Under the pieces are notes generated by a model, which was not told the DNA's origin, made no database searches, and saw only the letters and a list, made by a program, of their open reading frames with translations. Made by a program: the position numbers and the translations under genes. A stretch of 64,000 nt of DNA from Eledone cirrhosa. Its lineage: Eukaryota. Shown here piece after piece: positions 1 through 64,000 of the stretch. Every line of letters starts with the position of its first letter. Position 1 is the first letter of the stretch. The stretch is taken from contig OZ024743.1 in NCBI GenBank assembly GCA_964016885.1, positions 185,070,001 through 185,134,000 of the forward strand. The letters run 5' to 3'.

Positions 1-1021
1 CTGCCAGAAAATGTTTGGGAACCACTTGTCCAGTACATTACTGATGTCAAAATTTAAATGAAAGTAGAGAACTGGAATAAAATAAAATACATTATGATTG
101 TACAGAGTTGTTTAATTTTGCACTTCTATTCCTTAAAATGTAAAATTTATCCGGCTGTGCTTTGTATCAAACATTGGACTACCAACTCAGGCTTAATCCT
201 TTCATTAGCAGCTTTCTATTGAAAGACATTGTCTATGATTTTCAAATAATCAAGAATTTGGAAAGATTTACCAATATAACTTCTTCGCTAAGCTGGTGTT
301 TGGAGAACTTAAAGGTTTTTAAATAAAATCATGATGGAAAATTTTTTTGATAAATATGATCAAACATAAAACCAGAACCAGTTTCAGATAGTTTGGTTTC
401 AAAAGGACTTAAGAAAAAGACAAGTATTTCAAGGTCATTTTCCTTCCTTAATTTTTGCTCTATTTTGCACCCCTCCTCCTTACTAACAACCTAGTTTTCA
501 TTTCCTCCATTTTAGCTATGGCTTTTGCCATCCCCACCTCCTGTCACAATTCTATCACTCCAATCATCTAGTCCCTTTCATCCTTCCTCAACACATGATC
601 TAGCCATCTCAATACCTTTCTATTCATAACTCATTGCTAGGTCTATCTGTGGAGGGCTAGCCAAACAAAAAGTTGGGAGGACCTTTTAGTCATGTCAGAG
701 ATAACAGCCTCCCTAGTGTTGATGACCTACATGATAAACACACCCAGTACATGCTGTAATGTGGTTGGTGATAGGAACGGTATCCAGCTGTAGAAATCTT
801 GCCAAACAAAGAGTTGGTAGGATCCTCAATTGTATCAAAGACATGTCAACGTCTCCTGTGCATTCGGTAGAACATGAGACCATACATAAGCGAGATGCAG
901 ATGGCTTGTCTGGGAGATCAATTACAGCAAATGTAATTGATTTGAAATAAATATTTTTGCTTAATATTTTAGAGGCAAACTGAAACTTTACATTAATGAA
1001 ATAAAAATAAAATGACCTTAC

Positions 1022-1145
1022 CATGGAGCATAGAACATAACAATCCAAAGCTCATCACTGTTTACTACTTTAGATTTAAAATTGTCTGGTGTGAGCTCTA
1101 CAGGGTTGGAATGGACGGCAGCTCCAAAGAAAAGCAGTAGGAAAC
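1022..1145 (-). CDS. PDIA6: Protein disulfide-isomerase A6 (P5)-like, coding exon 2; the gene continues left of the window
   Basis: Acceptor ttttctctcattttag|G and donor CCATG|gtaagg. The 124-nt exon reads (C)[40 protein letters not shown](W): the end of a signal peptide plus the start of a thioredoxin domain just before WCGHC. It resembles PDIA6 [28 protein letters not shown]. Confidence 0.88.
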
Positions 1146-2195
1146 CTAAAATGAGAGAAAATCATTTAAGACATGAAAAAATGTTTTTTAAATTAGTGTT
1201 TGGCATCTTTGATTAATCAAGAATCCTAGATCTGAAGTTCACCATTATTGTACCATGCACTGTTTGGATGATAGTGGAATGTGAATAATGAAGGAAGAAA
1301 GCTTGTAAATGCTAAAGGTGTTAAATGTTCATATGAAAAAAAAGATTGGGCCAAGGAAACTGTTTCCATTGCTGATATCTAAACCTTTAAATAGCTTTAG
1401 AATAAAAATGGACTGTCATGGTTATAATTCTGACCAATAGTATTATGGCTTACATGTGAATAGTTTAGCTGGTTTCCCAGAAAGTTGCATCCCATAGGAA
1501 GTTTTAACTCTTAACATCCTGTAATGATTCAATAAAACATCTAAAAACAGGTTTGTTAATTCAAATGTTTATAATATCTTTACTTGTGAACAGATCATTG
1601 TGAAAATTTGCAGTATTAGAATAAAGACTTAATACCAGAATGTCTTGCTGATGCAATTTCATGTGGTACAGAGTGTTAAAAGTTAATGATAGCAGCCCCA
1701 GTCCTATTATGTCCCCATATTGTGGTAACATGGTAGGATTTGAACTCAAAAGATGCAAAGCTGGATCAGATACCACACATCCTGTGCAAACTTTAACACT
1801 TCTGCTAATCCACCACACTTGGATTGGCATTTTGTTGATCTCAAAAGGTTGAAAGGCAAAGTTAGTTTCACTGGGATTTGAGGTCAACTTTTGGAGAGAA
1901 GTTATTTAGCGCCAGGTCAGTCATAATGAAAATCTACAATAAAAACGTTCCATGTGAAACACTGCCTTTTTTTTTCAGATGTATCTTAGAATATGTTATT
2001 CAAAGCGTCCTTTTTTTTTTTTTCAAATGTACCTTGGACTATGTTATTTAAAGTGCCCTTTTTTTCAGATGTATCTTGGTCTATATTATCCAAAGAGTCG
2101 TTTTTTAAAAAAAGAATATGGTGTGTAATTTGACTGCTATTTCTCTGCACATGGGGAAATATTCTTTGGATATTTATAATACATTTTAAAGCTCT

Positions 2196-2960
2196 TCACC
2201 CACATATTCCTGAGAGGGAATACTCTTTCCAGCGGGTCCTGTCAAGCAACCATCTCCAAAATGCACCCAGTCCACCTTGTAAGGTGGAGCTACAATACAA
2301 AAAATATCCAGTCGACCCTGTAAGGTGGTAATGCTGGAGTCACAATATAATACTGTAAAGTGGTTGGCATTAAGGAAGAACATCCAGCCATAGAAACCTC
2401 TATTTTTTCTTCCACTTATTCCTGAGAGAGCCATGGAGGCAGAGTACTCCAACACTCCTTCCAGTGGGTCTTGTCAGAAGCAACTGTCTCCAACTGATTG
2501 TCAGAAGCAACTGTCTCCAACTGATCTGGCTGGATCCCCAAATGTGACCAGCCAAGCCCAATGATGTTATCTAACCATCTTTCTCGGGGTCTACTCCTAG
2601 GACTCTTGCCAGTTGGTTTTGCCCATAGAATCTGTCCAGCGATTCTTTACTGAGAGATTCTAACCACATGCCCATAGTATCGGAGCTGTAATCTCTCAAT
2701 TCAGAGAAGTAGCAGCTCTACCTGGAATGACTCTCTGATCTCCGAGCTATGCACTTTATCGAGTAACGTTACTCCAAAGACCCTTCAGAGGAATCCCATT
2801 TCAGCCACTTGTATTTTTTCAGTCATAACTCAAAATTCATGACCATAGGTAAGGTTTGGTATGAAAAGCGAATTGAAGATAGTGAGTTTGGCTTTTGCGC
2901 CTACCTCCCTTGATTATTGAAGCTGGCACATTACTGCACTAGCTTTTGCAATTCTTGCAC
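2196..2960 (-). mobile_element. Degenerate RTE-type LINE 3' fragment, in PDIA6 intron 1
   Basis: Shares its 3' end (GACAGTTGCTTCTGACA...GGAATAAGTGG plus GAA-like tail) with copies at 14940-15345 and 63470-63680. Confidence 0.6.
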
Positions 2961-4272
2961 TTAATTAGGTAGAGGGGCTTGTTCGAAAAATAAATTGCAC
3001 TCTTCTCAGCAGAGCTGTTCAGCTGGAGAACTCGTCAGAGGTGGCGGATAGAGATACAGCCACCAGATATGATGGCTAGTTGCGATATAAGGGGGCAACT
3101 GCCGAATGAATAAGCAGCCCCGGTAAATTACTAGGGGAGATGAAGCAATGGGCGACACCTGCGGCTCCCAAGAAAACTCTCACAACCCAGTGATGTAGCT
3201 ACAATGAGGTAGGTAAAGGCCGCCTCTAAATAAGTCTAGTTTTCACAGGTTTGACAAAGTACCAGATTGGTGGCTGGCGTGAATAAGATCACTGAAACTG
3301 CAATATGATGAGGAAAACAAAGAAAAACCATATTGCACCATCCTTCATGCAGGTTAACAAGGGCCGCGTCCAGGCCTTTTTAAAGTTGTTAAGAGTAAAA
3401 CTATTGTAAAATATTTTCCCATAGCAAAGTAGTGGAACCTGTCAAGTCATATAAAAGTTCACCAAGATTTAGTAGAGCCTGACAGATAAAATGATCAGAG
3501 GCAATCAATTCAACTGATCTGAAATATGTCTAGATACTATCCTTTCTAATTGATTTGTTGCTTCAGGTTGGGGAAAGCAGCATGGTAGTAGCATTCACTG
3601 TAGCTTTATTATTTTCTTTTAAGTTATGATACTTTACTATTGGGAGTGTATGCAACTATCTAGATCAGGCATCCCCAAACTTTTGAGATCATAGATCAGT
3701 ACATGGAATCCTTGACCCTTCTACAACCCAGGGCATATACAAAACTAAAGTAAAACAAATCAGTAAACAGAATTTAGAATATATAAACGATAAAGTCTAA
3801 TTATAAATATAATTAGAAACCTGTATGAACAAGTATCATTTTTATGTAATTTTATTTCTTACAAATGTCAGGTTTGCCCCCTCCCCCCAAATTTAATCAG
3901 CTTGGGTAGTCCCATCGATGACTAGGGAGGGTGCTCTCACCTAGGTACATGAATATATTAACCACAGCACAAGGGTCAATCCTGCACACGATGATCCGAT
4001 TTGCTAAAACAAATTTCCCTGCCTAGAAACATATATTGAACTGTTACTCGGACTATACTATACTAGAGGAAATCTCACTCAGATGACCTATGGGTAAACA
4101 ACCACAGCAAAAATTACAGTATATCTTTTAGAGTTCTGGCTGATGGTGATTATTGATGTAAAACATCTTGCTGGTCATAAAAATGTTATATCTGGGTTGC
4201 TGGACATGTCGATTGTTCATTTTTTTTCTGTTCCCTTTAGTCTATAGATTAGACCATTTAAAAACATCTAAA

Positions 4273-4315
4273 CAGGGATCCTCAAACTTTCTAGACCATC
4301 GATGAGAGACAGGTA

Positions 4316-4349
<34 letters not shown>

Positions 4350-4554
4350 GTAAATAATATAAAAGACAAAAACTAATTATATACACATCAGAAACCTGTA
4401 TAAGCAAATTGTTTTTATTGTATTGTATTTTCAATTTTTATATAAAAGTCAGGTTTTGACCAAAATGTTCAATCGACATTTGGCTAATACCTCGTCAACA
4501 TCAATCGCTTGCATTTGAATGCAAGCGATTGATGTTGACCACTGGAGATCCTTG
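4273..4554 (+). mobile_element. hAT/Charlie-like MITE; related copies near 3665-3930, 8455-8705 and 9320-9548
   Basis: CAGGGATCCTCAAACTT-type end, internal AGAAACCTGTAT motif shared among copies, and nTCTAGAn-like flanks. Confidence 0.5.
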
Positions 4555-4641
4555 ATATAAATCTATGGTTAAAGACTTTCCAGCTGAAATACCCTGCTCT
4601 TTTCTCAGACGATGTATTTATTTTCCACTATATTATCCAAT

Positions 4642-4908
4642 ATGAAGGCGCATGGCTTAGTGGTTAAAGCATTGGGCTTGAAATCGAAAGGTTGTGAGTT
4701 CAATTCTCGGATCGGGTGATGTGTTGTTTCCTTGAGCAAGACACTTTATTTCACGTTGCTCTAGTTTACTCAGCTGTAGAAATGAGTACCGGCCTGCCCG
4801 CCCAGCCAGTGGGATGGCGTTATCTTATGGCTAAAACAGCACGGACGTGCTGTGACCAGCGGCGCCGATTGGCGCCCGACAGACTGGTTGGTCAAGGTGA
4901 TCAATGTG
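4642..4908 (+). mobile_element. tRNA-derived CORE-type SINE
   Basis: A box TGGCTTAGTGG, B box GAGTTCAATTC, CORE-like CCTTGAGCAAGACACTT...CAGCTGTAGAAATGAGT, and 12-bp TSD ATATTATCCAAT (4630-4641 / 4909-4920). Confidence 0.85.
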
Positions 4909-6221
4909 ATATTATCCAATGAGTCAACTTTTAAGCTCAGCTGTAATTTGAGGAAGATGCGACTTATTCAAGCAACTAGTTGACTTTTTTTTTTTTTTTT
5001 TTTTTTGTAAGGAGGGAAAGTAGTTTACACCGATCATCTTTTGCTAAAGGCATTAACAGACAAATAATGAATTTCTATGCGTAATACATAAGATGTGTAA
5101 GGAAAACGAAAATGAGAGCGACTGTGTTGTGTTCATATTTTAATAACGTTAAGAGAAATGAAATGGATACAACTATAAATTGAAACAGGATGGAAGACTT
5201 GATATGTGGATAGTTTTCTAGTTTATGGTGCCAGGGTGAAACTTTTGTCAGGATTATGGTCAACAGTTTTGAAACTAGTATATAGCAGGTACACCGAATA
5301 GTAAAGTCAAGTTTGAAATCAAAACGTAGAAAGATGAATCCAAATAGTTTCAAATAATTTTTTTTAAAAATCTAGATATAATTGAAATATCTAAAATGAG
5401 ATTTGAAATAGCACCGCACCGCACCCCCAAAATGAGATGAAATAATTTCAAGAAGGGGAAAAAAAAAACAACCACCAAACAAAACTTTTGACATGTCTAC
5501 GAAGGAGAACCAAAAAGTTTCGCAATAAAATATTCAAATTTGTTTCACAACAAAACGACAAATAGAAAAGTAGGAAAGGCACCGATTTGCAGAAAGAATA
5601 ATGATATCGATTCAAGAAGAAATAAGAGTAGCGTTGAAGAAATTGAAGTGTGTTAATGTTTGAATTACAGCGTCTCCACTTAAAAAAACAAGCAGAACCA
5701 CTCGAGTCTTAGTCTTATTTAAATAGATAACTAAATTCACACAAAGCTTGGTGAGCTGAGATACACCCAAAATTGTTTTAAAACATAGTTGGCATTCAAA
5801 TTAAAAATTAAACAACTATATGTATTAAACCGATTTAAACAAACTAGGCTGAAAGAAGAAAAGTTAGATAATTGAATTTAACTATATATAATTAAATACT
5901 ATGGATGACTGGAGAGATTCTTGTGTCAATGTTCATACGTTATTAGTAAGAACGAGAAAGCATATGTGATATGACCAGTGTAATATTGTTTACTTTTATT
6001 TTTCAAAAAGGCGCATTTCGTGTTAATTCAGAACTAACTGGTTATCGATCTTCAGCTAAGAAAGTGATAACTTGGGAAAGAAATACAGCATTCATACTTT
6101 TTTTAACAAACATAAAACAGATATTACATGAAAGAAACGGTCCTGAAAATCAGAACCAGAAAACGGATACGGTTTACCGAAAACTTGGCGCCCTACCATA
6201 CACAACATAGCAGTGTATGCC

Positions 6222-6254
<33 letters not shown>

Positions 6255-6363
6255 TATCGCATACCTTCATAATATAAACGAGAGACAGTGAATGTGGAGT
6301 CATTAAGGTATAAATAGGGACAAGGAATGATAAAGTAAATGGTTTAATAAAATGACTACTTAC

Positions 6364-6385
6364 ATGTGAGAGGCGAAGCCTCCAT
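6364..6385 (-). CDS. PDIA6: PDIA6-like coding exon 1 (MEASPLT plus 1 nt)
   Basis: ATG GAG GCT TCG CCT CTC ACA T|gtaagt is a consensus phase-1 donor that joins exon 2 in frame. It lies just downstream of ER-stress promoter elements. Confidence 0.8.
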
Positions 6386-6561
6386 AATTTTAAGAATTTA
6401 TCGGGTAATAAAGAAAATGAAATTTACAAAGTGTTACAATACTGGTCTAGCCAGAACGACGAGGTTGTGTTTTTAACCGGGTAGAAGTATTCCAAGCATG
6501 TAAAGTAAAGTATGAATGTGTGTGTGTTTGTAGCTGTGTATAGTATTGGTTAACAGTCTCA

Positions 6562-6580
6562 CGTGGTTGCCTGCCATTGG
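6562..6580 (-). promoter_or_regulatory. ER stress response element (ERSE, CCAAT-N9-CCACG)
   Basis: Minus strand reads CCAAT GGCAGGCAA CCACG with exact 9-nt spacing, ~180 bp upstream of the PDIA6 ATG. An extra CCAAT lies at 6545-6549. Confidence 0.85.
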
Positions 6581-6594
6581 CTGCTTGTTTAATC

Positions 6595-6602
6595 TGACGT
6601 GG
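6595..6602 (+). promoter_or_regulatory. Unfolded protein response element (UPRE, TGACGTGG)
   Basis: Exact XBP1/ATF6-type TGACGTGG, 15 bp from the ERSE. Confidence 0.7.
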
Positions 6603-6857
6603 AGAACTCACACAAGTGACACATAACGCTTTGCTTTTCCAAGTTGTCTCCCTTGAATGTAAACTACCCACTTCAATTCGAACATTGTAGATTAGTAATG
6701 TTTCTTAATATACATTTTTTATCCTCTTCTAAATTAATAAATAGAAAAAAGAGGAGAAAGGAAACGTTTGTATATGTCTAATCATCCCATAAGATATACA
6801 ATTATAATTTAGTCATCACTTACTCTTTTCTCTTTCTCATATATTTTTTTTAAAATA

Positions 6858-7300
6858 TGTAACGACGTGGTTAGTCAGTCTGGTCACTACTTCTGATCAG
6901 ATCCGAGAATAGCCCTTAGAAGGACTGTTATCGCATACGGTCTGATCAGATCTGAAGATAGCCCTTAAAAGGACTGTTGTCGCATATAGCCCTTAAAAGA
7001 AGTGTTGAGGATGGACAGACGAAAGCACAAGGTGAAAGGACGAATTCGATCAGCTATTTATTTTCACATGAAGCGACAATACGAGGTACAAGGCGTGTGT
7101 GAGTGACAAAGCGTGGCAGAGGCAGGGGACAACGATACACGAGTTGACTCTGTCGACTGGCGAAGTGTTTGGAACCACTCTATTTATACAGAAATAATCG
7201 TTTGTAGGCATTTATTCTGATAGTTTTTAAGGGCTGTTTGTTTCACGGTGAGGTAAATGGCGCTGTATATTTCACACATGTTATTTCCGGTGGCTGTACA
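6858..7300 (-). mobile_element. Solo LTR of the Gypsy family at 53126-58459
   Basis: TG...CA ends, 4-bp TSD AATA, and clear similarity to both LTRs of the full element. Confidence 0.9.
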
Positions 7301-7479
7301 AATATATTCAAACATCATATATTCCATATACAAAATCTCGGAATGTCATGAAGACCATTGACATTATATAAAATAATTGAACAGTATCTAATAAAAACAA
7401 CACACACGTCTTTGTATTTCATTCTTCATTCTCTTCCGGAAAGTTAAACTGCCTCACTTGCCTCCAATCCTGTGGTGCG

Positions 7480-8290
7480 TGGTTCAATTTGGTGCAATTC
7501 TCATCAAACGGTACCCTTCTTGATGAGGTATGCACTCCCATCGTTGTGGACCAACGCCTCGGCCTCCGCGGGTGTGAGTCATACAAATGCCGATGTAAGG
7601 CTGTTGTTGTTGACGAGTTTGGCCTGCACACCCTGTCGTGCAGCCAGAGCGTAGGCCAGTTCCCCCGACATGCCGCTCTCAACGACATATTGAGAAGGAG
7701 CCTGAATGCGGCCGACTTCCCATCATAACTGGAGCTGACAGGCCTCGACTGCAGAGACACTAGGTGCCCCAACGGAATTACTCTTTTCCCATTCGAAGAG
7801 GGCAAATCGCTCATTTGGGAGGCGACATGCCGTGACACGTTCTCCGGCTCCAATTTAGTCGCTTCAGCCACAACCCCGGTACCACGACCCGCAATGCAGA
7901 GGCTTGTTCGGCCGCATCCTCTTTGCATAAGTCGTCGCCGAGACCTCAAGCGTCCTCGGACCTGGACAGCTGACCACCTCCGCAAAATCGGAACGCCAGC
8001 AGCCCGTCTGAGGAAGGAATCCCGCGAAGTGGAGTGGCTGTTGCAGCGGGTATTGCTGGCCATTGACTGCGAAAATGCCTTCGCCGTTTTGTCCGCGGGG
8101 CGCAGCCGAAACACCTCCCCTTACCCCTCTCTTTCTTCCGTTGCCTAATAGTTCTTGCGCCCCCCCCCCCCTCTTCTCATTTATGACATTTATTTTTCAT
8201 TAATTTTGTTTTTAGCTTTTTTATATTCCCATCCTTGTATAACTTCTGCCTGTAATATGTTTCCGTGTAACAGATAACAAAATAAAATAA
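7480..8290 (+). mobile_element. 5'-truncated CRE-like non-LTR retrotransposon (CCHC knuckle plus restriction-like endonuclease), degenerate
   Basis: Translation CRCKAVVVDEFGLHTLSC...RHAALNDILRRSL...(stop)LELTGLDCRDTRCPNGITLFPFEEGKSLIWEATCRDT fits the C-terminal RLE region. An A-rich tail lies near 8280. Confidence 0.7.
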
Positions 8291-8760
8291 GAGACTTTTA
8301 ATACAAAAAAATATATCTATATTATGAAATATAAATGATACTTGAATCCCACCATTCCATATGGTTAAAAATTCAAGTTAAAATTACCCAAATGAAAATT
8401 ACTTTTGAATATCTAAGCCAAGAATCGCTAAATGTTTTAGCCCATTAACCCCTTTCATAGAATCCTTGACCCTTCATCAAACCCAGGAATGTACAAACAT
8501 AATAAGTAAATAAATAAAACAGTAAACAATATAAAATAAATAAACTAATGATTGACTATATATAAATTAGAAACCTGTATAAGCAAGTTATGTATTCTCA
8601 CTTCTTATACAAATGTCAGATTTTGGTCACAAAAGTTCAATCGACCTCCAGGAGGGTCTCATCAACCGATGGGTTTGACATTAACCACTTTTAGGACCTC
8701 TGATCTAGGTCATTTTTTAAAAAGTATCACCAGCATCACCACTGCTACCACCATCACTAT

Positions 8761-9069
8761 CAGGGTTGGATTTAGACATTGCGGGGCCCAAGGGGGGGGG
8801 GGGGGGGGGGGCCTCATACAAAAAAAATTAGAATGCATAGCACCCCTTCCCCCATTTTACATATCAAGTTAGCTTGGCACAAGTAATTGGAATTGAAAAT
8901 GTACACATACAGGTATTAAATTAAAAAAATTCTAACTATCCTAAAACTAAAAAGCCCAGCTGGGGGCATAAATAAATTGCTACGGCCGTCGCTGGTGACT
9001 CCCCTCACTGCAGGGAGCCGGGAGTAACTGCCCCCTTTGGCCCTCCCCCACCCATTAAATTCGGTCCCG
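8761..9069. mobile_element. hAT-like MITE
   Basis: Imperfect TIRs CAGGGTTGGATTTA / TAAATTCGGTCCCG and 8-bp flanks ATCACTAT / ATCACCAC. Confidence 0.55.
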
Positions 9070-9556
9070 ATCACCACTACTACCAACAATAACAATAACA
9101 GCAACAACAACAACACTACTACCACTAGCACCAGCACCAACAACAACAACGACGACGACTACATAACAATCTGTCACATCAATAAACAGTGGCATTGTCC
9201 CAGTTGTTAAACAGCAGATCATCTTGACCCGGGTTTCACAAACTCTTAGACTATTAACCCATTCACGGAATGCTTGTTCCACCTCAAACCACCCCAGTCA
9301 GCTGACGCCAGATGTGTACAAAAATAGCTAAGTAATAAAATATATATATATAAATAAACAGAATATAAAATAAACAATAGACAATAAAGGCTAATTATAC
9401 ATAAATCAGAAACTTGTATGAACAAGTTGCACGTTATTCTATTATTACGCGTATATGTATTTTTATTTCTTATACACGTGTCGGTCGACCCTTTTAGTTA
9501 ACCCACTGATCTTTGGGAATCTATATCGTCCACTTTGGGGGATTCTTGATCTAGTC

Positions 9557-9884
9557 CAGTGATTCCCAACGTGGGGAACACACCCACAAGGGCTCAATTT
9601 AAATATTTAAGGGGGCCATTTGAAAATGATGTTAATGAGAACAAACTTCAGGTTTTAGTTTATTACTTTTATACCAAGGTAACTTTGGTACACATTACTG
9701 TCAGAAACTCTTGTCTCACTTCCTCTTCCACATGTTATTGTGTATCTGGCACTACCTATACACTAATTTGTTTACACTTTGCAGTTGATCATTGCTGTTT
9801 TCATATCAAAGAGGGGGGGGGGGGGGGTAACATTTCTTTTAGATGTTGAGGTGGGCATGATATACAAAAGGTTGGGAACCACTG
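9557..9884. mobile_element. hAT (Charlie-type) MITE
   Basis: TIRs CAGTGATTCCCAAC / GTTGGGAACCACTG and 8-bp TSD ATCTAGTC / ATCTAGGC. Confidence 0.8.
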
Positions 9885-10329
9885 ATCTAGGCCACATGAA
9901 GGGCTTTTCACGTCAGTATATGAATCCCGTACTGATGTGACGGGTACAAAAACCGATTCTTTCGCAGTCCTCAATTCTCCAAATCAATTAGCTTCATTTA
10001 CACCTCCGCCCTAACAAACACAGAAACACCTCAACCACACTTGGTCTCTTTCACACCTTAAAACCCAGTTTCTACAAAACCATTGCCGTCTTTGCACCCA
10101 TCGTGTCGTCCATCTCTGATTCTGACTTCTTCCTTATTGCAACTACCCAACGCATATTCACATTCTACGCAATGTCAATTACCTCTGTTACCCATGGCAC
10201 TTCAAACTAGATGAGTGGCTGGACCTCCGCCAGCACTATGCTAACTGCCCTTCACCTCTAACTTAACAGACGCAGCGAGGTGATTCAGTGACAAAAGAAC
10301 AAAAAATGAATCCCCAACTAATTTCGATG

Positions 10330-10640
10330 AGGAGCTTTATTAAATTGTTCGATTAGCTGAACGTTCTGCTCGTGAATTAGCGTGTCCCCTTAATGTAATT
10401 ATCAGGTAGGATTAGCATAACACAATATATAACGAGGCCGGACCTTTGAATTATGAGTAAAACTCACAATCCACCAGACAATCTTCCACACAGTTTCTGC
10501 CTGACCATTTTCATTCATAAGTCTCGGGTTAACCCGAGGCTAGAGTAAAAACATTTGCCTAAGATGCCACGGTGTGGGATGGAATCCAAGACATCGTGAT
10601 TGCAAAGCGAACTTCTTAATCCCCCAGCCATGCCTGCGTT
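10330..10640 (-). mobile_element. Degenerate tRNA SINE with Ceph-like domain
   Basis: Similar to the copy at 33440-33772; tRNA head at the right end. Confidence 0.55.
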
Positions 10641-11533
10641 CAGAAAGGAAGCACAAATGTCACGAGAAACGTTCCACTTTCTATTGGATCAACTAAATGT
10701 CAATCCATGTCAATTGTATATATTTTAAATAAAACAACACTTAGTTTGTAGAAAGATGAGAAATAGATTTTATTTTAAAATACTCAAAATATATTTCTAA
10801 GAAAAAATTACATAAAAATAAAGAAAAAGAAAGTAGTATTGGAAGGGACTATAAATGCTATGAGTGAGAGGGAAAGAACAAGAATTATTAGGCAACGAAA
10901 GGAAGGGGGAAAAACAAGAATTATTAGGCAACGAAAGGAAGGGGGAAGGGTGACAGACTCTACACCTAAGTCAGCGTGGTGTTTCGGCTGCGCCCCGCGG
11001 ACAAACTGACAATCAGCATTTCATAGGTGGCGAATTGATTAAATGCATCGGTGCCTGTTCCAGATCCCTTCTCTATACCCTGAGTTCAAATCTCGTCGAA
11101 ATCAATTTTGCTTTTCATTCTTTCTTCGTTAAATGCTTTACACAAAAAATATTTTCATTATAATTGCGAAGTACTTAATCCCTTCCCACACATATTCCTG
11201 TACATGGTTTTGTTCAATTGGTATCTTGTCAACAGCACAAATCAGTGAATAGTTGATTGATTTAAGTAGAGTTAAAGCATGTCGCCAGAAGGTAACTGAT
11301 ATAAAACCCGTTGTGCAGAGAATGGTCTAGGTCAGAGGTTTCAAAATCAAGGACTCAAAAAGATCATTACGGCCTGGAGGAAAGGCACAATGGGCCAAAA
11401 GTGAGATTGAAGGGGTGGCGTGATTTCCACCACTTATAATGTTGCTACGAATTGCTTGTTAAATCAATGGTCACCCACTATCACTCGTGGAAATGCTGCC
11501 AGTGTATTGGTTGGCCTCATAAAGTATTAGAAG

Positions 11534-12250
11534 TGTAGTGACCTACATTCCGCGGGCTCACATACATTCTCTGTGCGTGATTTGGCTCGGCTCAGCCAAT
11601 CAACGCCAGTAGAAGAGGATGTATCCCTACGCTCCCTGAGGGAGAAATTACCCGCAAAGATTTGAAGAATCTTCCTCTCGCACCAGGAACTTCGAACCAG
11701 CAACACGTACATGTGACGGGAGATTTTGCACCTTGGCCTGCCGACTTTCCGGCGCAATGGCACATTCCCTTTTGTAACCTCATTTTATGTGTAACTTCAA
11801 CCATACAAGTTAACCAACATTATTGGCAGTATCAGTAGAGGGTCGGACGCCATGCTTTCCAGCATAGTTACGTCCCTTTACGATCTGAGTTCAAATCCCG
11901 CCGAGGTTGACTTTGCCTTTCATCCTTACGGGGTCGATAAAATAAAGTACCAGTAATGTACTGGGTAATTGATGGCCTTGTGCCTAAAGTAGAAACAATT
12001 ATTTGTGCTATAACAAAAATAAACATACATTTCATCTCTAATTTCTGCTGTTGACGTCATTATTATGTTACTCGTGTCTCAATAACATTTATAATCCATG
12101 CTGCTAAATTGGTGACCTGACGTGAGGAATATTGTAGATACAAAATATTCCTTTTAAAATTTTTTTTAAATTAGCAGTATTTCAAAAACTTTTTGCCACG
12201 AGGAAATTTCAAAATGGCTACCGACAAGTCCTGTCTACAATCGACAACAA

Positions 12251-12285
<35 letters not shown>

Positions 12286-13990
12286 ACATTGTTTAACCAC
12301 TACCAACAACAGGGAATAGTGATATGGCAGCTTCATAGCCTTACCGACGCAACCACCACACATCATATTGTTTACTTCTATGCTTTCACATGTATTTTCA
12401 AAATTATAGCCCGGAGACATTTTTTTTTTCTTTCGATACGGCTCCCTGCAATACAAACAAGCAACACAACCTTATGTCACACAAGGTGGCAGGACGGTAA
12501 TATGGCCACGAAAACTCTCAAAAACAATATACATCTAACCCCTAGTGGCATTAACAAACTTCTTTTTCAGTTTTCAGATAGAACTAGTGTCAGAAAGTCT
12601 GCACACTGGTGATGTGTGAACTATTTGACTTTGAAAAACTTTGAACTTATTATTGAGCATTAATTTCTCTGCTCCCTTATATTGACTTTGAATTATCAGT
12701 TTGTTACATTCACATATTTCTTTGTAAAATGCATTTACTTGTTTTGTGCTCTTTTGCTATTTGCTTGCTCATGGTTTTTATTCATTCACATTCTTTGCTG
12801 TTTTACATGCCTGCATATGCACACATTTCTTTGTCACCTACCAACATGTTGTTCTTAGTATATGTTCTTCAAACGTAATATTCTGCGAGATCCCTTTTCA
12901 CCTGGTTGAGGTGCTGTCACATGCTAGCGACTCATAGAGCTTAATTCACCTGGATTCAAACAGGCACCGCAACACGAGAATGCTAATTGCAGCTGAACTC
13001 AAACAGTTTCGCATCTCGTTGCACACTCATCGTCCATAACAACCTCCATCTTGTTACCTTACCCGACTCACTGGGAAAACAACAAATAGAACTGGACTTG
13101 TCAGCATTTCCACCACTTCTGTGGATTCGCCCGAATTATGGAATTTACACTGCAACCCACCTACAGATTCAGCTTGCTTTTTTTTCTTTTCAAAGCAACC
13201 AGCCATTTTTTCCTGGCTCCCTAGCACATTCGGCAATACATCTGGGAGGCCAAAGTTTTCTTGCCTACCCATCATCTTCTTGCCAGCACTGGTAAACTAC
13301 CATAATAGCTTCATCCACAGCTACTGGTACAACACTTACCATTAACATTTAATGCAAGAACAGCAACTTCGCCCATGTCAGACTTTATCCGTTTTCTGTT
13401 AGACCTTTGGTGGTCACGTATAAACTACAAAACAGCTAGTCATTTGACACAGCGGCTCAACACGGCCCTTAGCGCCTCATTTTTTTCTTGCATGCATCCT
13501 TCTGCTCAATTATTTTTTCACTGATGTGCTCTTTCAGCATTTGTTCTTGCTGATTCAATAATCTGTATCGACTTCCGTCTAGAAGGGGAGTATTGTAGTA
13601 ACCTACATTCCGCGGGCTCACATACATTCTCTGTGCGTGATTTGGCTCAGCTCAGCCAATCAACGCCAGTAGAAGAGGATGTATCCCTACGCTCCCTGAG
13701 GGAGAAATTACCCGCAAAGATTTGAAGAATCTTCCTCTCGCACCAGGAACTTCGAACCAGCAACACGTACATGTGATGGTGAGATTTTGCACCTTAGCCT
13801 GCCGGCTTTCCGGCGCAATGGCACATTCCCTTTTGTAACCTCATTTTATGTGTAACTTCAACCATACAAGTTAACCAACATTATTTGTGCTACAACAAAA
13901 ATAAACATACATTTCATCTCTAATTTCTGCTGTTGACGTCGTTATTATGTTACTCGTGTCTCAATAACATTTATAATCCATGCTGCTAAA
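11534..13990 (+). mobile_element. Non-autonomous LTR retrotransposon; LTRs 11534-12108 (SINE-interrupted) and 13594-13990
   Basis: Near-identical LTRs TGTAG...GCTAAA, TSD GAAG, Trp-like PBS TGGTGACCTGACGTGA at 12110, PPT AGAAGGGGAG, and a ~1.5-kb internal region without pol. Confidence 0.9.
11825..11997 (+). mobile_element. tRNA-derived Meta-domain-type SINE inserted in the 5' LTR
   Basis: Absent from the 3' LTR. TSD ATTATT, B box GAGTTCAAATCC, Meta-like GCCTTTCATCCTTACGGGGTCGATAAAATAAAGTACCAG. Nearly identical to 60831-61005. Confidence 0.85.
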
Positions 13991-14939
13991 GAAGGAAGCT
14001 CTGGCACCCCTTGTTGAGTGTGACCAATTGACACATTTAGTGTTGATTAGTACTTTCTTTCGTTTTGATTCTATATTTTCAAGTCAAATATTTATAAATG
14101 AAGAAATAAAGATATATGTGTGTATATGTTGAATTTTGCCAACTATGGCATTTGCGTTTCTAATTTCAAACTAATAAGACATAAAATTAAATTCCCTAGC
14201 TGACAAGCTTTCAAATATTTTCCTTTCTCGAGACAGGATTTCACTAGCTTCTATTATACAGTTTTGATAAAATTAGTTTCAGTGAATGGTTGTGATGATT
14301 TTCCGAACATTTCACTGAGAGCAAAATTTGTTTTTGCGGCATTTTTACTTTTGTTCAAGTTGAAAAAAATGTTCTGTTACTCCGAAAGAGCTGTCATAAA
14401 CCGCTCTACCTTTTCTTCTTATCTATTCAGTTAATGCGTTATTCCGCTCAGTGTGTTGTAATGTTTCCTTATATTATATTCTTATCGGACGGCAATTTTA
14501 AGCAGTCATGTCAAACATTGTACGCTATCCTTTACCTCTGTTACAAAATACAATTATTTCCACTTTTCTTGAAAACTTCGGTTCTCTTCGGCAATTCTTC
14601 TTTTCTTTGACATCATCAATATTTTTTAGAACTTCAGTTATGTGGTTAGCCCCAAAACACGTCCTTCTTCTTCGAAATGTCTGTTTATTTATCAATCCAC
14701 TCTCAAACATTTTCAATTATTTTTTATTTGTGTGTATTGTTTATCATATCAGGTACACATTCCCTATATGTCAATACGAATTGACAAATTTATTTCTTAT
14801 TACGTTATGAAACAAAATAAATTTCCTCGTGTTCTGTTGTGCGTGTTAGTTGTTTGTCATCTCAAGAACACCCTCCACGCTAATATGAGTTGTTACATCT
14901 ACTCCTAAAACATGACAACCATGTTTCGATTGAATATTT

Positions 14940-15345
14940 CAAAAATTATGACCGGGTTCCCCCGGAGGATCTTTGGAGTAAAGTTACTCGATAGAATGCG
15001 TAGCTAGGAGCTCAGAGGGCCACTCCAGGTACAGCCGCTACTTCTCCGAATTGAGAGATCACAGCTCCGATACTATGGGTATGTGGTTAGAATCTTTCAG
15101 TAAAGAATCACGTGAGAGATTTTACGGGCAAAATCAACTGGCTGGAGACCCAGGAATAGACCCCTGGCAAGATGGTTGGAGAACACCCATGAGCTTGTCT
15201 GGTCGCGCTTGGGAATCCAGCTGGACCAATTGGAGACGGTTGCTTCTGACAGGACCCGCTGGAAGGAGTGTTTGAGGACTCTGCCCCACACCTTCTTAGG
15301 AATAAGTGGGCAAAGAAGAAGAAGAAGAATAAGAAGAAGAAAAGA
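14940..15345 (+). mobile_element. RTE-type LINE 3' fragment with (GAA)n tail
   Basis: RT C-terminal remnant (LRYYGYVVR...RPRNRPLARW), a 3' end shared with other copies, and GAA repeats. Confidence 0.7.
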
Positions 15346-15409
15346 AGATAAATTATGTTCTATTGAGTGTACCTTAAAAAGATTTTACGTGATTTAATAT
15401 TAAAGAAAA

Positions 15410-16650
15410 ATATAATTAGAACGCAAATCCTCCATTCACATTATGCCAAACCCGTGACCTCCAAATACCCGATCCACCGAAACTCAGTTGTTTCGGATCG
15501 CATAAAAATCAACATACTGATTCGGACTTAGTAAGAGTGATGAGGAACGTGTCCCTCATATGCAACCCCAAACAATTAGAGAGACACATACAACACTTCA
15601 TCCATCGCATGCAGTTCTCTGGCTACAATCAGAGAGACAAGATCAAGGTATATAAAGGAGCCAGAACCAAATGGGCAAAGATTGCAGAAAATGATGCAAA
15701 TGGAACTTGCCCCATGTATAGGACCAAATTTTGGAACAGAATAGAAAGGATTAGGAATAAGGCAAATAAAATTAACTCATGGTATGATAGCAATACAACC
15801 CCTAGAGGCGAACTAGCTTACAGATTTAGAAGGGCCCTAGACAAGCTCAAATTAAATATTAAGATAGTTGAAAGACCAGGTATTCCCGTAAAAAACTTAA
15901 TTAGCAAAACATGCCCATTTCAAAGATCCCCCTGTACTGATAGGAAATGCAAAGTCTGCAAACTAAGCCCGCAAACTAACTGCAAAACTAGGAACGTAGT
16001 ATATAACATATGTACTTAGGGACAGTGTAGGAATAAGAATATAACATACATAGGTGAAACAGCTCGTAGCATAGGAGAAAGGATAAGTGAACACTGGCGA
16101 GAACTCCAAGATGGGAAAAACTCATCAGTACTCCACCAACATGCCAAAATAGAACACAGGGGCACATTAGAGAACATAGAGATAAAATTATATCCACGCA
16201 CAAAAAATATGAAATGCTCAGACAAGTATAAACGAACTCCAACCAAATTTAAACAGAAGATATGAGTGGAATAGCAACATCACAACTATTAATTAAAGAC
16301 AAAATAAAGACATACAGACACACACAAAAAAAAAAACTAACAAAACAAATCAGACACACACAGATAGAACAAACAACCAACTAGTGTAGGATAGAACAAA
16401 GGAGAGACACACAAAATAAAAACCTAGTCACTGAGGAGGTCACAGAATGTGTGACGAAAGAGCTTTGACAACATATAAACCACCTTCTGGTTATCGAACC
16501 AACCAGCCAACCGGAAATTTATAATAAATTGAAGTGAAAACCAACAGGTGCGTGTGTTTTTATTGGTAGCATGACCCTCCCAAAGTATAACAATATCTGT
16601 TTCAACACACGTTTCCAGATAAGAAATCTCGCAAAGCAAATTCAAAAACG

Positions 16651-16652
<2 letters not shown>
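15410..16652 (+). mobile_element. 5'-truncated Penelope-like element, probably Naiad-type: RT C-terminus, GIY-YIG endonuclease and pLTR
   Basis: MQFSGY, CTDRKCKVC (Cx4Cx2C), NVVY...YIGETARSIGERISEH and C-terminal NLNRRYEW. In-frame TAG at 16017. The 3' region has a hammerhead and ends in (TA)n. Confidence 0.85.
16427..16469 (+). ncRNA. Minimal type-I hammerhead ribozyme (family P)
   Basis: gtca-CTGAGGA-g-gtcac(agaatgt)gtgac-GAAA-gagc-TT-tgac: stem I gtca/tgac and a very short stem III. Confidence 0.7.
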
Positions 16653-16689
<37 letters not shown>

Positions 16690-17013
16690 TATGTAAGCAT
16701 TTTAGTATATTAACATTGTTAAGACATCTGTCAGGAATATTTTGACATATATAGCTTTAGTTAAACTATATGCAAAATAACAACAAACTGTAATTTGTTG
16801 AACTGTTATTTATTGGATGACAAACATTGACAAATGTAAGAAAGAGCGATCTACTTCAGAAGTTCAGGTCTTGTTACCAACCTGACCAGAAGTTCGTTTT
16901 CTGTTGACCAGTTCAATAACAAGTCCTCAGTAAAAAACCCGCTGTCAATAGTTCGTCTTTTACAAGCTCGCGGCAATGCTCTATCTATATATCTATCTAT
17001 TTACTTACCAACT

Positions 17014-18159
17014 CATTTACACCCTTCAAACGGAGGGCTGGGGTTGCCGTGGCTGACGATGCGCAAACACGCACTCAGGCTGCGGCACCTCCACGTATTC
17101 CTCACCGAACAACCGGTGTGGGCCCCGTTCGTGAGGCGAGCCTTCCCGCGACTCGTCTCGCTGACCGAGTTGCAGTCCTGGGTCAACAAAGACCGAGGAA
17201 AATGGGCGACTGGCACATTAAATGTGCTCAGGCGCTCACAGTCCTCTGGCAAACGGACCCGGCGATCAGTGGAGACTCCACCTCGTCATTCTATAAAGGG
17301 TTGGTCCGCAGCAAGTGCGACGACACTCTCGGAGAAACTCTAGGCGTAGAGGAAAACGAACTGGCCAGTCAGTTCGGTAGGACATTCCGCCCGGGACCGA
17401 TGGACAACTTCCAAAAGTCCCTGGCCTGGCAGTGCTACCGAGGAGATCTACCCGTTCGAGACAAGCTCTACAGACATGGGCGCCCGGGCAGGGATCCCTC
17501 GAAAAAGATCTGTCCGAGATGTGTGCGGGACGAGGAAACCGTCGCGCACGCATTCGTACACTGCCCGGGCGTTACCGACCTGTGGGGCTATGTAGAACGA
17601 CTAATGTGGCGGGTGGGACAAATCCGGTTGACCACCGAGTCCATTATTGCGATCAAACCGCCACCTTCCTTTAAAAACGGAGAGGCGATTTTTCTCTGTG
17701 TAATGGCTATGGTGAAAGAGGCTATATGGTGGACGAGACTGAAAGGGCTGAGGTCAGATACCTTTCTCTCCGGCGAACAACTGGTTTGCTTCTTCAAATA
17801 TCATTTTAGAAGAAGAATCAGAGTGGAGAGAGAGGTGCTGCACCCCAACAAATTTTACGAAAGGTGGGTGAATGTGGCAAGGATGGCCCGAGTGGTTGGG
17901 CCTTCTCTTTATATAAACCTGTAGGTTGAGGAAAAAGAGGAAGGGAGCGCTCACTCTTCGTGCTCCTGGAGATGGAGGTTGTACATTTTTTCGGGGTGTG
18001 TACAACCCATGTGTAACGCCCCCCCCCCTATTGGGGATTTCAATTGTTAATTGTTATTTGTTATTTTTATTAATTCTATTTTTTTACACGCATGTGTGTA
18101 AACTCCCCACTCTGTATTTGTCCCCATCTTTTTGCGCCCTTGTGGCAAATAAAGAAACA
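17014..18159 (+). mobile_element. 5'-truncated Tx1-clade (L1 group) LINE
   Basis: GGLGLP motif, zf-RVT CPRCVRDEETVAHAFVHCP, AATAAA, and 20-bp TSD TATCTATTTACTTACCAACT (16994-17013 / 18160-18179). Confidence 0.88.
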
Positions 18160-18604
18160 TATCTATTTACTTACCAACTTTCGGGACGTGACGTATTAAG
18201 TGAATGTGTGGAACAGAACAATTTTAAAAAAAAGAAGCAAAAGAAAGAAATTTTAAAAAATGCTATCGAAATTAATCAAAACAAGTGTTGCCTGACATAA
18301 GTATTTGGTTGATACTCTGTAGTCATTGCACATGAAGCGAAATGAAAGGAATATATAATGATACTAATAGTAATTTCATCATTAATTACACAGTATTTAC
18401 AAAAGGCATATTAAGGACGGTACAATATGATACAGTGTAGTGATATGAAAATGAGAAAGAAATAAAAAACAAAAGAAAATTAAACAATGGGGTAGACATG
18501 CGAGAATCACTTATAGAAAAAAACCCACAAAAGTCACCATCAACCTAACTACTGAGGAAAGTGCTTTTCCCTTTTACCGTCCTCTAATCTACAGATGTAT
18601 GCTC

Positions 18605-21232
18605 AGATTAAGCTGCGTGGTCAGAAGTAAATCACGTGCTCTGGGAAACGAGGGAGCGAAAGCTGTTAGCTGGGCCCGAGTGGCAGAGGCGAAAAGTGGC
18701 AACAAGTCCACGATTCGGTCTTTGAAAGACCAAAACGGACGCGTACTACTTGACCCCAAGCGGATGTGCGCGGCCTTTCAGCGGCACTTTGCGCAACTGT
18801 TCGGGCAGAGTGGCGATGCGTCGAACGGGGCAATGGACTTCGGTTCATACCTCGATGGCCTGCCTCGTCTCTCGAGAATAGACGCCGAGTTCTGCGAAAG
18901 ACCGATCACAGCCACTGAGATACGGGACGCTCTGGACCGCTGCGGGAAACGCAAATCACCCGGTCTAGATGGTCTACACTATGAGTTTTACATAGGCATG
19001 CCGGACTTGTTCTCTGGCGTCCTCGAGGCCGTCTACTGCAACTGGCAGTAGAACGGGAGAATTCCCAGTTCTGCAGACAGGGGCGTAGTAGCGCTGATCA
19101 GGAAAGACGAGAACAAGGGGGACGAACTAAGCAACTTTAGGCCCATAACTCTGCTCAACACAGAGTTAAAGATTTTGGCCAAGGTGTTGGCAACGAAGTT
19201 GGCGCTTGTCGTCGAGAACCTGGTAGGGAAAGCGCAAACGTGTGCAATCCCGACCAGGTCCATACACGACAACCTCCACCTCATGCGATACATCATAGAG
19301 AGGGTAGGGTGTAAACCCGGCTTTGGTGGGGCTCTGATCAATTTAGATCAGTCTAAGGCATTCGATAGGGTCGACCATCGATACTTGGAAGCAGTTCTCA
19401 AGGCGGCCGGTTTCGGACCCGTCTTCAGAGGCTGGATCGCCGCAATGCACACCAACATCTGTTCGATGGTCAAGGTGAACGGCTACCTATCGGAGCCATT
19501 CGCAATCACGCGTTCCATCCGACAAGGATGCCTTCTCTCCTCTATTCTGTACGTACTGACTCTAGAGCCACTACTGCGGAAGTTGGAGCTGCTGCAGGAC
19601 ATTCCGTTGGAACCGGGACTGCGGAAAGCGGCGTCGGCTTATGCCCACGACGTGACGGTAATGGTGTCGGAAGCCTCCGAAATCGGGGCGATCGGCAACT
19701 TACTGCAGGAATATGAAAGGCTCACAGGAGCAAAACTGAACCCGGACAAGTCTGTCGGTTTGTAACTCGGAACGTGGAGAGGCAAACCGATGCCGTCCGA
19801 TAGCGTTGTCGGACGCTGGATGGACGGACCGGTGAAATTGCTCGGGGTCTGGTTCGGTCCGGACCTCCAGGTGGAGAAAAACTGGAACGAGGTCACGACC
19901 AAGGTATTTGCACTCACCCAGAAGTGGGCAGAGTGAAAACTATCCTTGAAAGGTCGAGCGGAGGGGCGAACACTTTCATAGCGTCCGTCATCTACTACCA
20001 CTTGACCGTCGTGCCTTGTCCCCGTGAACACCTCACCAAGATGGAACGCATGCTATTCCAGTTCCTTTGGAAGAAGCAGGCTCCACTGGTGAGGAGATCC
20101 GTCTGCTGTCAGCACTCTTCCAACGGAGGGCTGGGAATGCCGTGGCTGATGATGCGCAAGCATGCGCTGAGACTACGTTATCTACAGGTATTCCTCACCG
20201 ACTCCCAACCGGTGTGGGCACCGTTTGTGAGACAAGCCTTCCCGCAACTTGTCTCGCTGACGGAGCTGCAGTGCTGGGTCAAGCGGAGACCGAAGAAGAT
20301 GGGCGCCTGGCACATTGAATGCGCTCAGACGCTCACAGTCCTCTGTCAAGCGGGCACGGCAATCAGTGGAGATTCCACTTCGACATTCTATAGAGGGTTA
20401 GTACGTCACAAGGGCCACGACGTGCTCAGAGAGACTCTAGGCGTCGAAGACGACGAACTCACCAGTCTGTTTGGTAGGACTTTCTGCCCGGGACCTATGG
20501 ACAACTTGGCAGTGCTACTGAGGAGCTCTACCAGTTCGTGACAAGATCTACAGGCACGGACGCCCCGGAAGGGATCCTTCCAAGAAGACGTGTCCAAGAT
20601 GCACGCAGGACATTGAAACCGTCCTGCACGCAATTGTACACTGCCCGGGCGTAACCGACCTGTGGAACTACGCGGAATAACTACTGTCGCGTATGGGACA
20701 AATCCAGTTGACTGCCGAGTCCATAGTAAGAATCAAACCGCCAACTTCTTTCAAAAACGAAAGAGAGGCGGTTTTCCTCTGTATAGTGGCTATGGTGAAA
20801 GAGGTGGACGAGATTGAGAGGACTGAGGACAGATGCCTTTCTCTCTAGACAACAACTCATTCCCTTCTTTAGATACCACTTCAGAAGGAGAATCAGATTG
20901 GAGAGAGAGGCACTGCACCCCAGTAAATTTACTGAAAGGTGGGTGAATGTGGAAAAAATAGCCCGAGTGATTGGACCTTCTCTGTATATAAACCTGTAGG
21001 TTGAAGAAGAGAGCAAAATGAAGAAAGGAACACTTGCACAACATGCTCCTGAAGTTGAGGGTTGTTCTATCGACTGGGTATTAAACAACCCATTTGTGGT
21101 GCTTCCCCCCTATTGGGGATTTCGATTGTTATAATTGTTTGTTTTATATTTTTTTACACGATTGTATGTAAAATCCCCGGCATGTCTTTGTTTTGTCCCC
21201 TTTTCTTGTGCGCCCTTGTAGCTAATAAAGAA

Positions 21233-21287
<55 letters not shown>

Positions 21288-21288
21288 G
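18605..21288 (+). mobile_element. 5'-truncated Tx1-clade LINE with disrupted RT and (ATCT)n tail
   Basis: KSPGLDG, NFRPITLLN, LDQSKAFDRVDH, SIRQGCLLS and AYAHD(YADD) motifs with stops and frameshifts. Same 3' end as 17014-18159. Confidence 0.9.
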
Positions 21289-21312
21289 CTCTCATACATC
21301 CATCCATAGATA

Positions 21313-24008
21313 TATAGCGAAATCTGTCCACACCTTGAACCCTCGGTGACACAGAAAAGTCAAATTCTGAGTCACCTCCTTTTCGGGTAAACAAATCTAT
21401 CCGTAGGCGATGATCCCTCGAGGCGGGAGATAGGAAGCGACAGATATAAATAGTCTGTAAGAGACCAAGCAAAATAACTTCGGAGCAGTTTATGAGAGGA
21501 TAACTATGTAAAACATATACTTCCTACAGACCCCTTGGGCTCTACATGGGTCTACAGACTGACACAGGCCTTTACTCTGTAGCAAGAGTTGCCTCCCTTA
21601 TCACCACTAGCGCTCTCTAGACAGGAAGTAGCTGGAGTTACTTCCCGTTGAGGTGGAAGAACCTTCTTTGTCACTTCCGTCCTGGGACCCTATAAAGGAG
21701 AGAGCTTTCAGCTCTCTCCCTCTCTTTTAACCTGCCTGGCCCTTCGGCCAGGCTCGCGTTCGCCGAGGCTATACTCTCTGGCAACCTGAACATGGTAATG
21801 TAAAGACCACTTGGTCTCTTGCGAGATGACTTCAAAACGTAATACAACTAACTTTAATTCAACTTTCATCTCTCTTGGCATGTCAACTATTCTGCTCTAC
21901 AAAACTCAACCTTGTTAAATAAATATTGTACAATCAACCGAGTGCCCTGCTATATTCATACAACCCAGTAACCCTGTTATAAGTGGTGACCCCGAGAAAA
22001 AAATAATGGGATCTGGTGTTGTGTGAATGTGAAAAAAAAAAAAAAAATTAATTAGCAGTATTTCAAAAAGAAAAAATTCCTCTAACAACATTCCACATGG
22101 ATTTTTTCTACAACATTTTTTTCTACAACGAAAAATAGAAGTAATCTTTTTCTCAGCAGCAAACAAACAAGAAAAAATGTTGTTCTTCACCTAACGTGTT
22201 TACATCGTTTAAATGTGTTTCACTCACTCGATGTATCTCATCACTTTCAAAAAAAAATTGAACTCTCGCCATATACAAAGCCTTTCCTTCTTTTTCATCA
22301 TATTATCACGTTCACACACACATTTTTCAAAATGGCTGCCAACGACCTGTTGTACTATAATTTTCGCGCCATTTTCTCGCGCAATAGAAATTTTTTTTTT
22401 TTCAACTTGACATTAACCTTCTTTCGGCACGTGTGGGAGCACACATCTCGACTCACTGAGATAACCCACGCCATAGATAATGTTTCTTTACAAGGATTCT
22501 CCAGCCTTAAGCTATATTCTCCTATTTGCCGGTTTAAAAATTTACCACGTAAATTTGCCGTTGAAAACTGCGCATTTATTCAGAATGCTTATTTCTTTGG
22601 TCGCTGGCCTCTTGACCATTCCAGGTCAACGCTTTCTCAACATCGACCATCAACTTTGGCTGTTATTTCTAGCACTTTGCGCAACTCATTTTTTCTGAGA
22701 AAATTTTTACTGTGAACGGAAACAACATCGAATAGGTTCACTCCGCGAGACAACAACTCATTTTTTCTGGGAAACTTTTTACTGTGATTTGAAACAACTT
22801 TGAAAGAGTTATCTCACTCCGCGAGACAACAACAACAACACAGCTTCATCAACAACCAAAACCAGCAGAACAAGACAGAGAATTTATTTTTGCAGCACTC
22901 TTCTTATGAGAAAATCCCTTTGGAGGTTGGGAATTTTACGTTGTACCACAGTCCAGAAACCACCTGCATACATTCTCTGGAACACACTTTCTTTCATGCT
23001 GTCACATGTGAACTGTATTTTGAACATTTGAAACTTTTTTTTTTTTTAATAACTATGTTCGAGCACGTTTCTTTGTCCTTTGACCTCTTCTTTTAGATTG
23101 ATTACATTGTATCTTTGAGTGATGGATAGATAGATGTCCAGTCGTTCTCTGGCCAAGAGCGGTTGGCTACCTTGATATCTATCATTGATTTTTGCATGCT
23201 TATATTTTGCTGTTTTCCTTTTATTGCAAACATTATTTTTTTGTAATTCTCATGCCTGGACTTTGGTGTTACATGCTCGCCATCTTACTTCATACATGGT
23301 TTATTCGATTTTTATGTTTTAAAAATCTGGCGGGGGATAATGTAGCAAGAGTTGCCTCCCTTATCACCAGTAGCGCTCTCTAGACAGGAAGTAGCTGGAG
23401 TTACTTCCCGTTGAGGTGGAAGAACCTTCTTTGTCACTTCCGTCCTGGGACCCTATAAAGGAGAGAGCTTTCAGCTCTCTCCCTCGCTTTTAACCTGCCT
23501 GGCCTTTCGGCCAGGCTCGCGTTCGCCGAGGCTATACTCTCTGGCAACTTGAACATGGTAATGTAAAGATCACTTGGTCTCTCGCGAGATGACTTCAAAA
23601 CGGTAATACAACTAACTTTAATTCAACTTTCATCTCTCTTGGCATGTCAACTATTCTGCTCTACATAACTCAACCTTGTTAAATAAACATTGTACAATCA
23701 ACCGAGTGCCCTGTTATATTCATACAACCCAGTAACCCTGTTATAACTCTCTCTACAGGGGTCTACAGACTTCTACAGGCCTTTACTTTCTCTACAGACT
23801 TCTATAAACCTTTCTCTCTCTTTCTCCTCTGGCACAGACTACACCAGCATAACGAAGTAATAACAAAAACATCGTTAACCGTTATAATTCGTAGTAACCT
23901 ATTCGTTGTTCTTTTTAACTGAAGTGAAGTAAATTTGATATCGAAAGTAAACCATCTATTTTGTGTTATTTTCACCAAACAATAACTACTAACAATTCAT
24001 TCGCTTCA
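21313..24008 (+). mobile_element. Probable older solo LTR (~520 bp) split by the nested LTR element
   Basis: Degenerate inverted termini TATAGCGAA...TTCGCTTCA, TATAAATA box, and TCTACAG-type repeats continuing on both sides of the nested insert. Confidence 0.45.
21578..23745 (+). mobile_element. Non-autonomous LTR retrotransposon; LTRs 21578-21981 and 23341-23745
   Basis: Near-identical LTRs TGTAG...GTTATA, TSD ACTC, PBS TGGTGACCCCGA (tRNA-Trp), PPT GGCGGGGGATAA, and a ~1.36-kb non-coding interior. Confidence 0.9.
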
Positions 24009-24189
24009 TATATATGCCTAATACATATATACATATATACGTTCATGCATGCATCCATCCCTTCATCCACCCATACATACATACAGAGATGTATACATGC
24101 GTACATTGATACACGTATACATGCATACATACATGTTGATTGCTACTTCTTGTCAGAAGAGTGCCATCCCTTCATTGAACATCGTACGA

Positions 24190-27100
24190 TCATGTACACG
24201 CACGTGATTTTTCCGACCCGCTTTTGTTTTGCAAGCGTGTTAATAGATGTGATTTTTGAACTGCCTGTCTCCTGGCATTACCAGTTGGGGTGTGTATTCA
24301 TGCATTCTACCATGTCTGGTCAGTCCACCAGTTCCCTTGCAAATTAAGCCATACTCATTGCAAATGTACCGTGGAGAGCTGGCGGCAGAACCATCTCACA
24401 AATGGCTCGATTTTTCCCTGGCTCGTGGGACTTTATATGATTGACAAATTTAGCTCTTGATAGAAGAAATCGTGCACATATATTGCACCTCAATTGCTAC
24501 TAGATTTTTGCAGGCACTGCATTTGGGCCCTGCTGACAGAGTGAACACTTTAAAGCAGCTTGCTCCATTCGCTTTTTCTCAAAGATATCATATACATACT
24601 TGATAATCATTCTCCATGATGTACAGTCTTCACCCAAAGCCTCCCAGTTCTCCATTTCAATCTTCAGAGCTTCAGATTGTCTTTTATAACAACCCTAAAC
24701 GGGTTCTTTGGTTTATGCTGTGTCCTTTCTCCTCTGGTCAGTTACCCATAAAATAACTGTTTAGGCAACCTTCCACCCTCCATTCTGACCACATGATCAG
24801 CCAAACGCTGGCATAATAATCCTCTTCTCAATACTGGTGCTAACCGCTTTCTCAATACAACAACATCAGATGTGTAAACAGGTCACTTGATGTTCATAAT
24901 TCATCGGATACACTGCTAATGAAACATTTCCGGCTGCTTGATGTCTGTAAGTTGTCCACGTTTCGCATCTGTATAACAGTCCTGTAAGAACACAGGCCTC
25001 ATACACAAATAGCTTTGTGTCTCTAGTGATACCCCGATCTTATAGCGTTTATTGACCACTATAGAAAATGAATGGTTTGGTCATTTTACTATTTTATTTA
25101 CTCCAATTTAGAAATAGTATCAAAAGGCGATAGGCTGCGTTTAATGTCAATTGGATTGGAACAACAAGATCTAGTCGCAACAGTATGAACACAGAATATT
25201 TATTTATTGAAGAACATTTTTCAATCGTGTTTGTGAATGTGAACAAGCAGAATACATTTGAACTTGTTAAGAGTACAAGGGTGTTTGCGGATAATACGAT
25301 GTTACCTCTACTGGTTGTCAAGACATTATGGATATCTAATATCCAGTTGGTAGATTAAACATAGCACTCTCGGGTTAGCCATATTTCGCGCCACGTGTCG
25401 CATGTTGAGGACAGCAAATTATTACGTGTTTCTGGTCTGAAACTATCTGCTCTACTACTTGCTTTCGGTTTTGGCACAATGCATTACTCATCCGATAGTT
25501 AGCTGTATCGGATCGTTGACTGGCTAATATTTAGGTGAGGTGAGTTAGTGAACAGGGATCAACGCGTGTAAATTGACCTATTTATCTGTTCACTACAATC
25601 TTCCTGAAGGCAAGATTAGCTTTCGCAGTCCTGTGAGTTATTTCAGCATCGAGGGGTACCATCTCTACTAAGTGTACTTCCGAGATACGCAAAGCTGTTC
25701 ATCACTTCAAAAATTTTCCTCTCACGAAAATGTCTGGTGGAATGTACATGGCCTTTATCTTTTTATGCTAACATTCAGCCCAGATGCAGGGCATGCATTG
25801 GAGAAAGTGTCCAGTATCAACTGAACGTTCTCTACTGTGTGAACCACAAAATCTGCATCATCAGCATACAGGAACTCCCTGACAAGAGTGCCAAATGTTA
25901 TGGACTTGGTGTTAAAACGTCTTAGATTAAAGACTTGCCAGAGGTTCTATCATCAATTTTGAAGTCTTGGAATGCAAATATCAGCAGCACGGCGATATCG
26001 ATGAAGAACAGAGTAGGTGCAGATATGTCACCCTGATTGACACCGTTTTCTACTGAAATTGTAACTGAAGATATCCCATTGAAGTTTACTTTTGCCTTTT
26101 TGATGTAATGTTTTAAATATTCCAACAAATTTAGGAGGGCAACTCAGTTTCCCCAATATTACCCACAATGCACTACGATTAACATGATAGAAGGCTTTCG
26201 TAAAGTCCATAAATTCTTTGTACAGTGACGAGCAACGCGTGTCACTGTACCAAGTATTTGTGGACTTTACGAAAGCCTTTGATGCTCAACACACTTCACC
26301 ATAAGCTGGCGGGCTGAGAAAATCATGTCTATAGTACCCCACCCAGCTCTGAAACTACACTAGATCTCAGAGAGGGCATCAGGGCAGATACATTTTATTA
26401 GGCGATTCAGAAGGACCTTGAATAACATTTTCCTTCCAATTTGAGCAGACTTATACCATAATAATCACTGCATTCAGATTTGGTACCCTTGTCCCTATAA
26501 ATCGACAGCAAAATTGCATACACCCTGTCTTATGGGACAGGCTCACCATGCTATTCATATAAAACTAGCTCATGAATGGCCATAACAACATTGTCTCCTC
26601 CAAATCAACTCAACAGGTATTCCAAACCTGGAGCTTTTCCTATGCTTATCTCTTATAGTAGACCTTAATTCATCAATAGTTGGATCATTCATCATCTCTG
26701 TCACAGTCTCCTTTTGCGGCAGTCCATTAATAACTTGCTCATCAACTACAGATGGGTTATTAAACAGATCTTTAAAGTGTTCGGTCCATCGATTCATGAT
26801 CCCTGCTGGATCTTTGATGAGGACGTTCCCATCTTTTGATTTCAATTTTGTCCCTTTTGAGGACTGTGGGCCAAATGTTTGCCTTATTGTGCTGCATAAC
26901 CCCTGCTTTCTGCATCTCTGCCGAAACTTCAGACCACCAGTTATCTTTCATCTTTCGAGTTTTATATTGCAGTTTTGACTTTGCTTCTTTGAAAGCCTTC
27001 TCAAAAGTGGTCCTCACTGGACCCTCTACGACAAGGCACTTCTCATAGAGCTTGTTCTTTTCAATGAGCATGGTGATTATAGCATCATTGTAATCAAACC

Positions 27101-28150
27101 AATCTCGGTGTTTTGTCTTCTGAAGACCAAGTACATCACCCCCAGCACTGTAAACCTGTGTTTTAAACTGCTCCCAAGTTTCATCAAAGACAACGTTGTT
27201 ATGAACATTATGGAGAGCATCTCGCATTTCTAAACTTTGCAGTTTTGACACATCTATACGTTTTGGCACTTGTACCACTGCTGCCCTCATTTTTCCTTTG
27301 ATCTGTACTTTCATCTTGCCACGTACAATTTTGTGGTCTGTACACATTCTGCACTATGCAATACTCTTACAGAACAGATATCCTGGAGGTCTCTTTTACT
27401 GGTGATGATTTAATCCAAGATGTCTCTATGTTTGGGTCTCGGGTATATCCATGTTGTCTTATGGATCTCCTTTTATTGAAAAAGTATTGCACGCAACCAG
27501 CTCAAACTCAGTGCATAAGTTCAAAAGGAGAAGATCATTAGCATTCATCTTACCCATGCCGTGACATCCTGAAACACTCCAGGTGTGGTCGTCCTTTCCT
27601 ACGCATGCATTGAAATCTCCAGGAAGCAAGATCTTGTCCGAATGTGGAATCGTAAATTTTGGTAAAAAGCCATGATTGATTCCTGGCTACTATCCAGGGG
27701 CATACACTGAAATGACAGTTATGAAATGCCCCTTTAAAGAGGAACTCTAAGATGCATATTTCAATCACCAATGCCTTATGGTTGCTCCAACCACTTTGTG
27801 AGCTCTGTCTTGACAGTGAAACCTACTCTTTCATTCCTTTTCTCCCCATTTTAGTTTCCTTTTCCAGAAGAACGTATAGCTAGCACTTCCCTCAGACAGA
27901 TGACTTTCACCACTAAGATGGGTTTCATAAAGTGCAGCTATATCAATATTATACCTGTTCATTTCTTTACCAATAATAGGACTTATGCTTTCTGGATTTG
28001 TGGGTGATTCCATGTTAAGAAGTGTTCTAATATTCCATGTAGCAACATTCAATGTAATTCTATTCTCTTCTTCTTAAAATTACTATTCTTCTTCTTCTTG
28101 ATTTTCCTGTCAGTATGAACAGTCACTATCCGCGGGTAGCTGGTTCCCCA
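24190..28150 (-). mobile_element. Old, heavily disrupted RTE/BovB-like LINE with an unrelated ~0.65-kb insert near 25045-25710
   Basis: EN start NVATWNIRTL, TDHKIV, DFTKAF...NRSALW and GVNQGDISAPTLF fragments, in order on the minus strand. Confidence 0.8.
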
Positions 28151-28962
28151 TCGCCGCAGGACTTTGAAGAGATATTTGCACAAAGATATCAAAACATTAT
28201 CAGAAAGTAGAAATAATCACTAGGCTATAAAGTAGCAAATATTGTTAGGAGCAAATGTCTCTCAGAACTGCATCGCGGAGTTTATTTCATACGTTATGCT
28301 ATTCATATAAACAACAAAGGATGTTGACAGACCAACTGATTAGTCAACTAATTTTCTAAATGATTAATAAAATTGAAATAATAACATAGACAGTGCGTGT
28401 GTTTTGATTGACAGTATAACCCTACCAAAATACAATAATATGTTTCAAACACAATTTCACACCACGAATCTTGTAAAACAAATAAGAAATTAAATTGTTT
28501 TATTTTCCTCTGATAACGAATTTTCTGACATAGAAATAATAGAAAAAAAGTAGGACGTGTAGTAGGTAAAGGCACTACTTATTGCGGCGGAACAATTAGA
28601 TCACGCATGGTCAGTCACCATGCTGGTAAATCGACGGCGTAGAAATACCAAGTAATGATTTCTGCCCAGCAAGCGAATTCGTGCCTTCTTTCACTTCTGA
28701 ACAGTTCCAGTTCCATTTTCGTACAAACAGACGTTACCAAATTCACTCCCTGGAGCGACTGGTAAGATGAAACATTTGCCAAGGAACTTTGGCCCTCTCG
28801 GCAAGGGCCCAGCAACATCTTACCTAGATATATGCCACAATGGCGCCTAGCATTATATTGTAATATTTTACGGGAAAAAAATAAATTCTTTATTATATTT
28901 CCTCGCTGATCCTTCCACATGTACTACCAACATTAAACACCCAGCCTTATAACATAGTCTTC

Positions 28963-29428
28963 TGTAGCGGCCCATTACGGCTGTGACTCAGCACGTATGG
29001 GAGTTGCGTCCCTTTACGACGGGCGCGACCCCCATTGGCAGATTTATGTACTAAATGGAGTTGCGTCCCCCTGGGGACTATATATTTGAGGACTGTCAAG
29101 GCATAAGCCTCCCTCGCATCCTGAACTTCGAAGGGACAACAAGAACACCTGAGACCTTGTCAAGAGATGACTCCTGTCTCACTTCCTTCGCCCGCAAGAA
29201 GAAGAATACCGGCAGCCTAAAGAAATACTTGAACACCTCCAAGAGAAGATTTCTGTTCTTCTCTACACACTCCAGTCTGGGAGTTGTGACCAACTGAACA
29301 TCTACATGTGGTAACAAATTATTTATGTTAATTTATTTGACTTCTGTGAAGTAAAATCTTGTCACAACACTCACCTGCATTTATTGTCATTCTTGATAAT
29401 ATATATATTATGATACTAATATCCTAAA
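28963..29428 (+). mobile_element. Solo LTR
   Basis: TGTAG...CCTAAA termini, 4-bp TSD CTTC, internal TATATAT box and LTR-like composition. Confidence 0.65.
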
Positions 29429-29699
29429 CTTCTTTAAGGATCCTTCTCGCAACCAAAAAATATTATTTTAAAGAACCTTTCTGCTAAAGACGCATTTATT
29501 TCGTTAATCAAGGTATTGGTGCATTTAAATATATACATTTTGTTGTAAAACACACACACATAAATATATATATTCACATACTGACAAACAGACACATATA
29601 CACACAAACGCGCGTGTATGTACATACAAGGACATATTTCTCACATGACTTCCTCTTCGGTAAATTCTACGCTCAAATTTTCTTGGCTTTCACGTTTAT

Positions 29700-30660
29700 C
29701 TCACACAAAATTGTCCTCTCTTTTTTATCTCCAAACCCAGCCTCGAGATATTAGGCATAAACAGTATTATTGCATTTGACTTCAGCATGAAAATCTTTTA
29801 GTAGGCTCCACCTATCCTTTATCTGTTGGATTGGTAGCTTCCTGTTAGATCACAGCATGTGTTGATGGAGCACTCTCTGACTCACGGTCTATCACATTTG
29901 ATGTGTCCCAAACTTCGGTTTTCTTCTCATACTTTTCCTTCTAAATATCAACGACCTTATTGCCGTCATTTTCAACAACGCCTTCTATACATGATAGAAT
30001 ATTTCATTGTTGCCCAATCTTTCGTAACCAAGCATCATCCACTTGCAACTTAGACGCCTATTGCTAAATCTGTACTGCCGTTATGGAGACCTCGAAGATA
30101 TTTACAAATGAGGTCGTTCCTTTCTTCAACAGCACAAAAACACAACCATTACACACATGATGAAAACAATATCAACACCCATCGTACTTTAAAAATGAAT
30201 AACACACAACTAGAATCACGACAGTCACTACACATGCTAGGAGTCATATCATCACTGAGGATCTCACATATTCAACTTAATAAAGACTGCATCACAAAGA
30301 CTGGCCTTTCAGAAAATACTTCAGCCACACGCAACAAACTACTTATCGTCTACAAAGCTCATGAGAGACCTAGAATTGAGTGAGATGTATAAAGTAGTGC
30401 TGCTAACAAACATATATATTAGACTGAATTATCATTCCCAAAAGGCCAGCAGGCTGATCGATATGAAATCGATTGCTAACCTATTCCAACATCTGACGCA
30501 CAGACGTTCTACCTCATCTTTCTGCCCTTTCTATTGCTACTTCGGTGATCTCTGCTCTTTGGAGCTGATTGGTCTCATGTCACTTTCTACTTACTTGTCT
30601 CTCGGAACGTCGGATCTCTGGAATTCATTCCCTGTCCATATTGTTTTGCTGTTTTCGTCG
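29700..30660 (+). mobile_element. Degenerate CR1/Jockey-like LINE RT fragment
   Basis: Remnants WIGSFL, YKAHERPRIE and HRRSTSSFCPFYCYFGDLCSLEL. Confidence 0.55.
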
Positions 30661-31105
30661 ATTTCTAACTATCCCAGAGAACATAAATTGCGTCAATATT
30701 ATTGGTCTCGAAGAGAATATGATGATACTGGGCAGTGCTTCTTAATTCAGACCCCCCAAAAATAATACATACATATATACAAACAATTTTAAAGATTTTC
30801 GTTTGAGTCGCATTATCCCTGCCACCGCAGTCATTCCCCAAAACCTTTATATCATTTTTCTCAAAAAAAGCCAACATATAAACATAAACATAATAGTCGT
30901 AAAACCTCATTAGCCCAATGAGATATAGTGCCAATAGTGAGTGCAGAGAAACTGCAACTTCATGCTCTGGCCTATCCCCATTGCTTACCTTAACTGCGGT
31001 TACCATTAGAACCTAAAGGCTTACTAAAACAGACTGCATAGTGTAACAAATATAACATGCCCAGCAACAACATGGCACTCTCTAGGATGAATCACTTTAT
31101 GAATG

Positions 31106-31349
31106 AATACACATTTTGGTCCTCCTTAAGACAGTTTCCGATATAGCATGCCTCTATGTATCTGTGGATCGCATCATGTCGTCCGACCAGTTACCACATG
31201 TCAACTCAATCAAGCCTCACCTAGGGCAATACACATTTTGGTCCTCCTTAAGACAGATGCGTGCTATATCTGAAACTATGTATCTGTGAATCGCATCCTG
31301 TCGTTCGACCAGTTACCACATGTTAACTCAATCAAGACTCACCTAGGGC
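31106..31349. repeat. 122-bp tandem duplication with an internal 23-bp inversion between the copies
   Basis: Copies start AATACACATTTTGG at 31106 and 31228. 31133-31155 is the reverse complement of 31255-31277. Confidence 0.85.
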
Positions 31350-31415
31350 TACATAACAACAACAACATATTAATTTATTTTTATTCGTCTATTTATTACA
31401 AATGGGACACAAGAT

Positions 31416-32444
31416 TTATCTTTTAATTAGATTCACTAAATTCTTCCTGAAAGGAGGGTTGAAGATTAAGTGTAATATTGGAATAATCACATCGGTGATA
31501 TAATACGAATGTGCAGATAATTTGAAAAACATGTTTTCATCTAGTATCCAGGTGTTTCTAAAACGAGCTCTTTCTGAAGATATGAAAACTATTGTGAAAT
31601 GTGGTATGTAGCTCAGACACCAAGAAACAGTAATAAAAAACATATTAAATGTGAGTCGAGTTATGATAATAAAAGATTTTTTGTAGTTTCTGTGTGGAAT
31701 ATATACTGGATCTCTCTGACTAAGTATCACCTCTGGTTGGCTTTGCAAGGCGATCGATATTTTCTTTCGTTTACAGTGTTCTGTCAACTTTAAAAATATC
31801 ATAGTATAGATTACAACGAACATCCCAAATATTAACACGAATATTGTTAACATCAAACCAAAAAAGACGACTGTGAAGGCTGGAACAGTTTTATCTGAAA
31901 TCGAGCAATTGGTACCGTTTAAGTTTTGATTCAATATGGGAACTTGTCTGACACCACTAACGTAAAAGTACCCGGGCACCAGCATGGTTGCCATTACAAT
32001 GTCAAAGCTAACGATCATCTTAATATCCTCACGCGTAAACAGAGACCGAAGCGGCAAACATACCATTTTAAAGTGATTGACAGCAATTGTAATTATTATG
32101 AATCCTGATACAACAGACGTCATAAAAACGAAAGATCGCATAGTACGACAAAGAACATCGTCTGGAAAAATATATGGATGATAAAGGAAATAAATATCCA
32201 TTGGTATAGATAGCAGGCATTCTATAATCTGACTGTAGCCCAGATAAACAATAAGTGAAGAGGACGCGGATGAAATTAATTTATACTGTTGTATATAAAC
32301 GACTGAACTATTACCAATAATACCCACTACCATAATGATGAACAGAGTAATAATTATAGGGGAGTCGGTTTGCACTCTTTCTTGGTTCAATGATTCTAAT
32401 TCTTGTTCGTTACTAATTTCGAGTATACGAACTGTTTGTTGCAT
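31416..32444 (-). CDS. Orphan rhodopsin-class (class A) GPCR, 342 aa, single coding exon
   Basis: Seven hydrophobic segments, TM1 GIIGN, TM3 Cys, ECL2 Cys, TM6 YIP and helix-8 FRKNL. First ATG at 32444 with an upstream in-frame TAA at 32492. Strong acceptor ctttccacag at 32494 and AATAAA signals near 31375-31395. Confidence 0.88.
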   Translation of the reverse strand: MQQTVRILEISNEQELESLNQERVQTDSPIIITLFIIMVVGIIGNSSVVYIQQYKLISSASSSLIVYLGYSQIIECLLSIPMDIYFLYHPYIFPDDVLCRTMRSFVFMTSVVSGFIIITIAVNHFKMVCLPLRSLFTREDIKMIVSFDIVMATMLVPGYFYVSGVRQVPILNQNLNGTNCSISDKTVPAFTVVFFGLMLTIFVLIFGMFVVIYTMIFLKLTEHCKRKKISIALQSQPEVILSQRDPVYIPHRNYKKSFIIITRLTFNMFFITVSWCLSYIPHFTIVFISSERARFRNTWILDENMFFKLSAHSYYITDVIIPILHLIFNPPFRKNLVNLIKR

Positions 32445-33439
32445 CGTCAATCTGTTTCGATGCAATTGAACTGGTCGCAGGTTCAATAATTATCTGTGGA
32501 AAGTAAATACAAAATGAAAGTAATTGTAATGGGATTATAAACAAATGAGTTTTAATTCACGGCTATAAAAAAAGCATTTCTTTCTTCCCCACTAATGTAT
32601 GAATTCAAAAGACCTCTCATACCACTAGCCAAACTTTGATGGAGAGAGTAGATGAAAGAAAGTAGAAGATAGCTTTAGAAGAAGTTTATTATATATACCC
32701 ATTTCTTTCTATATACGTATAGGTTTCTACTCTAGTAAAATCTTTGGAATTAATTTTAAACATATTACAAACTTTTAACACTTCTCAATGATGCTTTCAA
32801 ATAAAAATACAAAGTTTGAGAACATTGATGAAAAGGAATTTTCTCTAACTCAACCTAATTCATTCCAATTTGAACATTTCCAATTTATTTTATTCTACTT
32901 TGTAATCAGACTCACACCGATGAAAAATTATATTTCAAAAAGGCTTATCTGTGATTACACAAGAACCCAAACTTGACTAATTAAACATTTCAAATAACCA
33001 TGCCTTTAAAGTATTGTCTATTAGAGAACACATCGATCGTTCGTCTTTTTTTAAACCGTTTTTACATTTGAAAAAGAAGGTAGTATACTGAAATATCATG
33101 TTGAAATATACTGGATAAAAACATTACTTTGTTTTGTTTTGTTTGTCACCCTTTGCCCTTTATATATTTCTACCACATTATACCGGCTTTTTGAAACTTA
33201 TCAGTCTTTTATTATATATATCACAATGCTTCGTATTAACTATACTACTTTATTGCATCTATTAATCAGAGTCCATAGTTCTCGTCTGTTGTCGGTGATG
33301 TTACATCAATTCTCACCTCTCTCCAAAATTATCTACACTGGTAAAGTCACTTTAGTAACTTTTTTTTTTTTCAAATATTGATGGATCCCAGGTAAATACC
33401 ATGACTGACACCCTCTTTCCAATGTATGGAATGAAATGA

Positions 33440-33772
33440 ACCTCCACCGGTTTCGACTATGAGTGTTCCAGTTTTTCGATCAACGGAACAGTCCACTCGC
33501 GAAATTAACGTGTAAGTGGCTGATCCACTTTAACGTAAATCTCAGGAAGATTCTGCATGGCACCTTGTGTGACTTGGATAGACCCTTGAATTACAGGTAC
33601 AGTCCATTCGATGAGCTTCCAAACAGTTTTCATCAACACAATTTTACTCACAAGGCTTGGTTCGACCTGAGGTTATGGAAAATGTCACTTACCCAAGGTG
33701 TCACGCGGTAGGACCAAACTTGGGAACTTATGTTTGCAAAGCCAACTTCTAAACCATTCGGCCATGCTGCGT
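33440..33772 (-). mobile_element. tRNA SINE with CORE-like 5' part and Ceph-like domain
   Basis: Minus strand has a tRNA head, CCTTGGGTAAGTGAC, and CTCAGGTCGAACCAAGCCTTGTGAGT...GAAAACTG. Confidence 0.65.
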
Positions 33773-34020
33773 TCCACAATCGGCGTTGTATTCACACACA
33801 CTATGTATAAACTAAAGAAAAAAATAATCAACATTTGTGGTAGTGTTTATTATTTGGAAATAGTTGATGATTCACGCCGCCGCAACTCAGTTTTCCGCCA
33901 TGTCTGATATTATATATATATATAAATGAAGTAATTCCGTCGGAAAAGTCCAGGAAAAAAGAGTGCTCTATGTAGGTAACAGAGCTTAATAGTTATGTAA
34001 TAAACAACATAAGGCAATTA

Positions 34021-34080
34021 TTCCATTTACCAGTGGTTTCTTAAAAGCAAAAGATTTTGCTTTCAATCCTCAGAATGAAA
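34021..34080 (-). ncRNA. Type-I hammerhead ribozyme (family A)
   Basis: tttcatt-CTGAGGA-ttgaaagcaaaa(tc)ttttgcttttaa-GAAA-cc(act)gg-TA-aatggaa; all three stems pair. Confidence 0.85.
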
Positions 34081-34171
34081 AAATCCTGGTCTGTTTATTG
34101 AATTTGGATTTTATGTTGATTTAAAACTGCACTATTCACAAGTGTGTTTTAACCTTCATATCATGTCTCCC

Positions 34172-34242
34172 TATTTTATCTGACGAAAACGCAAATGTTA
34201 TTGCATGATGATATTTGTTTTTGAAATGCGCATAATAAAATA
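34172..34242 (+). ncRNA. Type-I hammerhead ribozyme (family B)
   Basis: tattttat-CTGACGA-stem II-GAAA-tgcgca-TA-ataaaata: 8-bp stem I and palindromic stem III ATGCGCAT. Confidence 0.82.
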
Positions 34243-34412
34243 CATGGAACTCTTTTAACCATCTTTTGATCTTATATATTATTATATATATATATATATT
34301 AAAATAACAGATTAAATTTTAAGCAAAGAATCACTGCTTTCACGCGTAATGGGATCTTCTGAAACAAAAAAATCAATCTGTGAACACATAAGTAAATATT
34401 TCGAAAAATGTT

Positions 34413-34459
<47 letters not shown>

Positions 34460-34461
<2 letters not shown>

Positions 34462-35075
34462 TATAGCGTCATAATGTCGTAATGCAGACCGCCAGATATA
34501 CATACAAATATTATAAGGGCGCAACGTTATATTTATGTTATATCTAAAAAGAAAGACTAAGAATTATAGAGAGAGATCGCTAAATCGCATGCAAACGCAC
34601 ACAAACTCACACACACACGCGCGCACGTACACACACACGCAATAGTTATTCCACTGTCATGTATCTTTGACGCATACAACTCTCAAAAGACGACGTCTGT
34701 CACTCTCTCTCTCTCTCCCGCTATCCCCCTTTTTTAGTCTGTCTGTTTCTTTCACTCTCACTCTTTCTCTCTGTAACTCGTTCACATTTCCCCCCTCAAT
34801 CGAAAAACGCTGTGACGAATGGGGAGAAGGAGGAGGAGGAGTAGAGAGACACTTCTTCACTTCGCCTCTCCGTTTCTTTCTCTCCCCTCTCACTCCCTCA
34901 TTACGTACAGACATTGGCCACTTCACTAATTCGATCCCTAGGTCAGAATAATTTGAATTTTTTTTTTGCTCAAAACACTTCCGGTGCCATACGGGTTACA
35001 TGTGTAAAGTTTGAAAAAAAAACGGTTGGGTACTTCTCGAGTTTTAGGGAAACAGACACACAGACAGACATCCTC

Positions 35076-35085
<10 letters not shown>
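34460..35085 (+). mobile_element. Helitron/Helentron-associated (HINE/DINE-1-like) non-autonomous fragment
   Basis: 3' signature GTAAAGTTTGA...CGGTTG...CTCGAG...ACAGACAGACA...TTTTATATATA and internal microsatellites. Confidence 0.45.
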
Positions 35086-35113
<28 letters not shown>

Positions 35114-35272
35114 ATATAAAACGAAAAATCAGTGATGCATCTGAACTCAATTTATTGTGTGTTACAATTGTTTCGCCGGCGGACGGCTCGAGACACGATC
35201 ATTGTGTGGATCTGTCTGATTCTGGATCTTCAGGTTCGACAGACACCTATGGAAGCACCTTAGCTACCATCA

Positions 35273-35325
<53 letters not shown>

Positions 35326-35455
35326 GCAAAAGTTTTATTTTAATTGTTGGGATACAACAAGCAAATATTTTTATAACTGATATAAAGCACTCGACAAATA
35401 TTTGGAGTAGATATACGATATTAATAAATGGAAACTATATTTATAAAACCATATT

Positions 35456-35520
35456 TATTTAATTATATATATTTCAAGGATACCAAGTTACATTATGGTA
35501 TGCCTTCATCAGACAAAATA
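35456..35520 (-). ncRNA. Type-I hammerhead ribozyme (family C)
   Basis: tattttgt-CTGATGA-aggcatacca..tggtatcctt-GAAA-tatata-TA-attaaata. Confidence 0.7.
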
Positions 35521-37061
35521 CAATATTTTTTTTTTAACTTTTTTTATTTTATTTATTTTTTTTTTTTTAACTTTTTTTATTTATTTATTTATTTATTTAT
35601 TATTTTTTTTTTTTACTTTTTAAATATTTTGATATCTGTAGAATCCTTATTTTTTAAGTTATAGTTATATTGATATAATGTTTTATTTTTTATTAGATTT
35701 ATTTTTTATTAGATTCATTTTATTTATTTTTTATTAGATTCATTTTATTTTTATTTTTATTAGATTTGTTTTTATTAGATTTGTCTTTATTCTGATAGCT
35801 TCTCATAATTTTTATTAGATTTATTTTTTTATTCTGATAGCTTCTCATAATTTTCAAAAGTTTGTCCTTTCAATATCTTGATTAAAATATACGTAAGATT
35901 AATTTCTATACTAAATATATTAAACATATTATTTTAACTTAAAATATTCTATAATATTTTGGGATATTTTAGTATTTTGATATTTGTAGAATTCGTTTGT
36001 TTTTTAAGTTATATTAATATAATTATATTTCCAAAATATAATCCTTTTGTATTTTATATACTCAATTGTACTATGTTATATGTTGATGTATACGTATATC
36101 TATATACGGCTAATGTATCTATATGTGTGTGTTGACATACATATACATGTGTTATATGCTTTTTTATGATTATATGTCTGTCTGTATATATGCATGAGTG
36201 ACGCGTGTATTCCAATTGAAGATGCACACACATATCTATTCATGTATAGCTAAGAATTATGGATGGAAATGTACAGGCTTACACATGCAGTTTTTGATTG
36301 CAGATATGCATAACTTAACAGCCATAAATGCATGAAAGTTAATCCTATATATTTATATATATATACTAAAAACTTTTAATTTTTAATTAATAACACAGGG
36401 AATGTATGGCAATAAATAAAAAATCACTTATGCTTTGTATATATATATTATGTGCGGGGGTATATATAATGTGTATTTTCTGAGTGAGTGTGTATACATA
36501 TATATTTATATACCTTTGCCTATGTATATGTAATATGCGATAGATAATCTCTCTCGCAATATATATATTTTATAATGTTTAAATTCCAATTTTTAATATA
36601 TTGATCTCAATTTTAAACTAAATATCTAATCATAATTAAACAATGTGTAATTTCTCATATTATATATCTATATTCCATTCATGAATATTAATATTTCTAA
36701 TTTTATTTATGCTTTTCATCCCAATTGTTAACTCAACTTAATATGACATAACTAAAGGTTTTCGTTCTCTCCCCCCTCTCTCTATCTCTATATATCTCTC
36801 TCTGGATTTTTTTTTCTCTGTCTGATGGTTTGATATCTCCCCGTTATTTTTCCTCTGTTCTCTTTTCTTTCTTCTTTTTCTTTATCTATCTCTCCCTTTT
36901 TTTTTTCTCCACATTTCTCTCTCTCTCTCCATCTTTTTACTTACTCTTAACACTATGACTTACTAAAGTAAACAAATCACTATCCTGATGGCCTCCAAAA
37001 ACAACGGTCAATTTTTTAAAGGGGTACGTCAATGTCTATTTATAAAAAATAAATAATATTG

Positions 37062-37126
37062 TATTTTGTCTGATGAAGGCATACCATAATGTAACTTGGT
37101 ATCCTTGAAATATATATAATGAAATA
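37062..37126 (+). ncRNA. Type-I hammerhead ribozyme (family C)
   Basis: tattttgt-CTGATGA-aggcatacca..tggtatcctt-GAAA-tatata-TA-atgaaata. Confidence 0.78.
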
Positions 37127-37169
37127 AATATGGTTTTATAAATATAGTTTCCATTTATTAATATCGTAT

Positions 37170-37337
<168 letters not shown>

Positions 37338-37366
37338 CTATATATATTATATATATATATATATAT

Positions 37367-37571
37367 AATGTATAAAAATCAATACAATATAATTACCTCA
37401 TTACCAGAGGTTTCCCGAATGAAGCGAATACGTATTCGCCTCATTCGGGAAACCTCTGGTAATGAGGTAATTATATTGTATTGATTTTTATACATTAAAT
37501 TTTGCTCTGATACATACATAGAGCACTCTTCACTTCTATGACCTTTTCTGTTTCCAACGGAAATTTCAATA

Positions 37572-37575
<4 letters not shown>
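37367..37575 (+). mobile_element. Fold-back PLE remnant: 130-bp palindrome (37367-37496) plus tail, carrying only the 3' half of a hammerhead
   Basis: Near-perfect palindrome centred at 37431/37432. GAAA-cctctgg-TA-atgagg is present but CTGANGA is absent. The tail resembles the family A tail. Confidence 0.7.
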
Positions 37576-37611
<36 letters not shown>

Positions 37612-37650
37612 TAATATAAGATCAAAAGATGGTTAAAGGAGTTCAATATA

Positions 37651-37717
37651 TTTTATTATGCGCATTTCAAAAACAAACATCATCAAACAATAATATTTGT
37701 GTTTTCATCAGATAAAA
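37651..37717 (-). ncRNA. Type-I hammerhead ribozyme (family B)
   Basis: Inverted copy of 37827-37893. Confidence 0.8.
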
Positions 37718-37826
37718 CAGGAGAACATGATATGAAGGCTAAAAAAAACACTTGTTGATAGTGCAGTTTTAAATCAACTGCACTATCAACAAGTGTTTTT
37801 TTTAGCCTTCATATCATGTTCTCCTG

Positions 37827-37893
37827 TTTTATCTGATGAAAACACAAATATTATTGTTTGATGATGTTTGTTTTTGAAATGCGCATAATAAAA
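37827..37893 (+). ncRNA. Type-I hammerhead ribozyme (family B)
   Basis: ttttat-CTGATGA-stem II-GAAA-tgcgca-TA-ataaaa. Confidence 0.8.
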
Positions 37894-38051
37894 TATATTG
37901 AACTCCTTTAACCATCTTTTGATCTTATATTATGCATACTCCAGTCCCACAAACTGTAGAGTGCTTCTTATCCGATATCTGCATTGCTTTATTGTACTAC
38001 AATAAAACTCACCTCCTACATATATATAAATATATATATATATAATATCTA

Positions 38052-38094
<43 letters not shown>

Positions 38095-38120
38095 TATATA
38101 TATATAATATCTATATATAT

Positions 38121-38209
<89 letters not shown>

Positions 38210-38304
38210 AAATGATGTAATTCCGTCGGAAAAGTCCAGGAAAAAAGAGTGCTCTATGTAGGTAACAGCTTAATAGTTATGTAATAAACAACATAAGGCA
38301 ATTA

Positions 38305-38365
38305 TTTCATTTACAAGTGGTTTCTTAAAAGCAAAAAAATGTTGTTTTCAATCATCAGAACGAAA
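38305..38365 (-). ncRNA. Type-I hammerhead ribozyme (family A, one stem III mismatch)
   Basis: tttcgtt-CTGATGA-stem II-GAAA-ccacttg-TA-aatgaaa. Confidence 0.7.
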
Positions 38366-38473
38366 AGTCCTGGTGTATTTATTGACGTTGGATTTTAAAA
38401 ATAAATATATTTTAAAAAACAGATATAGATTGCATTTTTGTTTTTAAAATCCAACGTCAATACACCAGGATTT

Positions 38474-38534
38474 TTTCGTTCTGATGATTGAAAGCAAAAT
38501 TTTTTTGGTTTTAAGAAACCATTGGTAAATGAAA
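38474..38534 (+). ncRNA. Type-I hammerhead ribozyme (family A)
   Basis: tttcgtt-CTGATGA-ttgaaagcaaaa..ggttttaa-GAAA-cc(att)gg-TA-aatgaaa. Confidence 0.82.
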
Positions 38535-38656
38535 TAATTGCCTTATGTTAATTATTACATAACTATATATATATATATATATAATATCTATATATATATA
38601 TACATATTATATATATATTATATATATATATAATATATATAGATATTATATATATA

Positions 38657-38709
<53 letters not shown>

Positions 38710-38770
38710 ATATTATATATATATATAGATATTATATATATATATAGATATTATAAATATATATATATAG

Positions 38771-38806
<36 letters not shown>

Positions 38807-39225
38807 TATTATATATATATATAGATATTATATATATATATAAATATTATATATATATATATATATATAAATATTATATATATATTATATATATATATCT
38901 ATCTATCTAAGGCGGGTAGAATTCCCGAGATCCATGGACGAGTTCTCTCCAGCTGTCTCTGTCCCTCATTATCGCTGCCATATTATATATATATATGTGT
39001 GTGTGTGTATCGGGGTTGATAAAATAAAGTACCAGTAATTGCTGGCCTTGTGCCAAAAGTAGAAACAATTATATATATATATATATAAATATTATGCAAA
39101 AATTTTATTTAAAATTGTTGGGTTACAACGAGTAAATATTTTATAACTGATATAAAAGCACTCAACAGATTTTGGAGTATTTTACGATATTAAACAAATG
39201 GAAACTACATTTATAAAACCATATT

Positions 39226-39292
39226 TATTTCATTATATATATTTTCAGGGATATCATATTAAAAATATGGTATGCCCTCTTCAGACAAAATA
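39226..39292 (-). ncRNA. Type-I hammerhead ribozyme (family C)
   Basis: Inverted copy of 39459-39525. Confidence 0.72.
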
Positions 39293-39458
39293 CAATATAT
39301 AAACAGTTTTATAAATAAATTTGACATACCTTGAAAAATTTACAACTTCCATTTAAAAAGTTGTTATAACAACCATAACAACCATAACAACTTTTTAAAT
39401 GGAAGTTGTAAATTTTTAAAGGTATGTCAAATTTATTTATAAAACTGTTTATATATTG

Positions 39459-39525
39459 TATTTTGTCTGAAGAGGGCATACCATATTTTTAATATGATAT
39501 CCCTGAAAATATATATAATGAAATA
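39459..39525 (+). ncRNA. Type-I hammerhead ribozyme (family C)
   Basis: tattttgt-CTGAAGA-gggcataccatatt(ttt)aatatgatatccct-GAAA-atatata-TA-atgaaata. Confidence 0.72.
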
Positions 39526-40075
39526 AATATGGTTTTATAAATGTAGTTTCCATTTGTTTAATATCGTATATAAATATTATATATATATATAAATATTCAT
39601 CATTTTACGTCCGCTTTTTCCCTGCTTGCAAGGGTGGGACGGGAACTGATTCTGGCTTGATTTCTACAGCTGGATGCCCTTCCTAACACCAACCTCATTT
39701 ACAGTGAGTGCTGGGTGCTTTTTTGCCGTGGCACCTCCACGACCACTTTGCAGTGGAATGATATGGACCTCAGTCCCTATCATCTCATTTCTACAGCTGA
39801 GTAAACTGGAGCAATGTGAAATAAAGTGTCTTGCTCAAGGAAACAACACAGCACCTGGTCTGAGAATTGAACTCACGACCTTTCACAACAATATATATAT
39901 ATAAATATTATATATATATATAAATATTATATATATATATAAATATTATATATATATATAAATATTATATATATATATAAATATTATATATATATATATA
40001 TATAATTATATATATATATATATATATAAATAAATATTATATATATATAAATATTATATATATATATAAATATTC

Positions 40076-42190
40076 ATCATCATCATCATGATCATCATCG
40101 TTTAACGTCCATCTTCCACGCTAGCATGGGTTTGGACGGGAATTTTACCACTTGAGGCAAGATTAATTGTCTTGCTCATATAGGACTGTCTGGCGGGTTT
40201 TCTACGGCTGGATACCCTTCCTAACACCAACCACGTTTACAGTGTGGACTGGGAGGTTTTTACCGTGTTACCTACACGGCCACATTACAGCGTGGACTGT
40301 GTGTTATTTTGTCGTGACACCTACACGCCCTCATTTGTTTCGGACTGGATGCTGTGGTACCAACATAACTTTACATTGGAAGGGGTGGTGTGGATGGGGT
40401 GGGGGTAGCGGGCCGGGGTGTATTTTTGTTAGAGGTGCCTACTGACTGTAGGTTTCGCTTTGTACTTAGGCAAGGCGGGTCTTCTGTATTACTGTGTATA
40501 CGCCAAGGATCTCGGTCCAGTGACATTGTCTTGGAGACGTGTAAGTGTGTGAGGTCGGAATTTAGCAAGTCGTCCCAGGTTTTTCTGGGTCTGCCTACTC
40601 CGTAGCTACCATCTATTTTTATCGCCCTGCACTTTTTTATACAGCTGTCGTCTTTCATGCGTATCACGTGACCATACCAACGTAGTCTCCTCTCGAGTAA
40701 ACAGCATCTGATCACTCTTATTCCTAATTTCTCACTTAGTTCATTTATGCTTTGCCGTTCACGTATATTACTATTACACATCCAGCGGAGCATGCAAGCT
40801 TTGTTCCTCTCCAGTCTGCGTATATCCTCTGCACACAATGCCCAGGTCTCACTGCCATGCAACATCGCTGTTCGTATGCAGGCATCATACAGCCTGCCTT
40901 TCATTTTTAGTGAGAACCCTTTAGCGGCCAATAGTGGTATAAGCTCTCTGAACTTTTTCGATCCCGTTCTGACTCTAGCTACTGTACTTTCGGAGCACCC
41001 TCCCCCACTGCTGATTTTGTCACCCAGGTAACAGAAACTGTCCACTATTTCTATAGAACCATCTGTGCAATAGAATGAGCTAGTATTTTGCGGGCACTTG
41101 CTGCTACTTATTGCACCAGAACACCGGCCACATATAAAATCTATGTTCTTAGTTAGCTTACCTGTGATCCCACTACATCTTTTATGCACCCATACTTTGC
41201 ATTTGGGACATAAAATGGAGTTTCTTCCTACTCCTTTCCTACACACTGAGCATGGCCATTTCCCAGATGGGACCAGTGCCCTATTTTCCTTCCTACAAAC
41301 TAGAACTTTAGTCTTAGATAGGTTAATTTTAAGGCCTTTTGATTCTAGGCCATGCTTCCATATTTGGAATTTCTTCCCTAGTTCGGCCATTGATTCAGCT
41401 ATGAGCGTTAGATCATCTGCGTATAGGAGTTCCCATGGGCAGCCGGTCTTGAACTTTTCTATTATAGCCTGAAGGGCAATAATAAATAGGAGGGAGCTAA
41501 GGACGGAGCCCTGATAATCACCAACCTTTACGCTAAACTCTTCACAATATTCGTTGTTAATTCTAACCTTGCTGACTGTTTCTTTATACATGGCTTGTAT
41601 AGCTCTCACAAGCCATTCGTCAACACCTAGTTTTCTAAGAGCCCACCAGATAATGGGGCGTGGGACTCTGTCAAAGGCTTTCTCCAAGTCAACAAAGGCT
41701 AAGTATAGGGGTTTACTTTTAGCTAGGTACTTCTCCTGTAGTTGTCGTACAATGAAGAGAGCGTCTGTGGTACTTTTACCTGACACAAACCCGAACTGCA
41801 TTTCATCTAGGTCAATTCGCTCTCTGATTAGTTGCGCTATTACTTTTTCTGTGAGATTCATGACCTGGTTGATTAATTTAATGTCTCTATAGTTACCCCT
41901 ATCTAGGGCATCTCCTTTACCCTTGTAGCAGTTAATGATGATGCTGCTACGCCAGTCCTTTGGTATGACCCCATTCTGTATGACTTGGTTTACTATCCGG
42001 GTGACCATAGTGTGTCCCACCATTCCAGATGCTTTCAGCATTTCAGCAACTATTTCCGAAGGCCCAGCCGCCTTACCCATCTTCATATCTTTGATTGCCT
42101 TACTTATTATACTACCTTCGACTAACACTGCTGGTCCCTCTATTGGCTCGATGTGGGGGAGACTGTCTTTCTCCCATTTATTCTCCTTAT
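40076..42190 (-). mobile_element. 5'-truncated RTE LINE with an open RT and PHD-finger frame and a (GAT)n tail
   Basis: QFGF, FVDLEKAFDRVPR, YADD, C4HC3 finger, YLG and GRPRKTW motifs; (TA)n flanks. Confidence 0.92.
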
Positions 42191-42242
42191 TATATATATA
42201 TATTCTCCTTATTATATATATATATAAATAATATACATATAT

Positions 42243-42545
42243 ATTGTTATACTTTGGGAGGGTCATGTTGCCAATAAGAAACACACGCACCAGTTGCTTT
42301 CACTTCAATTTATTATATATTTATAAATTTACAAATTTATAAATTTCTGGTTTGTTGGTTGGTTCCACAACCAGATAGTTGTTTATATATAGTCATAGTT
42401 CTTTCGTCACACACTCTGTGACCTCTTCAGTGACTGGGGATTCCTTTTTTTTTTCTTTCTGTGCCTCTCCTTTGTTCTGTCCTACGCCATTTTGTTTCTG
42501 TGTGTGTGTTGTGTGCTCAGTCTGCGCATGCGCCACATCCGGGTG
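42243..42545 (-). mobile_element. PLE pLTR fragment (family P)
   Basis: Reverse complement is similar to 16340-16593. Confidence 0.8.
42391..42435 (-). ncRNA. Minimal type-I hammerhead ribozyme (family P)
   Basis: agtca-CTGAAGA-g-gtcaca(gagtg)tgtgac-GAAA-gaac-TA-tgact. Confidence 0.75.
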
Positions 42546-42547
42546 TC

Positions 42548-42610
<63 letters not shown>

Positions 42611-42705
42611 TATATATATTATATATATATATATATTATATATATTTATATATTATATATATATATATATATATTATATATATTATATATATATATATAT
42701 ATATA

Positions 42706-43521
42706 AACGGGATGGAAGAAGTTTAGGGAACTACTACCACTGCTAGCTGCAAAAGGCTTCTCTCTCAGAATGAAAGGCAGACTGTATGATGCGTGTATCC
42801 GAACAGCGATGTTGCATGGTAGTGAGACCTGGGCGCTGAAGGTGGAAGACTTACGTAGATTAGAGAGAAACGAAGCCTGCATGCTCCGATGGATGTGTAA
42901 CAGTAATATACGTGAACGACAAAGCATAAATGAATTGAGAGAGAGACTGAGCATAAGAGGAATCAAATGCTGCGTGCAGGAGAGGCGGTTACGCTGGTAT
43001 GGACATGTGATGCGTATGAAGGATGACAGCTGCATAAAAAGGTGCAGAGCACTAGAAGTTGATGGAAACCGCGGAGTGGGGAGACCCAAGATGACTTGGG
43101 ATGAGGTGATAAAAGCCGACCTTACCCAACTACACCTCTCAAAGTCAATGACACACGACCGTGACTTCTGGCGTCACGCAGTAATACAGGGTACCCGACC
43201 TCCCATGGGTACATGCTGAAGCATATAAACAATATGCCCCCCCCCCCCCACCGCAAGGTGGTCGTGGAGGTGCCACGGCAAAAAAGCACCCAGCCCACAC
43301 TGTAAAGTGGACGTGTAGGCGCCACGAAAAAGCACCCAGCACTCACTGTAAATGAGGTTGGTGTTAGGAAGGGCATCCAGCTGTAGAAATCAAGCCAGAT
43401 CAGTTCCTGTATGAGCAAGGCATGGTCAGCCGACCAGACACTGCCCACAACAGGACAACCCGTCTAACCCATGCTAGCGTGGAAGAACGGACGTAAAACG
43501 GTGATGATGATGATGATGATG
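42706..43521 (+). mobile_element. RTE LINE 3' fragment
   Basis: KGRLYDACIRTAMLHGSETW...GRPKMTW and a (GAT)n tail. Confidence 0.9.
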
Positions 43522-43533
43522 ATATATATATTA

Positions 43534-43596
<63 letters not shown>

Positions 43597-43597
43597 T

Positions 43598-44482
43598 ATC
43601 ATCATCATCATCATCAACGTTTAACGTCCGTGTTCCACGCTTGCATGGGTTTGGATGGGGGTTTTCCCACTTGAGGCAAGAGTGATTGTCTCGCTCGCAT
43701 AGGACTGTCTGGCAGGTTTTCTACAGTTGGATGCCCTTCCTAACACCAACCACATTTACAGTGTGGGTCTGGGAGGTTTTTACCGTGTTGCCTACACGGC
43801 CACATTACAGCGTGGACTGTGTGTTTTTTTGTCGTGACACCTACACGATCTCATTTGTTTCGGCCTGGATGGTGTGGCTCTAACATAACTTTACATAGAA
43901 GGGGGCGGTGTGGATGGGGTGGGGGGGTGTATTTTGTTAGAGATGCCTACTGACTGTAGTAGGTTTTACTTTGTATTTAGGTAAGGCGGGTCTTCTCTAT
44001 TACTGAGTACCGCCAAAGGTCTCGGTCCAGTGACATTGTCTTGGTGAGGTGTAAATGTGTGAGGTCGGAGTTTAAAAGCTCGTCCCAGGTTTTTCTGGGT
44101 CTGCCTATTCCGTGGCTACAGTCTATCTTTATTGCCCTGCACTTTGTTATACAGCTATCGTCCTTCATGCGCATCACGTGACCATACCAACGTAGCCTTC
44201 TCTCGAGTAAACAACATCTGAACCCTCTTATTTTTAATTTTTTCCTTAGTTCGTTTATGCTTTGTCGTTCACGTATATTACTATTACACATCCAGCGGAG
44301 CATGCAAGCTTCGTTTCTCTCTAGTCTGCATATATCCTCTGCACACAATGCCCAGGTCTCACTGCCATGCAACATTGCTGTTCGTATGCAGGCATCGTAC
44401 AACCTGCCTTTCATTTTTAGGGAGAACCCTTTAGCGGCTAATAGTGGTATAAGCTCTCTGAACTTTTTCCACCCAGTTCTGA

Positions 44483-44490
<8 letters not shown>
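43598..44490 (-). mobile_element. RTE LINE 3' fragment
   Basis: Same family motifs and a (GAT)n tail. Confidence 0.9.
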
Positions 44491-44521
<31 letters not shown>

Positions 44522-44527
<6 letters not shown>

Positions 44528-45321
44528 GAATTGGCATAAATTCTATAAAATGCACACAATGCAGATCCTGGGTACACAAGAGATGTAGCGGAATAGCAGG
44601 CAAACTAACAGGTAGGGAGAAATATGTATGCAGTAGATGTACAGGGAAATTAGACAGTAGAAGTCGCATTGATAGACACATTTTTCAAATGCAGGCGGGT
44701 GCTATAGAAGTGGTGGATAGCTTCCGGTACCTAGGAGATCAGATTAGCATGGGAGGGCGGTGTTCCGAGGCCATAGTATCTAGAATAAGGACGGGTTGGA
44801 AGAAGTTTAGGGAGCTGCTTCCTCTGCTGATGAAGAAGGGTTTCTCCCTGCGTACGAAAGGCCGGTTATATGATGCCTGGGTGAGGAGCGCGATGCTGCA
44901 TGGTAGTGAGACATGGGCAGCTACTGCAGAGGATATGCGACGGCTGGAGAGAAATGAGGCAAGCATGCTCCGTTGGATGTGCAGTGTCAATGTGCGTGAA
45001 CGACCCAGCATGAATGTGTTGAGAGAGAAACTGTGTCTGAGAGGGGTAGAATGTAGTGTACGGTAGAGGAGACTGAGGTGGCATGATGCGCATGGAGGAT
45101 GACCGATGGGTAAAGAAGTGCCAGGAAATGTCAGTTGAAGGAAGACGTGGTAGAGGTAGACCACGAAATACATGGGCGGAGGTGGTGAGAACAGACCTGA
45201 GATCGCTGAAGCTCACGGTGGAGATGACGAAGGACCGTGATAAGTGGAGAGATGCTATGCTGAATAAGAATCGTCCCACCCTTGCAAGCAGGGAAGAGCG
45301 GACATAAAATGATGATGATGA

Positions 45322-45324
<3 letters not shown>
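44522..45324 (+). mobile_element. RTE LINE 3' fragment (related subfamily, short 3' UTR)
   Basis: CTQCRSWVHKRC..CSRC, YLG and LHGSETW motifs; (GAT)n tail. Confidence 0.9.
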
Positions 45325-45356
<32 letters not shown>

Positions 45357-45413
45357 TTATATATATAAATATATATATATATAAATATTATATATATATA
45401 TAAATATTATATA

Positions 45414-45461
<48 letters not shown>

Positions 45462-45465
<4 letters not shown>

Positions 45466-45722
45466 ATACTTTGGGAGGGTCATGTTGCCAATAAGAAACA
45501 CACGCACCAGTTGCTTTCACTTCAATTTATTATCATAAATTTATAAATTTAGCCGGAAATTTATAAATTCCTAAATTTATAAATTTATTATAATAAATTG
45601 AAGTAAAAGCAACTGGTGCGTGTGTTTCTTATTGGCAACATGACCCCGCCAAAGTATAACAATATCGGTTTCAACACACGTTTTCAGATAAAGAATCTTG
45701 CTAAACAAATTCAGAAACGAAA
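45462..45722 (+). mobile_element. Fold-back PLE remnant (family P), truncated downstream of the hammerhead
   Basis: Inverted arms ~45462-45533 and ~45590-45663, plus a tail matching 16594-16652. Confidence 0.8.
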
Positions 45723-45741
45723 TATATATATATATATATAA

Positions 45742-46645
45742 ATATCTTTCAACTGCGCAGAGGGCTCTATAGAAATAGTGGACAGCTTCCGTTACCTGGG
45801 TGACAAAATCAGCAGTGGGGGAGGGTGCTCTGAAAGTACAGTAGCTAGAGTCAGAACTGGATGGAAAAAGTTCAGAGAGCTTATACCACTATTAGCCGCT
45901 AAAGGGTTCTCCCTAAAAATGAAAGGCAGGTTGTATGTTGCCTGCATACGAACAGCAATGTTGCATGGCAGTGAGACCTGGGCATTGTGTGCAGAGGATA
46001 TACGCAGACTAGAGAGGAACGAAGCTTGCATGCTCTGCTGGATGTGTAATAGTAATATACGTGAACGGCAAAGCATAAACGAACTAAGGAAAAAATTAGA
46101 AATAAGAGGGATCAGATGTTGTTTACTCGAGAGAAGGCTACGTTGGTATGGTCACGTGATGCGCATGAAAGATGATAGTTGTATAACAAAGTGCAGGGCA
46201 ATAAAGATAGACGGTAGCCACGGAGTAGGCAGACCCAGAAAAACCTGGGACGAGCTGATAAATTCCGACCTCACACACTTACACCTCTCCAAGACAATGT
46301 CACTGGACCGAGACCTATGGCGGTACTCAGTGATAGAGAAGACCTGCCTTACCTAAATACAAAGTAAATCCAGGCCGAAACATATGAGATCCTGTAAGTG
46401 TCACGACAAAAAAACACACAGTCCACGCTGTAATGTGTCCGTGTAGGCAACACGGTAAAAACCTCCCAGCCCCACACTGTAAATGTGGTTGGTGTTAGGA
46501 AGGGCATCCAGCTGTAGAAAACCCGCCAGACAGTCCTATGCGAGCAAGACAATCACTCTTGCCTCAAGTGGGAAAACCCCCGTCCAAACCCATGCAAGCG
46601 TGGAACACGGACGTTAAACATTGATGATGATGATGATGATGATGA
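45742..46645 (+). mobile_element. RTE LINE 3' fragment
   Basis: Same family motifs, highly similar to the inverted copy at 43598-44490, (GAT)n tail. Confidence 0.9.
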
Positions 46646-46668
46646 TATATATATATATATATATAAAT

Positions 46669-46870
<202 letters not shown>

Positions 46871-46939
46871 ATATATATAAATATATATATTATGGAATAC
46901 TGTTGGCTCCTTGCTACAATATTTTCTATACTTTTCATT

Positions 46940-46994
<55 letters not shown>

Positions 46995-47269
46995 TCATCA
47001 TCATCAAACGTTGCAATCGAAGGAAATCAGGAAGATGATATTTTGGTTTGTGAAGACGTTCCCTGGTAATGAACGGAAAAAAAGCGAGGATAATACGTCG
47101 TTATTTGGACCGAGAAGAACAATTTCATGCAAAGACAAGACCAAGTTTATGGTGTAAATGGAGTCGTTAGACTAATATTCTATTTAAAATAACCAAATTA
47201 TTTCCAGCCCCGGAGTTTAAGAATGATGTAAATAAAATTGTAAATGAAAATGACAGAGGTTATTAAAAT

Positions 47270-47390
47270 AGTTGTTTCTACTTTTGGCACAAGGCCAGCA
47301 AATACCCAGTACATTACTGGTACTTTATTTTATCGACCCCGTAAGGATGAAAGGCAAAGTTAACCTCGATGGGATTTTAACTTTGCCTTA
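47270..47390 (-). mobile_element. Meta-type SINE 3' fragment
   Basis: Reverse complement of the 3' part of 11825-11997. Confidence 0.7.
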
Positions 47391-47509
47391 ATATAGTAAA
47401 AGTAAATAGTGAAGATTTAGGCCAGTACATACGTATGCACCGACGGAATTACACATGCATATACATACGCACACACAAATACATACACACACACAAACAC
47501 ACACACACA

Positions 47510-47842
47510 CGTGTGTGTAAACCTTATGCATTTCTACAGTATTTTCACCAAACTTAAGACATAGGTTACTTATCTACTCCGGATGGTCATGGGCACTTTC
47601 ATTTTTCCAGATATTGATTATAGGGCCTCCCGGGAGATAACCCCCTTTAACCACTTCCTTGGAGTCGACTGAAGCACTGCAGTGCAATGCAACAAAACAT
47701 CATAACTTCTGGAGTTCGCAACCGATTTTCACAAAACTTGACACATGGGCTACGTTTGTTCTACAGATGAATGTGAACTCTCAGAATTGGCACATATTGA
47801 GTAGGAGACCCCTGGGGGCAGGAACCCCCTTTTGGAAAATAT
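47510..47842 (+). mobile_element. HINE/DINE-1-like fragment
   Basis: Two diverged units with (CAACCG)ATTTTCACCAAACTT motifs following a (CA/GT) tract. Confidence 0.45.
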
Positions 47843-48016
47843 AAATATATATATAATATAAATATATATATATATATAATATAAATATATATATATATAT
47901 AATATAAATATATATATATTATATATATAAATATATATATATTATATATATAAATATATATATATTATATATATATAATATATATATATATTATATATAT
48001 ATAATATATATAATAT

Positions 48017-51000
48017 ATCATCATCATCATCATCGTTTAACGTCCATCTTCCACGCTAGCATGGGTCTGGACGGGAATTGTCCCACTTGAGGCAAGATTG
48101 GTTGTCTTGCTTGTATAGGACTGTCTGGCGGGTTTTCTACGGCTGGATGCCCTTCCTAACACCAACCACGTTTACAGTGTGGACTGGGAGGTTTTTACCG
48201 TGTTACCTACACGGCCACATTACAGCGTGGACTGTGTGTTTTTTGTTGTGACACCTACACGACCTCATTTATTTAGGACTGGATGTTGTGGTACCAGCAT
48301 AGCTTTACATCGAAAGGGGTGGTGTAGATGGCGGTGGAGGTAGGGGTAGTGGGACGGGGGTGTATTTTGGTTAAGAGGTGCCTACTGACTGTAGGTCTCG
48401 CTTTGTACTTAGGCAAGGCGGGTCTTCTGTATTACTGTGTAGCGCCAAAGATCTCGGTCCAGTGACATTGTCTTGGAGAGGTGTAAGTATGTGAGGTTGG
48501 AATTCATCAAGTCATCCCAGGTTTTTCTGGGTCTGCCTACTCCGTAGCTACCGTCTATTTTGATCGCCCTGCACTTTTTTATACAGCTGTCGTCTTTCAT
48601 GCGCATCACGTGACCATACCAACGTAGTCTTCTCTCGAGTAAACAGCATCTGATACCTCTTATTCCTAATTTCTCACTTAGTTCATTTATGCTTTGCAGT
48701 TCACGTATATTACTATTACACATCCAACGGAGCATGCAAGCTTCGTTCCTCTCCAGTCTGCGTATATCCTCTGCACACAAGGCCCATGTCTCACTGCCAT
48801 GTAACATCGCTGTTCGTATGCAGGCATCATACAACCTGCCTTTCATTTTTAGGGAGAAACCCTTAGCGGCCAATATTGGTATAAGCTCTCTGAACTTTTT
48901 CCATCCCATTTCTAGCTACAGTACTATCGGAGCACCCTCCACCACTGCTGATTTTGTCACCCAGGTAACAGAAGCTGTCCACTATTTCTATAGAACCATC
49001 TGTGCAATGGAATGAGCTAGTATTTTGTGGGCACTTGGTGCTACTTATTGCACCAGAGCACCGGCCACATATTCTTAGTTAGCTTACCTGTGATCCCACT
49101 ACATCTTTTATGCACCCATACTTTGCATTTGGGACATAAAATAGAGTTTCTACCTACGCCTTTCCTACACACTGAGCATGGCCATTTCCCAGATGGGACC
49201 AGTGCCCTATTCTCCTTCCTACATATTAGAACTTTACTCTTAGACAAGTTAATTTTAAGGCTTTTGATTCTAGGCCATGCTTCCATGTTTGGAATTTCTT
49301 CTCTAGTTCGGCCATTGATTCAGCTATGAGTGTTAGATCATCTGCATATAGGAGTTCCCATGGGCAGCCGGTCTTGAACTTTTCTATTATAGCCTGAAGG
49401 GCAATAATAAATAGGAGGGAGCTAAGGACGGAGCCCTGATGGACACCAACTTTTACGCTAAACTCTTCACTATATTCGTTGTTAACTCTAACCTTGCTGA
49501 CTGTTTCTTTATACATGGCTTGTATAACTCTCACAAGCCATTCATCAACACCTAGTTTTCTAAGAGCCCACCAGATAATGGGGCGTGGGACTCTGTCAAA
49601 GGCTTTCTCCAAGTCAACAAAAGCTGAGTATAGGGGTTTACTTTTAGCTAGGTACTTCTCCTGTAGTTGTTGTACAATGAAAAGAGCGTCTGTGGTACTT
49701 TTACCTGACACAAACCGAACTGCATTTCATCTAGATCAATTCGCTCTCTGATTAGTTGCGCTATTACTTTTTCTGTGAGCTTCATGACCTGGTCAATTAA
49801 TTTAATGCCTCTATAGTTTCCACTATCTAGGGCATCTCCTTTACCCTTGTAGCAGTTAATGATGATGCTGCTACGCCAGTCCTTTGGTATGACCCCATTC
49901 TGTATGACTTGGTTTACTATCCGGGTGACCATAGTGTGTCCCACCGTTCCAGATGCTTTCAGCATTTCAGCAACTATTTCCAAAGGCCCAGCTACCTTTC
50001 CCGTCTTCATATCTTTGATTGCCTTACTTATTATACTACCTTCAACTTGCACTGCTGGTCCCTCTATTGGATCGATGTGGGGGAGATTGTCTTTCTCCCA
50101 TTTATTCTCCTCATTTAGTAGACTTTCGTAATGACACTTCCAAGCTACCTTCTTATCAGCGTCAGTGATGGCAAGTACACCATCATCATTATGGACACAC
50201 TTCTCCCCGACAATATCACGGTTTTCCTTGACACATTGCCTAGCAATCCTGAACACCTCATGTTTTTGGTCCTCGCATTGTAGAACATGCTTGAACTTTC
50301 TTTCCTCTGCTTCCCTTCTTGCATAGTACACTTGTCTCCTAGCTTCCCTCCTGGCTACTTGATAGTGTTCTCTACTTCCCCCATCCCGCCATACTTTCCA
50401 AGCCTGCTTTTTGGCCTTGATCGACTCCTCCACCTTACTATTCCACCACCAAGTTACTCTCCTCCTGCCTATAGGTCTGCTCCAGCCACAGATTTCATCT
50501 GTCGCTTTCAGCAGGTTAGCTTTCAGGAATTCCCACTGTTCCTCTATATTGTACGACTCTAATTGCTCTTCCTTACTGTCAAAAGCATCAAGTAATATGC
50601 TTTTAAATTTATTACTGGCTGTGGGGTCCTTTAACTCCCATATTTTTCTCCTGAGAATAGTCCTCCTCTGTTGTCGAGTACGCCTCGTCCTGCCTATGAG
50701 TTCGCTAACTATGAGGCTATGTTGGGAGGTGCATTCTTCATGGGGGAGCGATTTAGTGTTTACAACAGGCACTCTGTTACGTCTTCTGGTAAGGATATAA
50801 TCTATCTGACTGGCATGTTCCCCTGATCTGTAGGTGATCAAGTGATTGTCTCGATTTTTGAAGTTTGTGTTACAGATAGTTAGGTTATTTGCGTCACAGA
50901 ATTCCAGGATTCTGGAGCCTTCCTCATTTCTAGTACCAAACCCATAGCCTCCATGGATTCCGTCATAGCCATCACAGTGTTGTCCAACGTGACCATTTAG

Positions 51001-51722
51001 GTCGCCAGCAATAATTATATAGTCACTGTCGGTTATTTGGGAGGTAGTGAGCATTAACGACTCATAGAATCTGTCTTTTATAATGCCAGGCAGTCCGGAT
51101 TGGGGTGCATACGCAGATATTATTGTCACAGTAGTTCTATTGAGGACAAGTCTTATTTTAATTATTCTGTCGTTCACTCTATTTACATCTATTATCTTAT
51201 CTACCCATTTTTCTGCTAGCATGATTCCTACTCCACCCAGCCCATTGTCATTTCCCACCCAGAAAAGCTTATAGCATCGTTTTTTACCCACAATGAATCT
51301 AGCAGACCCACCCCTCCACCTGGTCTCTTGAATACAGCAAACATCAACCTCCTTACGTTCAAGCATCTCTACAACCTTGTTAGAGCGACCTTTTAAGGTG
51401 CCTACATTCATGGTACCAACTCTGAAGTTTTGGATTGCGTTTGGTGGGTGGGAAGGATGGGGCGTAGTGAGGGGTGAGGGGGATGGGGCTATGTCAGCCA
51501 TCCGCGGCCAAAATAAAGAGGAGGAGTCCTTGCATTCTCGTCCGGCAGCATGAGGTGAATTTGTCTTTATCTTTGTCACTGTCACTGAGTGTCCAGATTT
51601 TTGCAGACTCTCCAGAATTACGTAGTCCATCCATCAAATCGAAAGGCAACCAAGTCTAAACTTAAGAAGTGATAACATGGAGAGACGAGAAAAATAGGAT
51701 TCGTACATTACATTTCACAGAA
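48017..51722 (-). mobile_element. Near full-length RTE LINE (APE endonuclease, RT, PHD finger), frameshifted
   Basis: GTMNVGTL, IQETRW, SAYAPQ, AGDLNGHVG, QIDY and SQH EN motifs, then RT fragments 49226-49711, 49041-49286 and 48409-48909. (GAT)n tail and (TA)n on both sides. Confidence 0.93.
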
Positions 51723-52083
51723 GAATATATATATATATATATATATATAAAAAGATCGATCGACTTTCGTCAAATCGGACCGAGGAAACATGTTTCCGTC
51801 GGTCTTTCCAGTTGCTAGTACTATCTATCGGTCGCAACTCCAGGTAGAAGGAGCAACGTGAAATAAAGTGTCTTGCTCAAGGACATAACGCATCGCTCGG
51901 TTATATATTATATATATATAATATATAACCAAAGATATATAACCAAAGATTAATATGGTCCATTGATTACTCAATGAATATAGTTTTACAATAGATTAAA
52001 AGCACTCTACAAGAAAGTTTTCTGGAGTTATTAATATTATTCAAAATATTAATAAATGAAGACGTTCACATAATCAAAATATG

Positions 52084-52145
52084 TTTTATTATATATATTT
52101 CGGAGGTACTGTGCTGTTTTTTCAGTATGTCCTCATCAGATAAAA
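52084..52145 (-). ncRNA. Type-I hammerhead ribozyme (family D)
   Basis: ttttat-CTGATGA-gga.tactg..cagta.tcc-GAAA-tatata-TA-ataaaa. Confidence 0.82.
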
Positions 52146-52281
52146 TATATGGATTGATGTATGACATGCCTCAACTGTCTTGATGGTTCAATTTCAGTAT
52201 TGGCAGTGGAATTGAACCATCTGCCAATACTGGAATTGAACCATCAAGGCAGTTGAGGTATGTCATACATCAATTCATATA

Positions 52282-52343
52282 TTTTATCTGATGAAGACGT
52301 ACTGAAAAAACAGCACACTACCTCCGAAATATATATAATAAAA
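52282..52343 (+). ncRNA. Type-I hammerhead ribozyme (family D, weakened stem II)
   Basis: ttttat-CTGATGA-agacgtactg..ctacctcc-GAAA-tatata-TA-ataaaa. Confidence 0.68.
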
Positions 52344-52544
52344 CATATATTTTGATTATGTGAACGTCTTCATTTATTAATATTTTGAATAATACATATA
52401 ATATATATAGGTCAGCACCTCTTTTAATTTGGACATAAATATGTGAAGACACACGAATTTTCTGTGACCCGCCAGACTGGTTAATTCACGTTAGAATAGT
52501 GAAATTTACTTTTAAATATTCGCACCTTCATATTATTATAGTTG

Positions 52545-52990
52545 ATGGGTTCAAATACCGCCAAGGCCAACTTTGCCTTTCATTTTTCCAGGGTCGATAA
52601 TATAAAGTACCAGTCAATTATTGGAATCTTTTTACTCCTGACTTTGTGCTGAAATTACAAACCATATCATTCTAGTTGGGGATAGAAGACGGTGGATTAG
52701 CAGTTGGGGATAGAAGACGGTGGATTAGCAGTTGGGGATAGAAGACGGTGGATTAGCAGTTGGGGATAGAAGACGGTGGATTAGCAGAATCATTAGTGCG
52801 TCGGACAAAATAGTTTGCAGCATTTGATTACGGCCCTTTACGTTGTGAGTTCAAATCTTGCCGAGGTCAACATTGCTTTTCGTCCTTCCGGAGTCGATAA
52901 AATAAAGTACCAGTCAAGCATTGGAGTCAATTTAATCGATTTGATACTTTCCCCAAATTGCTGACCATGTATATGTCTAAGCTAGAAATC
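52545..52990 (+). mobile_element. Two Meta-type SINE copies; the second has a 28-bp unit repeated 4 times at its head (52675-52787)
   Basis: B boxes GGTTCAAATAC / GAGTTCAAATC, Meta-like domain, and tandem GTTGGGGATAGAAGACGGTGGATTAGCA. Confidence 0.75.
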
Positions 52991-54659
52991 TTTGAGGGTT
53001 AGAATGAGTGTTTCCGACATTGTAATATGTTTATAGAGAACCATTATATAATCTCGCAAAAACGGATAATGCGAAATTGGTCTTGAACTAAAGGCGCCGG
53101 AAAATTGGTGTTGTACCTATATATATGTAGCGACGTGGTTAGTCAGTCTGGTCACTACTTCCGATCAGATCCGAGAATAGCCCTTAAAAGGACTGTTATC
53201 GCATACGGTCTGATCGTATCTGAAGATAGCCCTTAAAAGAACTGTTGTCACATACGGTAAGGATGAACAGACGAAAGCACAAGTTGAAAGGACGAAGCAA
53301 GGCGAGAGATGTAATTTCGATCAGCTATTTATTTTCACATGAAGCGACGATACGAGGTACAAGGCGTGTGTGAGTGACAAGCGTGGCAGAGGCGAGGAAC
53401 AACGATACGCGGGTTGACTCTGGCGAAAGTGTTTGGAATCACTCTATTTATACAGAAATAATCGTTTGATGTTTAGTCGCTGCGTAGGCGTTTGGCTTCT
53501 AAGGGTTGTTTGTTTCACGGTGAGGTAGCTAGCTAACAGATAGATGTAGCTGTATATTTCACAGATGTTATTTCCGGTGGCTGTACATTAGCCCCCTGCC
53601 AGATCTTTTGTACAACAAAAGAGCGAAATATCGTATAGTAATGGGCCAATGGTGCATATGTCATGACAATAGCCCAAGGAGTGTCCAGCACGTTGTGAAA
53701 TTTTGTGATCATCGAGTATAGGACAGAGTCGATGTAAAGATGATATGGCAAGATGTGTGTGTCAGGAAGAGAAAAAAGAAATAAACTATAAAATGACTTT
53801 GACCAGATTTATGCAGATTTAGGCGTGATGAATGAGCCTGTTGCAATTCGGGTTGAGCTGCCTGTGAATTGCGTGACAAAAAGTCTAACTGGGCAGTGAA
53901 GATAACCGTAATGTGTGAACTGAATGACCGTAAGCATGCTGCCTAAAAGTAACAGTTTGCTCCACAGCATATGACTTGAGCGAATGCATGTGGTAAAAAA
54001 ATAGCGAGGCATTCTCGAGCTATTGAGTGAATCTGTACGTGAAAAAAAGAAGGCCAGTGTTTTGAGGATGCGATTTGTGAAATGCATGATCAAAGAGAAA
54101 ACATTTTGTAGTGTAAGAGTTAGAGGGACACAAATATCTATTGCTCAGTGTATGAACCAAAAGGTGAAACAAACGTGGTTTTGTAGTGTGCATGAAAAAC
54201 AGAATATGTACACGCCTTGTATGTATATAAAAATTATGGCAATTACACAATTAATGTTACAGAACAAGAAAAATAAACATTTTTGCAAAACAAGAGAGAG
54301 AAGAAAAAAAATGTTATACACAATGCTATACACAATGTTTGTTCTTAAATAGTGTTTGTAATAGATAATGTTCATAATAAATAATGTTCTTCGTGACATG
54401 AGCACATGGTCACTAAAAATTGCAATTGTTCAAGCAGAAAGTTCATTGTATTTGAAACTGGAAATAGTAAACACAAGGAAAATGAGAATGTTTTGCAAGA
54501 AGAATGATTAAGAAACTCATTTGAGGTTAACGGTAATTCACATATTGTGCCAACTTGGCGGGCCAATGGACACGTCGTCCACTTCTCGTGACTGGAGATG
54601 AAACAGGTGGCTTGCTGGGACAGCAATCTGTTGGAGTTTCTGGTGTAGAGACTGTAACA

Positions 54660-57600
54660 GTATCCATGATGGCTTTTTTTAATCTGTCCACACTGACAGA
54701 ATTCTGTTTACCATCCTAATCGAGAATAAAATATTTCGGATATTTTTTTAGAACACGATAAGGGCCAGAATATGGAGGTCGAAGATGAGCTGAGATGGTA
54801 TCGTTTCGAACGAAAACGTGTGTCCAATCTTTAATGTCTGAAGGTACGTGTGTGGCCGTGTTCTGTTGACGGGTGCTTGCAGGAGCAAGGTGAGACATAT
54901 ATTGTACGTATGATCCTGGGTCTGGAACATCCTGAGGAGAGATGGGAGCAACCATCTGACCAGGTAGAACCAGGGTGGTGCCGTACACTAATTCTGCAGG
55001 TGTGTGTCCGAATTCCTCCTTAACGGTGGATCGAATGCCCAGAAGGATGAGTGGTAGGTATTCAAACCAGCGGGTCTTGTCTGGATATGCTTTTATTGCA
55101 GCTTTCAATTGGCGACGGAATCTTTCCACGAGACCATTAGCTTGCGGGTGATAAGCTGTCGTGCGAATGTATTTACATCCTAACAGGCGAGTCAGTTCCC
55201 TGAAGAGGTGGGAGTCAAACTGGCGTCCTCTGTTCGTTGTTATCTTCGCTGGGGCGCCATAACATGATACCCAGTGTAAAACCAAAGTTTTAGCGACTGT
55301 TTCCGCTGAGGTATCATTTATGGGAAAAGCCTCAGGCCAACGAAAAAAATTGATCTATGCAGGTGAGCAAGTGTGTATAGTTCTGTGATGGTGGTAGAGG
55401 TCCGACGATGTCGATATGCACATGATGAAAACGTGCATCAGGTTGCGCGAATGTGCCGAGTGGAGTTTTGATGTGTCTGTGGACTTTGGCTTTCTGGCAG
55501 GCACTGCAGCTCCTGGACCAGTCGCGCACGTCCTTGTTAATGTTAGTCCACACAAAACGAGCAGAGATGAGTTTCTGTGTAGCCCGGATTCCCGGGTGAG
55601 ACAAGCAGTGTAAAGCAGAAAAAACTTGTCGACGATGCATCTGTGGTACGTAAGGTCGTTCATGACCTGTAGAAAAGTCGCACCAAATTTGTCCCGGAGA
55701 AGAAGGAATGGGAACTTGCTGAAACTTGAGGGATGGCGAATCTCGGAGCTTGATATACTCTTCGTCAGTCTCTTGGTCAGCTGGGATCTGTTGAAGGTCG
55801 ATGCCTGAATGCACATGTATTGCGTTCAGCTGGATTCGGGACAGGGCGTCGGCTGCTACGTTGTCTGATCCCTTGATATGCCGAATATCAGTTGAATATT
55901 GGGAGACAAAATCCAGGTGTCGGAGTTCTCTCGGTGAATGTCGATCAGGTTTGGTACGGAACGCATAAACTAGTGGCTTATGGTCCGTGTAGATCACAAA
56001 ATCCGACCCTTCGAGCATATGCCGAAAATGCTTAACCGAAAGGTAGGTTGCCAAGAGTTCGCCGCCAAACGTATTGTGTTTCGTTTCTGCAGGTTGCAAC
56101 CGCTTAGAAAAAAAGGATAAGGGTTTCCACACGCCGTCGACATATTGTTGTAACACGCTTCCAACCCCCGTGTCTGATGCGTCCACTAGCAGCGAAAGAG
56201 GAGCGCCAGACCTGGGGAAAACGAGCATGGAAGCGTTTGCCAACATTTCTTTCAGGCGGTTAAAAGATGTTAATTCTTCCTCGTTTAGAGTGATCTCTTC
56301 GTTTTTGCGAGTCCGGTTACGAAGAAGGTCCGTGAGGAGTCTGGCTGTGTTCGAACAATGAGGGATGAAACGCCTATAAAAATTCACCAGACCGAAGAAT
56401 TCACGCAGTTTCCAAAGTGATGTAGGTGCGGGAAAACTGCGGATAGCTTCTACTTTCTCGGGAAGTGGACGAATGCCGTCTTTATCGATGATGTGCCCGA
56501 GAAAGGACAGTGAAGGAACGCCGAGAAGGCACTTGCTGGGGTTGATGATGATACCGTACTCAGCCAAACGTTGGAAAAGGAGATCTAAGTGCTTCTCGTG
56601 TTCTTGCTCGGAAGTACTTGCTACCAGCACGTCGTCAATATACGCATATACGAAGGGTAGATCGCGTAACACGGTGTCAATAAACCGCTGAAAAGTTTGT
56701 GCAGCGTTGCGCAGACCGAACGGCAGTCGCAGGAATTCGAATAAACCGAACGGTGTTGTGATTGCGGTCTTCAGAATGTCTGCAGGCTCCATAGGTATCA
56801 GGTTATATGCACGCACCAAATCTACCTTGGAAAAGATGCGTGCGCCTTGCAGAGAGGCAGAAAAATCGTGCAGGTGAGGTACAGGGTAATTATCGGACAC
56901 TGTAGAATTGTTAAGTGCACGATAATCCCCACATGGTCGCCAATCATTCTCGTTTTTTTTTTAGGAACAAGATGTAGGGGTGCAGACCAGTTGCTGGAGG
57001 AAGGGCGAATGATTCCGAGGTCCAGCATGTGTTGGAACTCCTGTTTGACGATTCTCAATCGGTCTGGAGGCAGTCTCCTTGGTCGGGCAGATGTGGGTGG
57101 TCCTCTTGTCTCGATGTGGTGTGTGACACTATGCTTAATAGGACCATCCTTAAATACCGGGCGAGTGATGTCTGGGTATTTCTGGAGAATGCCGTTGTAC
57201 CGCGAAGGCTCTGACTGGCAAATTACAGGGCTCACTGTGGATTGCGTGGTAAATATACCTCTCACAGTGAGGTTTGTGGTGGTGTCAATAAGCCTCCGGT
57301 TCTTCATATCCACCAGAAGATTGAAGTGGTGGAGAAAATCGGCTCCTAGGATAGGGGTCGGCAGTTCTGCCACGACGAACACCCATTGAAAACGCCGCCT
57401 CAGGCCTAAATTGAGGGTCAGCGATTTCTCCCCGAAAGTCGGAATTGATGATCGGTTCACTGCCTGCAGAAAGGACGGTGTTGGATGTCTTTTGCCCGAG
57501 ATTAGTGAAACAGGAATAACACTAACCTGGGCTCCTGTATCCACGAGGTAACGGATGCCTGTCGCTTGGTCGTTAATAAAAAAAATAGACGACTTTTCTT

Positions 57601-57916
57601 TTCAGTACCAGGAGTGAACGTCGTCGCTAGGCCCTGGGTGGTATTCTCGAAAGAGCACGAGGCTTTGCACTTAGATGCCTGTGCGCCGAAATTTACGTGA
57701 TACCAGCAGAGGTTGCCAGGCACATGATTTTGACTGGGACTCCTGGATCTTCGACTGTGAAAAGGCCTGGATTGACTGTTGCTGCGTCACCGGTGTGTTT
57801 GAAAAGTCAAGTTCTCTACTTGATTTGAGAGGGCTTTAATTTGACCAGCCCGCTCTATGATCATTGCTCGCAGCTCTGAAATCTCGGCCTCTGTCGTTGG
57901 TTGTGACATGTCCATG
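54660..57916 (-). pseudogene. Disrupted gag-pol of the Gypsy element
   Basis: CWYHVNFG..C..C, DTGA, YIDD, DAS, HHCC and D,D(N)35E motifs split by frameshifts and stops. Confidence 0.9.
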
Positions 57917-57942
57917 TTGGTATCTTCTTAGGTGCTATCTGC

Positions 57943-57973
57943 TTGCGCGTTCGAATCACGTCGGGTGTCACCA
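57943..57973 (-). other. Extended tRNA-Trp primer binding site
   Basis: Plus strand TTGCGCGTTCGAATCACGTCGGGTGTCACCA resembles the 3' ~30 nt of eukaryotic tRNA-Trp including CCA. Confidence 0.8.
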
Positions 57974-58530
57974 ATTGTAGCGACGTGGTTAGTCAGTCTG
58001 GTCACTACTTCCGATCAGATCCAAGAATCGCCCTTAAAAGGACTTTTATCGCATACGGTCTGATCGTATCTGAAGATAGCCCTTAAAAGAACTGTTGTCA
58101 CATACGGTAAGGATGAACAGACGAAAGCACAAGTTGAAAAGACGAAGCAAGGCGAGAGATGTAATTTCGATCAGCTATTTATTTTCACATGAAGCGACGA
58201 TACAAGGTACAAGGCGTGTGTGAGTGACAAGCGTGGCAGAGGCGAGGAACAACGATACGCGGGTTGACTCTGCCAAATGTCGACTGGCGAAAGTGTTTGG
58301 AATCACTCTATTTATACAGAAATAATCGTTTGATGTTTAGTCGCTGCATAGGCGTTTATTCTGGTAGTTTTTAAGAGTTGTTTGTTTCACGGTGAGGTAG
58401 CTAGCTAACAGATAGATGTAGCTGTATATTTCACTGATGTTATTTCCGGTGGCTGTACATATATATATGTGTGTGTGTGTGTGTATGCGCATTCAGAGTA
58501 TCCTCCCTCGCCTGAATAAAAGAAGCTGTC

Positions 58531-58579
<49 letters not shown>

Positions 58580-59209
58580 CGATCTAAACCCTTATTATAA
58601 TAATTAACTCACCCGTTTTTTTTTTTTCTTTAATTATGGTCGAATGCTCCATATTAATGAAGTCATGCTGCTATATTAAGCACTACCGCTAACCCCAGCC
58701 CGTCTGCTACTGTCATTTGCTGACCGACTAGACTAGTAGTTAATGTCACACGGTCGATTTACTGAATTCCCTCATATGACTGCCGGCTAAAGAGAATTCA
58801 TTTGTCTGGAATTTGCTGGTTATGGATTTATTATTAATCGATGACCAGCGGATTCTCCATGGAATTTGAAACAGTACTTTACCAGCTAATACGTGGATTT
58901 TTGTGTGCTAAACTAGGAGGTTACTGACGGTTTCAATTGATGAACTTGTGAATGCTTTAACGTTTTCATATGTTAATCTGTCAATACAATAATTACAGTT
59001 TTCATAGCTTAGGTTTCTGGCTGGGAGTATTGTATTATATATGTGATTTCGATCCCGTTGTTTACACTTTGCTCAAGAAATTCATTTGGAGCACACGCAT
59101 AGGATTAATTGTAATAGAACATTACTAGTCAGATGCCTAAACTATAATAATAAGGGTTTAGATCAATATATATATGCGTGTGTGTGTGTTGGCAGATTTT
59201 TACTTAGGT

Positions 59210-60432
59210 GAGGGAAAATGCATAAGAACTGTTTGGAAGTACCTCTGGTAAAAACAAAAATTAAGGTAAGAACAAGATGGAAGAAGTTTAGATGAATAGT
59301 AGTTTTGCTGACAACAAAGGGCTTCTCTCTCAGAGTGAAGGGTTGATTGTATGATACCTGCATGCGAACTGCCATGTTACATGGCAGTGAGACATGGGCT
59401 TTAATTGCAGAAGGCTGGAAAGAAATGAAGTGAGTATGCTCCAATAGATGTGTAATGTTAGTGTGTATGAATGCCGTAGCCTAAGCAACCTGAGAGAAAA
59501 ACTTGTCATAAGAGGAATTAGATGTAGTATGCAAGAAAAGATAGCTTTGGTATGGGCATGTGATGCGTTACGGATTATGAGAGCTGTATAACGAAGAACA
59601 GAGAAATCTCAGTGGCTGGAACTCGTAGAAAAGGCAGACCGCGAAAGATGTGAGGTGAGGTAGTGAAGACCAACCTTAAGAAACTAAACCTTACAACAAA
59701 GATGACAAAGGGCTGCAAGGATTGGAGACATGTTGTTCTGATGAAGACCTGCCTAGTAGCATAAAATGTGAGCAGATCCATCCATATCCCCACCTTCCAC
59801 TACCACTCCTTAGTAACTATTCTCATCACTTTACATCACCACCCTACTCTATCCAGGATCACTTCCACCTCTCTGAATTCCTAGAAGCCGCACTCAGCCT
59901 AGGATCACCACCCTGTAAAAACAGACAAGTCATACCCCACCCCCTAGTAGTTGTCAGCACAGTACATTCCACGCTATCGGAAGCCATCCTCCTCTCTAAC
60001 CTGGTCAAATATCACCACGCCGCCATACTTGTCATACACTCATGACATTATACCATACTTCTTACTTCCCCCGTAAAGTAGTGAGAGCTCTTCGGTTGAG
60101 TAAATGACAGACATCCTCTATAGTGCCGGTGCCACAAAAAAATACATCTTAGTACTCCTTATAAGGTGTTTGGTGGTAAGAAGACCACCCCTCTGTAGAA
60201 CCTATGTAAAAATAAGTTTAGATGACTCTTCAGTTGCGTCAGATATAATAACTTCCCTAGTGCGAGTGCTATGATGAAATGTGCATGGAAGAGTGAGGTA
60301 ACATAAGTAAGTGAGATGCAGTCCCCCGGCCCATTTGAGAGCTCAATAGTTCCGCTTAATTCGGTCTGTGACGAGTTAGTACTCAATATTCAATATTCAG
60401 CAAGGAAAATGGACGTTAAATGATGATGATGA
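59210..60432 (+). mobile_element. Older degenerate RTE 3' fragment
   Basis: KGFSLRVKG*LYDTCMRTAMLHGSETW remnant and a GGACGTTAAA(TGA)n end. Confidence 0.8.
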
Positions 60433-60830
60433 TAATAATTATTTCTACTTTTGGCACAAGGCCAGCAATTACAACCTTGCCACCAGGAAGGTGGCCGGTC
60501 AAAAATATACACGAAATTAAGAGAAAGACATACATACATACATACATACATACATACATACATACATACATACATACATACATACATACAAAAAGCGCAG
60601 CTCCCTAATTCATAGTCTACAAATGGCTGCGATAGCTGGCACCTTCAAAATTTGCAAAACATTCTTGCGATTCAAGGGATGACAATTTCTTTTCTTTTAC
60701 AACCTTGCCACCAGGAAGGTGGCCGGTCAAAAAAATATACTCGAAATTAAGAGAAAGAGAAAACATACATACATACATACATACATACATACATACATAC
60801 ATACATACATACATACATACATACATACAT

Positions 60831-61005
60831 AATTGTTTCTACTTTAGGCACAAGGCCACCAATTACCCAGTGCATTACTGGTACTTTATTTTATCGACCC
60901 CGTAAGGATGAAAGGCAAAGTCAACCTCGGCGGGATTTGAACTCAGATCGTAAAGGGACGTAACTATGCTGGAAAGCATGGCGTCCGACCCTCTACCGAT
61001 ACTGA
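60831..61005 (-). mobile_element. Meta-type SINE
   Basis: Nearly identical to 11825-11997. Confidence 0.85.
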
Positions 61006-62062
61006 ATGGCTGTAAACTCTGCTAAGAGTATTACAATCGCTTGTCAGATTATAAAGTTTGGTGCACCGTTAGGCTACGGCCAGCCACACGAACCTGTAAC
61101 ATATCCTGAACAATCAATGTCTGTGCTTTGAATGTTTTTTTAAGTGGGGAAAGGCCTTGCACTCGACCAATCCAACTCTCTGAGCATCGAAAACACTACT
61201 CGAAAAGGAAAACTGGTCAACCGGATGCTTCCGAAGCTGCAGGCATTTTTTTTTTCAGAGTTTCCCTCTCTTAGAAAGGTGTTGTGACAACAACTGGGGG
61301 CCTTTCACTCCCAGGTGTGTGTGGGGGGGGGGGTACTATTTGGATGGCCGTTGACTCTGCTGAGTTCCTCCACCCTTTGCATACATGCATACATACAAAC
61401 AAACAAACAAACAAATTTGTTATTCACTTAAGAATATTTTTGGAGTTCCATTATTGTCGGACAGAGATCACACGCAATAAATTATATCAATAGGAAAAAG
61501 AAACATACCATGTAAGTTTCTTGAGTTCCTTTTATAATCTAAAAAGCGTATATTTCTGTTCATTTCAAAAAATTATCTGATGTATCATATGATGTTTAAC
61601 TGAAATTTTTCGTTTTATGCTACTTTATTCTTTCTGTCAGAAAACAAACTTGGCTGCTGTGAAATTTACTTTTCTAATAAAACGAATTTCACTCATCTAA
61701 ACTTAATCACGAATATCAACGCAATTTTACTCAGTTTTGCGTTTCGTTTCTTTATTTTTTATTTTTTTTTTTTTATATTATTATTTTTTTTTTTTTTGGT
61801 GGGCTTAAATGAGAAAATATAATTTAGTTATATCTGTTAATAAAGTATATTTTTTCTCTCATTACATGATTTCGTCTACAAAATATTGTTTGGAATTAAT
61901 TGGTATTTAAAATTTACCAAGGGACGCCGAATAAACGTCAAAGACAGCAATAAAAGGAAAATGTTTGAGATATGCCAAACGAGCGTTTGGTGACATCAGT
62001 ACGTTGTTAACTTGCACTTAAATTTCTTCTGCCACTGATTTCGTTTTAGTCAAAAGAATACA

Positions 62063-62500
<438 letters not shown>

Positions 62501-62769
62501 AAAACGAATACACACACACACACTTATTACGTAGCACAGAGTGGCTGAATAAATCCAAATACCGGGACTTGACCGAACTGTCGTTTGGAGAAGTGCATGC
62601 CACCTGAGGAAAGAGCCCCATGATGTGGAGTGGCTGATGCAGCAATTATCGTTGGTTGTTCCCAACACGGCAATGCTTTAACCTCCTTATCTGCCGGCTG
62701 CAGCTGAGATATACCGCTTAGACTGGGGTATAGAGACTGCCGCTCCCTGTCCTTTCTCCTTACTATAGA

Positions 62770-63465
62770 AATGATGGGGGAAAAGAGAAGAAAAAAGAAG
62801 CCATGGGTCACTGATGACATCTTGGACCTATGTGATTTAAGATGTAACTGGAGGAAGACCAAGCTAACAGATGAGGAAGCAAGGCAACAATACAACGCTC
62901 TGAATAGGAAGATCAGGAAGAAAATGAGGGAAGCCCAACAGAAGTGGATCAGACACCAGTGCAAAAACATCGAAGTTGGAATAAAAAAGGGCAACAGCAA
63001 TGCTGCTTATGAAACCCTCAAAATGCTAATAAAAAGAAATCAACACACCACCACTGTCATTGAAGACAAAACTGGCTTGCTCCTCACAGACAAGGCCGGT
63101 GTCACCAAAAGATGGAGCATACAGAATGGAGATCAGCTCAGAAAAGAACAAGATTCTGGTTAATAGTAATAATCAGAATATAGCAACCAGCATCATGCTG
63201 AACGGAGAAAATTTTGAAGAAGCGGACACTTTAAAGAACCTAGGATCTACTCTGACCAAAGACGACATATCTCAAAAGGAGACACTGACAAGGCTCAACT
63301 TGGTCACTTCTGCCATGGTAAAGATGAATACCATATGGAACCAAAGCTCAAACCGCACAAGTCCTTGGTTACTTCGATCCTTTTGTATGGGTGTGAGAGT
63401 TGGACTCTCACAGCTGTCCTGGAATGAAGAATCCAATCATTCGAGTATAAGTGCCCCCGAAGGCT
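62770..63465 (+). mobile_element. Degenerate RTE-like LINE fragment with an internal deletion
   Basis: KKPWVTDDILDLCDLR linker fused to MEISSEKNKILV...LGS...LLYGCESW. Confidence 0.65.
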
Positions 63466-63469
63466 GCTA

Positions 63470-63680
63470 CACTTCTTCTTCGCCCACTTATTCCTGAGAG
63501 GGTCGTGGGGACAGAGTCCTCAAACACTCTCTCCAATGGGTCTTGTCAGAAGCAATCGTTTCCAACTGATCCGGCTCGATCCCCAAGCGAAACCAGCCAA
63601 GCTCATGGATGTTATCCTATCATCTTGCTTGGGGTCTACCCCTGGGTCTCCTATCGGTTGGCTCTGCCCGCAAAACCTTT
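63470..63680 (-). mobile_element. RTE-type LINE 3' end with (GAA)n tail
   Basis: Same 3' end as 14940-15345. Confidence 0.7.
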
Positions 63681-64000
63681 ATGAATAATTTTGTCAAGTT
63701 ATAGTTCCAGCTTTCCGAGTACCATAGCAATAGCTATGTATATACATATATTTATTTGTGTGGTTAGAAAAAGCTACTTCACTTACCGCTTATTGCTGGC
63801 ACCTCTAATCCAATGGCTGGTTTCTCCTCTCCCACGTGCGTACAATCCAACTCGTTAACCGGCAGCTCCCAAACTGACGTCCACTACCTTTGCTGACCAC
63901 CCTAGAGAGAGGCAGATCTGCTGGCCCTTCCGGTCGAGCACCCTTCCGGTCAAGCACTCTTCCGGTCGAGCACTCCCCAGCCTCCAGCCACCGCACACCA

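What the first reader, a model, noticed from the sequence alone, without database searches (positions are those of the whole stretch)
33922..34277. Hetero-palindromic ~360-bp element with two different hammerheads on opposite strands
Family A (minus, with tail) is fused head-to-head near 34113 to family B (plus, no tail). The B part ends at GATCTTATAT, exactly where the inverted arm of the pure B fold-back ends (37611). It therefore occupies the inverted-arm slot of the A insertion. Inference: the inverted arm can be templated in trans by a second RNA of another family, implying two-template integration and cross-family use of one RT/EN. The diverged arms at 38274-38565 fit the same idea. The product has a viroid-like layout (small, ORF-less, a ribozyme in each polarity), but nothing here shows RNA-level replication.
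Basis: partly seen in the sequence, partly recalled or inferred. Interest (0 to 1): 0.75.

Follow-up and report, generated by a model that had tools for sequence, protein, structure and literature searches.

The report
Mixed-family Penelope head-to-head insertion
This 360-bp piece joins the ends of two different young jumping-gene families head to head, each end with a hammerhead-ribozyme motif; it occurs once in the genome and is likely a rare accident in which the two sides of one DNA break were filled from two different RNAs, not a viroid-like element.

Summary
The sequence is as described: a tailed end of Penelope-like family A (minus) meets a tail-less end of family B (plus) at 34113/34114, each with a type I hammerhead motif and each identical to many young copies. 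The joint occurs once, against 127 A/A and 377 B/B, so it does not propagate. Ten more direct mixed joints turned up among five families, and 2 of 148 same-family palindromes have arms from different subfamilies. Arms therefore come almost always, but not always, from one source. Both families have their own coding parents, so a shared enzyme is not needed, and the arms at 38274-38565 belong to one subfamily. The viroid reading has no support. Best reading (0.55): each side of one break was primed on a different RNA, as described for LINE-1. A later deletion or a second insertion at the same TA tract remain open. Reads did not confirm the joint (inconclusive). The scan noted a similar rare mixed pair elsewhere in this genome (e1-10310022).

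The parts
33908..33921 (.). (TA)n target tract, left side
   Evidence: sequence; left flank is at unique depth in runs X4/X5
33922..33988 (-). Family A tail (between the long and short 3' ends)
   Evidence: present in tailed copies, absent from inverted arms, which stop at query base 68
33989..34113 (-). Family A pseudo-LTR, ending at the site where A/A palindromes fold (TTTTAAAA)
   Evidence: 100% identical to young copies; fold sites
34021..34080 (-). Type I hammerhead motif of A; predicted cut between 34028 and 34027
   Evidence: motif and stem scan; cleavage not tested
34112..34113 (.). TA microhomology at the A/B joint
   Evidence: comparison with the natural continuations of A and B
34114..34283 (+). 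Family B pseudo-LTR without tail, starting at the site where B/B palindromes fold (CATATG)
   Evidence: 100% identical to at least 39 copies; fold sites; ends
34172..34242 (+). Type I hammerhead motif of B with palindromic stem III; predicted cut after 34234
   Evidence: motif and stem scan; cleavage not tested
34284..34299 (.). (TA)n target tract, right side
   Evidence: sequence
34296..34412 (-). Older solo tail-less arm of a third family (D); a neighbour, not part of the A/B piece
   Evidence: 85-89% identical to the longer D matches; annotated

Best explanation
This is a single-copy, head-to-head joint between the 3' ends of two unrelated young Penelope-like retroelement families in a (TA)n tract, likely made in one insertion event in which the two sides of a DNA break were each primed on a different RNA. 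Shown: both halves are family ends, both identical to the youngest copies, both stop at their family's usual fold site, joined through TA with no spacer. Inferred: these families normally write their two arms by two separate priming events on RNA (long start gives the tail, short start gives the tail-less arm), nearly always from one source; here the second RNA came from family B, most simply carried by B's own protein, and the two cDNA ends were joined by microhomology end-joining. The piece is a dead-end by-product.
For: Both halves at 0% divergence. Both break at the family fold sites with no remnant. Separate priming of arms: in 5 of 28 B loci the tail-less arm holds sequence missing from the tailed arm, and in two (L032, L058) the tailed arm stops at the short end. 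Different templates within one palindrome: L079 and L084 differ at 5 linked subfamily markers each and keep the one-tail rule. A piece of B is caught at the apex of an E/E palindrome (L280). Ages of the halves of mixed joints tend to agree (rho 0.56, n=9, p=0.12), unlike tail-to-tail neighbours (rho -0.02, n=24). The same outcome is described for LINE-1 (PMC11702581 section 7; PMC13174262 passages).
Against: Tail pattern of the 11 mixed joints fits random pairing, as a later deletion would also give. 6 of 11 keep a fold-back remnant of their own family. Neighbours are common: 47 mixed tail-to-tail pairs in 1.48 Mb and 12 head-to-head pairs with a TA spacer against 8 direct joints among 22 pattern hits. 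The age trend is not significant, and exact-match patterns favour young halves. Mixed-subfamily arms could be gene conversion; one-sided apex deletions could mimic non-overlapping arms. No empty allele was seen and no read was seen to span the joint.
Confidence: 0.55

Rival explanations
1. Later deletion: an A/A and a B/B palindrome sat side by side in the TA tract, and a break repaired apex to apex removed the two inner arms.
For: Tail pattern 5:3:3 matches random orientation; fold-back remnants in 6 of 11 mixed joints, on both sides in L264 and L268; neighbours are common; 6 of 50 B/B places lack a full arm.
Against: Needs two independent very young insertions, then two breaks within a few bases of both apexes; it cannot account for mixed-subfamily B/B pairs at 2 of 60 when same-family neighbours are few (10); ages of neighbours are uncorrelated.
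Confidence: 0.2
2. Two insertions in sequence: a solo arm of one family came first and the other family inserted into the TA bases beside its 5' end, leaving no spacer.
For: 12 head-to-head mixed pairs with a TA spacer, one only about 4 nt long (L275); solo arms, often tail-less, are common; this site already holds an older D arm.
Against: Most spacers are 10-50 nt, so zero spacer should be uncommon, yet direct joints are about as frequent (8 versus 12); both halves here are at 0% divergence. TA runs also occur at the apex of 6 of 195 same-family palindromes, so some spacer pairs may be single events too.
Confidence: 0.15
3. Assembly or chimeric-read artefact at a repeat-rich site.
For: No listed contig piece spans the joint in X4, X5, X6 and no RAD read does in X8.
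Against: Only 24 of 471 pieces were listed and RAD data cover few sites; the left junction is confirmed; ten other mixed joints with end-joining features exist.
Confidence: 0.08
4. A viroid-like or propagating composite that uses a ribozyme in each polarity.
For: Small, no ORF, one hammerhead motif per strand.
Against: One copy; ends are the families' insertion ends, not cut sites, with no terminal repeat; the ribozymes face outward; the whole does not fold better than shuffles (z -1.27).
Confidence: 0.02

Closest known systems
Inverted insertions of endonuclease-bearing Penelope-like elements, Hydra clade most likely (Craig et al. 2021, PMC8557442; passages and section 11 read)
   Same: Pseudo-LTR with hammerhead, tail at one end, inverted 5'-truncated copy, (TA)n target, parent with RT and C-terminal GIY-YIG-type domain.
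   Different: The inverted copy is from another family; tails here are about 67 and 80 nt rather than 30-40 nt.
Self-priming model for Penelope palindromes (Arkhipova et al. 2013, PMC3846280; passages read)
   Same: Short palindromes at the inverted junction; short fold-back remnants are seen here too.
   Different: Self-priming alone cannot give mixed-family or mixed-subfamily arms, or arms holding sequence that the partner lacks. That paper found no cross-mobilization between its PLE types.
Two RT start sites in Poseidon of Anolis (Frangieh et al. 2024, PMC11167929; parts 1-2 of 4 read)
   Same: Tail equals the stretch between two start sites; both target strands are cut and extended; dimer predicted.
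   Different: Inverted or mixed products were not addressed in the parts read.
LINE-1 twin priming on two RNAs (PMC11702581 section 7; PMC13174262 passages)
   Same: Two sequences in opposite orientation, read as opposite DNA ends extended from different templates and joined with microhomology.
   Different: There the partner is usually a cellular RNA copied by L1 protein; here both are ends of Penelope-like families with their own coding parents.
Non-LTR retrozymes (bioRxiv 10.64898/2026.07.22.740005; part 1 of 5 read)
   Same: Type I hammerheads, link to Penelope-like elements.
   Different: No tandem units; one hammerhead per strand.

Membership tests
EN+ Penelope-like element end | Hammerhead motif in the pseudo-LTR | tested here: met
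   both halves
EN+ Penelope-like element end | Tail at one end only, inverted truncated copy | tested here: met
   41 of 44 B/B palindromes have one tail; A copies; at this locus the inverted copy is of another family
EN+ Penelope-like element end | Parent encodes RT and C-terminal GIY-YIG endonuclease | tested here: inconclusive
   A: broken ORF with YRDD and a cysteine-linked YVG motif upstream of an A-like hammerhead copy and a 1.3-kb spacer in L197, ORF end also in L021. B: only the endonuclease end, in L194. Motifs read by eye; Pfam gave no hit at cut-off.
Hydra clade | (TA)n target and canonical hammerhead | tested here: met
Hydra clade | CxCX5C linker, CxxC motif, no CCHH | tested here: inconclusive
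   A parent reads YSC-X5-C with a later CSLC; B parent copy is degraded, with CNLC; read by eye
Hydra clade | RWK and DKT motifs; placement in an RT tree | not tested
Non-LTR retrozyme | Tandem units each with a hammerhead | tested here: not met
   one unit of each family, head to head
Viroid-like RNA | Ribozyme motif in each polarity | tested here: met
   (layout in DNA only)
Viroid-like RNA | Unit bounded by cut sites, strongly self-paired fold | tested here: not met
   ends are insertion ends; z -1.27
Viroid-like RNA | Circular RNA that replicates | not tested
   no RNA run was laid; single DNA copy

The most novel reading that the evidence does not exclude
One Penelope RT/endonuclease complex, after priming on its own family's RNA at one DNA end, takes the RNA of an unrelated family for the other end. 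Mixed joints, mixed-subfamily arms and apex-captured fragments would then be a natural read-out of template choice in Penelope insertion, and a route for families to swap ends.
Probability: 0.15. Interest if true: 0.7.

Novelty: new variant of a known kind. Interest (0 to 1): 0.4.

Why it matters
How Penelope-like elements make their inverted ends is unsettled; the published reading I found is self-priming on one template. Mixed-family joints, mixed-subfamily arms and non-overlapping arms argue that each arm is primed separately on RNA, with about 99% fidelity to one source. They give a direct test: supply two marked RNAs in the existing in vitro system, or genotype these joints in a population. 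The piece itself is a single dead-end copy.

Tried and rejected
Propagating composite: rejected, one copy in four pattern searches covering gaps of 10-40, 50-110 and 111-171 nt. Arms at 38274-38565 as a second mixed case: rejected. Tail-less end as proof of the inverted slot: rejected. Reads: searches gave no listed piece across the joint and no empty allele; neither shows absence. DNA searches with natural two-family loci did not enrich for mixed joints; one (L249) came up by the way. Dropped from the mixed set: L141 and L096 (another repeat lies between the arms), L269 (chance anchor match), L280 (apex capture, counted apart); L011 was left out of the age test for lack of close neighbours, and L281 was found after it. 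L163 (2 marker differences, one to a private base) was not counted as mixed. Rfam and Pfam gave nothing useful. Paper searches found no report of mixed-family Penelope palindromes; the library lacks most subscription papers and no supplements were read, so Craig et al.'s family sequences were not compared.

Full report
Observation. The window lies in a 3.0-Gb genome (G000:C4:185,070,001-185,134,000). A motif-and-stem scan finds type I hammerheads at 34021-34080 (minus, family A) and 34172-34242 (plus, family B). The A part (33922-34113) is 100% identical to at least 7 other loci among the 40 scored of 1542 candidates, and the matches stop at 34113. The B part (34114-34277) is 100% identical to 39 other loci among the 40 scored of 453. 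A and B are unrelated in sequence, and the joint has a 2-nt TA microhomology. A keeps its tail; B stops at its short end and runs into (TA)n. Beyond that lies an older, tail-less solo arm of a third family, D. In public runs a contig spans the left flank into A's tail without differences; no listed piece spans the A/B joint, but only 24 of 471 pieces were shown.

What A and B are. Sister copies show the layout described for Penelope-like elements: a tailed end joined head to head to a tail-less inverted copy inside (TA)n (PMC8557442 passages). Longer copies run into bodies. For A, L197 holds a broken ORF with RT and endonuclease-like motifs, then an A-like hammerhead copy, about 1.3 kb of microsatellite-rich sequence and A; the ORF end recurs in L021. 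For B, L194 holds an endonuclease-like frame upstream. The two frames are 37% identical over 87 residues. Pfam gave no hit at cut-off, so the assignment rests on motifs read by eye and on the features listed for the Hydra clade; earlier notes of this scan gave the Hydra lead.

Copy number. The junction 25-mer occurs once. With matched anchors and a 10-40 nt gap the genome has 1 A/B, 127 A/A and 377 B/B joints; free pairing would give about 438 A/B. Wider, degenerate A/B patterns add none. Broader anchors give 3277 B/B against 5 direct joints of B with another family in the pattern searches, about 0.15%, a lower bound because only four partner families and limited gaps were searched.

How the arms are normally made. 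A/A folds at TTTTAAAA and B/B at CATATG, often with short templated insertions. Of the first 50 listed B/B places, 6 lacked a full arm; 41 of the other 44 have exactly one tail. Arms nearly always share subfamily markers: 2 of 148 palindromes are mixed (A 0 of 49, B 2 of 60, C 0 of 39) where random pairing gives about 71. The two, L079 and L084, differ at five linked markers each, each arm matches another locus, and both keep the one-tail rule. In 5 of 28 B loci the tail-less arm holds sequence that the tailed arm lacks, and in two the tailed arm ends at the short end. A pure fold-back copy cannot give this, so I infer two priming events on RNA, in line with two start sites and two-strand extension in vitro (PMC11167929) and against self-priming alone (PMC3846280 passages). 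Gene conversion and one-sided apex deletion are the caveats.

Other mixed joints. Thirteen two-family pattern searches returned 22 hits: 8 direct joints (this one, L261, L264, L265, L267, L268, L271, L281), 12 pairs with a TA spacer, one chance match and one B fragment caught at the apex of an E/E palindrome. Three more direct joints came from annotating 1.48 Mb of fetched loci (L011, L100, L249). Tail status, read by eye, is one tail in 5, two in 3, none in 3. This fits 50:25:25 (p=0.96) and differs from 41 of 44 (p=0.001). So the one-tail pattern at this locus is no evidence of a filled slot. Six of the 11 keep a short fold-back of their own family. Ages of the two halves tend to agree (rho 0.56, n=9, p=0.12), as in same-family palindromes (0.51, n=154) and unlike tail-to-tail neighbours (-0.02, n=24); exact-match patterns bias this towards young pairs.

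The arms at 38273-38566 share six variants, four seen nowhere else in the loci then held, and differ mostly by private changes: an older same-subfamily palindrome. A shared RT/EN is not required, since each family has its own coding parent. The viroid reading fails on copy number, on ends that are insertion ends rather than cut sites, and on folding (z -1.27); RNA was not examined.

Mechanism. I favour one event with two RNAs (0.55): both halves are at 0% divergence, both stop at their family's fold site with no remnant or spacer, and two-template products exist within family B. Random tail pattern is expected if two separate complexes each choose a start, but also if a deletion joined two neighbouring palindromes (0.2) or a second insertion landed beside a solo arm (0.15); neighbours are common (47 mixed tail-to-tail pairs). 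An assembly error keeps 0.08. LINE-1 gives the same kind of product, read the same way (PMC11702581 section 7; PMC13174262 passages).

Novelty. Seven paper searches found no report of mixed-family Penelope palindromes; the library is incomplete and supplements were not read. This scan noted a rare mixed pair and the long-end/short-end rule at other sites of this genome. The finding is a new variant of a known insertion type, useful as a clue to an open mechanism, not a new element. Interest 0.4.

Noticed in passing
L280 (G000:C17:3162660-3162771): An internal piece of family B is captured at the apex of a palindrome of family E.
   Followed up: partly
L072 1228-1526: A tail-less C arm is fused in tandem, with no TA between, to the short end of an A/A palindrome: a template jump or a nested insertion.
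   Followed up: no
window 34296-34412; L023, L090: Family D has a hammerhead-like fold with CAGAAGA in place of CUGANGA (read by eye); cleavage unknown.
   Followed up: no
L196, L197, L198: Family A's 3' region has two hammerhead copies (90% alike) about 1.3 kb apart, separated by microsatellite-rich sequence.
   Followed up: partly
window 37383-37570: Near-perfect fold-back of a further family, truncated inside the hammerhead, with a tail resembling A's.
   Followed up: no
window 35320-35535, 37047-37174, 39183-39568, 52076-52351: More hammerhead-bearing arms and palindromes of family C and a related family.
   Followed up: partly
L035 1700-1890: A D/D palindrome with a TA run at its apex, so a TA spacer need not mean two events.
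   Followed up: partly
window 43962-46371 and 40500-43204: Inverted repeats with arms of about 500 nt (76-96% complementary), not examined.
   Followed up: no
window 4653-4710: Weak tRNA match at the Rfam threshold (29.9 bits).
   Followed up: no
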